A stretch of DNA of 64,000 nucleotides, from assembly GCF_964194155.1 (NCBI RefSeq), contig NC_135880.1:216442001-216506000 (forward strand), read 5' to 3'. Position 1 is the first letter of the stretch, and every line of letters begins with the position of its first letter. Below are positions 1 through 64,000 of this stretch, piece after piece. The translations under genes were made by a program, and so were the position numbers. Source of the DNA: Cetorhinus maximus (taxonomy: Eukaryota). Under the pieces are notes generated by a model. It did no database searches. It was not told the DNA's origin and saw only the letters and a program-made list of their open reading frames with translations.

Positions 1-882
1 TGTTTTTTAGTGTTTCAGTCCTTTAAAATCAAAGGTTTAATGATCCTGTGCTAATTTGCTTTACACTTTGACTATGAACAAATCTAGTGATGAGCAGTAT
101 CTTAAGCACTTCATTGTGCGGTTTATCATCTTCAAACCTCAAACATGATTTATCATGAAAAATTTAATGTATCTTCTGGCATCAAGCAATTAAATGCTGT
201 GAAATAGTCACAATCACTGAGCATTCTCTTATATATATGGAGGGTCTCAGACCTGCGCTGAATTACAAAAGCTCATTAATCAAACTTATTATTACAAGGC
301 CCATTTTGCAAACTCGATTACAGATGAAGTGCATTGACAGGCAAGTCCTGAATGAACCAACCCACCAGCTCTCGCACTGTCTGAACAAAGTGCAAGATGG
401 GAAAAATGAGTTCCAGGCTCTAATCAACTGACTGTAAATTCAGACAGCTGCTTAAATTGCTCCAACTCTACTCTGATGGTTTAGCACATTATCTGAACCC
501 ATCTGAGTATTACAAATTTAACCCAATTAAATTACAGCTTGTGACTAAACTCCCGTGTAACTGTTGCTTCCTCTTTAACTCTTAGGGTGCTGAACTCCCT
601 TTGCACATTTTTCTATTTCTTAACCATTTGCCGATTCATTTCCAGCATTGACTCCTTTTACTCTCTTAAATGCACAAACCTCAGTGAAAAGTCAAGGCCC
701 AGAGTGCAGGATGTTAAAAGATCGGAAAGACGAGAGGAGAAATTTAAACTCCTGTCGGAACTGGAGTTCAGATGAAGGCAGTGGCCTTTCTGCACATTTT
801 CCAAAGCTGCGCCACTTTAACCGCAGTTGTTTCCTTGGGTGGTTGAGGTGCTTAATTGATTCAAGTGTAAACCTCACCGCAC

Positions 883-1267
883 CAACAACAACTTATATAG
901 CGCCTTTAATGTAATGACACATCCCAAGACGCCTCCTCACAGGAGCATTATAAAACAAAGTAGGACACTGAGTCACATAAGATATTAGATCAGATGACCA
1001 ACGGTCTGGCCAAAGTAGATTTTAAGGAGTGTCTTAAAAGAGGAAAGCCATGTAGGGAGGCAGACAGATGTCGGGAGGATTTTCCAGAGATTAGGGCCTG
1101 GGCAACTGAAGGTGCAGCCACCAGCGGTGGAGCAGTTAAAATCGGAAGAGGGCAGAATGAGAGGAGCACAGATACCTCAGAGGGTCATGGGGCTGGAGGA
1201 GGTTGCAGAGATAGGGAGGGACGAGGCCATGGAGGGATTTGAAAAGAAGGATGCGAATTTTAAAATC
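883..1267 (-). mobile_element. L2-clade LINE 3' end fragment
   Basis: The minus strand reads as the end of L2 ORF2 plus a 3' UTR ending ...aaaggcgctatataagttgttgtt. It is homologous to pieces at 6640-6983, 9225-9390 and 11318-11525. Confidence 0.7.
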
Positions 1268-2070
1268 ATCAACACATACAAATCAGGGTCCACTGTCATT
1301 CGGATCCTGGTGCAATTTTAACTACCAACTGAGCAGAGTTTTAGCCACAGACACCCAGCGAAAGCGCTGTCAGGTAAAGCTTAGAACTTAATCTTTGTGG
1401 GACCAGGAACAATGGGCTCTTCTGGGCCCCACAAAGAAAGTTGCGGCAGTGCTCCCCTTCAAAGGCCCAAAGCCAGCTTGCTGCTTCTATGTGCCCACTC
1501 TGTACTGGTTGGCCCTTTGACCTGTCCTCCCAGCTCCTGTGCAGGAGTCCCACAAAATTCCCAGCGATTTTCCACCTGTGAGTTAAAATCCCACCCCCGC
1601 CCCCCTTCTCTCCACCCCACCCCCACCACCCATTCCCCCTACCCCACCCCAACCTTACAACCAAGGAATGAAAAAATGATAAATTAGGAAAAAAGTGGTT
1701 CAGTGCTGCCTAGCCTGGGTACTGAAGCCCGCAGATCCTAGGCAGGATAGCAATATGTCCATAGCTTTGAGCTCCTGACTTGCAATGAATGCAGAGCTAT
1801 GTGGAAATTCAAAAGATCACTTAGTTCTTCAATTGATCTAAGAAATATGTCATCTTATCATTTTCAAGCGAAGCTATTGCTGTAATCCTGCCCCTTGTTT
1901 TGGCTGTATTATTACGGAAAAGCTTTCCTTCAGAACTGCCTGCAGAGTACTGAATCAAAGATCTGTTTATATTCAAACAATATCAAAGGAATGCCTTCAT
2001 GGGTAAATTGATTTTCTTTTTCTGATAGACAGTAAGGTTGTTACAGTATAAACAAACTTGATTTTCAACT

Positions 2071-2256
2071 GGGCTGAATTTTCCACAGCTCCCTATGTGG
2101 GTGTTGAACCCACGCATGGCATTAGCGCGCTCACAGAACGCGGCCTCTTAATTGGCCGGACAATGTCGGGGAGACATCTTGACAGGGTTTCCCGCTACTT
2201 TCCCAGCCCACACCACCTCCACCAACACATCTCCACAGGCCAGGAAAATTCACCCC
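2071..2256. mobile_element. Harbinger-type MITE
   Basis: TIRs gggctgaattttcc / ggaaaattcacccc (13/14 match), the same TIR type as the coding Harbingers in this window. Flanks are act/att. Confidence 0.7.
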
Positions 2257-3289
2257 ATTATCTAAAAGGTAAATGTCAGCTTGGTTCAGTTGATAGTGCG
2301 TTCACCTCTGACTGACCAACCTATGGGGTCAATCTCTTGAGACAAGCATATAAGCCAGACTGACACTCCAGTACAGCACTAAAAGATAACACAAGCCAGT
2401 TACAGTAGTTCACTTAATTACAAGGGAGAGGATACACCTCCTAGTGTCCTAGCCAACATTTCCCCAGACCATCACCCCCAAAAATAGACTAACTGAGTGT
2501 CACAGTTGGACACACGTACTTTTAATGGAGCAAAACCTTGAAGCTACTGAATTTGTATTTTTAGAACAACGTTGCACCATGGGCCTTATCCAGCTTCTTC
2601 GCAGTCCCTCTCTTTTATTGTTAAGAATTGTAATGTAAGTCACTTACAACCTCTGCACATTTAACTACCTGGATTTCAGCTCCAGCACCTCAAAATCGCA
2701 TTCCAACATTGCAGAATCCGCGAATGCATAATCAGATGTCCATCTCTGGGTCATTTACGTCATTGGTGTTTGTGGACAATGTGATTACCTTTGTCTAAAT
2801 GATGACAGTTGCTGGCCTTCAGTGTGATTCATTGTAGAGAATCACCTCTATATTGGCAGCTGCAGGTTTTTTACCCCCTCCAGCTTCCTGCTGGGTTCTT
2901 CCTTGTGTTTCCTGTTGGTGTTAACGTTTTTATGGAATGCCATTCCATTGGTGCTCCGTCAAAGTGAGCCCAGACATTCAAAGTCAGCAGATTTTCCAAC
3001 CACGTCCATACGTACGCAATTCCCGGAAGAGGTCATTGAACGGAAATTAGGAGCTGGAGCTGAAACCCTAATTTTCGCTAATAGCGGTCTCACCATTTCC
3101 TTAGCTGAGGTCCACTAATGCAGCGCAAGTTATTGAAAGTTAGGCTCAATAGCTCATTACACCAGAAAATTAACTTACCACCTCATGAAAACGGATGGCA
3201 GGATAGCAAAGAGCCTTTCCAGCAATTTAACATGAGATTCCATTTCATTGGGTCCCAACATTGCAGGGCTGTACTCACTACTGAATAGA

Positions 3290-4022
3290 AACTTGTGCTC
3301 CTACCCCATTTCAGTGCGATACTGAGGGAGCACTGCACAGTCAGAGATGCGACATTTGGTTGAGATGTAAACTTGTGCCCCTTCTACCCCCTAAGACAGA
3401 TAAAGAAGTTCCCATGGTACCGCCTGGGCCAATATCTATCTCTCAGTCCACATAGTTGAAAATAAAGACCTGATGTCATTGCTGTTTGAGGGTCAATTCT
3501 CCAGGGCTTCAGCACAAAAAGCTGACACTCCATTGCAGTACCGGGGGCGTGTAGCACTGCTCGAGGTGACATTTTTTCAGATGAGATGTTAAACTCGGGG
3601 CCCAGCTGCCTGCTCAGATGGACGTAAAAGACCCCATTGGATTATTTCAAAATAGAGCGGGGGATTATTCCCGGTGTCCTGGCCAGTATTTATTCCTCAA
3701 TCAACGTTGCAAAAGCAGATTATCTGGTCATTATCACATGGCTGCTTGTGGGAGCTTGCTGTCCATAAATTGGCTGCTACATTTCCCACAACAGTACTAC
3801 ACCTCAAAAGTACTTCATTGGCTATAAAGCACTTTGAGACATCCATTGGTCGTGAAAAATGCTATATAAATGCACGTCTTTATTTTCTTCCTGTGTATGG
3901 ACTAGCTGCTGTGTTTCCTTACATTATAATTCAATACTTCAAGAGTATTTATTTGGCTGTAAAGCACTTTGGGACCTCCTGAGGCCGTGAAAGATGCTAT
4001 ATAGATGCGAGTTCTTTCTTTT
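3290..4022 (+). mobile_element. Cluster of Deu-domain SINEs (SacSINE1/AmnSINE-like) with a duplicated L2-like tail
   Basis: Deu core gctgacactcc..cagtac..gatgagatgttaaac..gacgtaaaagacccc and tail aaagcactttgagac..gctatataaatgca. The tail recurs at about 3895-4022. Confidence 0.75.
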
Positions 4023-4140
4023 ACTGTAAGCAGCCATCATCATTGCAATTCTTAATTACTTTCACTGCTGTTTGTACCTTTTTAGAATTTGCATACAATT
4101 ACACTGCACTGATTCCATTTTGGTTTTTCTTGTGTCTTAG

Positions 4141-4264
4141 GTCATCACAGCTCTTCCGCGCTTTCTACATTCCCATTTTGTCTGAGCAGTACACAGTGTA
4201 TGCAAACTATACGATTCTCAAACCCAGGAGATCAAAGCCAGTGCGGAAAAAGAGTGGAGGCTAG
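4141..4264 (+). CDS. ALG9: Terminal coding exon of alpha-1,2-mannosyltransferase ALG9
   Basis: Pyrimidine tract and acceptor tgtgtcttag| at 4140. Encodes (R)SSQLFRAFYIPILSEQYTVYANYTILKPRRSKPVRKKSGG*, which matches the vertebrate ALG9 C-terminus as I recall it (SSKLLRAFYVPFLSDQYTVYVNYTILKPRKAKQIRKKSGG). Upstream exons were not found in the window. Confidence 0.9.
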
Positions 4265-4530
4265 CACACTGCAACTGCAAGAGAGAGGAAGGGAGGAATC
4301 TCAATCAGAGACACTGACTTCCAAGTTCTGTACTCTCTCGTCTCGGTTAATGAATTAGATGTTTACATTTCTTGCCTGTCCTGTAATAATGTAAGAAAAG
4401 TCCGTCGTGTGCACTGCCTGCATCTTTCCTTTCTCGTCCGTTCTCTGACAATTATTGTGACTTTCGGGCAAGACTGTGGACCATCTGCTATAGCCCACAG
4501 AGGATAAATTTAAAATGCATTCCACATATC

Positions 4531-4782
4531 AATAAACAAATGTGTGCGTCATTGTGTGTTTTTCTGGAGTGATAGTGGTACGTTCCCATCTGCTTCTGCC
4601 CAAACCAGCAGCTGGAGTCCATTCCGAAGATTGTCAGAACAAAGGCTGTGTCTTCAGATTCAGCTTTATGCAGCCAGGAGTTTCTTGCCATCGTGATCTG
4701 GGCATTGGTTTCTTTGCTAAGTTTCCACATTTCCTTTACTGCCTAATGGTTAAAAGAAAAAGTGAACTACGATGTAAATAAA
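4531..4782 (+). terminator. Candidate ALG9 polyadenylation signals
   Basis: AATAAA at 4531-4536 and 4777-4782, each followed by GT/T-rich sequence, downstream of the ALG9 stop. Confidence 0.45.
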
Positions 4783-6029
4783 ATTATGTTGTGCTCCATT
4801 GAAATTTCTGTGACATTTTATCCTAAATTGCTGTTTGATTTGGTCTTCCCTATATCACCAGGGTTGAGGGAGAGTAAAAGCCTGAACCGCGCACAGCTTA
4901 ATGGCTGCTGTTAGAGTTGCTCCAACACCTGCTAATATTGGCAGGGCTGCTTCAGTATCCTCTGCTGGTCTGCTGCTGGGCGGTGTCCAAGCTAACAGCT
5001 TCAACCAGAGCTGGTATAAGTTTAGCATAGTGAAGACATGCCACCTTTGAACATTGGTTAGGATTCAAAATTGGGGGTCTTAGGTTGCTTGGCTGTCCTA
5101 TCATGTAACCACCACAAGAAGGTAAATGATCCTGTGCATCCAACAGATGGAATCGATAAGTGCTTGCATATTTTCTGGAAATATCCTTTAATATTTATTG
5201 TCTACAGTGCTGAGGGCTGGGAGGTACAGTACATTAGCACTCTGATATTTCATTCTGAGCTCTCAAGTGATTGAATCTAATATTGAAACATGACCAAAAG
5301 TTCTCTTTCTCACTCTCTGCCATTATGATTGAGTGAACTGACTTGGGAACAATTCCAACCAACCCCCTTAAAAAATCTCCCCCTTTGCCAGAAATAAATG
5401 AGAAATAAACTTGGAGCAACTCAGCCAAACTCCTTGTAGGTGTGGGCTGCAATAACATGAGTGCCCTGAAATACAACTAACCTGCTTATCTCATTCAGGG
5501 AGCCTGGCCGTTATATTGGAATTTATTCAGGCAAGAATGTTCTATCTGCCACATGTGTCAGAAAGAGAGCACTTCTCTTCACCTGCCGGGTTACTGGGGG
5601 TGGACTAGGACATATTGTCAACATAATTCATACCAGTTGCTTGGATTATCGTTTTGATGTTGGTGGAAGATTTCATAATGTATATGCCCCCTGTGTCCTT
5701 TCTATTTGGTACAGTTTTATTGTTATCCAGTAGGGTCAAGCAAATGAATCTGCAAGAGGACAAGCGGTTGCAAATGTCTGTGGTGTATAAGAAGACTGAC
5801 TACATAAAATATGGATGGAGGACAAACACACTGGCAAGTCCTCCTCTAGTAATGTGAAACCTAAACAAAGTAGTGAATAATTCAGGGCTGGGCTGTAGTT
5901 GCAGATGTACTGGTGCCTATCTGAATGTAGAATATTTACAACCTTAAAAAGGCAACTTAGGAAAGATAATGGAATGGTTAGATAAAACGATGGGTTTGGT
6001 GGGAAGGATGACACTGGAATCAAGACTGA

Positions 6030-6390
6030 AGGGGATGGAGCAAAGCAGTGAAAGCATTCTACGATAAAGATAAAGGTTTTAAATTAAATGCAATGGGGGA
6101 TTGGGAGCCAGGATAGGTCAATGAGGATGCGGGTCATGATTAATTGCAATTTAGTGTGGGACAGGTTGTGGCCAGCTGCATTTTGGGCAAGTTAAATTTA
6201 TGGAAAGTGTTTAATGGAAGGCCATTAAGGTGACACAGCTGTGAATAAACATTTAAGCACAGGGGTTATGGGGAGGTTTCAGGTAGGCAGGTAGGTGTTG
6301 CTGCCGAGTTGGGTGTAAGCAGCCTCCGTGACGAAGAGGATGGAGTTCAATTAAGGTGAACAGACATCAGCCTTTTGCATTCATAATGCA
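6030..6390 (-). mobile_element. Degenerate L2 LINE ORF2 fragment
   Basis: Minus-strand similarity to the L2 RT C-terminal region. Heavily decayed. Confidence 0.45.
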
Positions 6391-6639
6391 CCAGGAAAAT
6401 ATCTGGATACAGAATAAAGAAAGCAGTCATCACCTAGTTAAATGACCATCAGCTCTATCTGGGCCAGAACCTCAAAACAGGAATCCTCGTCCTTCCTTTA
6501 TATTTCTATTCATCAGTCTTTTAAAAACCAAACTTGACCATTCCAAGTAATTATTTCATGATTTATCTTGTTTTCTTGTTTATCTCACTTATTCTCAACT
6601 TTCATCTAGGTAACCTTAGTTTCTCAATTTAGAAAATAG

Positions 6640-6983
6640 CTGTGCTTAGAACTATAGATAACTCACACTAAGTCCTGTTCACCCACCACCCCTCTGCTCA
6701 CTGACCTACAGTGGCTCCCCAGTCTGGCCTTTAAAATTGTCATTCTAGTTTTCAAATTCCTCCATGGCCTTGCCACTCCCTACAACCTCCTCCAGTCTGC
6801 CAACCCTCTGAGATCTCTGTGCTCCCAATATTGGCCTCCTGCCCAACTTGCAATAATGCATCTCTGGTAAGCATGCCTTCCGCTTCCTAGGCCTTGACCT
6901 CTGGAATTCCCTTCGGAACCTCTCCACCACTCCTCCTTTAAGTCCTCCTTAACACTAGCTCTTTTTGGCCAAGCTTTTGATCA
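6640..6983 (+). mobile_element. L2 LINE ORF2 3' fragment
   Basis: Reads ..SPTTPLLTDLQWLP..FKIVILVFKFLHGLA..LWNSL.., typical of the L2 ORF2 end. Confidence 0.7.
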
Positions 6984-8490
6984 AAGCTAGCCAAGCTGTT
7001 CCAGTACAGCTACGACACTGGCATTAGTTTATTTAGTTTGTACTCGAAAGAGTTACAACATTGGCATCGACACGGCTATGTGGAAAATTGCCCAGGTACA
7101 TCCTGTACACAAAAAGGACAAATCCAGCCCGGCCAATTACCGCCTCATCAGTCTACTCTCAATCATCAGTAAAGCGATGGAAGGGGTCAACAACAGTGCT
7201 ATCAAGCGGCACTTGCTTAGCAATAACCTGCTCACTGATGCTCAATTTAGGTTCTGTCAGGATTACTCAGCTTCTGACCTCATTACAACCTTGGTTCAAA
7301 CATGGACAAAACAGCTGAACTCCTGAGGTGAGGTGAGAGTGACTGCCCTTGACATCAAGGCAGTATTTGACCAAGTGTGGCATCAAGGAGCCCTAGCAAA
7401 ACTGGAGTCACTGGCAATCAGGGGGAAAACTCTCTGCTGATTGGAGTCATACCTAGCACAAAGGAAGATGGTTGTGGTTGTTGGAGGTCAGTCATCTCAG
7501 CTCCAGGACATCACTACAGGAGTCCTTCATGGTAGTGTCCTCGACCCAGTCATCTTCAGCTGCTTCATCTATGACCTTCCTTCCATCATAAGTCAAAAAT
7601 GGGAATGTTCGCTGATGATTGCACAATGTTCAGCACCATTCACGACTCCTCAGATACTGAAGCAGTCCATGTCAAAATGCAGCAAGACCTGGACAATAGG
7701 CTTGAGCCGACAAGTAGCAAGTAACATTTGCGCTACACAAGGGCCAGGCAATGACCATCTCCAACAAGAGAGAATGTAACTATCGCCCCTTGATGTCCAA
7801 TGGCATTACCGTCACTGAAGACCCCATTATCAACATCCTGGAGGTTACCATTGACCAGAAACTGAACTGGACGAGCCATGTAAATACTGTGGCTACAAGA
7901 GCGAATCAGAGTCTAGGAATCCTGCGACGAGTAACTCACCTCCTGACTCCCCAAAGTCTGTCCACCATCTACAAGGCGCAAGTCAGGATTGTGAAGGAAC
8001 ACTCCCCATGTGCCTGGATGAGTGCAGCTCCCACAACACTCAAGAAGCTTGACATCATCCAGGACAAATCAACCCACTTGATTGGCACCACAACTACAAA
8101 CATTCACTCCCTCCACCACCAACACACAGTAGCAGCAGTGTGTCCAATATACAAGATGCACTGCAGGAATTCACCAAGGCTCCTTAGACAGCACTTTCTG
8201 AATTCATGACTGCTACTATCTAGAAGGACAAGGGCAGCTGATAGATGGGAACACCACCACCTGGAGGTTCCACTCCAAGTCACTCACCATCTTGACTGCC
8301 GACCCTTTACTGTTGCTGGGTCAAAACCCTGGAACTCCCTTCCTAACAGCACTGTGGGTGTACCCAAGCCACTTGGACTGCAGCGGTTCAAGAAGGCAGC
8401 TCACCACCACCTTCGCAAGCACAACTAGGGGTGAGCAATAAATATTGGCCCAGGCAGCGAAACCCACATCCCGTGAATGAATAATAAAGT
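6984..8490 (+). mobile_element. 5'-truncated CR1-group LINE (RT pseudogene plus 3' UTR)
   Basis: RT motifs WKIAQVHPVHKK..NYRLISLLSIISK, LDIKAVFDQVWH, GVLHGSVLDP, FADD, GILRR..IYKAQVR, with frameshifts. Tail ggcccaggcagcgaaacccacatcccgtgaatgaataataaa. Confidence 0.9.
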
Positions 8491-8504
8491 AACTTGTCTG
8501 CATA

Positions 8505-8735
8505 TTTCTAGCTAATTTGCACATAGCAAGATCCCAAGAGCAGCAAATGAAATGAATCACCAGTTAATCTGATTTTTATGCTATTGGTTAAGGGAAGAAT
8601 GTAGGCCAGGACAATAGGACAACTCCTTACTTTTCTTTGAATAGTGCCCTGAACAGGCAGATGAGGACCTCAGATTTACATCTCACCCAAATGATTGCCC
8701 CTTCAACAATGATGCAGTCCCTTGGTACTGTACTT
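8505..8735 (-). mobile_element. Deu-domain SINE fragment
   Basis: Reverse complement of the SINE body seen at 3480-3890. Confidence 0.6.
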
Positions 8736-9224
8736 GAAATAGTTGGTGAGTGGAATTTCCCAGTTCTTAGCCAGAGTTAAATTTTATTTTTTTTAAATAA
8801 AAGCAATTATCTTTACAAGCTTCAAAAAGATGAACAAAAATAATGGAATGCTATTAAGAGGAAAAAGTCAAGCCTATAAAGGAAATCGAATTTGTTACGT
8901 ACTGGTGGTTTTCCTACAATAAACAGTTTCAAAAGTAACTTGACCATATGGCATTCAAATATTAAAAAGAAGCCCCCCGTGACATGAGAAGGGAAGTTCA
9001 GAACACATGGCCATTATGCTTTGAGAGGAAAGAATGAATTATACATTTGGTTAGAAAAGAATATCCAGTTTCAGCCTGAAACTTACTTTGGATAAAAGAA
9101 TATCGACTTACTGGTACTGTGATTAACACTTACATATTTTATGAAAGTACAATTCAGGACACATGTGTCCATATGTAAATATACACAATATCCACCCTGA
9201 TGTATCCAAATGTATATATCTACA

Positions 9225-9390
9225 GATCGCTCTGCCTCTCCTTAAAACCTACCGCTTTGACGAAGCTTTGGTCACTTTTCCTTATATTTTAGTGGCTCTG
9301 TGTCAAATTTTATCTGATAATTGTTGTTGTGCAGAGCCTTGGGACATTTTAATATGTTAAAGACATTATAAAATCTACGTTGTTGCTATA
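9225..9390 (+). mobile_element. L2 LINE 3' end
   Basis: ctccttaaaacctacc..tttgac..aagctttgg..ccttgggacatttta..gttaaagacattataaaat..gttgttg. Confidence 0.65.
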
Positions 9391-10324
9391 TTGTTCTACT
9401 CCAGGATGAAGCTAACCTATAGCTGTCTGAGTGATTATAACTTTGCTGTTTTTTTAAAGGTCTGTTTGTCGCTGCCCTGGGCTATTGCTGCTGTCTACTT
9501 TTTTAAATCGATTGAATATCAGGAAGTTCAATTTCCTCTGGTAATAGATTGATTAATGTATTTGAGTAGAATTCTTTTGTGTGTTCCTTGATAGTTGTCA
9601 GCCTGCCAAAAATTAACAGGTTAACAATGGCATAAAAATAAATAACATAGAAATTTCACTTGCCTGCATTAACCAACCCACTACCAGAGAAAATAAAACA
9701 TCCCTTGTTGCTTGAAGCACTTAGTGCCTATTTTTAGTGGGTCAAGTGGGCCAATAGTCTTAGCAAGTCCAGTCATTTGGTCTGCAGCCAACTGCACAAC
9801 ATCTACACCAAGAGAGCTCAATGGCACCAGGCTTCTCTCAGTTCCATTTGGCGCAGGAGTCACTTGAGGCTTGACGTAAATCAACGTATAGCTCTCATGT
9901 GATCTGCATCTCTTGTTTCTCCGTTCACATCAGTGAGTGCTGTGTTTTGTGTAAACAGGTCATCTATCCATTTCTCACTCAGCTTATCTACAGTTGATCA
10001 ATGACTTTGGTTGCCTGACCAAACCTTAATGACTTTTTTCAGGATTCATTAGATCTGGTAGCCCAGCATATGAAACTAAGCATTACAAAAATTGACTCGA
10101 CAGCCTTGGTTTTGCTTTTAAGCAGAATGACTGGGTATGTTCCAGCTCCAGGTGTCCCAGGGACCAGTTCCTTTATAATGTGGAGTGTGTGTCAGAACTC
10201 ATGGAAAAGCAATGCTGCACATTGAGGATCAGGGAAAGCACATACTAGCAGATAATGCAGAAACTGCATCAGTACAGGCAGTTAAGAGCTCAGCTCAGCC
10301 TTGATTGCATACACCTTACTCCAG

Positions 10325-10685
10325 AAGGATTCAAATCCCAGTCCCACATATTTCAGACTAACACTTCAATGGACTACTGAAGGAATATTTTTGGAGGTGC
10401 CATCTTTTGGATGAGATATCTGCCCTATCAGGTGGACATCAAAGATCCCTAAGCGCGCTAATCGACAAAGAGTTCTCCCGCTGTCCTGGCCAATATTTAT
10501 CCCTAAATCAGTTAAACATCTGTTTGATTGCTTGTTTGTGGGAGCTTGCTGTGCTCAATTTGGCTGTCGAGTAGCATACGTTATAAAAGTGACTGCATTT
10601 ATTAAGTACCTCATTGGTCAACATAGGACTTTGGGGCATCCAGAGTTAATCAAAAGTGATATAAACATGATCTTTATTTCCTTTG
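10325..10685 (+). mobile_element. Deu-domain SINE
   Basis: B-box-like gattcaaatcc, Deu core and L2-like tail. Confidence 0.65.
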
Positions 10686-10887
10686 CTGTGATATAAACAC
10701 TTGGTTTTATAAATCATCCAAGTGCATTCATCTGATTCTGAAATTCATGGAACAGACCACAGCAGAATTAGACACCCAAAGGTCCTCTTGCACCCTCAGA
10801 ACACCCTGAAGCCATCGTAGCCAGTAAATGTATTTACAAAGTGTAGTCACCATTCTATACACAAATGTAACCAATTAATGACCAGAT

Positions 10888-11115
10888 AAAAACAGAATTA
10901 CCTGGAAAAACTCAGCAGGTCTGGCAGCATCGGTGGAGAAGAAAAGAGTCGATGTTTCGAGTCCACATGACCCTTCTACAGAACTACACTGAACAATTTC
11001 TCCTTTAACTCGTCTCACTTCCACCGATGCTGCCAGACCTGCTGAGTTTTTCCAGGTAATTCTGTTTTTGCTTTGGATTTCCAGCATCCGCAGTAGTTTT
11101 TTGTTTTTATCTTTG
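10888..11115. mobile_element. Fold-back (palindromic) Penelope-like element remnant with minus-strand hammerhead motif
   Basis: Inverted arms (aaaacagaattacctggaaaaactcagcaggtctggcagcatcggtgg and its reverse complement). 14-bp TSD taatgaccagataa at 10876 and 11116. HHR motif on the minus strand at about 10947-10985. Confidence 0.85.
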
Positions 11116-11317
11116 TAATGACCAGATAACCTGATTGTGGTTAAGAGAAGATTGTTGCTCTTCATAATAGGATACTTCCTGTTCATTTTCCAATAGAATT
11201 GTTTACATTCATTGTGCAGGTGGCACCTTGTTTTAGCATCTCATCCAAAGGGCTACACTTTTTCAACCACGGTGGTCCAACTATACTGCTGAAGCACCAG
11301 TTTATGCATTCAATGGC

Positions 11318-11525
11318 AACAATAACTTTTGCAATTATATAGCACCATTAACTTAGGAAAACACTCTTAAGGTCTTTCAGAAGTGTAATCAGATAAAAAT
11401 CGACACTAAGCTGAAGAAGTAGACATTGGGACAGATGAGTTAATGCTAGAGAGTGCCTTAAAGGAGCACAATGAGGTGGAGGGCAGATGAGATTTAGGGA
11501 GAGAATTCCAAAGTTTACAGCCTCA
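11318..11525 (-). mobile_element. L2 LINE 3' end
   Basis: Homologous to 883-1100. Confidence 0.6.
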
Positions 11526-13224
11526 TGTTTACAGCCTTATGAGTGAACTCATAATCTTTGGTCTCAGAGAAAAGAGTACTTCCATCTGAACCAAGCTGGC
11601 ACTTGGAGTCTGTGCCAGTTCGTATTTTTTGAAAAGGAATTGCAGAGGGAAATTGAGGATTACAAAACTGTTAGCAAATCTGTCTGGTCCATTTGCAAAT
11701 TCAGAAGAGGATGTGGAGATTTGGTGGTGGTATTCCATACTTTAGGTAGTCAAGCATAGAATGTGGAAGATATGCAGGCGTGATAGATCAAACAGACTTT
11801 TCTCATTCAACCTTACTGATATTCTTGGCATTGTCAGTCCCAGAATGTGTTGAGTTTCACGCTTAGCAACTTTTGGCAGACGACTACAGTTCAGAAAATA
11901 AGTGCACCAGCGTCATAGAGTCCAGTGTGTTATTTCTGGAGTAACATTGAGAAAAGAAATCATGTCCCAGCTAACTAAGACAGCAGATATTTAAAACAAA
12001 AATGTTCTCTCCTTTTTCTCATGAAGTTGCTGATTTAAGATCCAGCTGTGCCCTCAGTATCTCATCCAAGTGTCTACATGAGAAATTTAACTTTTGGCAG
12101 GCCAATCCACTAGCAGGGTTATCACAACCAAGACAATCCTCGTTCATAAAGGAGAAGAGAGAGGTGGAGATGCTGCGACGTTAAAGAAGGAAATTCCAAA
12201 TCTTAGGGCTTTAGACAGCATGGCAAATAAATGATTTGTGTATTTTGATCTGATGGTAGTTCTACTTTTGGCCCAAACTAATTAAGCATTCTTGAATGAG
12301 ATCACATAGAGAAATTTTTGCCTTGCATTTCCCTATTTTGTCCTGGCAATGTGCTGCTCTCACAAGTAATCTTCCTATTGCCCTATTGCCCTAATATAAA
12401 TCCCCATTTCCCAAACCTTTCATCCTGTGAGTAAGATTAGTGATTCTGTACTTTCTAGTGGGCAGTTTAGCTTTCTGGGCTCATAGTCATTGTGAACTGG
12501 GTTAAAACTGACCAACCGTCCATAGCTCAGTGACTACAGGTATAATGTGACTAAGCCAGCTACACCTAGCAACAAGGTCTACATCTAATTCCCAGATTGT
12601 ACTAAGACAGCTCTTCTCAGCCGGGAGGAAGTTAGGGCACTGTAAATAACATGATCTTTCCCTCCTCCAGGGCTGGGAGGGAGATGGGTGTAAGGAATTA
12701 TCTAACATCTTACTGATGTTGCAACAACACACTACAGCATGAAATGATGGGACAAAGCCTGTTTCTGCATTTCCCACACAGACAAGATCATGATCTCAAT
12801 TGTACTATATATGGGAGTTACCATGTGTGAAGTCACGCACTTCTCCAGAAAGAGAAAAACAAAATCCATAGGATCAAATAGAATCATAGAATGGTTACAG
12901 CACAGAAGGAAGCCATTCGGTCCATTGTGTCGGTGCTAGCTCATTGGAAGAGCAACTCACCTAATTGCTCTTTTCATTTCTTTGTGGAATAAGATAAAAC
13001 CAAATCACCTAATTGAATTCTTTTGGCTGCCTCTTGTTGGGGAACATTATAAAAGGAGAGAGCTCTATACTTAATTCCAGTGTGGTCGACATCCCACAGC
13101 TAGAAAATGAAGACCTTGAGGGACATGGAGCAGAAAGTCTGCCGCTGGTGTTGGCTGATGAGGGCTGTTCTTGAGGCCTTCACTCTCATAGCTTTCAAGT
13201 GGTAAAAGGGAACGAACCAAGGCT

Positions 13225-13497
13225 CCTTTGACAGCACCTTCAAATTGCACGAACACTAACACTTAAAGGACAAGGGCAGTGGACCTAAGGAAATGGCACC
13301 ACCTGAAAGTTCCCCTCCAAGTGACACAGTTACTGTTGCTGGGTCAAAATCGTGGAACTCACGTGGATGTACCTACACCACAGACAATTGTGGTTCAAGA
13401 ATACGGCTTGTGAACACCTTCAAAAGGGCAATTAGGGATAGGTAATAAACGCTGGCCTTGCCAGTGACACACACATCTCATGAATGAATTAAAAAAA
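13225..13497 (+). mobile_element. 3' end of the CR1-group LINE seen at 6984-8490
   Basis: aggacaagggcag..ggcaattagggataggtaataaacgctggccttgccagtgacacacacatctcatgaatgaattaaaaaaa. Confidence 0.75.
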
Positions 13498-13869
13498 GCA
13501 TCAGTTATTAAAAATGAAAACTTGACATCATTGAAACCCACACTCATGAATTTGCTCGTAAAATCAATTCTGGAAACCGCTGACAGGATTGGTTTTATTT
13601 CCTTGTTGCAAGTGCAGAGTGTAACAGGAGACAATGGCTCATCAGAAACTTGGCAATATCCTGGGAAACTATATGTCTGAGTCAATGCATCATGGAATTC
13701 CCAGAAACAAAGCTTTACTGTGTTGCTATTTGACTAGTAGCCATTTATAATTTCACTCCCTAGCTTGACGGAGCTATATCTCACCAAGTGTGGCAGTTTT
13801 CACAACATGTTTCACAACATGCTTCACAAAGGGATAGAGAAAGAATGCATATGAACATTAAGAATTTTT

Positions 13870-14320
13870 TTTTTCCTTTTTGCCACCACTGTCCCCTCCC
13901 CCCATCCCACCCCCACAAGGGCCATCTGTCATCTGTTCATGTTGTTCTTCCTAGAGTGCTTACCCTTGTCCTGCTATTATCACATTCTGTTTTCTGACCT
14001 TAATGTCACCATCAGCACCTCCTTTAGCCAGTACCACTACCATTAACACCCCCTTTGTCCTTATGTCCATGACATCTTTGGCAATCTCTCCTTTGCCCCA
14101 CCTATCACTGGCCTTCTTTCCAACTTCACCAGCTCCACCCCCACTTAAACAATATAAATTTCATCACATTTTTACATCTCTTTAGCTTTGAAGAAGAGCC
14201 ATCTGGGCTTGAAATGTTAACCATGTTTTTCTCTCCACAGATACTGTTAGACCTGCTGAATTTTTCCAGCATTTTCTGTTTTTGTTTCAGATTTCCAGCA
14301 CCCACAGTATTTTGCTTTTA
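13870..14320 (+). mobile_element. Older Penelope-like pseudo-LTR with hammerhead remnant
   Basis: Colinear with 21250-21630. Motif ttgaaga-agagcc-atct-gggctt-gaaatgttaacc at about 14187-14222. Confidence 0.75.
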
Positions 14321-14899
14321 AATTTAAAATCTGATTCTGAGCACTTCCTGGGCTCATTAGTACAGCAAAGACACAACACATAAGCAGAATGAAATAATTT
14401 TCATTAATCAAATGCAAGTCTTTCTTCTTTCGAATAGAAGACTGATTTGTTATTTCCAATGAACTGGTGGCAATGGAGAATAGCTTTCAGTGAGGGATAG
14501 GGTAGCTTTCAGTGGTCAATAGGTGATAGGCTGTTGTCTAGTTGCATCCCAATCCACTGTATGCTGCTTTTTGGCATTTTTGTTCAGTATATTACCACTA
14601 ATAAACTGCCCCATTTTCAAACTTAACAGACCTTGAAATGACAACATGATTTTTGTTGCTGAATGCCAAGATGTCAGTGCACACAGAATCCATATTCTAC
14701 TAGATCATAAATCTGACGTACCATTAACATCTGTGCAGGTAACTGAAGTTGTCCCCGGAGGTAGAGTGAAGGAGCTGAATTTGTATCAACAGAGCCAGTC
14801 AGAAGCAGACTATGCCTATTAACATGTCACCCACTGAGAAGGCTGAGACCATGACCTAAAACCATAGCTAAGAAAATATATAAAAAGATTAATAAGACC

Positions 14900-15575
14900 A
14901 TGAGAAAGCAAACAAAGCACGGGGGTTCATTTCTAGAGAGGTAGATTGAAAAGCAGAGAAGCTATGTTTAACTTATATATAACCTTGGTCAGACCACATT
15001 TGGAGTACTGTGAACAGTTCTGGTCTCCATGTTTTATAAAGGATACAGAGGCACAGTAAAAGGAGCCAAGATTCCAAATTCCAGAACAGAGATGTTATAC
15101 ATCTCAGGAAAGGATGTACACGTTGGGCTGCTTTTCTCAGGAAAGAGAATTAAGGCTGAGTGGGTGAGGGGTGGGGGCTGGGATTGGGGTGGGGGTGGGG
15201 TGGGGGGGTTCAGGGGGTGAAATGATAAAAATTTGAAAAGGTTTTATAGAGTAGACATAGAGGTGTTCCATTTGCGGTGGGGAAGATCAACACTTGGAGC
15301 CATAACTTTGAGATAGTCACTAAAAAAATCCAATTGGGAATTCAAAAGAAATTAATTAGAATGTGGAATTCACCAGCACAAGAAGTAGTTGAGGCAAGTA
15401 GCGTTTAACATTTCAAGGGAAAGTTAGATAAGCACATGAAGGAGAAAGAAACAGAAGGTTATTCTGATCGGGTTCGATGAAGAGGGCTGGGAGAAGGTGC
15501 ATGTGGAACATAAATACCAGCATTAACCAGTTGAGTTGAATGGCCTGTTACTGTGCTGCACTGTGTAATTCTGTA
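14900..15575 (+). mobile_element. CR1 LINE 3' fragment
   Basis: LYITLVRPHLEYCEQFWSP and a 3' UTR ending gaatggcctgttactgtgctg. Confidence 0.8.
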
Positions 15576-15859
15576 TAAAAATTCATTAGGCTCAAATTGA
15601 GGGAGAGGAGGACTCTGCCAATGCCTCATCAAAGCATCATTTCCTTCCCATCTGAACCCTCCAGAAGTCCCACTGGCCACTTTCCCCCACTCACCTGAGG
15701 ACAATGCTGAAGGGGAGCAGTACCTAGCCTTCCAGTCAATTTTATTCCATTCCACCCTTCTTACTGTCTCTTCCTAGGTTTATTTGGTGAGAAATGACAT
15801 AGGCCCAGGGTAGCAGCAGTAAGACCAGTATTTTGTAAATGGAGGGTGAGGGTCTGGCC

Positions 15860-15863
<4 letters not shown>

Positions 15864-15890
<27 letters not shown>

Positions 15891-15918
15891 ATTCTACCTC
15901 TCTCTCTCTCTCTCTCTC
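15864..15918. repeat. (CT)n microsatellite
   Basis: Two runs of ctctct. Confidence 0.95.
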
Positions 15919-16339
15919 CAGTTTCGCTCTGACACACTTTCAAGGCCTTGGCAGTCTACAAAACTGGTAGACTTCTTCACCTTTTCTGCCCCGAGCCTCT
16001 TTCTCCTATTCAACACTGACAGGATCAGTCTTAAATGGGCTTCCCTCCAGCAATCCGCTTTCTATGGCAAACAGATCATGACTCAGGAAAAGGGGGTTAG
16101 GCTTAGGGTGGAAACAAGTTGGGGGTCCCACCTCTTTGCACCTAGCTCCATCTTAAAGAGGACAGTGTCACTAGACTTTTCAACCATAGGGGGAATCGCA
16201 GTATCCATCCTGTCTTCCTCGCTTGATGTCCACACATGCACGTTTTCAAGCAGGGTTTGTCAGATGCTCACCTGGTGTAGCATGGCTGATTTACTTTTCT
16301 TTCCCAAACCCAGAGATGCAGAGACCATATGTAGCATTT

Positions 16340-17050
16340 AGAAGCATAGAAACTGCCCCTTGAGCCTGTTCTGCCTGTTTAATGAAATCATGGTTGACAT
16401 GTATCCTAACTCCATCCCTCCATGTTGGCCCCATTAATAGCCTTTACTTGCAAAAATCTATCGATCTAGATTTAAACTTATAAATTGAGCTAGCATCCAC
16501 TGCTCCTTGTGGGAGAGACTTTCACACGTCTACTGTTTTGTGTGAAGAAGTATTTCCTAACTTCTCTCCTGAATGGCCTGGTTCTGATTTTAAGGTTTAA
16601 TTCCTCTGGTCCTGAAGGTTTCTCTCTAGCTACCCTATCAATTCCTTTCAAAATCCCAAAAAACCTCAATCAACTCCTTAACCCTCTACACAAACTTAGT
16701 TTTTTTAAAAATCTCTTCTCATAATCTAACCCTTGGAGCCATGGTAATATTCTGGTGACTCTGTGCTTGTACTCCTTCAAAGGCCATTGTACAGAAGCTG
16801 TGGCTTCTGTACAAAATGCTCTGCAAGTGGCCTAATCAAGGCTTTGTAAAACTTAAGCAAAACCTCCTCCCTTTAAAGCCTTTCCCTTTAACAGGCTAAT
16901 ATATCCTTAGTCTTTCTGGGGCTTTTTTTATGTACCTGATTATTACATTTTGATAATCTATGTACATGAACCCTTAAATTTCTTTGGACCGCCACCATTC
17001 CTAACTTTTCACCATTGAAAAATACTCGGACCCATCCTGTTTTGATCCAA
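16340..17050 (-). mobile_element. CR1 LINE 3' fragment
   Basis: The minus strand gives RNLRVHVHRLSKC.., the end of ORF2 and a ttctatgcttct-type tail. Confidence 0.75.
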
Positions 17051-17084
17051 AATAAATGGGCTGACTCTTGCCAAAGTGTAGAGG

Positions 17085-18300
17085 ACCTTAGGCTGTATGT
17101 CCACAGATGCCCAAAAGGATCATGAACGAGAGGGCACAGATTGGTAAAAGAAGCAGAAGTAACATGAGGAAAAGCTCTCATTCATTCATCATGTGGTTAA
17201 GATCTGGAATGCACTGCCTGAGAGTGTGTTTTTTCCTATTCATTCTTTCATGAGATGTGGGTATCTTGCCAGCAGTGTTGCCCATCCATAATTGTCCTTG
17301 AACTGAGATGGCTTACTAGACCATTAAGAGACAATTACATTGCTGTGCATCTCAAGTCACATAGGCCAACAACAATCAATGATAGTTTCATGGCTACCAT
17401 TACTGAGAATAGCTTTAGATTTTTTATTAACCCAATTCAAATTACACCAGCTACTATGGTGGGATTTTGAAACCATATCCCCAGAATATTAGCCTGGATC
17501 TGTGGATTACTAGCTGAGTGACATTACCACTACACTATTATGTCCCCATAAGCATGGTGGAGGCAGCTTCAACTGAAGCATTCAAAAGGGAAAGAGGCTG
17601 AAGATGAAAAATGTGCAAGGTTAATGGGAGGAGGTAGGAGAATGGCACTAATTGCCCATTCGGAGCACCGGTGCAGAAACAATGGGCCGAACACTGTAAC
17701 AATTCTGTGATTCTGAGATCCCTGAAGGTAGCCTTACAGGTAGATAAGGAGGCATATGGGGTACTTTCCTTTCTTGGTTGGGGCATAGATATGAGAAAGG
17801 AGATTATGCTAGAACTACATTAAACATTAGCTAGTCCACAGCTAGAGTAATATGTACAGTTCTGTTCACCACATTCCAGGTAGAATGTGATCACACTTGA
17901 CAGGGAGGAGATTTCTGATGATGGCTCCAGGAATGGAGAATTTGGTCATGAGGAAAGATTGAATAGGCTGAGGTCCTTTGGAATAGAGGGGGGCTGAGGG
18001 AAGATTTAATGGTGGTGTATAATATTATGAAGGGCCTAGCTAGGATAGGAAGGACATATTTTCCTTAGCAGAGAGGTCAATATCCAGGAGGCATAGATTT
18101 AAAGGATAGAGGGACTAAAGGGGAGTTGGGAAATTATTTCACCCAGAAGGTGGCAGGGGTCTGGATCTCGCTCCTTGAGAGGGTGGTAAGGGCAGATATC
18201 CTCATCACATTGGATGTGCATTTGAAGTGCGCAACCTAGAGGCCCATGGACCAAGAGATGAAAAGTAGGATAAAGTTGGATAGTCCTTTTCCAACAAAAG
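17085..18300 (+). mobile_element. Two CR1 3' fragments in tandem, the first interrupted by a SINE
   Basis: First fragment: gagggcacagattggtaaaag..atctggaatgcactgcctgag..tctgtgattct tail. Second: LARPQLEY.VQF.SPH-like sequence at about 17825-17880. Confidence 0.7.
17240..17538 (-). mobile_element. tRNA-head SINE sharing its 3' tail with the CR1-group LINE
   Basis: Reverse complement of the 25640-25958 type (tagtggtaatgtcact..ctagtaatcc head). Confidence 0.7.
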
Positions 18301-19834
18301 TTCAAATTGGTTTGTTATACACGACCTATCCTTTATAAATCCATGTTGCTCTCTCTCTCTATTCAGCTTAAATTTCTCTAAAAGTGTTCAGTTTCTCTCT
18401 GTCCTTAACTGTAAATTCCAATAACTTCCCTTCAATATACGTAAGTCTAACAAGTCTATAATTTTCTGGTGTCTCTCTCCCTTAACACAATTAATATAAT
18501 GCTGTTCAAAGGAATGCAAGATTTCAGGGCCAACGCACAATAGAATATTTCAGACTCGGGGGTAGAAATATGGATTTGTGTGCAATATTGCCATACTGTT
18601 TGTGTCAAGCTACCATCTTTTGAGACAAAACCCAATTCTGTTGCATGCGGTGAGCTCGCAAAAGGTAATTCAAACACATTTTCCCAAAATGCCACTTCAA
18701 GTCCTGCGGATTAAATGTTCCCTTTAATTCATGCATAACACTAATGCATGGAATGAAAGACATCAATTGCTCTTGAAGTTTAACTCAGCCAGCAGAACAT
18801 AACATCTAATCAAACATTGAATGCTAAAGGGTTGAACAGATGTTTTGCCATTTGTTATGACCCTCTCCCAGGGTTGCCCTGCTCTTTGAAGCCTTTACAT
18901 TCTACATTCACAACCTTGAACTTTATGCAAAATAAATCTATGCCACACCAACTCATAGAGCGTGTAAAGCTTCTGGTTGACTAATTAATTACATCTCCTG
19001 GGAGCAGAGAGTGAATGATTCAGGAGCTTGTTTTAGCTTATGAAGTAAATTATTGCACTTGCAACCTTACAGCCATCAGCTCCGAGGGTTTAATAATATG
19101 ACCACAGTGTTGGTCAAAGTACTACTGCTTGAAATGTTTTCCCTCTTTTTCAATTAAGCTTGTTTGGAAGTGATGGGTAGGTTTGTTGCTTGTTATCACA
19201 TCAATGATTCAAAGATCATCTCTTTTCTGCATATTTCACTCTCTTTGTTCTTGTTACTGGGCCCTCTACACATCCTACATCTGGAAAAGTAAGCCAACAG
19301 TCAGAGATTACAACTTCTGTCACCACTTTCCTGACACATATTTGTTTGTTGGGTTAATAACTCTTCAGGGAATATTTTTTCTTCCACACACCCAGAAGTA
19401 GTTCCATTCTATACCTGCAATGATAGTCTGAGACGGTTTTCATTAATGCTGAGGAAATTAAGGTGTCATTTGATAAAAGTGTTTAAAATAATGAACTGGT
19501 GGGATAGAGTAAATAAAAAAATGACTATTTTCAATGTTGAGGTAGTTGGAACAAAGCAAAATAGGTAGATGATTAATTAAGGACAGGAAGCAAGAGATAC
19601 ATTTTTGCACATTAAGGCTGCGCACTGCACCACTGGGGTTAGTGGCTGCACACACTATGCTGAGATAGCTGGTTAAAAGTAAGGGGAATGAAGGGATAGG
19701 ATTAGCTCTACTGTTCCCGTGTCATTCTTCAATGTACAGTGTGATTCCCAATTAAGAAACACTGAGATGCAGTATGTCTCAATTAATCTCACTTAACTTA
19801 AATTCAGGAACTACCAATCCAGATCCAAATATAT

Positions 19835-19965
19835 ATAAGATAAAAACAAAAAACTGCGGATGCTGGAAATCCAAAACAAAAACAGAAATACCTGGAAAAA
19901 CTCAGCAGGTCTGGCAGCATCGGCGGAGAAGAGCAAAGTTGACGTTTCGAGGACTCGAATTTTGT
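19835..19965 (-). mobile_element. Penelope-like short insertion (fold-back with collapsed second arm)
   Basis: One full arm, then gacgtttcgag|gactcgaa-ttttgt. 11-bp TSD tccaaatatat at 19824 and 19966. Confidence 0.85.
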
Positions 19966-20917
19966 TCCAAATATATCTAATTCACAGATTCCCAGTTACT
20001 TTCCACTTGCCCTGTGTTATGCAGAATTTCAATCAGCTCAAACATTTCCCATTCAATGTAAAGAATGTCTAAATCATTTGAAGACTGAAAAAGAATTTCA
20101 GCTACCAGATATGCTTTCAAAAGTCAAAGTGTTACAAAAAAAATTATTATTGATCTTTGGACACTTTAAGCAGTCAGTATAGATGATATCCTCAAGAGTA
20201 CTAGTTTAAAGGAATCTGCAATTGTTAACCTATTTAAAATAAAGAGGCTAATGTTTTTAAAATGTTCTGAGTTTTGCAGAACAAAAGCAAAAGAGTGTTA
20301 AAATTAACCGTGCTTCTTTGTAACAGGCCTTTTGAGATTGATGGTGATCGAGGAGAACATTAGACACAAGCCTTTCATCACTGGTGCCCGAGATTCATAG
20401 CCAGCCAAGAATGTTAGTTCTGTTAAATTTCTGGTGGCTGTAAGGTTTCTATGTGGAAATAAGATTATCCACACTCCAGTTTCTGGTGTTCACAACTGGC
20501 ACACAGCTACATGTAGAAAGACCACAAATGAGCTGATATGGAAAAATGTAGCCCTTCAGAGACTGGCTTCAGGCAGTGAAAGCTTTTCTCTGCATCTACA
20601 CAGAGTGAGACTGTTTGAATATATGACTCTTATCCAAGTATTAAATATTTTCAAAACAAAAATAAAAATACCTGGAAAAACTCAGCGGGTCTGGCAGCAT
20701 CTGCGGAGAAGTTAACATTTCGAGTCCGTATGACTCTTCAACAGAACTAAGTAAAAATAGAAAAGGGGTGAAATATAAGCTGGTTTAAGGGGGGTGGAGG
20801 TGGGACAGGTAGAGTTGGATAGAGGGCCAGTGATAGGTGGAGATAGCCAAAAGATGTCATAGACAAAAGGACAAAGAGGTGTTGAAGGTGGTGATATTAT
20901 GGTGATGATATTACCTT

Positions 20918-21124
20918 CGGTCTGTCCGCAAACATGACCCAGACCTCCCTGTCGCTTGCCATTTCAACACTCCACCCTGCTCTCATGCCCACATGTCCGT
21001 TCTTGGCCTGCTGCATTGTTCCAGTGAAGCTAAATGCAAACTGGAGGAACAGCACCTCATCTTCCGACTAGGCACTTTACAGCCTTCCGGACTGAATATT
21101 GAGTTCAACAATTTTAGATCATGA
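20918..21124 (+). pseudogene. C-terminus of Penelope-type GIY-YIG endonuclease
   Basis: RSVRKHDPDLPVACHFNTPPCSHAHMSVLGLLHCSSEAKCKLEEQHLIFRLGTLQPSGLNIEFNNFRS* contains the PLE motifs VAxHF, E.xxI.xLxTxxPxGLN. Confidence 0.9.
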
Positions 21125-21500
21125 ACTCTCTCCTCTATCCCCACCCACTTTCCGATCCCCCTCCTTTTTTTTCCAATAATTTATATAGATTTTTCTTTTC
21201 CCACCTATTTCCATTATTTTTAAATGTATTTCCATCCATTGTTTTATCTCTACCTTTTAGCCTTTTTTGATTCCTTCACCCCACTCCATCCCCACTAGGG
21301 CTACCTGTACCTTGCTTGTCCTGCTTTCTACCCTTAATTAGCACATTCCTTAGATAATATCACCACCTTCAACACCTCTTTGTTCTTTTGTCTATGACAT
21401 CTTTTGGCTATCTCCACCTATCACTGGCCCTCTTTCCAGGTCTACTTGTCCCACCTCTCCTTAAACCAGCTTATATTTCACCTCCCTTCTATTTTTACTT

Positions 21501-21539
21501 AGTTCTGTTGAAGAGTCATACGGACTCGAAACGTTAACT
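21501..21539 (+). ncRNA. Minimal hammerhead ribozyme motif in the pseudo-LTR
   Basis: AGUU-CUGUUGA-A-GAGUC-auacg-GACUC-GAAAC-GUU-AACU: helix I AGUU/AACU, helix II GAGUC/GACUC, minimal palindromic ACGU at helix III. Antisense copy at about 20710-20748. Confidence 0.7.
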
Positions 21540-22092
21540 GTGTTCCTCTCCGCAGATGCTGCCAGACCTGCTGAGTTTTTCCAGGTATTTTTATTTTTAT
21601 TTTGGATTTCCAGCAGTTTTTTGCTTTTATATTAAATATTTTCAAATTGTTCATTACAAATAGCAGAGAAACACAGCAGCCAATTAGCACATATAAAGCC
21701 CCCCAAAAAGCAGTGAGGTAAACGACGCAAGAATTCGTTTTTCCGGTGATATCATTGAGGGCTAAATGTTCGCTTGGACATCGGTAAAATTTTCCTTCTC
21801 TTCTTTGAATAATGTGTGGGATCTTTTACGCTGAGAGGGCAGAAAGGGTTAATGTCTTATCCAAAAATTGGGACCTCCAACACTGCAGCACTCAATACTC
21901 CATCGGGCTTGCGTACCCAAGATTCTGCACCCAGTTGTACCACTACATCCAAGCCGTCAAGTGGAAAGACCCTCAGTAACAGTCAATCTGTCACTGCTGC
22001 AGTGGTATTTCCCAAACCTGCCCCTTCGTTAATGTTACTAATGTCAGGTCAGACCTACAGAGGCCCTTTCACCCACCAATGGCTCCAACTGA

Positions 22093-22245
22093 TGAAAGCA
22101 AAATACTGCAGATGCTGGAAACCTGAAATAAAAACATAGAGCTCTGAAGGAGAGTCATGCAGACTCGAAACGTCAACCCTGTTTCTATCTCCACAGACCT
22201 GCAGCCAGACCTGCCGAGTTTTTCCAGCATTTTCTGCTTTTATTA
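22093..22245. mobile_element. Older fold-back Penelope-like remnant with HHR motif
   Basis: Inverted ends. Motif ctgaagg-agagtc-atgca-gactc-gaaacgtcaac. TSD gctccaa(c/t)tga at 22082 and 22248. Confidence 0.75.
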
Positions 22246-23255
22246 CTGCTCCAATTGAATTGCAAGTTGATCAGTAATACGTTGGAAAAAAATAGTCGTG
22301 TCATCCATTTTCCGGTAATGTTCATTAACCCATTTTAGAGGAGTATGAGATTCTTAGTGCAGAGCTGAACATGGCTGAATGAGCTGTCCATGCTTTGTAT
22401 CAGCATTGCTCCACTTTGTACTTTTTCACTGAAATTAGTAATAAGGGGGAAATACAGTAACAAAATTTTGAATTGGCAATTAAGAACACATTCGTGCTAA
22501 TCTACAATCATACACTGGGCTTTGAGGTAACCTATAATAGTTTTTAATTGAAGAGAAGTGAACAAGAAACTTAAGCAGTGCGGGATTACATCATCTGAAG
22601 AGGTAATTTACCAGAGTTACCATGGCGAGGGACCCAAAATTAATATGCACAATCAACATTACTGAAACCATCATCACTGACTATATAAAGAATGCTGACA
22701 ATATCATAGAAACCTGTTATCAGGGGTTGCTGAACCCAATAGAGTGAAGGGGCTGGATTACATCAACAGAACCACTACAATGACACAGGTCAGAGGCTCA
22801 TTATTCTGTGACAAGTAACTCATCTCCTAACTCCCCAATGCCTGTCTACAAGGCATAAGTCAGGTGTGTGATGGAATACTCTCCACTTGCTTGGATGAGC
22901 GAAAATCCAACATCACTCAAGAAGCTTGACACCATCCAGGAAAAAGCAGTCTGCTCGATCGGCACCCCAGCAACCATCTTAAGCATTCACTCCCTCCCCT
23001 ACCAGTGCACAATGGCAGCAATATGTAACATCTACAAGATGCACTGCGGAAACTTGCCAAGTGTTCCTGGAAAGTACCTTCCAAAACCACAACCTCTACC
23101 ACTGAGAAGGACAAGGGCAGCAGATGCATGGGAACACCACCACCTGCAGCTTCCCCTCCAAGTCACAAACTATTCTGACTTCAAGCTATATTGTTGTTCC
23201 TTCGTTGTTGCTGGGTCACAATCCTGGAACTTCCTCCCTAACAGCTCTGTGGGTC

Positions 23256-23720
23256 CTTTTTTTAATATTTGTGTATGGGGTGTGGGCATCACCAGTAAGG
23301 CCAGCATTTCTTGCCCATCCTTTGAGAACAGTTAAGTCAACCACATGTAGGCCAGACCAGGTAAGGATGGCAGATTTCCTTCCCTAAAGAGCAGATGGGT
23401 TTTTACAACAATCAATTGTTACAATTACTGAGGCTAGCTTTCAATTCCAGATTATTTTATTTGAATTTAAATTCCACCAGCTGCCATGGTGAGACTTGAA
23501 TAAGTGTCCCCAGAGCATTATAATATAAAAGCAAAATACTGCAGATGCTGGAAATCTGAAACAAGATCAGAAAATGCTGGAAACACTCAGCAGGTCTAAC
23601 AGCATCTGTGGAGAGAAAGACAGAGTTAACGTTTCGAGTCTGTATGACTCTTCTTCAAAGCATTAGCCTGGCCCTCTGGATGGCTAGTCCAGTGACATTG
23701 CCACTATGTCCTCATCTCCT
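23256..23720 (-). mobile_element. tRNA-head SINE nested in the LINE
   Basis: Reverse complement of the 25640-25958 type, split at agcatta. Confidence 0.8.
23521..23658 (-). mobile_element. Penelope-like 3' end with HHR motif, nested in the SINE
   Basis: Minus strand ttgaaga-agagtc-atac-agactc-gaaacgttaact. TSD agcatta at 23514 and 23659. Confidence 0.85.
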
Positions 23721-23864
23721 CACAGGATAGGCTGCAGCAGCTCAAGAAGGCAGGTCACCAATGGCAAATAGGGGTGGGCAATAAATGCTGACATTGCCAC
23801 AGGTGCCCACATTCCAAAAAAAAAATGTTATTAATCTGTGATGAGCCTTTGGTCAAGTTGTGGG

Positions 23865-24385
23865 ACTAGAGAAACTGGGGTTACTCTCCTTAAAGCAGAG
23901 AAGGTTAAGAGGAGATTTAATAGAGGTGTTCATAATCATGAAGGGTTTTGATAGAGTAAATAAGCAGAAACTGTATCCATAACAAAAGGGTTGGTAACCA
24001 AAGGACACAGGTTTAAGATGACTAGCAAAGGAACAAGAGGTGGGATGAGGATTTTTTTCCCACCCAGTAGGCTGTTCTGATCTGGAATGCCCTGCCTGAA
24101 AGGATGGTGGAAGCAGATTCAATAATAAATTTCTAAAGGGACTTGGATAAACACTTGAGGGGGGAAAAGTCGCAGTGCTCTGGGAAAAGGGCAGGGGAGT
24201 GGGGGCTTATCTGACGAAGAGTTGGCATTCGCTAGAAGGACCGAATGGCCTCCTTCTGGTCCCACCCACCGCGGGACCGGAACTTCCTGCCCAAAGCCAG
24301 CGGCTGGTCCGTCAAATTTTCTGTCCCTCCCGCGTCGATGCCCACTATGGGAGGGACAGGAAAATCCCAGCCTAATGATTCTATA
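23865..24385 (+). mobile_element. CR1 3' end with a Harbinger-MITE remnant (about 24258-24373) in its tail
   Basis: LEKLGLLSLKQRRLRGDLIEVFIIMKGFDRV, and a MITE end caggaaaatcccagcc. Confidence 0.75.
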
Positions 24386-25639
24386 ACTGTGGAATGATTA
24401 ACGCAGGGGGACTTGCATCATCTGCTCATTCAATTGTATACATTTAATTAAGCTCCCTAACACAGTTAGCCAAAGCATGGTTCCTATATCTCACTGTTTA
24501 AAGAAAGGGGTTACACAAAACGCATGCACATGTGTGTACAGAAAGTGAAAAAATAAATACATAAACAATGCAAAAATATAATCCAAATAGACAATTATCT
24601 GGTATTTGTTTAAGTTTATATTTCAGCTTCTCCTCTCCTCTCCTATTGGCTCTCTCACTGGGGTACATTTCCACAGGCAACAATGTTAAAATATTCGAAA
24701 ATTCAGCATGGGCAAGGTCACTTGACACTCATTGAACTGTTTTAATTCTGGGACCCTTTCAGTCCACACTGAGAGTAGCATTTGTTTTATGCTGGGATGC
24801 ATAATTATGACGTGCATGGTTTTTTTCTTTGGAAGTGAACAGATAGCAGCTGGAATATTACTGAAAGGCCTGCGGTATCAGTCAATATTTATGTCAGTGG
24901 CTGATCAGGAACAAAGATAAATTGCACAATGAGAGCCACGTAACTTCAGCTACACCACACACTGATGGCATGGAACGATTGGGCTTGGTGACGTCTGCCA
25001 GCTTGGCCCCAGGCTACCTAAAGAACGTCAGCTTCTACAATGATACTCAAAGCACTGCTAATCGGTACAGCAGCTTCCATCTCTCTGAAGATCTGATGGA
25101 ATATTACCACCTTTAAGGGTCACTTCACAAGTTCATTGAAAACTGCTTCCAAATGTGTGGTGTTTAACAACACTGACCAAAAGTACCTGCTTTAAATTCT
25201 TTAGTTGGAAGCATTTCGTCAGTGGTGCCAACAGTAGCGTTTTAGATGAATACTTTTTTGTCAAGTACTAAACAGGAAACCGATGACTCGGATAAATGAG
25301 TGAACCAGATGGGCCCTGAAGCACCTCAAAAGGATAGATTTTCAAATACAATGCAAATATCTTTGCACATAGGAGAACGTTTAGTGTTAACAGAACTTAA
25401 TAGAGAATAAATGGGTGTCAGCACAAATATATGAATACTATTTAATTTTTACAGATTTCAAGCCCCTAATTAACCATTTGCTTGCCAGCAAGAAAGTAAA
25501 CAGTGAGGATTGGGCCTATCTGCTCGACTACTTCAGCCTCCTCTCCTTTTTTGGCATTCCCTTCCCAACCTACTCCCCACCCAGGTTGCATTCTAGTCTG
25601 GAATCAAGTTGTGGATGAACCAAGACTTTGCCCAAGTTG

Positions 25640-25958
25640 ATGCACAGTGAGGTAGTGGTAATGTCACTGGACTAGTAATCCAGAGGCCCTGGCTAATCCT
25701 CTGGGGACATGGGTTCAAATCCCACTATTTCAGCTGGCGGAATTAGAATTAGTGGTGACCATGAAACCATCATTGACTGTTGTAAAAACCCATCATTAAT
25801 GCCCCTTTAGGGAAGGAAATATGCTGTCCTTAACTGGTCTACATGTGAAATCTGGCCTATGTGTGACTTCAGACCCAAAGCAATGTGGTTAACTGTCCTC
25901 TGAAAAATGGCCTAGCAAGGCAATTAGAGATGGGTGACAAGTGCTGCCCACACCCCTG
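25640..25958 (+). mobile_element. tRNA-head SINE with LINE-derived tail
   Basis: A-box-like tagtggtaatgtcactgg, B-box ggttcaaatccc, body tgtaaaaaccc..tttagggaaggaaat..gcaatgtggtt, tail ggcaattagagatggg. Confidence 0.8.
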
Positions 25959-27171
25959 TTTAGCCCTAAACTGAACTTCAATCACCTACCTCGGCCTTTA
26001 CTGCACTGCTGCTGAAATCCTTTCATTATCTTCAGGCTTGACTTCCCCAGTGCCGTTTTGCCACCATCTTAATCATAAAGTCTTACTTATCCAAAGCTCT
26101 ACTGCCCCATCCTGTCCGTAGCTTAACTTCAGCTACACAATTTAATTTGTGCTTGCTTATTTTGTTACTCCTATCCTCACCAACTCTAATCATTCCCTTT
26201 GCCCCAACACATTCAGTTCACAATTATCATCATTTTCAAATCCCTCAATGGCTTCACTCAATTTCTCTCTCTGACACTCTACCATCCTACACTCCTGTCC
26301 TTGACCTCCCCCCCCCATCAGCCTCAGAATTGCAGCCAGGCGAGAAGCAGCCCTTAAGTGGCCATTAATTGGCCTCAGTTTGATGAGGGTGAGCAGGTCA
26401 CTCTCGGCCTCACCTGCCCCCTGTAAAATTGCAGACAGGTCAGGGGCAGGCAGGTAGGCAGCGGGAAGGCCTACCGGGGAATTTTGTGGACCACCCCTTC
26501 CCTTTGCAAACCGCTCAGCGGATGCCTGTAAATTTTTTTTCCCAATACGTGCGAAGATTGGCAGCATAAACCTGCATCTTTTTTGCAGTATGTTGATAAA
26601 TTAACACTGTAAAAGCAAATTCCAGAGATTGGTTGGCACAATGTTGTGTCATTCTAAGGCTGTGTTTGAATCCAACTTAGATTGTCTCCTCTTATTGATG
26701 GATAAAAAAAATCCTAAGTGAAACAAATTTGGAAGCCTCTTAATCCAATGGCTAACGGGAACTCACATTGTCTCTAAATACCAAACCCAGAAAAGTTTAA
26801 AGGTTAATAAGTGGAGAAGGAAAGTTCAAACTTCAGCAGGTGCTGTCCTCCAAATGTTCAGATGAGGTACATTGTAGAGGCTGAGCAGAAAGGCTTTGCT
26901 CTATATGGCTTATTTTCCAAGTATGTGAAACCCTTAGGCTTTCCAACACGAGTTGGTAGCTGATGAGTGTGTCAGTGCCTCCATGGAAAATGATCCCTAT
27001 ATAAAGCCCACATATTGGCTGAGCTGGTAGTGCTCCATGTGATACAGGAGCAAAAATAGGCAAGGGAAAAAGAATTCCCCATCGCTGACGTCAACATTAA
27101 TTGCAGAAAACTTACACATTGAGAGGGATAAGTTTAAGCAGTTTCACACAGAAAGGTAAACATCATGGATG

Positions 27172-27625
27172 ATCAACAACACTCAAGAAGCTCAACATCA
27201 TCCAGGGCAATGCAGCCTGCTTGATGCCATCCCACCACCATCTTACACATTCACTCCCTCCACCACCAGCACTCCATGGCTATAGTATGTACCAGCATCA
27301 AGCCTTCTTCAACAACATGTTCCGAACCCCGACCTCCAACATCTAGAAGATCAGGGCAACGGGCACATGAGAACACCACAACTTGCAATTGCCCCTCCAA
27401 CTCGCATCCTGACTTGGAACTATATCGCCGTTCCTTCATCATTGCTGGTTCAAAATCCTGGAACTCCCTACCTAACAGCACTGTGGGTTTACCCACACCA
27501 CATGGACTGCAGTGGATCAAAAAGACAGCTCACCACCGTCTTCTCAAGGGCAATTAGGGAGGGATAGGCAATAAATTCTGGCTGAGCTAGTGACACACAC
27601 ATCCCATGAAAGACATAAAAAAAAT
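27172..27625 (+). mobile_element. CR1-group LINE 3' fragment
   Basis: Colinear with 8025-8490. Confidence 0.85.
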
Positions 27626-28098
27626 GTTCTAACAGCTTGAATGCGAGAGGTACATCACCTTTGGAACAAAGCGTTTATACCCCAAGGCTAAGCTTTCCTA
27701 TTCAAAAATAATGCATGACAAATTCTCTTAACAACTTTTAAAATGTCAGTGCACCTTTATGTCCCTGACAATTTGACTTGAAAGGTAGGTAACCTTTGAT
27801 TATCAAGTATTAAGCGATAAACAGCTACTTTAGCAGCCAGGGAAGCAGAATCAAGAGAAATAAACTCAGGATTTCATGGCAAGGTGCATTAAATCTGAAG
27901 TGTTGATTGTTGGATAACCTCCTTTGTGCATCCATCTATGCAACTATTACTGTTCCATATCCCATAAAAGGGTTTGGATACATCTTGTAATTCTGTATTT
28001 ATTGAGCTATGGGGTCTTCTCAATCAAGGATCATGCTTAGAGAACCTCCACAACTCTTCCACACCAGCTATTGTGTTTGTCAATGCAGCGTTGCAGAG

Positions 28099-30040
28099 AT
28101 GCTGCAATTTGGAAGAAAAAGCCATTCGATCCAGCCTCGGACGACTGGTCTCACTCAGTTGAACACGTTTTTCTTCCAGGTGAATGACATTGCGGGGGAG
28201 GAGAAGGGGCATTCGATCCTTCTGTCCATGTGTAGGAGTAATTTGAAATTTGTTGGCGCTCAGTGCCACAGAATCCAAAAGGTTTGATGACTTAGTGAAC
28301 CTCAAAGAAATCATTATCAGCCCAAGCTACCAGTGACCATACAAAGATTTAAGTTCAACTCAAGAATCAGAGCTGTGGGGGAGACTGTTGCTTCTTATGT
28401 AGCAAGTCTGGGCCAATTAACTGAATACTGAGAGTTCAATCAAAGATATGCTTAGAGATCAGTTGGTGTGCGGTATAAACGAAAATTCGATTCAGAGGAG
28501 ATTGTTCGCAGAAACAAATCTCGATTTTCCGAAGACGTTCGAAATCGCTCTTGCAATGGAAGGTGCAGCGTGAGACTCAGAAGCCATTTGAGAAGCGCAA
28601 AATGGCGCCATCCTCCATGCTGGGTGGGGAGCTTCAACCAAAAAGAGTGCAAAAGTACAGAGCTTCATTCCAAAGTGGGAAGCAGCCACCGCTAGTGGGC
28701 AAATTAAAAAGGAGATCTCAGCAGCAAAAGCTTGGCATCATACTAACAGAGATGGAAGTAGACAGCCCTGTAATGAAAGACAATTTAAAAAGATTGAATG
28801 TTTCTTCTGCCATTGACATAGACACCTCATGGGAAATTATGAAGATAGAATCAGGCAGACTGTCAGGCAAAGGCAAAGACACAATGAGATAAACAGCATT
28901 GAAAAGTCTGAAGTAATAGATGCTGATATCTATTCACTATATAATTTAAAGGTAGGAAGCGGAGCCTATCTTTATAACCATGAGAGTGAATGAAAAGCCT
29001 ATCAGACCGGAGGTCGATACTGGTGCAACTACTACGGTGATTGGAGAGCATACTTTTCAATACTTGAATCAGGGAGAACATAAGCTGAATTTAGAAGAAA
29101 CTGTCAAAGAATTAAAGACTTATACAGGCGAAAGAATAGAAGTCAAGGGCTAATGCAAAGCCTTAATAAACTATAAAGTTCAAACAGAGAGGTTAGCCTT
29201 GAAGGTAGTAGCAGGCAAGGGGCCTAGTCTCCTTGGACAAAACTGGCTGAAAGAAATTAAATTGGAATGGAATGAAATTTTCCAATTAAGATCTAATGGA
29301 CTTGCACAGTTATGACAGAAATTTGCCTCAGTTTTCAAGGAAGAAGTTGGAAAAATTGAAGGGCTACAAGCAAAAATTCATGTAGATCCTGAGGCAACAC
29401 CAAGATTCATGAAGGTAAGACCTTATAAGTACCTTATGCAATGCAGGATAAGGTAGACATTGAATTGGACAGATTAGAAAAGCTGGAAGTGATACAACCA
29501 GTACAATTTTCAGAGTGGGCAGCCCCAATTGTACCTGTTCTCAAACCTGACTGAAGCATTAGAATATGTGGGGACTATAAATTAACAGTCAATAAAGTGG
29601 CAGAATTGGATAGACACCCAATACCTAAAATTGAAGATTTATACACTAAATTGGCAGGTGGTACATGAGGTTAGATTTGAGTCATGCCTACCAGCAATTG
29701 GAATTAGAGCAGGCATCCCAAAAGCTTGTGCCGTATTCCAAAGAACCATGGAAAGTTTACTACAGGGATTGCCCTATGCTGTAGTCTATCTTATCGACGT
29801 TCGTGCAACTAAAGAAATTGTCTGGAAGCTAAATTAGCACGATTTCTATCCCACTATCGAACCACCCTTCATTCAACAACAGGTGTCACACCTGCTGAAC
29901 TCTTAATGAAATGCCGTCTCCATTCGAGACTGAGCCTAATTATGCCAAACTTGGGTGGGGTGGTAGAAAGAAGGCAGGAAAATCAGAAAATGGGACATGA
30001 TTGTCACAGTCTGGGCAGAACATTTCATGTAGGAGAGAAG
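28099..30040 (+). mobile_element. Decayed Gypsy LTR-retrotransposon internal region (gag, protease, partial RT, integrase C-terminus)
   Basis: MLQFGR..PFDPASDDW (gag), EVDTGATTTV and SLLGQNWL (protease), SEWAAPIVPVLKPD.SIRICGDYKLTVN..PIPKIEDL (RT), ARFLSHYRTT..TGVTPAELLM (IN). Many stops and deletions. No LTR recognised. Confidence 0.9.
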
Positions 30041-32372
30041 CCATTTTCCCTATGACAGATGTTAGGCTAACTGGCCTACAGGGCAGAACCTTCGGCTCAG
30101 CGAGCGGGGTCGGGGCCCGCTTGCCGAGGCATAAAATGACGCACGGTGACGTCGGGCGTGCATCCCAACATCACCTCGTGCCATTTAGATTTTCAGTTTG
30201 GCTGCGCGCCCGCCAAATTGTCAAAGGCCTATTAAGGCCATTAAAAAAGCCGATAAAGCAATTAGCTCAGCTGCCTGTCCAACCTTAAGATTGGCAGGGG
30301 GCAGGCGAAGAGCCCAGGTGGCCTTTGGATTTTTCATGGAACCTCATCCACAGGCGAGATGAGGTTTCATGAACATTTTTAAAGTGTTTGAAAATTTTAA
30401 AATAAAATTGATGGGCATGTTCCAGCTCTTGTGATAGTGGAGACCGAAGCAAAACACCTGTTTAATTCGTCCGCCTACTTTCCATTATCAATTCCCCAGA
30501 CCCACTCTCTATAGGACCAACACTCACTTTGTTAACTCTTATCTTATTTAAATATCTCTAGAAACTCTTATTATCTGTCTTTATATTACTAGCTAGCTTT
30601 CTCTAATACTCTAATTTATCCCTCCTTATTCATCTTTTTGTCATTCTTTGCTGTTCTTTATATCCTTTCCAATCTTCTGACTTTCCACCTGTCTTTGCAT
30701 AATCATTTGCTTTCTCTTTAAGTTTGATGCTGTCTTTAACTTTTTTAGTTAACCACGGGTGGTGGGCCCTCCCCTTTGAATTTTTCTTTCTCATTGGAAT
30801 GTATATATTCTGTATATTCTGAAATATCCCTTTAAATATCTGTCACTGAACCTCTTTTGACACATCCCTTAACCTTGTTTGCCAGTTCACTTTAGCTCTA
30901 CTTTCATGCCCTCATAATTGCCCTTATTTAAGTTTAAAATACTAGTCTTGGATGCACTCATTTCTCCCTCAAAATGAATGTAAATCTCAATCATATTATG
31001 ATCACTGCTACCTAGGGGTGCCTTCACTAGGAGGTTATCAATTAATCCTATCTCGTTGCTCAATACCAGGTCTAATTTAGCCTGCACTCTGGGAGGCTCC
31101 AGAACGTGCTGTTCTAAGAAACTATCCTGAAAACATTCAATGAGCTCTTCATCTACGCTACCTTTGCCCATCTGATTTTTCCAGTCTGTATGTAGATTAA
31201 AATCCCCCATGATTATTGCTGTACCTTTCTGGCAAGCTCCCATTATCTCTTCTTTTATACTCTGTCCTACTGTGCAGTTAGTTAGGGAGCCTGTACACCA
31301 CTCCCATGAGTGATTTCTTGCCTTTATCTTTCCTCATCTCAGCCCAAACTGCTTCTACATCCTGAATTTAGTTCATCCCTCGCTAATGTGCTAATACCTT
31401 CATTAATTAACAGAGCCATCACCCCACCTTTTCCTAACTTCCTGTCCTTCCTAAATGGCATGTATCTTTCAATATTCAGGTCCCAATCTATGTCATCCTG
31501 TGGCCATGTCTCTGTAATGACTATCAGATCATACTTATTTATTTCTATTTGTGCTATCAGTTCATCTGTTTTTTGTTAATGCAACGTGTGTTTAGATAGA
31601 GCCTTTAGTTTTGTCCTTTTATTATTTTTGTAGCATCAAGCCTTATCTGTTGATTTACTCTTAGACTTGTACTCTCTGTCCCTTCCTGTCACAGTCTGTT
31701 TATTGTTTCCCATATTAATACCTGTCTCTCTTGCGTTGTCTCTACTCTTTGGTTTACCACATCTTCCCAAATTTGATCCCTTGCCCCCACTGTTCAGTTT
31801 AAAATCCTCTCTACTTCTCTAGTTAGGCAGCTCGCGAGGACATCAGCCCCAGCACGGTTCAGGTGTAGACCGTCCCAATGATACAGATCCCACTTTCCCC
31901 AGTACTGGTGCCAGTGCCCCACAAACTGGAACCCACTTCTCCCACATCAGTCTTTGAGCCACGCATTCATTTCTCTAATCTTATTTGTCCTATGCCAATT
32001 TGCACATGACTTGGGTAATAATCCAGAGCTGGCACCAGCACTGTAGTACCTTTGAGGTTCTGCTTCTTAATTTGGTGCCTAGCTCATCACACTGACTATG
32101 CAGAGCCTCCTTCCTCACCCTGCCTATGTCATTGGTACCTACATGGACCACAACCACTCAGATCCTCACCCTCCCACTGCAAGTTCCTCTCCAGCCCTGA
32201 GCAGATGTCCTGAACCCTGACACCGGGCAGGAAACAAAGCCGTCTGGACTCTCCCTCTTTGCTACAGAGAACAGTGTCAATTCCCCTTACTATACTGTCC
32301 CCTCCTACCACTACATTCCTTTTTGCTTCCCCCACTTGGATGGTTTCCTGTACCATGGTGCCATGGTCAGTT
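30041..32372 (-). mobile_element. CR1 LINE 5'/middle portion (ORF1 esterase, ORF2 endonuclease, start of RT)
   Basis: VVVGGDSIVRGID (SGNH esterase of ORF1), IMGDFNLH and PLGSSDHN (APE endonuclease), RPVSLTSVIGKM at 30041-30080. Confidence 0.9.
30081..30437. mobile_element. GC-rich Harbinger-type MITE half nested in the CR1
   Basis: Starts gggcagaaccttc, CpG-rich, related to 41474-42120. Confidence 0.6.
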
Positions 32373-32379
32373 TGCTATG

Positions 32380-32795
32380 CAGCAGGGATGATCCTACTTA
32401 GAGCAGAGAAGGTTAATGGGAAATTTAATAGAGGCGTTGAAAATTATGAGTGGTTATGATAGAGTAAATGAAGAGAAATTGTTTCCACTGGCAGGAAAAT
32501 AGGTAACCAGAGGACACAGATTTAAGACGATTGGAAAAAGAACAAGAGGTTAGATAAGGTGATTTTTTTTTATTCAGTCAGTTGCTATTTTTTTGGAATG
32601 TATTCCTCAAAAGGGTGGAGGAACGGATTCAATAGGAACATTCAAAGGGAAATTCAAAAAGTACTTGAAAATGAAAAATGTGCAAGGTCTATGGGGAAAG
32701 AACTGGTGAGTGGGACTAACCAGGTGGTTCTTTGCAAGAGCTGGCATAAGCATAATGGACTGAATGGTCTCCTTCTGTGCCCTCTGATTCTATGA
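32380..32795 (+). mobile_element. CR1 3' end
   Basis: LEQRRLMGNLIEALKIMSGYDRV and a tctgattctatga tail. Confidence 0.8.
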
Positions 32796-32925
32796 TAGGC
32801 TTGAGAAGGAAGCTTCATGATATCTGTACAAATTACCTGCTTCTTCATTTTAACCAAACTCCTCACCCAACTTGTTCTCATTCACACCCACAGTCACTCC
32901 ACACAGTGCATATAGGAAACCCCAA

Positions 32926-33181
32926 TGAAGTAATTGTGGTTTTGTTAAATGTTGGACTGTACCTTTAAGAATAGTCCTGTGACGTAAGATCACATGATCT
33001 GTGTAAACCAATGTGTTAGTAGCACGGGCTACCTCCACGGTCAGTGTAGAGATGGAGATGGAATTGAAAGCACACGTGTAGTTGCTGCCATCTGCATTGT
33101 AAATAAACCTAATATTTCCACTTAGAACGTTGTCTGCAGATCAACTCTATTACAAATAGGTGACTCGGCCACACTACAACA
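32926..33181 (+). repeat. 5' LTR
   Basis: tgaagtaattgtgg...cactacaaca, with an internal AATAAA. Direct repeat of 35987-36174 plus 40363-40426. Confidence 0.92.
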
Positions 33182-33184
33182 AAC

Positions 33185-33197
33185 TGGCGACAAGGAT
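33185..33197 (+). promoter_or_regulatory. Primer-binding site, likely tRNA-Ser(GCT)
   Basis: tggcgacaaggat lies 3 nt after the LTR and has one mismatch to TGGCGACGAGGAT, the complement of the tRNA-Ser(GCT) 3' end as I recall it. Confidence 0.7.
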
Positions 33198-33290
33198 AAA
33201 TCAGGATAAACCAGAATCAGTACAGTAACTCACCCAGCGATTGTAAGTATCAACGTCTGTTTAAAAGGACAGAAGATGTACTCACTCAAA

Positions 33291-34470
33291 ATCCCACAAT
33301 TTGGTAGAATCGATCCTTTTGAGCCAGCCACAGACGATTGGCCTCAGTTTATAGAACGCCTCGCATTCTTCTTTCAAGCAAACAAAATCACGGGAGAAGA
33401 GGAGGCGAGCGATCTCTTGAGCGCTTGAGAGCAAAATCTACTGTTTGATTCGAAGTTTGACAGCACCCAGCGCCCCACATTTGAAGAATTCAGAGAATTG
33501 GTTGTCCTCGTGAGGGGACGTTTTCAACCAAAGCCCTCAGTTACAATGCAGAGGTTCCGGTTGAACTTGCGAAATAGGTGAGGCAATTGCTAGCTACATA
33601 GTGAATTTGAAGCAACTAACAGAACATTGCGAGTTCAGTGAGACTCTGAACAACATGCTCAGAGATTGTTTAGTGTGTGGTGTGAAAGAAGACGCTATTC
33701 AGAGAAGATTGCTGGCTGATGTGAATCTGGATTTTAAGAAGGTGTTAGAAATAGCGCTGGCCATGGAAAGCGCTGTAAATGATTCACAAGCAAAACGTAC
33801 TCCAAATTGGGCGGGAACAGTCAGCCAAAAGGGGCGCGAAAAAGCGAGACTCCACCGTGAAGCAGGAAACAGCCCCCCGCTAACCGAAACATAAGAAGAA
33901 ATAATTTAGCAGCTAAATCGAAGAACAACTTTAATTGATGTGGAAACAATCAGCCTGTTAGCGATTGGCAGTTTAAAAAAAGTAGAATGTTATTTTTGTC
34001 ACAGAAGTGGACATGTAATGAGACAGAACAGAGAGATTTAAAAAGGCTTGCAAACAACAGAAGAAACCCAATGCATCTACAGTGTAGAAGAGCCTGAAAC
34101 AACAAATTCTGACATCTACTCATTGTTTAAAATGAAAGTTGGGGAGACAGAGCCAATATTTGTCACAGTACAAGTGAATGGTAAATCAGTAAAAATGGAA
34201 GTAGACATAGGATCTTCCACTACTGTAGAACACACTTTCAGATATTTAAATAAATTTGGAACATCTTCCAAGTTGAAAACATACACAGGCGAAGAAATCC
34301 AAGTGAAAGGTATCAGCAGAGTGACTGTCCATTATGGAAACCAATCGGCACAGCTGCCAGTGATGGTATCGAGAAGCAGAGAACCAAGTCTTCTAGGGCG
34401 AAACTGGTTAAGGGAAATCAACCTTGATTGGCCAGTGAGATTTCAAAGGAAGCTGGAAGAGTTCATGTCT
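33291..34470 (+). pseudogene. gag-protease
   Basis: PQFGRIDPFEPATDDWPQFIERL, EHCEF..MLRDCLVCGV, knuckle CYFCHRSGHVMRQ, MEVDIGSSTT, SLLGRNWL. Contains frameshifts. Confidence 0.9.
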
Positions 34471-35270
34471 TGAAAAAGGAACAAGACAAAATATGGCAGA
34501 AAGAGCCTGGAGAGTTCAAGGACCGCAACAGGGTGAAAAAGTAATGTGTGAGGACTCAACAGCCTGAAGAAACGCAGTCCCTCTCAAACAAAAACATGGA
34601 AAAACAGCAGAAGGAACTCAAGGAGACCCTAATGAATGCCAGAGTTCAAGACAAAGTGAGTAACCTTCGCAAGGAAAAGGAAAACCTGTTGATAAACCTT
34701 CAAACAAGATTCCCTCAGGTCAAAGCTTGTGCCACTGGAAGAGTACGAAGAGAAACAGAAAGAATTCAGCTTCTCTCTGAACAAACTAAAAAACCAGTTG
34801 GCAGAGAAGACACATCAATGTTCAAGTTTCCAGGAGGCAGCCATCAAATAAAAGAGACAGGAGAGCCGAAGAATCAGCTAAATAAAGTCAAAGAGACTTT
34901 GAAAACAAAAATTGGAGGGCTTTCCAAGAGTGAGCAGATAAACCAAGTTTTGGGAGACTCAGCATCTGAACTAAGACAAGTTGAGGTTTCACCTGAGTGC
35001 AGCCTGGCTGACAGCGAAGTAAAAATGAAGGACGAGACTAAATTCAGTGGTAGAGAAAAGGAAGAAGTTTCCGAAATTGCAATAAAATGGTGGCTGGTAG
35101 CATCTATAAACACTCGAAAGAGGCAATAAACAAATCATCGAACTGTGCTTACTTTGATATTATTCCAGTCTCTCACAATGGTTTACTGGATGATGATATT
35201 GAAGATAAAATCATAGAGGTACAAGTTACTTCCAAGGCCTTATCTGGAAAGAATTCTAGATGCCGTGGAC
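34470..35270 (+). pseudogene. Captured coiled-coil sequence, probably CALCOCO1/NDP52/TAX1BP1 family
   Basis: 193-aa ORF (34548-35129) with no retroelement motifs. Several colinear blocks resemble the CALCOCO1/TAX1BP1 coiled coil, compared from memory. Confidence 0.55.
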
Positions 35271-35274
35271 AAAC

Positions 35275-35900
35275 ATGAAGAAGTTAACGGGTGATTCGTT
35301 GGAGACCAAACTTGCACGATTTCTTTTCCACTACAGAATGACCCCCCACACAATGACAGGAAACGTACAGAATTGTTGATGAGATGCCCTCTTCGGACAA
35401 GACCGAGCTTAATATTTTCAAATTTGGAGGGGAAGGTGGAGAAGAGTTAAGGAAACCAAAAAGCTGCGCATGACTTGCATAGTCGTGAGAGACAATTCAC
35501 TGTTGGAGAGGCAGCATATGTGGAGAATTGCGATGGAGGACCAAAGTGGTTATCGGGTACAGTAAGTTCAGTGACCAAACCATTATCATACCATGTGGAA
35601 GTGGAAGGCTGGATCACCTGTAAGCATGTGGACCATTTAAGAAAAAGAGAGAGACCACAACAAAATATGGTTCCACTTGTAGCCATTCCTGAACCAGTGT
35701 TTCCTGTTGTAGATGCTCAACCAAGGACTGACATGTCTGATGTCTCTATCAGAGTGGAAGACATTGAACTGCAAGTGCCCACTGAGGTACCTGGTGTTCA
35801 TGCAGTCCCAGAGAATGTGGTTCCTGAAAAAGAATCTGAAGTTGTGGAGCTGTGACATTCCACAAGAATCAGGAAACCACCTGAAGGTTTGAACATGCAA
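35275..35900 (+). pseudogene. Integrase C-terminal part (no DDE core)
   Basis: MKKLTGDSLETKLARFLFHYRMTPHTMTG..RQFTVGEAAYV..GPKWLSGTV..PLSYHV..KHVDHLR. Confidence 0.88.
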
Positions 35901-35974
35901 ATTTCATGACCTGTGTAAATATTACAATGTCATGAGATAAATATACCTGTAAATTCATTACGCACAGCAAGGTT

Positions 35975-35986
35975 AAAGGGGGAGAA
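35975..35986 (+). promoter_or_regulatory. Polypurine tract
   Basis: aaagggggagaa immediately before the TG of the 3' LTR. Confidence 0.85.
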
Positions 35987-36174
35987 TGTAATAATTGTGG
36001 TTTTGTTAAATGTTGGAGTGTACCTTTAAGAATAGTCCTGTGATGTAAGATCACATGATCTGTGTAAACCAATGTATGAGCAGCGTGGGCCACCTCCACA
36101 GTCAGTGTAGAGATAGAGGTGGAATTGAAAGCACACGTGTAGTTGCTGCTGGCTGCATTGTAAATAAACCTAAT
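35987..36174 (+). repeat. 3' LTR, first part (remainder at 40363-40426)
   Basis: Matches the 5' LTR up to aaataaacctaat and resumes after the Harbinger with ttagaaagtcgtctgcagatc..ctacaaca. Confidence 0.92.
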
Positions 36175-36415
36175 GGGAGGAATTTTCCCAAATTTGCATT
36201 AAGTGCCAGCCGCAATAGCGGGTTTTCACGCTGTATTGTCCCAAACCCACCTCATTATTTATGCACTCCTGGGAAACACACAGTTTCCATGGCGGGTGGG
36301 CTCTTATTCACCCGCCCGCCATCACCCCCGCTGCATCACGCCAGGCGCCATGTTTAAAGTCCAGCTGCAAGCACACATCTCAGTGTTTCCAGCTCACCAC
36401 TGCTGCATGCAAGAC

Positions 36416-37350
36416 ATGGCCCTGAAACTGAAGAAGATTGCAGCCCCCAGGTTTAATGATGAGTCTCTTGAGCAACTTTTTGATGTCGTGGACTCCTGCC
36501 GGGATGTCCTGTACCCCGCTGTGGCCGCAGGATGGGCAGCAATGTGACCAGTCCGCAGTGGCAGGGGTGGTCAGCACCAACATCCTGCAAAAGAGGACAG
36601 CCACCCAGTGCCGCAAGAGGATGAAAGATCTCCTCTGTTCCGCCAGGGTAAGTCACTCTTTTCATCACTCTCAACTCACACACTCACAAACCCATCACAC
36701 ATCCACAGGGCTCTCACTCACTGCCAGTTCAAGGGACATCACTATTCACTCTCTCACACTCACCTTCATTGTCCTCATTCTATCCATGGGACCACTCACC
36801 ACTCACACATGCCAGGCATACTTGTCATTTGGCCTGGCAGGCATCCTGCTTACACTCTCTCCATTTCTATTCATGCAGGGCAAGCTGGCACACAACAACA
36901 GGGAGAGGTCACTTACCGGTGGCAGAATGCCCGAAATCAAGGTCCTCAAGGACTTTGAAAACAGATCCTCCAGCTGGCCGGTGAGGATCTAGACCAGTCA
37001 GGTCTGTGAGGTCGGTGCTGCTCTACCAAGTGAGGATCCAGCAGTGCAACATCCATCAGACACCAATGCCGTGAATGATGTAGGTGACTCCAAGAGTGTC
37101 TGACCCATCTGACTCCCCTCTTCCTGTGACCTCAGCAGCTCCAGCTCCACAGGCTGAGGAAGGTGTCACTGCCACACAGCAGGACCCTGAAAGCAGGCCG
37201 GGGCCCTACAAGTCTCAGCCCTCCAGAGGACGCCCACCAAGGTCATCACAGACAGGGTGTCACAGTCAGCAGGCTACCTCCACCTCTGCTGTGGATGTCC
37301 GGGGAGCACCAAGACGTAGCAGCGGGGTTAGGAAAGTTAAGGAAAATTAG
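36416..37350 (+). pseudogene. Harbinger Myb/SANT (MADF-like) DNA-binding protein
   Basis: MALKLKKIAAPRFNDESLEQL..KRTATQCRKRMKDLL. Intron gtaagt (36648) to catgcag (36878), then GKLAHNNRERSLTGG. Basic C-terminus PRRSSGVRKVK. Confidence 0.85.
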
Positions 37351-38125
37351 TTGCACAACCTGGGCACAGGTGTTGATCACCTGTAGATATTGTTCATTGT
37401 TGTCAATAAATTCCCAAGAATGTCTCCCTGCCTATGGCTCCTTGTTCTGATGAACAGTGTTCTTGTCACTCAGATGTGAAACCTTTCTGCACAAGATAAA
37501 GGCAGGTGTCTCAGTCCAGGGCCTCTTCCCTGTGCTTTGTGCAGCCTTCTGACTAAAGTGATGGTCCAGCCTCAAACTCTCTGGAAACATTACTGATGCC
37601 TGCACCTCGGTGGTTTTTGTCATTGCTGCCGGAATGTAGTCGGCAGGTGCCACAGAGTTCTCTCATACTCTCTGTGTGCTCTCAGCACCTTTAAGGCGGG
37701 GCTGGCCCCCATCTCTTTTCAGCATCTGTGACCAGTGATACTGTGCTCCAGCTCCTGAAGGGCCCAGGTGCTGAAGGCGGACAAAACATCAGAAAGTTTC
37801 ATGGCTGCATCTCAATGATATGATCCTGATCACAGAGTGCAAGTGGGTTGCCCTCGGCCAGACAGGAGTCAGACATTCTCAGAGGCTATGTGAAGATTTA
37901 TGGAGCGTCCTCACTGCATGTTGTCATCATCCTCCTGCGATCGAGTGTCTATTAGGGCCTCCACTGCGCCTCTATGACAGGAGCATTCTCACAGAGGGTA
38001 TTCGCGCTGCCATGTGGAGTCAAACATTCACAAATGTGATGTGAGGCACTATGGGGTCACCTCACTTCATGTTGTCATCACCCTCCACAAATTTAGCAGC
38101 TATGAAGGCCTCCCACGTGCCTACC

Positions 38126-39307
38126 TCATCTAGTCAGTGTGAGGGCCTCATCCCCATCATCGTCACCTCCGAGGACCTCCTCAGCCCCATCCCCATTGGC
38201 GTCCTCCTCATCCGAGGAGATTTCCAGCTCCTCCGTCTCCTCCTCAGCCAGCTCCTCTCCCCGTTGCAATGCCAGGTTGTAAAGGGCGCAGGAGATGACA
38301 ACAATGCGTGACATCTTCTGTGGGCTGTATTGCAGGGCTCCACCAGACCGGTCCAGGCACCAAAACTGCATCTTCAGCATCCCGATGGTCTGCTCCACCA
38401 AGTTGCGAGCTGCAGCATGAGCCTCATTATAGCGTTGCTCTGCTGCAGTCTGAGGCCTCCACACGGGTGTCATCAGCCACGGCCTCTGTGTGGAGCCCTT
38501 GTCCCTGAGGAGCCAGCCCTGCAGCTTCTGTGGACCTTGGAAGACTCCAGGGATCTGCCACTGACTGAGGATGTAGGCGTCGTGCACACTCCCTGGAAAC
38601 AGTGCGCATACCCGCAGGATGCGTTTCTGGTGGTTGCACACCAACTGCACATTCAGCGAATGGAAGCCCTTGCAATTGATGAAGTCCACTGAGTATTGCG
38701 ATGGAGATCTGAGCGCCACATGGGTGCAGTCGATCGCACCCTGCACCTGTGGGAAACCCGAGATCTGGGCAACTTCAGTCGCTCTTGTATCCTGGCTGTC
38801 CTGGTCTGGGCAAAATGCAGAAAGTTGTGTGCCCTTGCAATGATGGCATCCGTGACTTCATGGGTGCAGTTACGTGTGAAGGCTTGTGAGATTCCACAGA
38901 GGTCACCTGTGGAGCCCTGAAAGGAGCCACTGGCTTAGAAATTGTGCACTATGATCACTTTCACAGCCACTGGCAGTGGATGCCCTCCATGGCCCCGTGG
39001 CACCAAATCCTGCAGTAAGTGGTAGATGTGACTGACCAGTTCCCTAGACATTCGCAATCTTCAGCGACACTGATTCTCGGTCATGGCAGGTATGAAAGGC
39101 GATGTCTCTAGACCCTGGTTGTCGCCAGGCGCCGGCCTGTGACAGCTTCTGTGGCTCTTCAGTGGTGTGTGCGGGAGCCCCAGCCACTCCTTCTTCCTGA
39201 GGTAGCTGCTCCTCCCTCTACGCAGCCAGGAGCCTCCGTCGCTCTCTCCTCCGTTGTCTTTGTGCTCTGTAGGCCAACAGACATGCAGCTCATTCACTAG
39301 GCTCCAT
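38126..39307 (-). pseudogene. Harbinger transposase (HARBI1-like DDE_Tnp_4)
   Basis: GAIDCTH, KGFHSLNVQLVC, PGSVHDAYIL, LLRDKG, YNEAHAAARNLVEQTIGMLK. The N-terminal part is frameshifted. Splice acceptor just upstream of the ATG (39326). Confidence 0.93.
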
Positions 39308-41473
39308 GATCCTGATGTACTCCTCCTGCAGGAGGAAAGAAAGAGACACGTTGTCAGCTTGGCTGTACTGAGAACCTGTCCTGGTTAAGTGTGACAGCCA
39401 CTTAATGCTTCCCGGAGAGTGCTGACCACCACTTGGATGGCCAGAGATTAGTGCACTGCATGGCAGCTCTGTCAGCTTGAACCATGGGGGACACTGGTCC
39501 AAACCGGGATGCTGACATTGCAAGGGGCTGTGAGCACCTGCAGCAGTGACTGTTACATGGCCAGCTTTAGCGAGGAGATTGTACAACGTGTGCAGTCCAA
39601 CTTCTCTGCATCTGCTAAAGTGCTCATGAATTTGCAGTCTGTACCTGAGGTGAGGGTAGGGAAGCAGATCTGGAGAACGTAGCGGCACTTTGATGCCTCT
39701 GCGTTGCTTGAGTGGGCAGGTAAGCTAGGAGCTTGACCCCCAATCATTTCAATGTGGCTGCGCCTGAACTGTCTCGGTTGCAGCCTTTCTACAGGTTTCC
39801 CGAATGCGTGGCCCCTTCTCTCACCCACCCTACCCAACCCATGAATGATTGCGTGGTATATTCAACAGCAAGGCTGCACTTGCCCCCTGCTCCCCCTCAC
39901 CCTCAAAATTCACCTCTGAGGCAGGGCGACACTTAACCCCGACCCCCCCCCCACACCCCCACCCCTCCCCAGCGCCCCTGAAGCCTGCAAAGCAACAGGC
40001 GACCCTGGCGAGCTCTGCAGAACATTGCTGCGCACCCAGCTCCAGTTCACTCAAAGTAAAGGGCACCAAGTGCACGTCGCCTCTGTGCTGTTGTGAAATA
40101 CGCTGGCGCACTTTCCCGCTGACCTGGACGGACAATCCAGCGGGGCTGCAAGAGCCTGGGGAGGGGGAATGGCCTGATAATGATATGCTGATGTATTACA
40201 ATGAGGTTCCCAACGACTGATGGCAGGAAACGCGGCCCGACATCGGTGGGCTGAGTGGACAATCGCAACCTGCCTTCCTGCCATTGTGAAACCGATTGCG
40301 TCATATTGTCCACTTATGCCACCTATCACGCCCGCCGCCAGCAGGCATGGAAAATTCCACCCAACGTTAGAAAGTCGTCTGCAGATCAACTCTATTACAA
40401 ATAGGCAACTCGGCCATGCTACAACAACCTTGCACTTTTTATCTATCACTCACCTTGGAGTTCTCGGCATTTACATTGAATCAGAACTTGTCCAATAAAT
40501 AGGGCAACCCTTGTGTTGAAATACTTCATGGGCATTTACTACAGAATCAATTGATTGGAATAGGGATGAATGCAAAAGGACTGGCTGGAAAATGTTTAAG
40601 CACTAATGTATTAAATCAACCACGTTACGATCTGGAGATTTTTTAATGTTTGTTTTTCATTTTCAGTACCAAGGATATATTTTTCCCAGGAATTTCTGGT
40701 CCTTGTGATTTAATTCCCACTGTTTGGTTCCTTTGCCCAGGGAATTCCATTCCTGGGGTCCATTTTCTCCAGTGAATTCTGATCCTTATGTCCATTTTGC
40801 ACAGATAGGTCAGAGCCAAGGATTGATCGTTCCCAGGGAACGTGGTGGCTTAGACCGATGGTCAGTGCTCAATTTCTTTTGACTATCAAGTCAATTATTG
40901 AATTGAATGGCTTAAATTACCCAATGGATATCACGCTGCTGAGGACACACATCTTTTTTCTCCAGTGGTCAACGATTGAAAATCAGATGTAGGACCATCA
41001 AGTCCGACGGAACTTTAGATCCAACATTTTTTGCTGTATTTGAAAAATATAAAAGAGTTATCCTTTACCCCAGCTTTAACTTTATTAACAGAAATTCGGT
41101 AATGATATCTTATGCAATATGTAAATGAAGTGATTGAAATTCCCTGTATGTTTTGCTGGCAGGTTTTTACAAGCAGAATTCCGTGCGTACACTTTGCATT
41201 GGTTAGTATGCAATGTGTGAGGAGCAAAGAAGCTTCATCTTGTTTTATAGTCAGCGCAAACACAGGAAAATGAAACAATTACTGAGGGTGCAGCAAGGAA
41301 CTAGTCTGAGCTGATCATTAAAATAATGTGGAAAGCAGCTATTGTGATTTAATTCACTGGCAGCTATTGAAGAGACTGCAATCTGACAATGAAGGAAAGG
41401 AGCCTTATTTTAATTTTTTTTCCCCCTCCCCCCCGCCCCCCGCAAATCCTGAGCTTTTGAGGCAAACACCATG

Positions 41474-42120
41474 GGGCAGAATTTTATGCCTCGTGGGCGG
41501 GCGCGCACCTGACCCAAACGGACGTGAAATAGCGCGAGATGACGCTGAGTGAGCATCCCGGTGTCGTCCCGCACGCGCGCAATCTTCAGGTCGGCGGGCA
41601 CGCGCGGCTGTCGGGAGCGTGCCCGCCGACAATCAAGCAGGCGATTGAGCCCAAAAGGAGGCAACTGAAAGCGGTTTTTCGTGGCCCGTCCACTTTTACG
41701 GTTGGCGGACGGGCCAATCGCCCAGGCAGCCTTTACTCAAACCTCGATCCAGGGCGGGATGAAATCTCCGTGGGGAAATAAAAATAAGAGGAGATATCTG
41801 GGGACTGTGTTTTTATGAGTTACGCTTTCAGGCGCTGATTGTGCTGTGTGGACGTGGTTTGCAGCATTTTTTGCTGTTTCGTCTATTCTGTGGCGGCCTG
41901 CAGCTCCCTGAGGCACCGGTCTGCCTTCAGGGAGCTCAGTGGAAGCGCTCGCCAGCACCCGCTGGTGCCATCGTCGCCCAGCCTCTTCCCGCTCCCCACC
42001 GGCAGTGCTGAGCCTTTCTCAGCGCCCGTTTCACGCCGGTTGGCCGTTACTGGCTGTACTGAGTGCAGTCACCAATGCATTTCATTTTTGACCTTGGATA
42101 GGTCTGACGCAAGGAAACCT
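41474..42120. mobile_element. CpG-rich Harbinger-type non-autonomous element
   Basis: Left end gggcagaattttatgcc, colinear with 30081-30437. Right TIR not identified. Confidence 0.6.
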
Positions 42121-42689
42121 AATTTCACATTAGTGCTTTCTTTTATTGGCTCAATAACTCTGTGCAGTCTCAGTACTGAATGTGCGTCATAGACCGACAG
42201 TGTAATAAATGTGTAGCTCCCACTGGACCAGACCCCTAGCTCCTACTTCATTTCTGTTCATCTACCATCTTTTAATTGACACTGATTCACCACAGCGACC
42301 AGTAATAACGGCGTGTGATAACCCCCACAGGAAAACCACTGTATCGCATTAACTGATAGGCTTCCCATTACTGCAGGCAAAATTCAATCCTGATCCAATA
42401 CGTAGCTATCATTAGATTTATGAAACTGATGGTAGTTTCTCACCAAGGCTGAAAAGCCAATTTTTAAGATAAAAAAATATAATCAGCCCAGTCTGTTCCC
42501 AATAAGTCTCACTGCTTTCAGCAGACAAAAACCTTGCCCCTTATCCTGCCGGCTAGAAAGCTTCCCATGAAAAGGTTCCTTTCTTTAACCTCCAATTTTC
42601 CCCGCTTAACTCCTGAAGGCACTGACTCATACAAGGGTTCAGTTCAATGTATACTGACTGCCCTCACCTCACCCATTAGCCCTTTGCCT

Positions 42690-43325
42690 TATGTGTCTGC
42701 CTTGGCTCTGTGGAAAGCACTCTTCCTTTTGACCCAAAGGGTTGTGGGGGGTTCAAGCCTCCCTCCAGGGACTGGAAATATATACTCCAACACAGTACTG
42801 AGAGAGCACTCCACTGTCAGAGATATGATCTTTCAGAGGTGTTGTTAAACTAAGGCCCTCTCAGGTGGAGGTTAAAAGATCCTATGACACTCTTTGAAGA
42901 AGAGCAGGGAAGCCAGCATTCTAATCAATGTTTAGCGCCAAAGCAGATTACCTTGTTTCTTGACCCCAGGACCTCCCAACGTGTTTTACAACCCATTAAT
43001 TACCTTTGTGAGCTAAGTCACTGTTATAATGAAGGAAACATGGCAACTAATTTTGCACACAGCAAGGTTCCACAAATAACAAGGTAAAAATGATCGGGTT
43101 TTTTAAGTGTTCGTTGAGGGATGAATATTGACCAGGATACTGGTGAGAACTCCCATGGTCTTCTTCAAAAAGCACCATATGGAACCTTTTATATCCACCT
43201 TGAAAAAGCAGACAGGGTCTCGGTTTAAGATCTCATTGAAAGAAAGCATGCCCGACAGTGTAGCACTCCTTCAGTACTGCACCCCCTCGGTACCAGGATG
43301 GAGTGTCAGCCTAAAGTTTTGCACT
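42690..43325. mobile_element. Two Deu-domain SINEs (+ about 42690-42950; - about 42960-43325)
   Basis: Deu core in opposite orientations. Confidence 0.7.
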
Positions 43326-44904
43326 CTAAGCAAATGGTTTGCCAGACAGCCTTACACAAAGGCAAAGGCCATCCAATCATTGGCATTAACTATTTGATCA
43401 TTTTCTGCTGGAAAACTGTAGATCTTACTCTAAAGACTAAATGATTACTGCTGCTTTACGAGTACTATCAGATTGTTACATACTGCTTAGTTGTTACACA
43501 TGCTTTGCTTAAATATATAACCAGCAATAACAATTTTAAACTGCACGCAGAAGCAGATTGCAAAATACCCAAGCTGTGGTCTATGTGCAGATTATTAATA
43601 TATTCCTATAAAGAGCATTGACACACAGATCTTGCAAAGACATTTCCAATATGTTTCATGCTGAAGCAGCACTGTCGACACTTCTGAGTAAAGGATAAAA
43701 TTAATATGGTGCACTTTATTAAGAAAAATAAATGTAAATGATTTGTGTGACCATATTTATCTAGTGTCTAACCAGGTGATCATTCTGTACTGACAACCAA
43801 TTCCTACAACAAAGATGAGAGAGAAATCTGTTGAAGCAGCTCAAAACTGAATATATATATTATATCTTACTTAAAATAGTTTGTTCACTTCCATTGTGAA
43901 AATGCAATGTATTTCACCAGCAGTCACCATGGACCTGCAAGCCAGACATATATTTCAGTTTATTTATTTGTCTTTGAAAAATCTAAATGCACAGGTCTTT
44001 TGAGAATAAATATTTTGTAACAGACAAGTTATCATCAACAGGCAAAGGACATTTAGTGAAAAGCGCTCAAAGAACAGATAATAGAATGTGTGGGCAAGAG
44101 ATGCAAAAGGTTGCAAGCGGAATGGTTCCCTATCACAGAACAAATGTCATGAGTAAATATAATTTCAGTACGGGTTTTATGCAGACTAAGTGTAGATATT
44201 GCACTTCAAAGATAACCAGATGGTGTTGCATAGTTGTGCTTAAATATGTGATGATATGCTCATGAGAAAGGATGCAGTGCAAGGAAATGGAAGAGGTACT
44301 TATTGAAGTCCTCAGCCAAAAGCCTCTAAAGAATACCAGGGAAACCACTTAAGAAAGCTTGGTGCATAAACAGGGCACTTGCTCTCCTCAGTCTGCTCCT
44401 GCCACAGGGCATGTCATGGACTCTATGCATTTAACCCCCGAAGCATTTCTGGTAGAAATACTGATTCAACAGCAGGGATTACTGTGTACTGTGTAGATTA
44501 AAAAGTCCCATTCCCAGTGTTTATCCATCACACTAAATTCAACCTGGTGAGTTGTCACAGGCTCAGTCTGAAAAGGAAACTCATGGTCGAGTTGAATTCA
44601 CTTGCTGTGTGCACCAACACCACCAGCAAGTTGGGGTGGGGGGGGGGGTGGGAGGAAGGGACAGAGTTCAAGAAAATCCAGCCATTCGTTTTAATTGTGT
44701 CAAAATAGCATCGGCATCATCAGCACATCAGCAACCAGTTAAAGAAAATGCTATAGTTTCCATCGAAATTCAGAACCTTGAAAAATGTCCACCAGTGACA
44801 TTTGAGCGAAGGTCCCAGTGTGAGGCAATGGGCTGCATTTGTAAGGTTTGTACATATGATTTTACTGTAACATTAGCACGAGACAAAAGCAGGAATAAAT
44901 CAAA

Positions 44905-45520
44905 AAGAAAAGACTTGCCTTTATATAGCGCCTACACTGTCGGATGTGCTTTCTTTCAATGAGACCTTAAACTGAGACCCTGTCTGCCTTTTCAAGATGG
45001 ATATAAAAGATCCCATATGGTGCTTTTTGAAGAAGACCATGGGAGTTCTCACCAGTATCCTGGTCAATATTCATCCTTCAACTAACACTTAAGAAATCCA
45101 ATCATTTCTACCACAGGATGTGGCAAAGTGCTTTACAGCTTCTGAAGTACTTTTAAAATGTAATCACTGTTGTAACACAGGGTAGTCAGCAGCCGATTTG
45201 TGCACATCAAGCTCCCACAAACAGCAATGTGATAATGATCAGATAATCTGTTTTTGTAATGTTGATTGAGTGGTGAATATTGTACAGGCCACAGAGGATA
45301 ACTCCCCTGTTCGCCTTCAAAATAATGCTATGGAATCTTTTATGGCCACCTGCAAAGACAGACAGGGCTTCAAGTTTAACATTTCATTGCAAAAGACAGC
45401 ATCTCTAACAGTGCAGCACTCCCTCAGTAATAATTGGAGTATCAGGCAAAATTTTTGTGCTCAAGCCCTGGAACCTGCAACATTCTGACTCATTGGTGTC
45501 AGTGGCACCAACTGCGTAAC
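44905..45520 (-). mobile_element. Deu-domain SINE containing an inverted 181-bp insertion
   Basis: gacttgcctttatatagcgc[insert]acaggatgtggcaaagtgctttacagc..ccctcagta..cattctgactca. Confidence 0.8.
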
Positions 45521-46179
45521 AGCTGACACAGCTGTCGCCTGTAGTTCAAGTCACCTGTAGTTCAAATTTGGCAACACTCCATTAACATTATTACCCACTG
45601 ATTTTCAGTTAAAGTGGATGTGTCACCCAGCGATATTTTGGAATGCAGGAAAGAGCGACATATTGTGCCAAATATACAAAATGCTTTAGCGACTCCACAT
45701 GGAGTTTACAGGGAAATTGGCTGCTGGAATTTTACAATGATATACGTGTTTGACACTTTAAAAGATAGAGGTTCAATGATATGAATGTATTATAATGAGA
45801 CACGGATGTTCTAATCAATTCTTATCGATGGTACGGGCTGTGATTTGTAGGGTGCTTATTTTTAAAAATATATTTTAGCAGTCTTGAATAAGCTTTTAAC
45901 ATTCTTTCAGAATGGATGAGCATGATTTATGTGGTCATAGTCAGGAAAAATATAATCCAGTACTGAATATCTCAGAATAAAGAAGCAATTCACCAACTTT
46001 ATAATACACTCTTAAGTACACTGAAACATTTTACAGTTCTAGTCAGTTGTTTCGCATAATCACATCAGCCACTGAAATTTTACATTGTCTGGTAATGTGC
46101 TTAGGCATGTTACTCAGGTTAGTTATATACAATATGTATGATGTTTCTTTATTTACTCCCGGTTCAGTCAATAACATTA

Positions 46180-46570
46180 AGAGTCAGAAGGCTGTTGGTT
46201 CAACTGTAGTGCACAAATCTGGGCTGACACTCCGGTGCGGTACTGAGGGAGTGCTGCACTGTTGGAAGTGCTGTTTCTTTTGAGGAGACAATAAACCATG
46301 GTCCTGTCCGCCCTCTCAGGTGCATATAAAAAAAAATCCTATGCCACTATTTCGATGAAGAGCAGGGGAGTTGTCCCTGGTGCTTTGGTCAATATTTATC
46401 CCCAGTCAACATCATAAAACCAGATTATTGGTCATTATCACATCGCTGTTTGGGGCACAACTTGGTTGCTGTATTTCCTACATTACATTTCAAAAGTACT
46501 TCATTGGCTGTAAAGCATTTGAGACGTTCGTTAGTCATGAAAGGTGCTTCACAAATGCAAGTTTTTTTTT
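46180..46570 (+). mobile_element. Deu-domain SINE
   Basis: gagtcagaagg..gctgacactccggtgcggtactgagggagtgctgcactg..aaggtgcttcacaaatgcaag. Confidence 0.8.
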
Positions 46571-46783
46571 TCTTAATGCATCCCAACATGACCCTCATGA
46601 TATGTTTAGAACTTACCTATTTAATAGATACAGACACTTTTCCTCCCTGGAGTCCTCCTCTTACTGCTTGCCTCCAGCAGGTGACAACTCCTGCCGATGC
46701 CAGCAGTCCTTTAATAAATTAAGTTTAACCTCTGTCTAATCCGAGGTAACTCAAGTTGGCTGGGGGCAGCAGTAAGAAATACA

Positions 46784-47024
46784 AAACAAAAGCAAAAATA
46801 CCTGGAAAAGTTCAGCAGGTCTGGCAGCATCTGCGGAGAGGAACACAGTTAACGTTTCGAGTCCGAATGACCCTTCAACAGTTCTGTTCTGTTGAAGGGT
46901 CATACGGACTCGAAACGTTAACTGTGTTCCTCTCCGCAGATGCTGCCAGACCTGCTGAGTTTTTCCAGGTATTTTTGTTTTTGTTTTGGATTTCCAGCAT
47001 CCGCAGTTTTTTTGCTTTTATCTT
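46784..47024. mobile_element. Near-perfect palindromic Penelope-like element with back-to-back HHR motifs
   Basis: Arms of about 100 bp. HHR on the minus strand (46847-46881) and on the plus strand (46886-46923). 13-bp TSD agtaagaaataca at 46771 and 47025. Confidence 0.9.
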
Positions 47025-47224
47025 AGTAAGAAATACAGCTGGCCTCAATGTTCTTGGACTAGGAAATGAGGGGAACAATTCAGGTAGGATATGTAACTCT
47101 TGATTATTGTAGTGAAGCCTGCTGGAAAATGCATGTGTGTGGATGTTAGGTTTGGCTAGGATCTGATTCAATTGTTTGAATCGCCTATCACATGAAGAAT
47201 AGCCACAGGATCCAACTTTTTTTT

Positions 47225-47617
47225 AAAATTTACTCGTTCATGGGATGTGGGGGTCACTGATAAGGCCAGCATTTGTTGACCATCCCCAATAGCCCTTGAA
47301 CTGAGCATCTTGCTAGGCCATTTCAGGCGGCAGATAAGAGTAAACCACATTGCTGTGGGTCTGGAATCACGTGTAGACTAGACCAGACCAGGCAAGGGCA
47401 GCAGATTTCCTTCTCTAAAGGACATTAGTGAACCGGATGGGTTTTTACAGCAATTGATGGTAGTTTCATGGTCATTATTACTGAGACTGCCTTTAAATTC
47501 CAGATTTTAAAAAATTAATTGAACTTAATTTCCACTAGTAGCCGTGATGGGATTTGAGCCCACGTCCTCAGAGCATTAGCCTGGACCTCTGGATTACTAG
47601 TCTAGTGACATTACCAG
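47225..47617 (-). mobile_element. tRNA-head SINE with LINE-derived tail, near full length
   Basis: ttcatgggatgtggg..aggccagcattt..ctctggattactagtctagtgacattacca. Confidence 0.85.
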
Positions 47618-48834
47618 AGGGAAGAAAACTAGAAAAATTGCATTAAAGATAAACCATTGTGAGCATGTGAACGATAATTCCATTTATAATAATGGAATTA
47701 TTTGGACTGTTTTACACAGAGATTGCTGAACTCTATATCATTATGTGGGAAATGAGCTTGTGAGATAGGGCAGGTTAATTTTAAGTTTACACCATTGCTC
47801 AGGAGGTTGGCAGAGTTGGCATCCAGCATAGCTATCATCTTCGATTATGTTTGGCACTAAACTCGCTGATCACATCACTAACCTGTCAAGTGAAGCAGCA
47901 ATCATTATTAGAGGCAGCTCATGAGCACAAGGTTGCGCACATTCTAAGGAAGATACCGGAAGTGTCAGTAGCATTTAAGCACTTTATTCAACATCAAACA
48001 AAGGTAAATGACACCAAAGACAAAGTGAGATCTGGGATATTAAGTTTCCTCAGGAAAGATATGGAGTTCAGCATCCAGCTTGCTCAAGGCTGCGCCAAGT
48101 TGAGACCATTCACAAGGGGCCCTGGGCTGAATCTTACACACATATATAGCCGGTGGATGGGAGTTGGATCTGGAAGTGTGTGGAACGCCAACTCCCACCC
48201 CCCACCCCCACCTTTGAGCGATGTCAGATAATACATGTAGCGGCGAATTAACGGTTGCCTGGTGGAGAAGTCAGTCTTCAGCAGTGACCCATGGTGAGCA
48301 GCACGCCCAATCAGCTATGAAAGATGAGGCATCTCTGGGGACAGAGGGGCACAACATGAGCCCCTGGCAAGGAGCTGTGGCAGATGCACCAGAAAGCATT
48401 CTTTGGCCACTGAAGAACTTTGTGTGGGAGAATTTAAATTCCAGTGAATATTGCAATAGGTAGGAGCTCGCCAGGGAAGAAAGAACATTTGAATGTAGGT
48501 GACCCATGTCATGTTGTTATACTGGTATGAACACCAATTGCTCATAAGGGATTGTGTAAACATGTTGCGAGTTCATTTATTTAGAATAGGCACATGAGAA
48601 CATTTATACATAGGTAAAAAGCTTGAAGGCAGCAGCAGCAGAGATGGTGTGTGTTTACTCTGCTCTAAGGCAAAAGTGAAACTATGACTGGACCACATGA
48701 CACACTTCCCTTCTAGTGATGCCATGCTGCTATCCCTTAAAGGCATATTGCAACAACCCATTCCCCTGATGAATAGCAAGTGTTTAGGGAGCTATTCAGA
48801 ATCAGCTCTTTAACTCTCCTTGTCTTTCCACAGA

Positions 48835-50721
48835 TGGCATAGAGAATGGAGCCAGGAGCTAGGGTGGGCCCAAGACCAAAGATGACCCTAAGGCTTGACG
48901 ATGACTCCGCGCTAAAAGTGACAGGCAGGAGGTCCTCATGCCTGCTGAAGGGGAGAGGACGTCTCCCAGCTAGATGAAAGCAGCCTGGATGGAGGTCACA
49001 GCAGAGGTCAGCAGCCTTGGGGGTCATCCAGCGAATCTGGCTGCAGTGCCAGAAAAGGGTGACTGTGTCGTTGTCCTGGAGATGAACATAGGTGTGACGC
49101 GGTTCAAATATGGGATTGTCTTATGTGATGCACAAGTCTGTAAGGCGGCATGATGCAGACATGTCGCTCTGCATGGCAACAGGGGTTATGGAAGTGGTGG
49201 GGCGGGGGCACTGCAACACGTGTTATTTGTCAAAGAGCACTGAGAAATGTTGGCCGCTAACAAGGTACGTATTGGCCACACTATTGAAGGCCTGATTGTA
49301 GCACAGAGTCATTGCTATTTCCCTCTTTACTTCAGGAGAAGAGGGTGCACAATGCCTGAGAGAGGAACAGGACTCAAGGTGATGCACCAAATTTGACCAT
49401 CCTGACAGCCATTGAGGAGGAGGTTCTGGAGTTTGCTTCCAACGACTGGAGCTCGGCCATAGGTTGAGGCAAGGTTGGAGGAAGGCCCTAGCATGGTGAG
49501 ATTCCAAGCGCTCAGATCTACAATGTCAGAAAATATTGCTAAAGGGACTGGGGAGGGGAATGTGATTGAAACTGGGGGAGCTGACAGGAAAATAGCATTG
49601 ATGGTTTGTGACTTCAGAGGCTTGAAAAATTTGAGGAGCAAGACATGCCTCTATGTCGAAGGGTCTAGGGTTCAAGCACTGGTTAACATCTCCCAATGCT
49701 TCCAGTGTTTGCAATGAGGAAGCATGTCACAGCAAATTCACCTCAAAGGATGGAGATGCCTCTAACAGTACAACATCAGCGGCTGCAGAAAAAAACTCCA
49801 AGGGACCAATTGTATCCTCTGAGGAGGATGAAGAAGCCTCAGTGGGTGCAGCATCAGATCTTTGCTCCACACCTTGCATCATCGCAGATACATGCAGTTC
49901 GATGCGTATGCGTGTTTTGGCTGTAATGGATAAACACACTGGCGACAGCAGATAATAGTCACATGTACAGCTGCCGGAGACTGAGATGGAGCAGGACACT
50001 GCCACACGGAGGAGTGCTGGAGGTGACCTGGATGCTGAGCCCCAAGATGATGATGAGCCTCTTGGAGTCATCTGTCAGGCAGCAGATGCTGGACATACAG
50101 CATGAGGCGCGTAGCGATGCGGCGGAGATACCAATGGTGTTGTGCATTCTGACACAGAGTTTGGAGGAGTCCAGCCAGGCCATAAGGTGTTGCGATCACC
50201 CACTCTACAGAACACATGGCTTTCTCCATTGAGAGACTGGTGACTGTCATGGAGAGGCAAACTCAGTAGCTCACTGATGGGACACTAGATAAGCATTCTG
50301 ACCTGTACTCTATCGTCTTGTCTCTGATCTCCGGGGCCCGGAGCCAGAGAGAGATTGGGATGAGGAGCCGGGAGTCACATTCAGGTCCTGGTCCCTCTCA
50401 GGAAAGCAGGGTCCTTATGGTGGCAGATAAGGAGCTGATAATGTCATTGGGTACTTCAATGGGGCTAGCCACTTTGTTGCCCCTCTGCCATTGGCACAGG
50501 TGCCTCTGAGTGCCCCAGTGACAGATGAACATTCTGCCACTGTGCAGAAGACTCCCAGTACACCAGTGCCCTCGTGGCCTCAGGCGATCAGAAGACAGCC
50601 GCCAAAGTCATCCCAGGCAAAGAGGCATAACGGTCGACAGCCTGTCTCCAGCAGAGCCAGCAGTGAGGGCAGAGCAGCATGCCAAAGTACCCAGAAAAGA
50701 ATCAAGAAAACCCCACACTAG
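48835..50721 (+). pseudogene. Harbinger Myb/SANT protein remnant
   Basis: KAAWMEVTAEVSSLGVIQRIWLQCQKR, acceptor ttcag| at 49335, EKRVHNA.ERNRTQG, basic end STQKRIKKTPH. Confidence 0.75.
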
Positions 50722-51884
50722 TCACACATGGGTGCCTTACTTATTGGTGAAATGTAAACACTGGTTTGATTTATTGTGAACGTCAATGAGTTTTCTTTTC
50801 ACATGATTCTTCAGCTGCATTTGTTCATTATCCCTCTGTGTGATGTGATAGATTTGAATTGGATTTCGTAGCTGCTGTTATGGGAGATTGTGTTCATGTG
50901 GGTCCCTCTGCTCGACATTATGCGGTGACTCACATTGCCCTTATGCAGCCCTGGTGTTTATGACAGGAAGCAAATAGGAGAAGGTGCCAAGGGCCAAGAA
51001 GTTGTTATTAAGTTGGAGACCATCTGCTATTGGAGTCTTCTACATATCAGAGAATCTTTTGTCCTATGGGCATCCAAACCCTTCCGCAGACCAACTTGAC
51101 AGCTGCCTGGTGCAGCTCACCCTTCCGTTCATCAAAGCCGTCATCTGAGAACTGGGTTGTCTCCATCAACCCGTCCTCCGATAGGGCTTCCCCTCTCTGG
51201 AGGGCCAGGTTGTGCAATGCATAGCAAACGATGACCATAAGGGACACTCTCGCAGGTCCATATTGGAAAGCGCCACCTGAAGACATCCAAATCGGATCTT
51301 GAGCTGACCAATGGTGATAAGGTGTCACATCAAAGGTTACTACACAAAATTAGAGCTCATGGAGTAGGTGGTAACATAATAGCATGAATAAAAGGACTGG
51401 GTATCTAACAGGAATAATGGGTTTCAGATTGGCAAGCTGTAACTAGTGGAGTGCCACGGGGATCAGGGCTGGGGCCTCAACTATTTACAATCTATATCAA
51501 CAACTTGGAATCGAATGTACGCATGTATGTAGTTAAATTTGCCAATGACACCAAGATGTGTAGGAAAGTAAGTTGTCAAGAATAGGTAGAGGGTCTGCAA
51601 AGGGATATAGATAGGTTAAATGAGTGGTCAAAGAATTGGCAGATGGAGTAAAATGTGGAAAAATGTGAACGTGTCCACTTTGGTGGAAAGGATAGAAAAG
51701 CAGCATATTATTTAAATGAAGAGAGTGTGCAGAATTTGGTGGAGCAGAAGGACCTGGTTGTCCTGGTACATGAATCACAAAAGGTTAGTGTGCAGCTGCA
51801 GCAAGTGATTGGGAAGGCAAATGGAATGTTGTCATTTATTGCAAGGGGGTGGAATATATAAGTAGGGAAGATTTACTGCAGCTG

Positions 51885-52074
51885 AAACAAAAACAGAAAT
51901 ACCTGGAAAAACTCAGCAGGTCTGGCAGCATTGGCGGAGAAGAACAAAGTTGACGTTTCGAGGACTCGAAACATCAACTTTGTTCTTCTCCGCCGATGCT
52001 GCCAGACCTGCTGAGTTTTTCCAGGTATTTCTGTTTTTGTTTTGGATTTCCAGCATCCGCAGTTTTTTGTTTTT
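51885..52074. mobile_element. Palindromic Penelope-like element
   Basis: Arms meet at gacgtttcgag|gactcgaaacatc. 14-bp TSD atttactgcagctg at 51871 and 52075. Confidence 0.9.
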
Positions 52075-52189
52075 ATTTACTGCAGCTGTATAGGGCCTTG
52101 GGGAGACCACTTTTGGGATACTGTGTGCAGTTTTGGTCTCCTCGTTTGAAATAGGATATAATTGCACTTAGAGAATGTTCACATGACTC

Positions 52190-53185
52190 ATAAGCCATAA
52201 GACGTAGGAGTAGAAGTAGGCCATTCGTCCATCGAGTCTGCTCCGCCATTCAGTGAGATCATGGCTGCTCTGATAATCCTTAACTCCACTTTCCTGCCTT
52301 TTCCCCATAACCCTTGATTCCCTTACTGATTAAAAATTTATCTCAGCCTTGAATATTTTTAACGACCCAACCCCTACAGCTCTTTGCGGTAAAGAATTCC
52401 ACAGACTCACTACCCTTGGAGAGAAGAAATTCTTCCTCATCTCTGTTTTAAATGGGTGACCCCTTACTCTGAGATTATGCCCTCTGGCCCTAGACTCTCC
52501 CACAAGGGGATTCAACCTCTCAGTATCTACCCTGTCAAGCCCCCTAAGAATCTTATATGTTTTAATAAGGTCACCTCTCATTCTCCTAAACTCCAAAGAG
52601 TACAGGCCCAAGCTACTCAACCACTTCTCATAAGAAAATACCCCCATTCTCGGGATCAACCTAGTGAACCTTCTCTGGACTGGCTCCAATGCTAGTATAT
52701 CTTTCCTTAGACAAGGAGACCAAAACTGTTCACAGTATTCTAGGTATGGTCCAATTAGTGCCTTGTATAGTTTTATCAAGGCTTCCCTATTTTTATACTC
52801 CATTCTCCTTGAAATAAAGGCCAACATTCCACTTGCCTTCCCCATTACCTGCTGAACTTGTATGTTAGCTTTTTGGGATTCATGCACGAGGGCTCCCAAA
52901 TCCCTCTGTGCTGCGGCTTTCTGCAGTCTTTCTCCATTTAAATAATATTCAGCTCTTCTATTCTTCCTTCCAAAGTTCATAACCTCACATTTTCGCACAT
53001 TATATTCCATTCGCCAAGTTTTTGCCCATTCACTTAACCTGTCTATATCCCTCCATGGACTCTTTGTGTTACCCTCACCATTTGCCTTCCCACCTATTTT
53101 TGTGTCATCTGTAAATCTGGCGACAATACATTCACTTCCCTCATCTAAGCCATTAATAAATATTGTAAATAATTGTGGCCCCTGG
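52190..53185 (-). mobile_element. Younger CR1 3' portion (226-aa RT C-terminal ORF)
   Basis: RFTDDTKIGG..MEYNVRKCEVM..LYKALIGPYLEYCEQFWSP..RRMRGDLI, and a cttatgg tail. Confidence 0.92.
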
Positions 53186-55804
53186 GATTCATTCCTGGGA
53201 TGAAGGGCTTATCTTATGAAGAAAAATTGAACAGGTTGGGCCCATACCCACAGGAGTTTAGAAGAATGAGAGGTGATCTATCAAAACATATAAGATCCTG
53301 AGGGGACTTGATAGAGTGGATACTGAGAGGATGTTTTCTCGTGTGGGAAACTAGAACAAGGGGACACAGTTTAAGAATAAGAAATCTCCCTTTCAATAAA
53401 GAGATTTCAAGGGGTGGTTAGTCTAGGAATTCTCTTCCCCAGAGAACACTGGAGCTGGGTCATTGAATTTATTCAAGGCTGAGTTAGGTAGATTTTTGAT
53501 AGACAAGGGAGTGAAGGGATATGGGGGTGCAGACACGAAAATGGAGGTGAGACCACAACCAGATCACCCATGATCTTACCAAATGATGGAGCAGGCTCGA
53601 AGGGTTGAATGGCTTACTCCTGCTCCTAGGTCCTATGTTCCTATGTGCTATGTTCAATGGTCTGCTCAATGATCGCCCTGGTCGATATGTGGCTGTCATT
53701 ATACCTACACTCAGGTTCTGTCTGTGGATTCCTTACAGGAGTCATCAGCCATCTTTTTAACAGACGTCCTTTATCACCGAGCAACCAGCCATCCAAAGCC
53801 GGTAAACATCCCTGGTACCTGGGAACGTCCAAAGATGTATGAGTCGTGGCTACTTCCCGGGGAACGTGAGCACACCTGCATTATTTTTTGATTGTGATCG
53901 CACACAATCTGCATCTTTATTGAGTGGTATCCTTTTTTGCTTTATGAATGCCCCCAGCTGTCCAGTTGGTGCTCTTATAGCTGCACAAGTGCAATCAATT
54001 ACCCTTGTTTTCATGGAAATCCACCTATGGCTGCAAAGCCTCTGGCTCTTTCTGCTTGACTTGCGTTAACATATGTAAAAGAGAATTAATGGTATATGCA
54101 CTGAAACATGGCATCCATGAAGACCTTAATGCAGTGATGTGCTGCAGGCTGGCTGATCCCACTAAGGTCTCCACATGCTGCCTGGAATGACTCCGAGGTG
54201 AAGAAATTCAATGCCACTGTGACTTTTAAAGCTACAGGCATCAGGTGGCCACCCACACAAGTTGAGGCTATCTCGTCGGAAAGCATTACAAAGGGGTGTA
54301 TCTCTTGATAGACAAAGTCTTCTGAGGCACTGTCGTTCTGACATCTGCAAGGAAGACATCCTGACCCTGTACACTCAGCTGGAAGGGTAGGGTCTTTTCC
54401 CGCCTGCCGTCTGCTGCTGCCTCCCCTCTGCAGCCCCTTGCTCCACAGCAGGTTTTCCAACTCAGCTCATGGCAAACCCGCGCCCGGCCAGCTGATCCCC
54501 TCCTTCTCCATCTTCTGCTCTCCTCCTCACTGGAGGTGGTGCCTCCAACAGAATAGACAAGTCCCATACCAGACACCCATTTATAGCACAAAAGGTGCAG
54601 TGCTCGATATGAGAGCACTTCCTGTTTTCCCCTTCCCTGAGGAAATGCCTTGATGCAGATGTAATTGTTGTGAAAACCAAAATTTGCAAACCTAGCTAAG
54701 TTTCACAGCTTCAGCAGAAGACTCTTCAGCTGAAAACAGGTATAGGCCCTTTTGCAACCTTTATCCTTTTCAACAGTGTCTGTAAAATAGAGTGTCCTGC
54801 CCACTGACCGTATTCCCCATGCACCCTCCGCATTAAGGCGTGAGCAAAGTTTTATTGCAGTCAATTGGCTTCCAAACAAGCTGAATGGCTTGTTCATGTG
54901 GCTTTTAAAAATGGCGGGTGGGCTTCTGACCTGCACGGCGACATTGGGTTCACAACCCGCCCCCATGACACCAGATTTTACACATCCGTGAGACTACGGT
55001 AGACCCACTTTGCAAACATAAAACTCAGCTCGTTTAGTTCCACAGCTGACTGATGACAAATGTTAGTTGCAGTGCTTCAGAAACCAAGATATAATGAACA
55101 AGTTATCCAATTATAGGGCTCTGCTATTTAAACAGCAATTTTTTAAAAACAGAGTTTCTTTCTTGTTCTTTTGATTAAATGCAGTCTTTCGAGTTATTCT
55201 ACGTGAAGATGATTTTGTGCAAAAGTTGATTCTCCCTCCCCTTGATTTTTACATGAATAGGGAAGACATTCCACTTACTGTAGAAATAGAGTAATAATCC
55301 CCTCATAGAAAGACATATTTGGGTAGACCAGTTGGTATCTAGGGGGTTTTTTTAAACAAAATTCCTCCACTTACTTCATCGACAGGTCCCTCCAAATAAA
55401 CAGAAAAAGATTTGCCAAACACCTGGAAATAATACTCCTTTAATTTCTGCAATATTTATTACGACTGCTTGGGGAGAACTTAGGAATTTATGGTAAACGT
55501 GAGGGCTTGAGGCCGCAGAAAGGATTATGAAGAATAGGATTTGTTTCCTCAATCCTAGGCTGGGAGAAGTAAGATAACACTATAATAGTCTCGCATCTAA
55601 GTATTTGGTAAACAATAGGCTATCTTGAACAATTTGCAGCAATACATGTGTTTTGAGAAATTTGCAAATGTTCAAGAACCCGTTTGTCCATTCCTATAAA
55701 GTCTTCAGTTCACCTGTTTCCAAAGTAGGCTTTGTTTACTTTAAATATAATAAGAATCAAAGAAAATCGGAAATAATCAATATAAAATGACAAGACATGA
55801 AACT

Positions 55805-56225
55805 TGGCTTGCGCCCCATCCACCACCTTAAACATTCACTTCTTCCACCACCAGCACCCAGTAACAACATGTATGTACCACCTACAAAATGCACTGCATC
55901 AACTCGTCAATGCTCTTTAAACTGCACTTTCCACCCCTGGCCTCCAACATCGAGAAGAAAAAGAGTAGCACACACATGGGAGCAGCAACATCTGCAAGAT
56001 GTCCTCCAAGTCACATGCCATGCTAACTTGAAAATATGTTTTGTGTTCCTCCGACCTCAGTGAATCAGAATCCTGGAACTCCCTTCCATGGGCTGCAGTG
56101 GTTCAAGTACACAGCTCACCACTGCCTTATTCTTATATTCTTATGTATCTCCTCAAGGGTAACTAGGGATGGTCAATAAATGTTGGCCTTGCCAGCAACG
56201 CCCACATCCCATGAACAAATAAAAA
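55805..56225 (+). mobile_element. CR1-group LINE 3' fragment
   Basis: Colinear with 8075-8490, ending gccagcaacgcccacatcccatgaacaaataaaaaaa. Confidence 0.8.
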
Positions 56226-56229
56226 AACA

Positions 56230-56335
56230 CTATATGTATATGTGTGTTTGCACGTATATATATATATATACACATATATGTATTTGTATGTGTGATTATA
56301 TATATTTTTATATATATATATACACACACATATAT
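56230..56335. repeat. (TA)/(CA)/(TG) compound microsatellite
   Basis: tatatatatata..cacacatatat, directly after the LINE tail. Confidence 0.9.
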
Positions 56336-56699
56336 CAGTTAATGCACATACATTATATTGCTTAAAGTTTGAAATGTTCACTTTTCTTTCCTTTCCATTG
56401 CAGGCTCTTCAATGGAGTGATTTGCTGAATAGAAAAGGGGCATTGGCTGTAATTCAGAATTGCTCACAAGGAATGCAACTGGTGAATAATCTACCACCAG
56501 TACTGAGGGTCTGGATGGTTTTATTTGGTCACAGATCTTGTGCTGCTAGAATGTTGAAGCAGTTGCAAATTCTGATACACAAAGGTAACAAGCCTACTTT
56601 TGGCACATCAGCATAAATGAATGCATTTACAGGAAGAGTCAGATACTCAAGATTGCACTGTAGAGAAGGTTTGGCAGCAGAAGATTGGATGTAACTTTT

Positions 56700-57040
56700 T
56701 TTTAATTCATTGGATATAGGCATCATTGGCTAGACCAGCATGTATTGCCCATCCTTAATTGCCCTTGTTCAGAGGGCATTTAAGAGTCTACCGCATTGCT
56801 GTGGGTCTGGAGTCACATATAGGCCAGACCAGGTAAGGACAGCAAATTTCCTTCTCTAAAGGGCATTAGTGAACCAGATGGGTTTTTACAACAATGGTTT
56901 CATGGTCATCATCAGACTTTTAATTCCAGATTTAGTAATTGAATTCAAATTCCACCATCTGCCATGACAGGATTCAAACCCAGAGCATTACCCGGGGTCT
57001 CTGGATTACTCGTCCAGCAACAATACCACTACACCACCAC
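56700..57040 (-). mobile_element. tRNA-head SINE with LINE-derived tail
   Basis: Same family as 47225-47617, closest to 59620-59945. Confidence 0.85.
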
Positions 57041-57174
57041 CTTTGTGTGCCTCTTGATGCTGCATCAAAATTAAATAACACAACGGTCAACACTGGACAC
57101 ATCGGGAGTGAGATCAGACAGTGAAATTGATGATTAAATAAGGCAGTACACACTGTAAGATCTTTTAAACATAT

Positions 57175-57316
57175 GGGCCAGAATTTTTTTTAGCACCTAC
57201 CCCCCCCCACCCCCCACCTTTCCCGCGGTGCAGCAGTGCCAGAAAGCATTGAAATCTCCATTCAGGTTGGCGGGGGCAGAAGATCCCACCAGCTTGAGGG
57301 ACTGGATAATTCTAGC
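57175..57316. mobile_element. Degenerate Harbinger-type MITE
   Basis: Imperfect TIRs ggccagaatttt / ataattctagcc. Confidence 0.45.
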
Positions 57317-59619
57317 CATGAGCCTAGAAATGATTATTGCTGATGGTAATGGACAAAGACCTCATGCATTTTATGATATTCTCTTGTCTGTCATATGATG
57401 GAGGTGTTAATTTGTTTGTTGTTAACACTTTTATTAAGCTGGCAGATAAAGGAATGTCACATGAATGTGTTAAGCCTTTGTTAATATCGTCCAACGGTTA
57501 TTTTTGGGCTGTGATGCTCTGTTTAATTTTGACAGTAATATATATCACAGCGTTCTATTAGCTTATTATGTTACAGTGAGTTCTGTCTTTAAAACAGTCA
57601 ATTAGGTTGCATTCCAAATGAATGAAAATGGTCTAATTTAAACAGAAATGTGAAAAATCAGGAAATAAAACATTTGAAAAAGGTTATTGAACACAATGAG
57701 TATGTTTCTAAATCACAGGCATAAGGCATGATGGGTTAAATAGCCTTCTTCAATGCTATATGATTCTATGATTGGAAAAGAAAAAAAGCTTATTAACACA
57801 GCAGGTGAATGCTAAAGTAAAACAAATTAGGGAACTTTGCTTTCATTTCCAGTTACCCATCTGAGCCTCACAACCGAATCTCCAGTTAAGGGACTAAATG
57901 GAAGCAAAATATTGCAGATGCAGGATATCTGAAATCTGAAAAGGAGTTAAGTGGCATGGGCATCTTAAATGATCTTTGCTGGATACTGTTCTGTGGGTGG
58001 TTAGCCATCACACTGTTATTTCAAGTATAACTCGCTTGTAGTGGGACCCACAACTGCAGCAGAAGATATGCATCTTGTCCCTATAGTAACAGGCTCTCAT
58101 TTAATGTTGTTGTCTTTACACTGTTCCTTTGGACAGATTAGTATGAAGCAGTGGAAGGATTCTCAGGCTGCTTAACAGTCGACAGGCCACTGCATAAATG
58201 TAAATCTGAAGAAGATATAGTAATAAGAGAGGGAAAGACCCGTGAATCATAGCAAGTACCTCTTGACAGTCTTTCAGGGATTCTCCTCTTCTTCCACAAG
58301 TCTCATATCGTGGTTTCCAATGGGGGTTAACAATCTGTGAATAGGGCTATGGTAATTCATGGAGGCCTGCCTCCTTGCCTTGCCCCATGCTTGATGTGGA
58401 TGGTGTTCCTCAAGCTATATATAACCACTTGTGACAGAGTTGCCCAAGGTCCCTCATGGGTGCTATGGCTAATTAACGACATTAGGTAATCACTTTGCAG
58501 AAATAAATCAGTAGAGAAATTGTCACTAAGATGCATGAGAAGAATTTGTTTTCAGAAAAATGGGTCAGGAAAGGCCTCACAGTAGAAAAAAAAGTTGTCT
58601 TTGCAGCCCTTTACATATCCTTGTCTGTACTTCCTATTGTTTACCAACCCTGGATACCCGGTTGCAATGGGCATTGATACCTTTCAGTACTGACCTTGGT
58701 AAGAGACCTGGAAGACCTCATAGCATTAGTGACTTACTGGAAGCAAACACTAAGCTACCATCCCCACCCATATTAGTGTAAGTGTGCACTAGGCATTGAT
58801 GAGACAGGGACCTGTTACCCACTACGCGAAGGGATTTTTGGGCCAGTGCAATTAGATTGTGGAAAACACGAGCGCAAGTGGTTTGGGGCATAGCTCACTT
58901 ACTTGTGATATTTTGCACTGATTTGGCCAATTCTGTCTGGGTTGAGCTGAAAACAAACCACTGGAAACAAGCAGGAGCTCAACTCCCCTGGGATTCTGAC
59001 ACTTTTAAACTCAGCCTAATGCTACAAAACTGGGTTCACACAAGTGTTAAATCAGGAGTAAAATTGACACTGTCATGATCGATGAAAATAAAAGCAATTT
59101 TTTTTTGGAAAGGAAGCTCTGTGGAAATTATGACTGCATAACAGTGCAATCTAGAAGGTTTTGAAAATTTGTGAAAGAGGTACAGAATAATAGATAGCAC
59201 AAAGTGCATACAAGGCCATAACCTAATATAACAAGGTTCAGCTGAGGTCAGATAACTGTCAACTGAACCTAGCGCTTAGATTAAAACCTTAAAGCACCAC
59301 AGCTATTAGTTACTTACATTAATTGAAATTTTAGCTCTTTATTAATTTGTTTGTTCATCACATTTTTTTTTACTCTGGGGCTGTGGCCCTGCTGACATTA
59401 ATTGCCCATTCCTAGCTGCCCTGTGAAGGTGATGATGACTTGTTGCTCTATGTCTTGTAGTTGAATGAAGTAAAGAAAAAGCAAAAGGTCTTGTGTTGGC
59501 TGCAAGGAATTATTATTGGGATCTTTTTTGCCTTCTAAATTGAGAGACCTAGGTTAAGGGTCGAGACTGGCAATGCAGGAGACATCACAGTTGTTAAGGC
59601 CTGGGAAAGAAATATATTT

Positions 59620-59945
59620 TTTTATTCATGGGATGTGGGTGTCACTGAATAGGCCAGCATTTATTGCCCATCCCTAATTGCCCTTGTTCAGAGGGCATTT
59701 AGAGTCAACCATATTGCTGTGGGTCTGGTAAGGACAGCGGATTTCCTTCCCTAAAGAGCATTAGCGAGCCAGATGGGTTTTTACAACAATCGACAATGGT
59801 CATCATTAGACTTTTAATTCAAGATTTTTTTATTGAATTCAAATTCCACCATCTGCCGTTGCAGGATTTAAACCTTGGTCCCCAGAGCATTACCCAGGCT
59901 CTCTGGATTACTAGCCCAGTGACAATACCACTATGCCATCACCTC
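59620..59945 (-). mobile_element. tRNA-head SINE with LINE-derived tail
   Basis: ttcatgggatgtgggtgtc..gcccatccctaattgccc..ctggattactagcccagtgacaataccacta. Confidence 0.85.
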
Positions 59946-61879
59946 CCCATTTCCCCAAAATGTGGTTAGTCAAGCAATGAAATGAATAAACAGGTTTTCC
60001 AGGCTGCTGTAGTTTCTCAGGCATCACTTTTCCTCCAACGCTTTTTCTTTCCCTGTGGTGAAGGCATTACTGAACAGGCAAAGCAGCACTCCTTGCTGTG
60101 ATATTGAAGGTGCTCATGACATCACTGCTGCAGTTCTCACATGAATAACCTGTCTCAGGAAGACTCTATTTAAATATTTCTTCCTTCCTTCCCCCAATTA
60201 CAGTAGACCCAATGGATGGTATGATCGTATTGCATTAGATCTTCAGAGGTTAGTGTTGGGGCATGTTACCTCCGTTTAAAAATATATCAGTCCTGGCTAT
60301 ATGTGGGCAGAATGAAATAATGGGAGATTCCACAAATCTCTGGCTGCCAACTCCAGAGTGGCATTGGGTAGAAGGTTCAGTGTAACTGTCCAACTGCCTT
60401 CTCAGCCAGAGAAGGATATATAGCATGGCAAAACAAAAGGACAGAAAACAGGAGAAAGGAAAGGAAGCATCACGTTCAAATATCCTTGTATCACACAATA
60501 CTCTCGTCAAAATAAAAGGCAGGCAATTAGACAACTTACACCTGGAGTGATCAGATATAGATGGGCAGAGTAGAATAGAGATGGCAACATGAGGCGTAAG
60601 CTTAAAGGGGCCCAAGTTTCAACACAGTTATGTATACTTTTATGAGTAACAGATATTAAGGTTTATATATAGTTCCAATATGAATGGTTATCACTCCTAA
60701 TGGCCTTGCCTGTGACACCTATCTCTTAGTGTCCTGAGCATAGGTCACTAGATAGCCAGTGGAGACACTCAATTGGTCAGATTCACCTGGACTCATTGCA
60801 CTGTAAGAAAGGCTAACTTGACCATAGATGGCATTCTCTCTGTAGCCCATTGTGCACAATACAAGGTGTTGGAGGTTGTGACAGACCAGTCTGATATGTC
60901 GCTTAATATTCCTAATGGGTATTGCTTGCCACTTCTGAAAGAAGGGTACAGAAGTGATGTTTTTATCTCTTCCTCAGTAGAGTACAGCCCTGACTGATTT
61001 CGGGAGCCACAGGATTGGAAGCAGCATCTTCACATTGCCTTGTGCAGCAACCTAGCAACCAAGAGGGAAAAACACATCTTTATCGTCTTCATAAGGATCC
61101 TATTGAAGAAGCTGCACATTTCATAAGATTCATACTTTGAATCACAGAATCTAATTGGCTCCAACAGGCCAGTTTTAAAATCCGATAGGATCATAAATTT
61201 TTAAGTGTCTTCAATTAAGAACTATAGTTAAAAACATATTAAAACATGTGAGTTAATTTGGAGATTGACGCACATCTAGTGGTGCATTCTAATTGCAAGA
61301 CTGGGAATTTGCAAAACACTTTATATTGCAATCAAACACAAATTCAATTCAAATTACCAACAGCACAATTTTACACTACTGATATTTTGCTTTGATAGGT
61401 CCTAATGGTATAAGATTTAATTACCACCAGCTCAGAAAATGGGAATGAGTCCATTTTCTCTCTCCATGCTGTTCATTTGCTAAATTATAACTTTCCCCCA
61501 GGTTATGGCAGAATGCTGAAACGTGAAGTGTGTCATCTCAGTAGGTGAATACCTACACGGGTCATTAGATGCCAGAGTATTTGTACTCACAGGAGAAACA
61601 ATAGCAGATGATAGTATCTTGAGCTGTATTCTGCTAAATTGCTTAATAATGGCTGATCACAGAGAAAAGAATAGTGTGGGAGGCTTAAACTCTCCCTGGG
61701 TTATGCTGCTAAATGGCTTCGTTAGGGCAGGACTGTCCAAACTAAAGCCTGTAGGCTATATGGTCTGCAGGCTCTGGTAATCTAGCAACCAAAGCCTAAT
61801 CACTTCAGCGTCTTATTCGTTGGTTGTCCCTCCTTAATTTTCTGGCCTGCAGGTTTAGCAAAGGGCTATTCTTAGCCCC

Positions 61880-62012
61880 TAAAATAAAGGCAAAATACTG
61901 CGGATGCTGGAAATCTGAAACGAAAACAAAAAATGCTGGAAAAACTCAGCAGTTCTGACAGCATCTGTGGAGACAGAGATAACGTTTCGAGTCCGTATGA
62001 CTCTTCTACAGG
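61880..62012 (-). mobile_element. Penelope-like 3' end with HHR motif
   Basis: Minus strand ctgtaga-agagtc-atac-ggactc-gaaacgtta. Flanking direct repeat attcttagc at 61868 and 62018. Confidence 0.8.
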
Positions 62013-63289
62013 TCGGGATTCTTAGCTCCATTGTCTCAACCCTAATAAAACCTGTTATCATTAATGGGTTGAAATGTATGTAAATTAAGGAGAGGATGGA
62101 TTTAAACTTTGTGTGGGGGCTCACAGGACTCCATAGCATGTATCTAAGTAACTCATAAAGACAAGAAACACGTCTCAGCTGGTGTCACGTAACAGGTGAT
62201 TTCGGATGGGCTGCCCATTACACCCAACGCCTGCCTGTTAATCAGTTCCATTGGAGTCGGTGGAATTAAATCCCAGATGCAGTGTAGAATGGGCGGCCGA
62301 TCCATTACTGCCCGTTTTGCGCCTGAGATGAATTTCAAGTCTAAAAAGTTCAGCTACCCGAGCCTAGATTTTGTTTTGTGTCTTTTCTGTCAGGGTATTT
62401 TACTGAGCAAAGTTCTCCTTTGATTTATTTTCCTTTCATTTTTCTCCTTTACTTTTGTCCAGCTGGATGGAAGCACAAGCCCTTTCTCATGCCCTTGAAA
62501 CTGGCGTCAAGAAGGGGCCAGGAACTGGTCTGACTTGAATCTGTCAGGATTGCTGTTTCTCCATTGTCCCTTTTCACTCTGTTCTCCAGTTCCCTCTGTT
62601 TTTCTGTCTTCACTTGGCTCAAAACAAGCCAAGCTCTAAAGACACGCTGCCCATTTATCCAATTTCGCCCAAGTCAGTTCCAGGATTAAGAACCAAGCAG
62701 CAGTTACGTTCTCTTTCACAGGGATAGAGGAAATTCATAGCACATGCATCTCGTCTACTCTCACACACTTAGTACTACTAGCTGGTTACTGAACAACATT
62801 GTCATGCACCTTGAAGCAGGTTACCAGTTCTCACACTCAGCAAGGGAATGAGGTCAAGGACATAGAGGAATAAAATGCTTTCAAAGGGATGTTTTCCAAA
62901 GCCTCAGTGGCTAAACACACTACATGGTGTGCAACACAGACCAGGCCATCCCAAGTTTGATCTCTAGTCTGGGTTGAGTTGGCTGATCTGACCTGGGATG
63001 AAATTGAGAAAATATAATTCACCTTAGTTCCTTCAGTCTGCGCTGGGGGTGGGAGTAGAGAAAAGAAATCAGTAAGGTTCCCACTGCAAATCATTATCAG
63101 TAGCATCAAGCAAGAACAGAAGTGGCTCTGTAGTAAAATAACTTGTCAGCATATAGTCTCCAGGCCTCCACATAAATGTTGGCTTATAGGGTGCAGTTCC
63201 AAAGGGTTGCCAGCACCTATAGGATTGTGCTCCATCACCATGTGGCACCCATGCACTACACAGCTCAGTGATTCAATGCTTACTGATGA

Positions 63290-63890
63290 ATTTAGTAAAA
63301 AAAAATGACATTGATTACAAAAGCAGGGAAGTTATGTTGAACCTTTATAAAGCTCTGGTTAGGCCCCTACTAGAATATTGCATCCAGCTCTGGACACCAC
63401 ACTTGAGGAGGGATTTGAGGATCCTTGAGAGAGTGCAAAAGAAATTTACAATTGTGATTCCGGAGGAGATTTTAGTTACAAGGATGGGTTGGAATATCTG
63501 TGGTTGTTTTCCTTGGACAAAAGGGGATTTGATAGAGGTGTACAAGATTGTGACAGGTTTGGATAAGATAGACAAGAAAAAAACTGTACTCATCCTGGTG
63601 GTGGCAGGACCAGGGGGCACATGTTTAAGGTTTAGGGCAAGAGATGAAGGGGGTATGTGAGGAGGAACTCTTTTACGGAGCGAGTGGTAATGATCTGGAA
63701 CTCGCTGCCCACAAGGGTGGTGTAAGCGGAAACAATCAATAACTTCAAAAGGAAATTGGATGGGCACTTGCAGGAAATAAACCTGCAGGACTAGAGGGAT
63801 CGAGCGACGGAGCGGACCTGAATGAACTCCTCCGTGGAGAGATAGCATGGGCCTGATGGACTGAATGGCCACCATTTGTGCCATAAATGA
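63290..63890 (+). mobile_element. CR1 3' fragment
   Basis: IDYKSREVMLNLYKALVRPLLEYCIQLWTPH..GDLIEVYKI and a 3' UTR ending ggactgaatggcc. Confidence 0.88.
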
Positions 63891-64000
63891 CTCAAGGTAA
63901 ATGACTCCAATAATTGCCAAATTAGCATCGTATTAACATTGTGGAAGTTGCAGTTTATTACAGTGCATACACTCACCAGTGGTCTGCATTGTCGAGTGTG

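What the first reader, a model, noticed from the sequence alone, without database searches (positions are those of the whole stretch)
34434..35275. LTR retrotransposon whose RT-RNase H-IN core is replaced by a captured autophagy-receptor-like (CALCOCO1/NDP52/TAX1BP1) coiled coil
Seen: the protease end (SLLGRNWLREINLDW) and the integrase tail (MKKLTGDSLETKLARFL) are normally separated by RT, RNase H and the IN core. Here about 800 bp of intronless sequence encoding a K/E/Q-rich helical protein lies between them. Comparison from memory with human CALCOCO1, blocks in the same order: RTQQPEE-TQSLSNKNMEK ~ RILELEDDIQTISEKVLTK (TAX1BP1 KAHQLEEDIVSVTHKAIEK); RVQDKVSNLRKEKENLLINL ~ RLRDTVKALTREQEKLLGQL; QIKETGEPKNQLNKVKE ~ RVAELEPLKEQLRGAQE; SEQINQVLGD ~ SQQKATLLGE; LADSEVKMKDETKFSGREK ~ LAELGLHLKEEKCQWSKER; EIAIKW ~ KVADEKW. 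SKICH, LIR and zinc-finger parts are not visible. Established: this coiled coil dimerises these receptors, and NDP52 has been implicated in autophagic clearance of retrotransposon RNPs. Inference: a transduced host mRNA fragment carried by a non-autonomous Gypsy family, possibly a protease-released decoy against selective autophagy. This copy is decayed (stop at 34542, frameshifts).
Basis: partly seen in the sequence, partly recalled or inferred. Interest (0 to 1): 0.88.

Follow-up and report, generated by a model that had tools for sequence, protein, structure and literature searches.

The report
Shark jumping genes carry stolen coiled-coil
A dead shark jumping gene carries, in place of its copying enzyme, a piece of the host gene UACA (not an autophagy receptor), the remnant of a three-gene cassette that passed between several jumping-gene families with its reading frame kept open, likely as translated filler rather than as a decoy.

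Summary
The anatomy is real; the name was wrong. The window holds a decayed Gypsy element whose reverse transcriptase, RNase H and integrase core are missing. The helical insert is shark UACA: E 1e-27, 69-77% DNA identity to one 2.7-kb host exon; the CALCOCO1 profile does not hit it. It is a family, at least about 69 places, with Gag, protease and coil in one frame. Older elements with a different LTR and Gag carry a longer in-frame chimera, UACA + ninein + spliced TPR mRNA; a third family has the cassette in place of RT only. Capture predates the lamniform-carcharhiniform split. No stop became fixed where 4.6-6.4 were expected (P 0.002-0.01), yet dN/dS 0.65 is not below the neutral 0.71-0.87, against 0.14-0.30 for the backbone. 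So the frame is kept, the sequence barely. Autophagy decoy rejected. New variant of LTR-mediated gene capture (maize Bs1-like); not found in my literature searches.

The parts
32926..33181 (+). 5' LTR, about 256 bp
   Evidence: direct repeat; ends read from sequence
33185..33196 (+). primer-binding-site-like motif just after the LTR
   Evidence: same motif after the LTR in sibling copies; matching tRNA not tested
33276..34150 (+). gag with zinc knuckle, broken in this copy
   Evidence: sibling frame L015 has weak Retrotrans_gag and zf-CCHC hits, E 0.004 and 0.012; 72-76% DNA identity to RT-bearing relative L109
34151..34433 (+). aspartic protease
   Evidence: Asp_protease_2 E 1.7e-6 in L015; DTG motif in 12 of 29 copies, DMG in 6
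34434..34532 (+). diverged protease-RT linker and RT start of the element itself, not captured
   Evidence: collinear without net gaps with RT-bearing family L168/L172/L173/L174
34533..34873 (+). UACA block 1 (host exon bases about 1504-1856; about aa 901-1020 of P0001); stop at 34542-34544 and frameshifts near 34703 and 34850 in this copy
34865..34976 (+). UACA block 2 (host exon bases about 2298-2409), joined to block 1 by a 450-nt in-frame deletion shared with older families
   Evidence: 450 nt in 25 of 30 loci, 449 and 456 in one each, unresolved in 3
34977..35040 (+). linker inherited from the older cassette, donor unknown
   Evidence: aligns with O-family copies; not above shuffles against UACA or ninein exons
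35041..35085 (+). basic tail and family stop codon; tail arises at the cassette/RT-thumb joint read out of frame
   Evidence: alignment with V family; stop motif in 23 of 30 loci
35086..35274 (+). unassigned family-specific stretch, possibly degenerate pol
   Evidence: no significant match in held loci; alignment to integrase core not above shuffles
35275..35900 (+). integrase C-terminal tail
   Evidence: 70-75% DNA identity to RT-bearing relatives starting at 35274-35278
35975..35986 (+). polypurine tract
   Evidence: sequence
35987..36174 (+). 3' LTR, first part
   Evidence: 173 of 189 identical to the 5' LTR
36175..40362 (.). later DNA-transposon insertion splitting the 3' LTR (Harbinger-like)
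   Evidence: terminal inverted repeats; DDE_Tnp_4 E 3e-29
40363..40426 (+). 3' LTR, last part
   Evidence: 57 of 63 identical to the 5' LTR end

Best explanation
The insert is a twice-trimmed piece of the large coiled-coil exon of shark UACA, fused in frame behind Gag and protease of a non-autonomous Gypsy family, and it was likely kept as translated filler whose open frame mattered more than its sequence. Shown: donor, family, in-frame fusion, descent from an older UACA-ninein-TPR cassette, spliced TPR junctions, presence in three backbones, no fixed stop. Inferred: capture and transfer by RT template switching between co-packaged RNAs; mobilisation in trans by the related RT-bearing family; benefit of the open frame, likely RNA survival or translation-coupled packaging of an element that lost pol, with purine-rich helical coding sequence being tolerated filler.
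For: Donor. Older chimera and spliced TPR. Three backbones: O has unrelated LTR/Gag, V has the Gag of the RT-bearing family, W has a Gag diverged from both; W+V nest inside O on a 0.25 stem, support 1.0. Frame kept: 0 fixed stops over 171 codons and 0.275 substitutions per site, 4.6-6.4 expected from the terminal-branch rate, P 0.010-0.002; 30 of 34 private indels in the W insert break the frame, none is family-wide. Sequence loose: internal dN/dS 0.65 (0.45-0.97) versus terminal 0.71-0.87; radical share 0.38 versus 0.40; the same method gives 0.14-0.30 for gag, protease and IN tail. Mechanism precedent: PMC5131818.
Against: The benefit (RNA stability, packaging) is untested; no expression data. 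The stop test assumes the same stop rate per substitution on internal and terminal branches. In W about 900 nt still follow the stop, so decay avoidance is not complete. In-frame junctions (15 of 17 types seen in three or more copies) are weak evidence: 45-83% of chance microhomologies in these exons are in frame. Three of three identified donors being long coiled coils is not explained by filler alone. Proline/glycine changes are somewhat rarer on internal branches (P 0.07), a hint of structural constraint.
Confidence: 0.55

Rival explanations
1. The coiled coil is a working dimerisation or multimerisation module: it would replace RT's role in bringing two proteases together (W, V) or oligomerise a truncated Gag (O).
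For: It sits where RT was, in frame behind a protease whose active-site motif was intact; long helices predicted; in HIV-1, RT deletion impairs protease activation and a leucine zipper at the protease C-terminus enhances Gag cleavage (PMC3291649, passages); O copies fuse it in modal frame to a Gag-like fragment (17 of 30 and 29 of 33); all three donors are coiled coils; such a role needs little exact sequence.
Against: dN/dS and radical-change share not below neutral; no O-family protease detected; very different pieces are kept in different subfamilies; I could not show that the protease stayed under selection after RT loss, since the IN tail shows the same low dN/dS.
Confidence: 0.22
2. Neutral passenger: the cassette only pads the RNA to a packageable length, and open frame and in-frame joints are by-products of codon-phased microhomology and luck.
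For: dN/dS near neutral; microhomology null of 45-83% in frame; in V the cassette-to-RT-thumb joint is in frame in only 5 of 27 copies, so not every joint is kept.
Against: No fixed stop against 4.6-6.4 expected and no family-wide frameshift inside the cassette.
Confidence: 0.15
3. Host-mimic decoy or targeting device: TPR, ninein and UACA coils would pair with their host partners at the nuclear basket or centrosome, easing export or transport of element RNA.
For: TPR forms coiled-coil homodimers at the basket and its yeast homologue retains unspliced mRNA (PMC2876962, passages); NIN mRNA localises to centrosomes through its nascent protein (PMC7921559, passages).
Against: The window family lost ninein and TPR and still spread; weak sequence constraint; pieces are riddled with internal deletions.
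Confidence: 0.06
4. One reading: captured CALCOCO-family coil acting as an autophagy decoy.
For: Only generic coil likeness (z 3.1 to one TAX1BP1-like exon, similar to z 3.5 for ninein).
Against: UACA match z 26.7, E 1e-27, collinear DNA identity; no CALCOCO1 profile hit.
Confidence: 0.01

Closest known systems
LTR-mediated retroposition in animals (PMC5131818; abstract, section 6 and passages read)
   Same: Part of the internal ORFs replaced by partial host mRNA, multi-gene chimeras, sense and in-frame, further copied as non-autonomous elements.
   Different: Those cases are young or single loci; here the cassette is ancient, amplified into large families, serially trimmed and moved between three backbones.
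Maize Bs1 (as summarised in PMC13317346; passages read, original papers not read)
   Same: LTR element with segments of three host genes forming a chimeric ORF.
   Different: Bs1 donors are unrelated enzymes; here all three identified donors are long coiled coils, in a vertebrate Gypsy.
Extra ORFs shared between retroelement types in bdelloid rotifers (PMC5408684; passages read)
   Same: Accessory coding sequence exchanged between distinct retroelements.
   Different: Those are separate ORF3 enzymes or env-like genes in autonomous elements, thought not to be host captures; here host mRNA replaces RT.
Engineered HIV-1 Gag-PR-leucine zipper (PMC3291649; passages read)
   Same: Same domain order: Gag, protease, coiled coil in place of RT and IN.
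   Different: A laboratory construct; over-activation lowered particle yield. Functional likeness here is untested.

Membership tests
CALCOCO1/NDP52/TAX1BP1 | Pfam CALCOCO1 (PF07888) match | tested here: not met
   0 of 11 frames; genome search hits two host exons only
CALCOCO1/NDP52/TAX1BP1 | SKICH domain, LIR, zinc finger | tested here: not met
   no SKICH or zinc-finger hit in the insert frames; LIR not separately tested
UACA-derived sequence | best protein hit and collinear DNA identity to the host UACA gene | tested here: met
   6 of 7 hits named UACA, best E 1e-27; 69-77% DNA identity to G000:C27 exon
UACA (whole gene or retrogene) | ankyrin repeats plus full coil | tested here: not met
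   only exon bases 859-2409 occur in any fetched element
Ty3/Gypsy LTR retrotransposon lineage | LTRs, PBS, PPT, gag, protease; order PR-RT-RNase H-IN in intact kin | tested here: met
Autonomous element | own RT, RNase H and IN core | tested here: not met
   absent between 34533 and 35274
LTR-mediated mRNA capture | spliced exon-exon junctions | tested here: met
   for TPR in the O family: e.g. 15 of 15 and 16 of 16 copies at two joints; not testable for UACA or ninein, each from one exon
LTR-mediated mRNA capture | microhomology at switch points | tested here: inconclusive
   BLAST blocks overlap by about 9-15 nt at the shared deletions; original junctions too diverged to score
Functional accessory protein | purifying selection on amino acids | tested here: inconclusive
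   0.65 (0.45-0.97) versus neutral 0.71-0.87; stop deficit significant
Functional accessory protein | expression and activity | not testable with these tools
   no RNA holder listed

The most novel reading that the evidence does not exclude
Shark Gypsy elements built, from three host mRNAs, a portable coiled-coil module that substitutes for reverse transcriptase as the dimeriser of Gag-protease, and traded it between retrotransposon families for over a hundred million years: a natural counterpart of engineered Gag-PR-zipper constructs and a host-derived accessory module of RT-less parasites.
Probability: 0.22. Interest if true: 0.82.

Novelty: new variant of a known kind. Interest (0 to 1): 0.58.

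Why it matters
It is a large, datable record of serial mRNA capture by LTR elements in a vertebrate: three coiled-coil genes fused in frame, trimmed stepwise and swapped between unrelated backbones, with many fossil copies per step. It lets one test what keeps captured host sequence in a parasite (frame versus sequence), a question usually limited to single loci. Practically, these copies create false UACA, ninein and TPR paralogues and spurious gene models in shark annotations (P0007, P0051, P0052, P0056).

Tried and rejected
CALCOCO identity: rejected. 'Cassette is an in-frame spacer that keeps RNase H and integrase translated in V': rejected, in frame in 5 of 27 copies. In-frame junction count as proof of selection: weakened by the microhomology control. 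35090-35270 as decayed integrase core: looked collinear but not above shuffles in 9 of 9 comparisons. Linker donor: not found; the Atlas look-up for it did not complete. dN/dS between old subfamilies: branches too short, three of four intervals span 1. Homodimer prediction: no verdict, score 0.14 against a mark of 0.32; no evidence either way. Sequencing runs: no RNA holder listed; no reads laid. IQ-TREE run timed out; FastTree used. Direct autonomous parent of the window family not found among 30 of 30,669 RNase H candidates and 25 of 5,295 integrase-core candidates. DNA of other sharks' UACA and elements could not be obtained, so dating rests on proteins. No target-site duplication recognisable at this copy. 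Earlier scan notes: nothing relevant.

Full report
Observation. The window holds a decayed LTR element from 32926 to 40426. Its LTRs are 230 of 252 identical; the 3' LTR is split by a 4.2-kb Harbinger-like insertion. Between the protease end and the integrase tail lie about 840 bp, where RT-bearing relatives have about 2,070 bp. The stop at 34542 and frameshifts are real. A genome search with the insert gave 3,299 first-look candidates; 40 were scored and all matched, the 39 other than the window at 84-87%. All 30 fetched loci carry both junctions in one block. A search with the family-specific stretch gave 186 candidates, 40 scored; the two lists overlap at 11 places, so at least about 69 places are verified. 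Candidate numbers are not copy numbers. In several copies the protease runs without a stop into the coil (302 and 286 aa). I call this family W.

Identity. Pfam CALCOCO1 hit none of 11 frames. A search of 5.8 billion proteins gave 7 hits, 6 named shark UACA, best E 1e-27, 53% identity. A word-free phmmer search over 1.8 billion representatives also gave 7 hits: one named ray UACA, three short named shark models, three unnamed, none named CALCOCO. The host exon is G000:C27:11440482-11443208, one open 2.7-kb exon 95% identical to great white UACA. W carries two pieces of it, bases about 1504-1856 and 2298-2409, at 69-77% DNA identity, joined by a 450-nt deletion. The CALCOCO1 profile finds two host exons and no element (stricter first look); the insert scores z 0.9 and 3.1 against them and 26.7 against UACA. 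Only about 34533-34976 is UACA. 34434-34532 is the element's own diverged protease-RT linker; a short linker of unknown donor, a basic tail and a stop follow; 35090-35270 is unassigned.

Where the cassette came from. The UACA search also found many elements with longer pieces, within exon bases 859-2409. These O elements have their own LTRs and share nothing with W outside the insert by blastn or tblastn (19 loci); their 5' frame resembles retrotransposon Gag by Atlas features (0.92-0.95; no Pfam hit). Behind UACA they carry ninein (E 6e-10) and TPR (E 1e-40; Pfam Nucleoprot-TPR 9e-14). The ninein piece is from one large exon. The TPR piece joins up to eight host exons spread over 14 kb end to end, for example 15 of 15 and 16 of 16 copies in frame at two joints: proof of mRNA capture for that part. 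UACA-ninein and ninein-TPR joints are in frame in 15 of 18 and 22 of 27 copies, Gag fragment to UACA in 17 of 30 and 29 of 33 at two steps. A third family, V, appeared in 8 of the 25 best integrase-core hits and in 40 of 40 scored hits of a junction query: the cassette replaces RT only. V's gag is indistinguishable from the RT-bearing family, W's is dS 0.28-0.35 away. W and V cassettes form one clade nested in O on a 0.25 stem (FastTree, 27 copies). So the cassette moved at least twice between backbones (inference).

Age. With 18 element rows against eight host proteins, elements carry the lamniform state at 0 of 17 diagnostic columns, the carcharhiniform state at 0 of 7, and the state shared by both orders at 7 of 8. 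Capture thus falls after the horn-shark split and before the two orders parted (Jurassic, from recall). A catshark protein, P0056, shows UACA block 2, linker and ninein-like sequence in the same order (by eye). Terminal branches: O 0.105, W and V 0.056 substitutions per site.

Selection. I used pairwise distances only (29 W, 26 V, 27 O copies; L004 dropped as a near-duplicate, four V loci for low coverage). Cassette dN/dS on internal branches is 0.65 (0.45-0.97) against 0.71-0.87 on terminal branches (one search agrees for kappa 2-4). Radical changes are as common inside as outside; Pro/Gly changes slightly rarer, P 0.07. Gag, protease and IN tail give 0.14-0.30 by the same method, so the method has power; because the IN tail is also low, that signal may date from an autonomous past. 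No stop is fixed in any family; 4.6 (recurrent columns removed) to 6.4 were expected, P 0.010-0.002. 30 of 34 private indels in the W insert break the frame, none is family-wide. Fifteen of 17 junction types seen in three or more copies are in frame, but chance microhomologies in these exons are in frame 45-83% of the time, so I give this little weight. Against a tidy story: V's joint to the RT thumb is in frame in only 5 of 27 copies.

How it most likely works. Shown: an RT-less element encoding Gag-protease-coil-stop. Inferred: it was copied by the related RT-bearing family (LTRs 74-80% alike); the cassette arose and travelled by template switching as described in PMC5131818; selection kept it readable but not exact. 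The simplest benefit is at RNA level, translation continuing across the gap left by pol; donors are purine-rich (62-70% against 53% for RT). The main rival is a protein role as dimeriser, with a laboratory precedent in HIV-1 (PMC3291649). Neither is tested; all copies I examined look dead.

Known systems and novelty. Closest are LTR-mediated retrocopies (PMC5131818: abstract, section 6, passages) and maize Bs1 (PMC13317346: passages). PMC5408684, PMC2876962, PMC7921559 and PMC3291649 were read as passages. Searches for UACA with retrotransposon, shark LTR gene capture, elasmobranch retrocopies with TPR or ninein listed no description of this family; I saw listings only, no supplements, and repeat libraries such as Repbase or Dfam could not be checked, so it may be catalogued without the donors named.

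Noticed in passing
window 36175-40362: Harbinger-like DNA transposon with terminal inverted repeats inserted into the 3' LTR; DDE_Tnp_4 E 3e-29 on the minus strand at 38129-38857.
   Followed up: partly
L038-L056, L071-L078, L117-L141: O families: LTR elements of about 3-5 kb with a Gag-like fragment fused to UACA, linker, ninein and spliced TPR, with many nested deletions.
   Followed up: yes
L167, L170, L181-L210: V family: cassette replaces RT only; RNase H and integrase remain, mostly out of frame, with an A-rich joint of variable length.
   Followed up: yes
L043, L044, L045 near 4000-4400 (oriented): A second copy of UACA block 2 plus linker placed upstream of the main UACA piece, a rearranged order.
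   Followed up: no
L074:2228-2425 and equivalents: Unassigned helical-looking segment between the O Gag fragment and UACA, in frame in 29 of 33 copies; possibly a further captured gene.
   Followed up: no
L164, L166: V-like variants keeping more 5' UACA with a different internal insert.
   Followed up: no
P0007, P0051, P0052, P0056: Database gene models that look built from element copies; P0007 splices an element piece between MHC-class-I-like parts (by eye).
   Followed up: partly
L003 and L004; L007: Two near-identical copies 1.4 Mb apart on C19, and a copy with a second insert fragment inside its gag.
   Followed up: no
window 8000-62000: Many short dispersed repeats, SINE/LINE-like by recall.
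   Followed up: no
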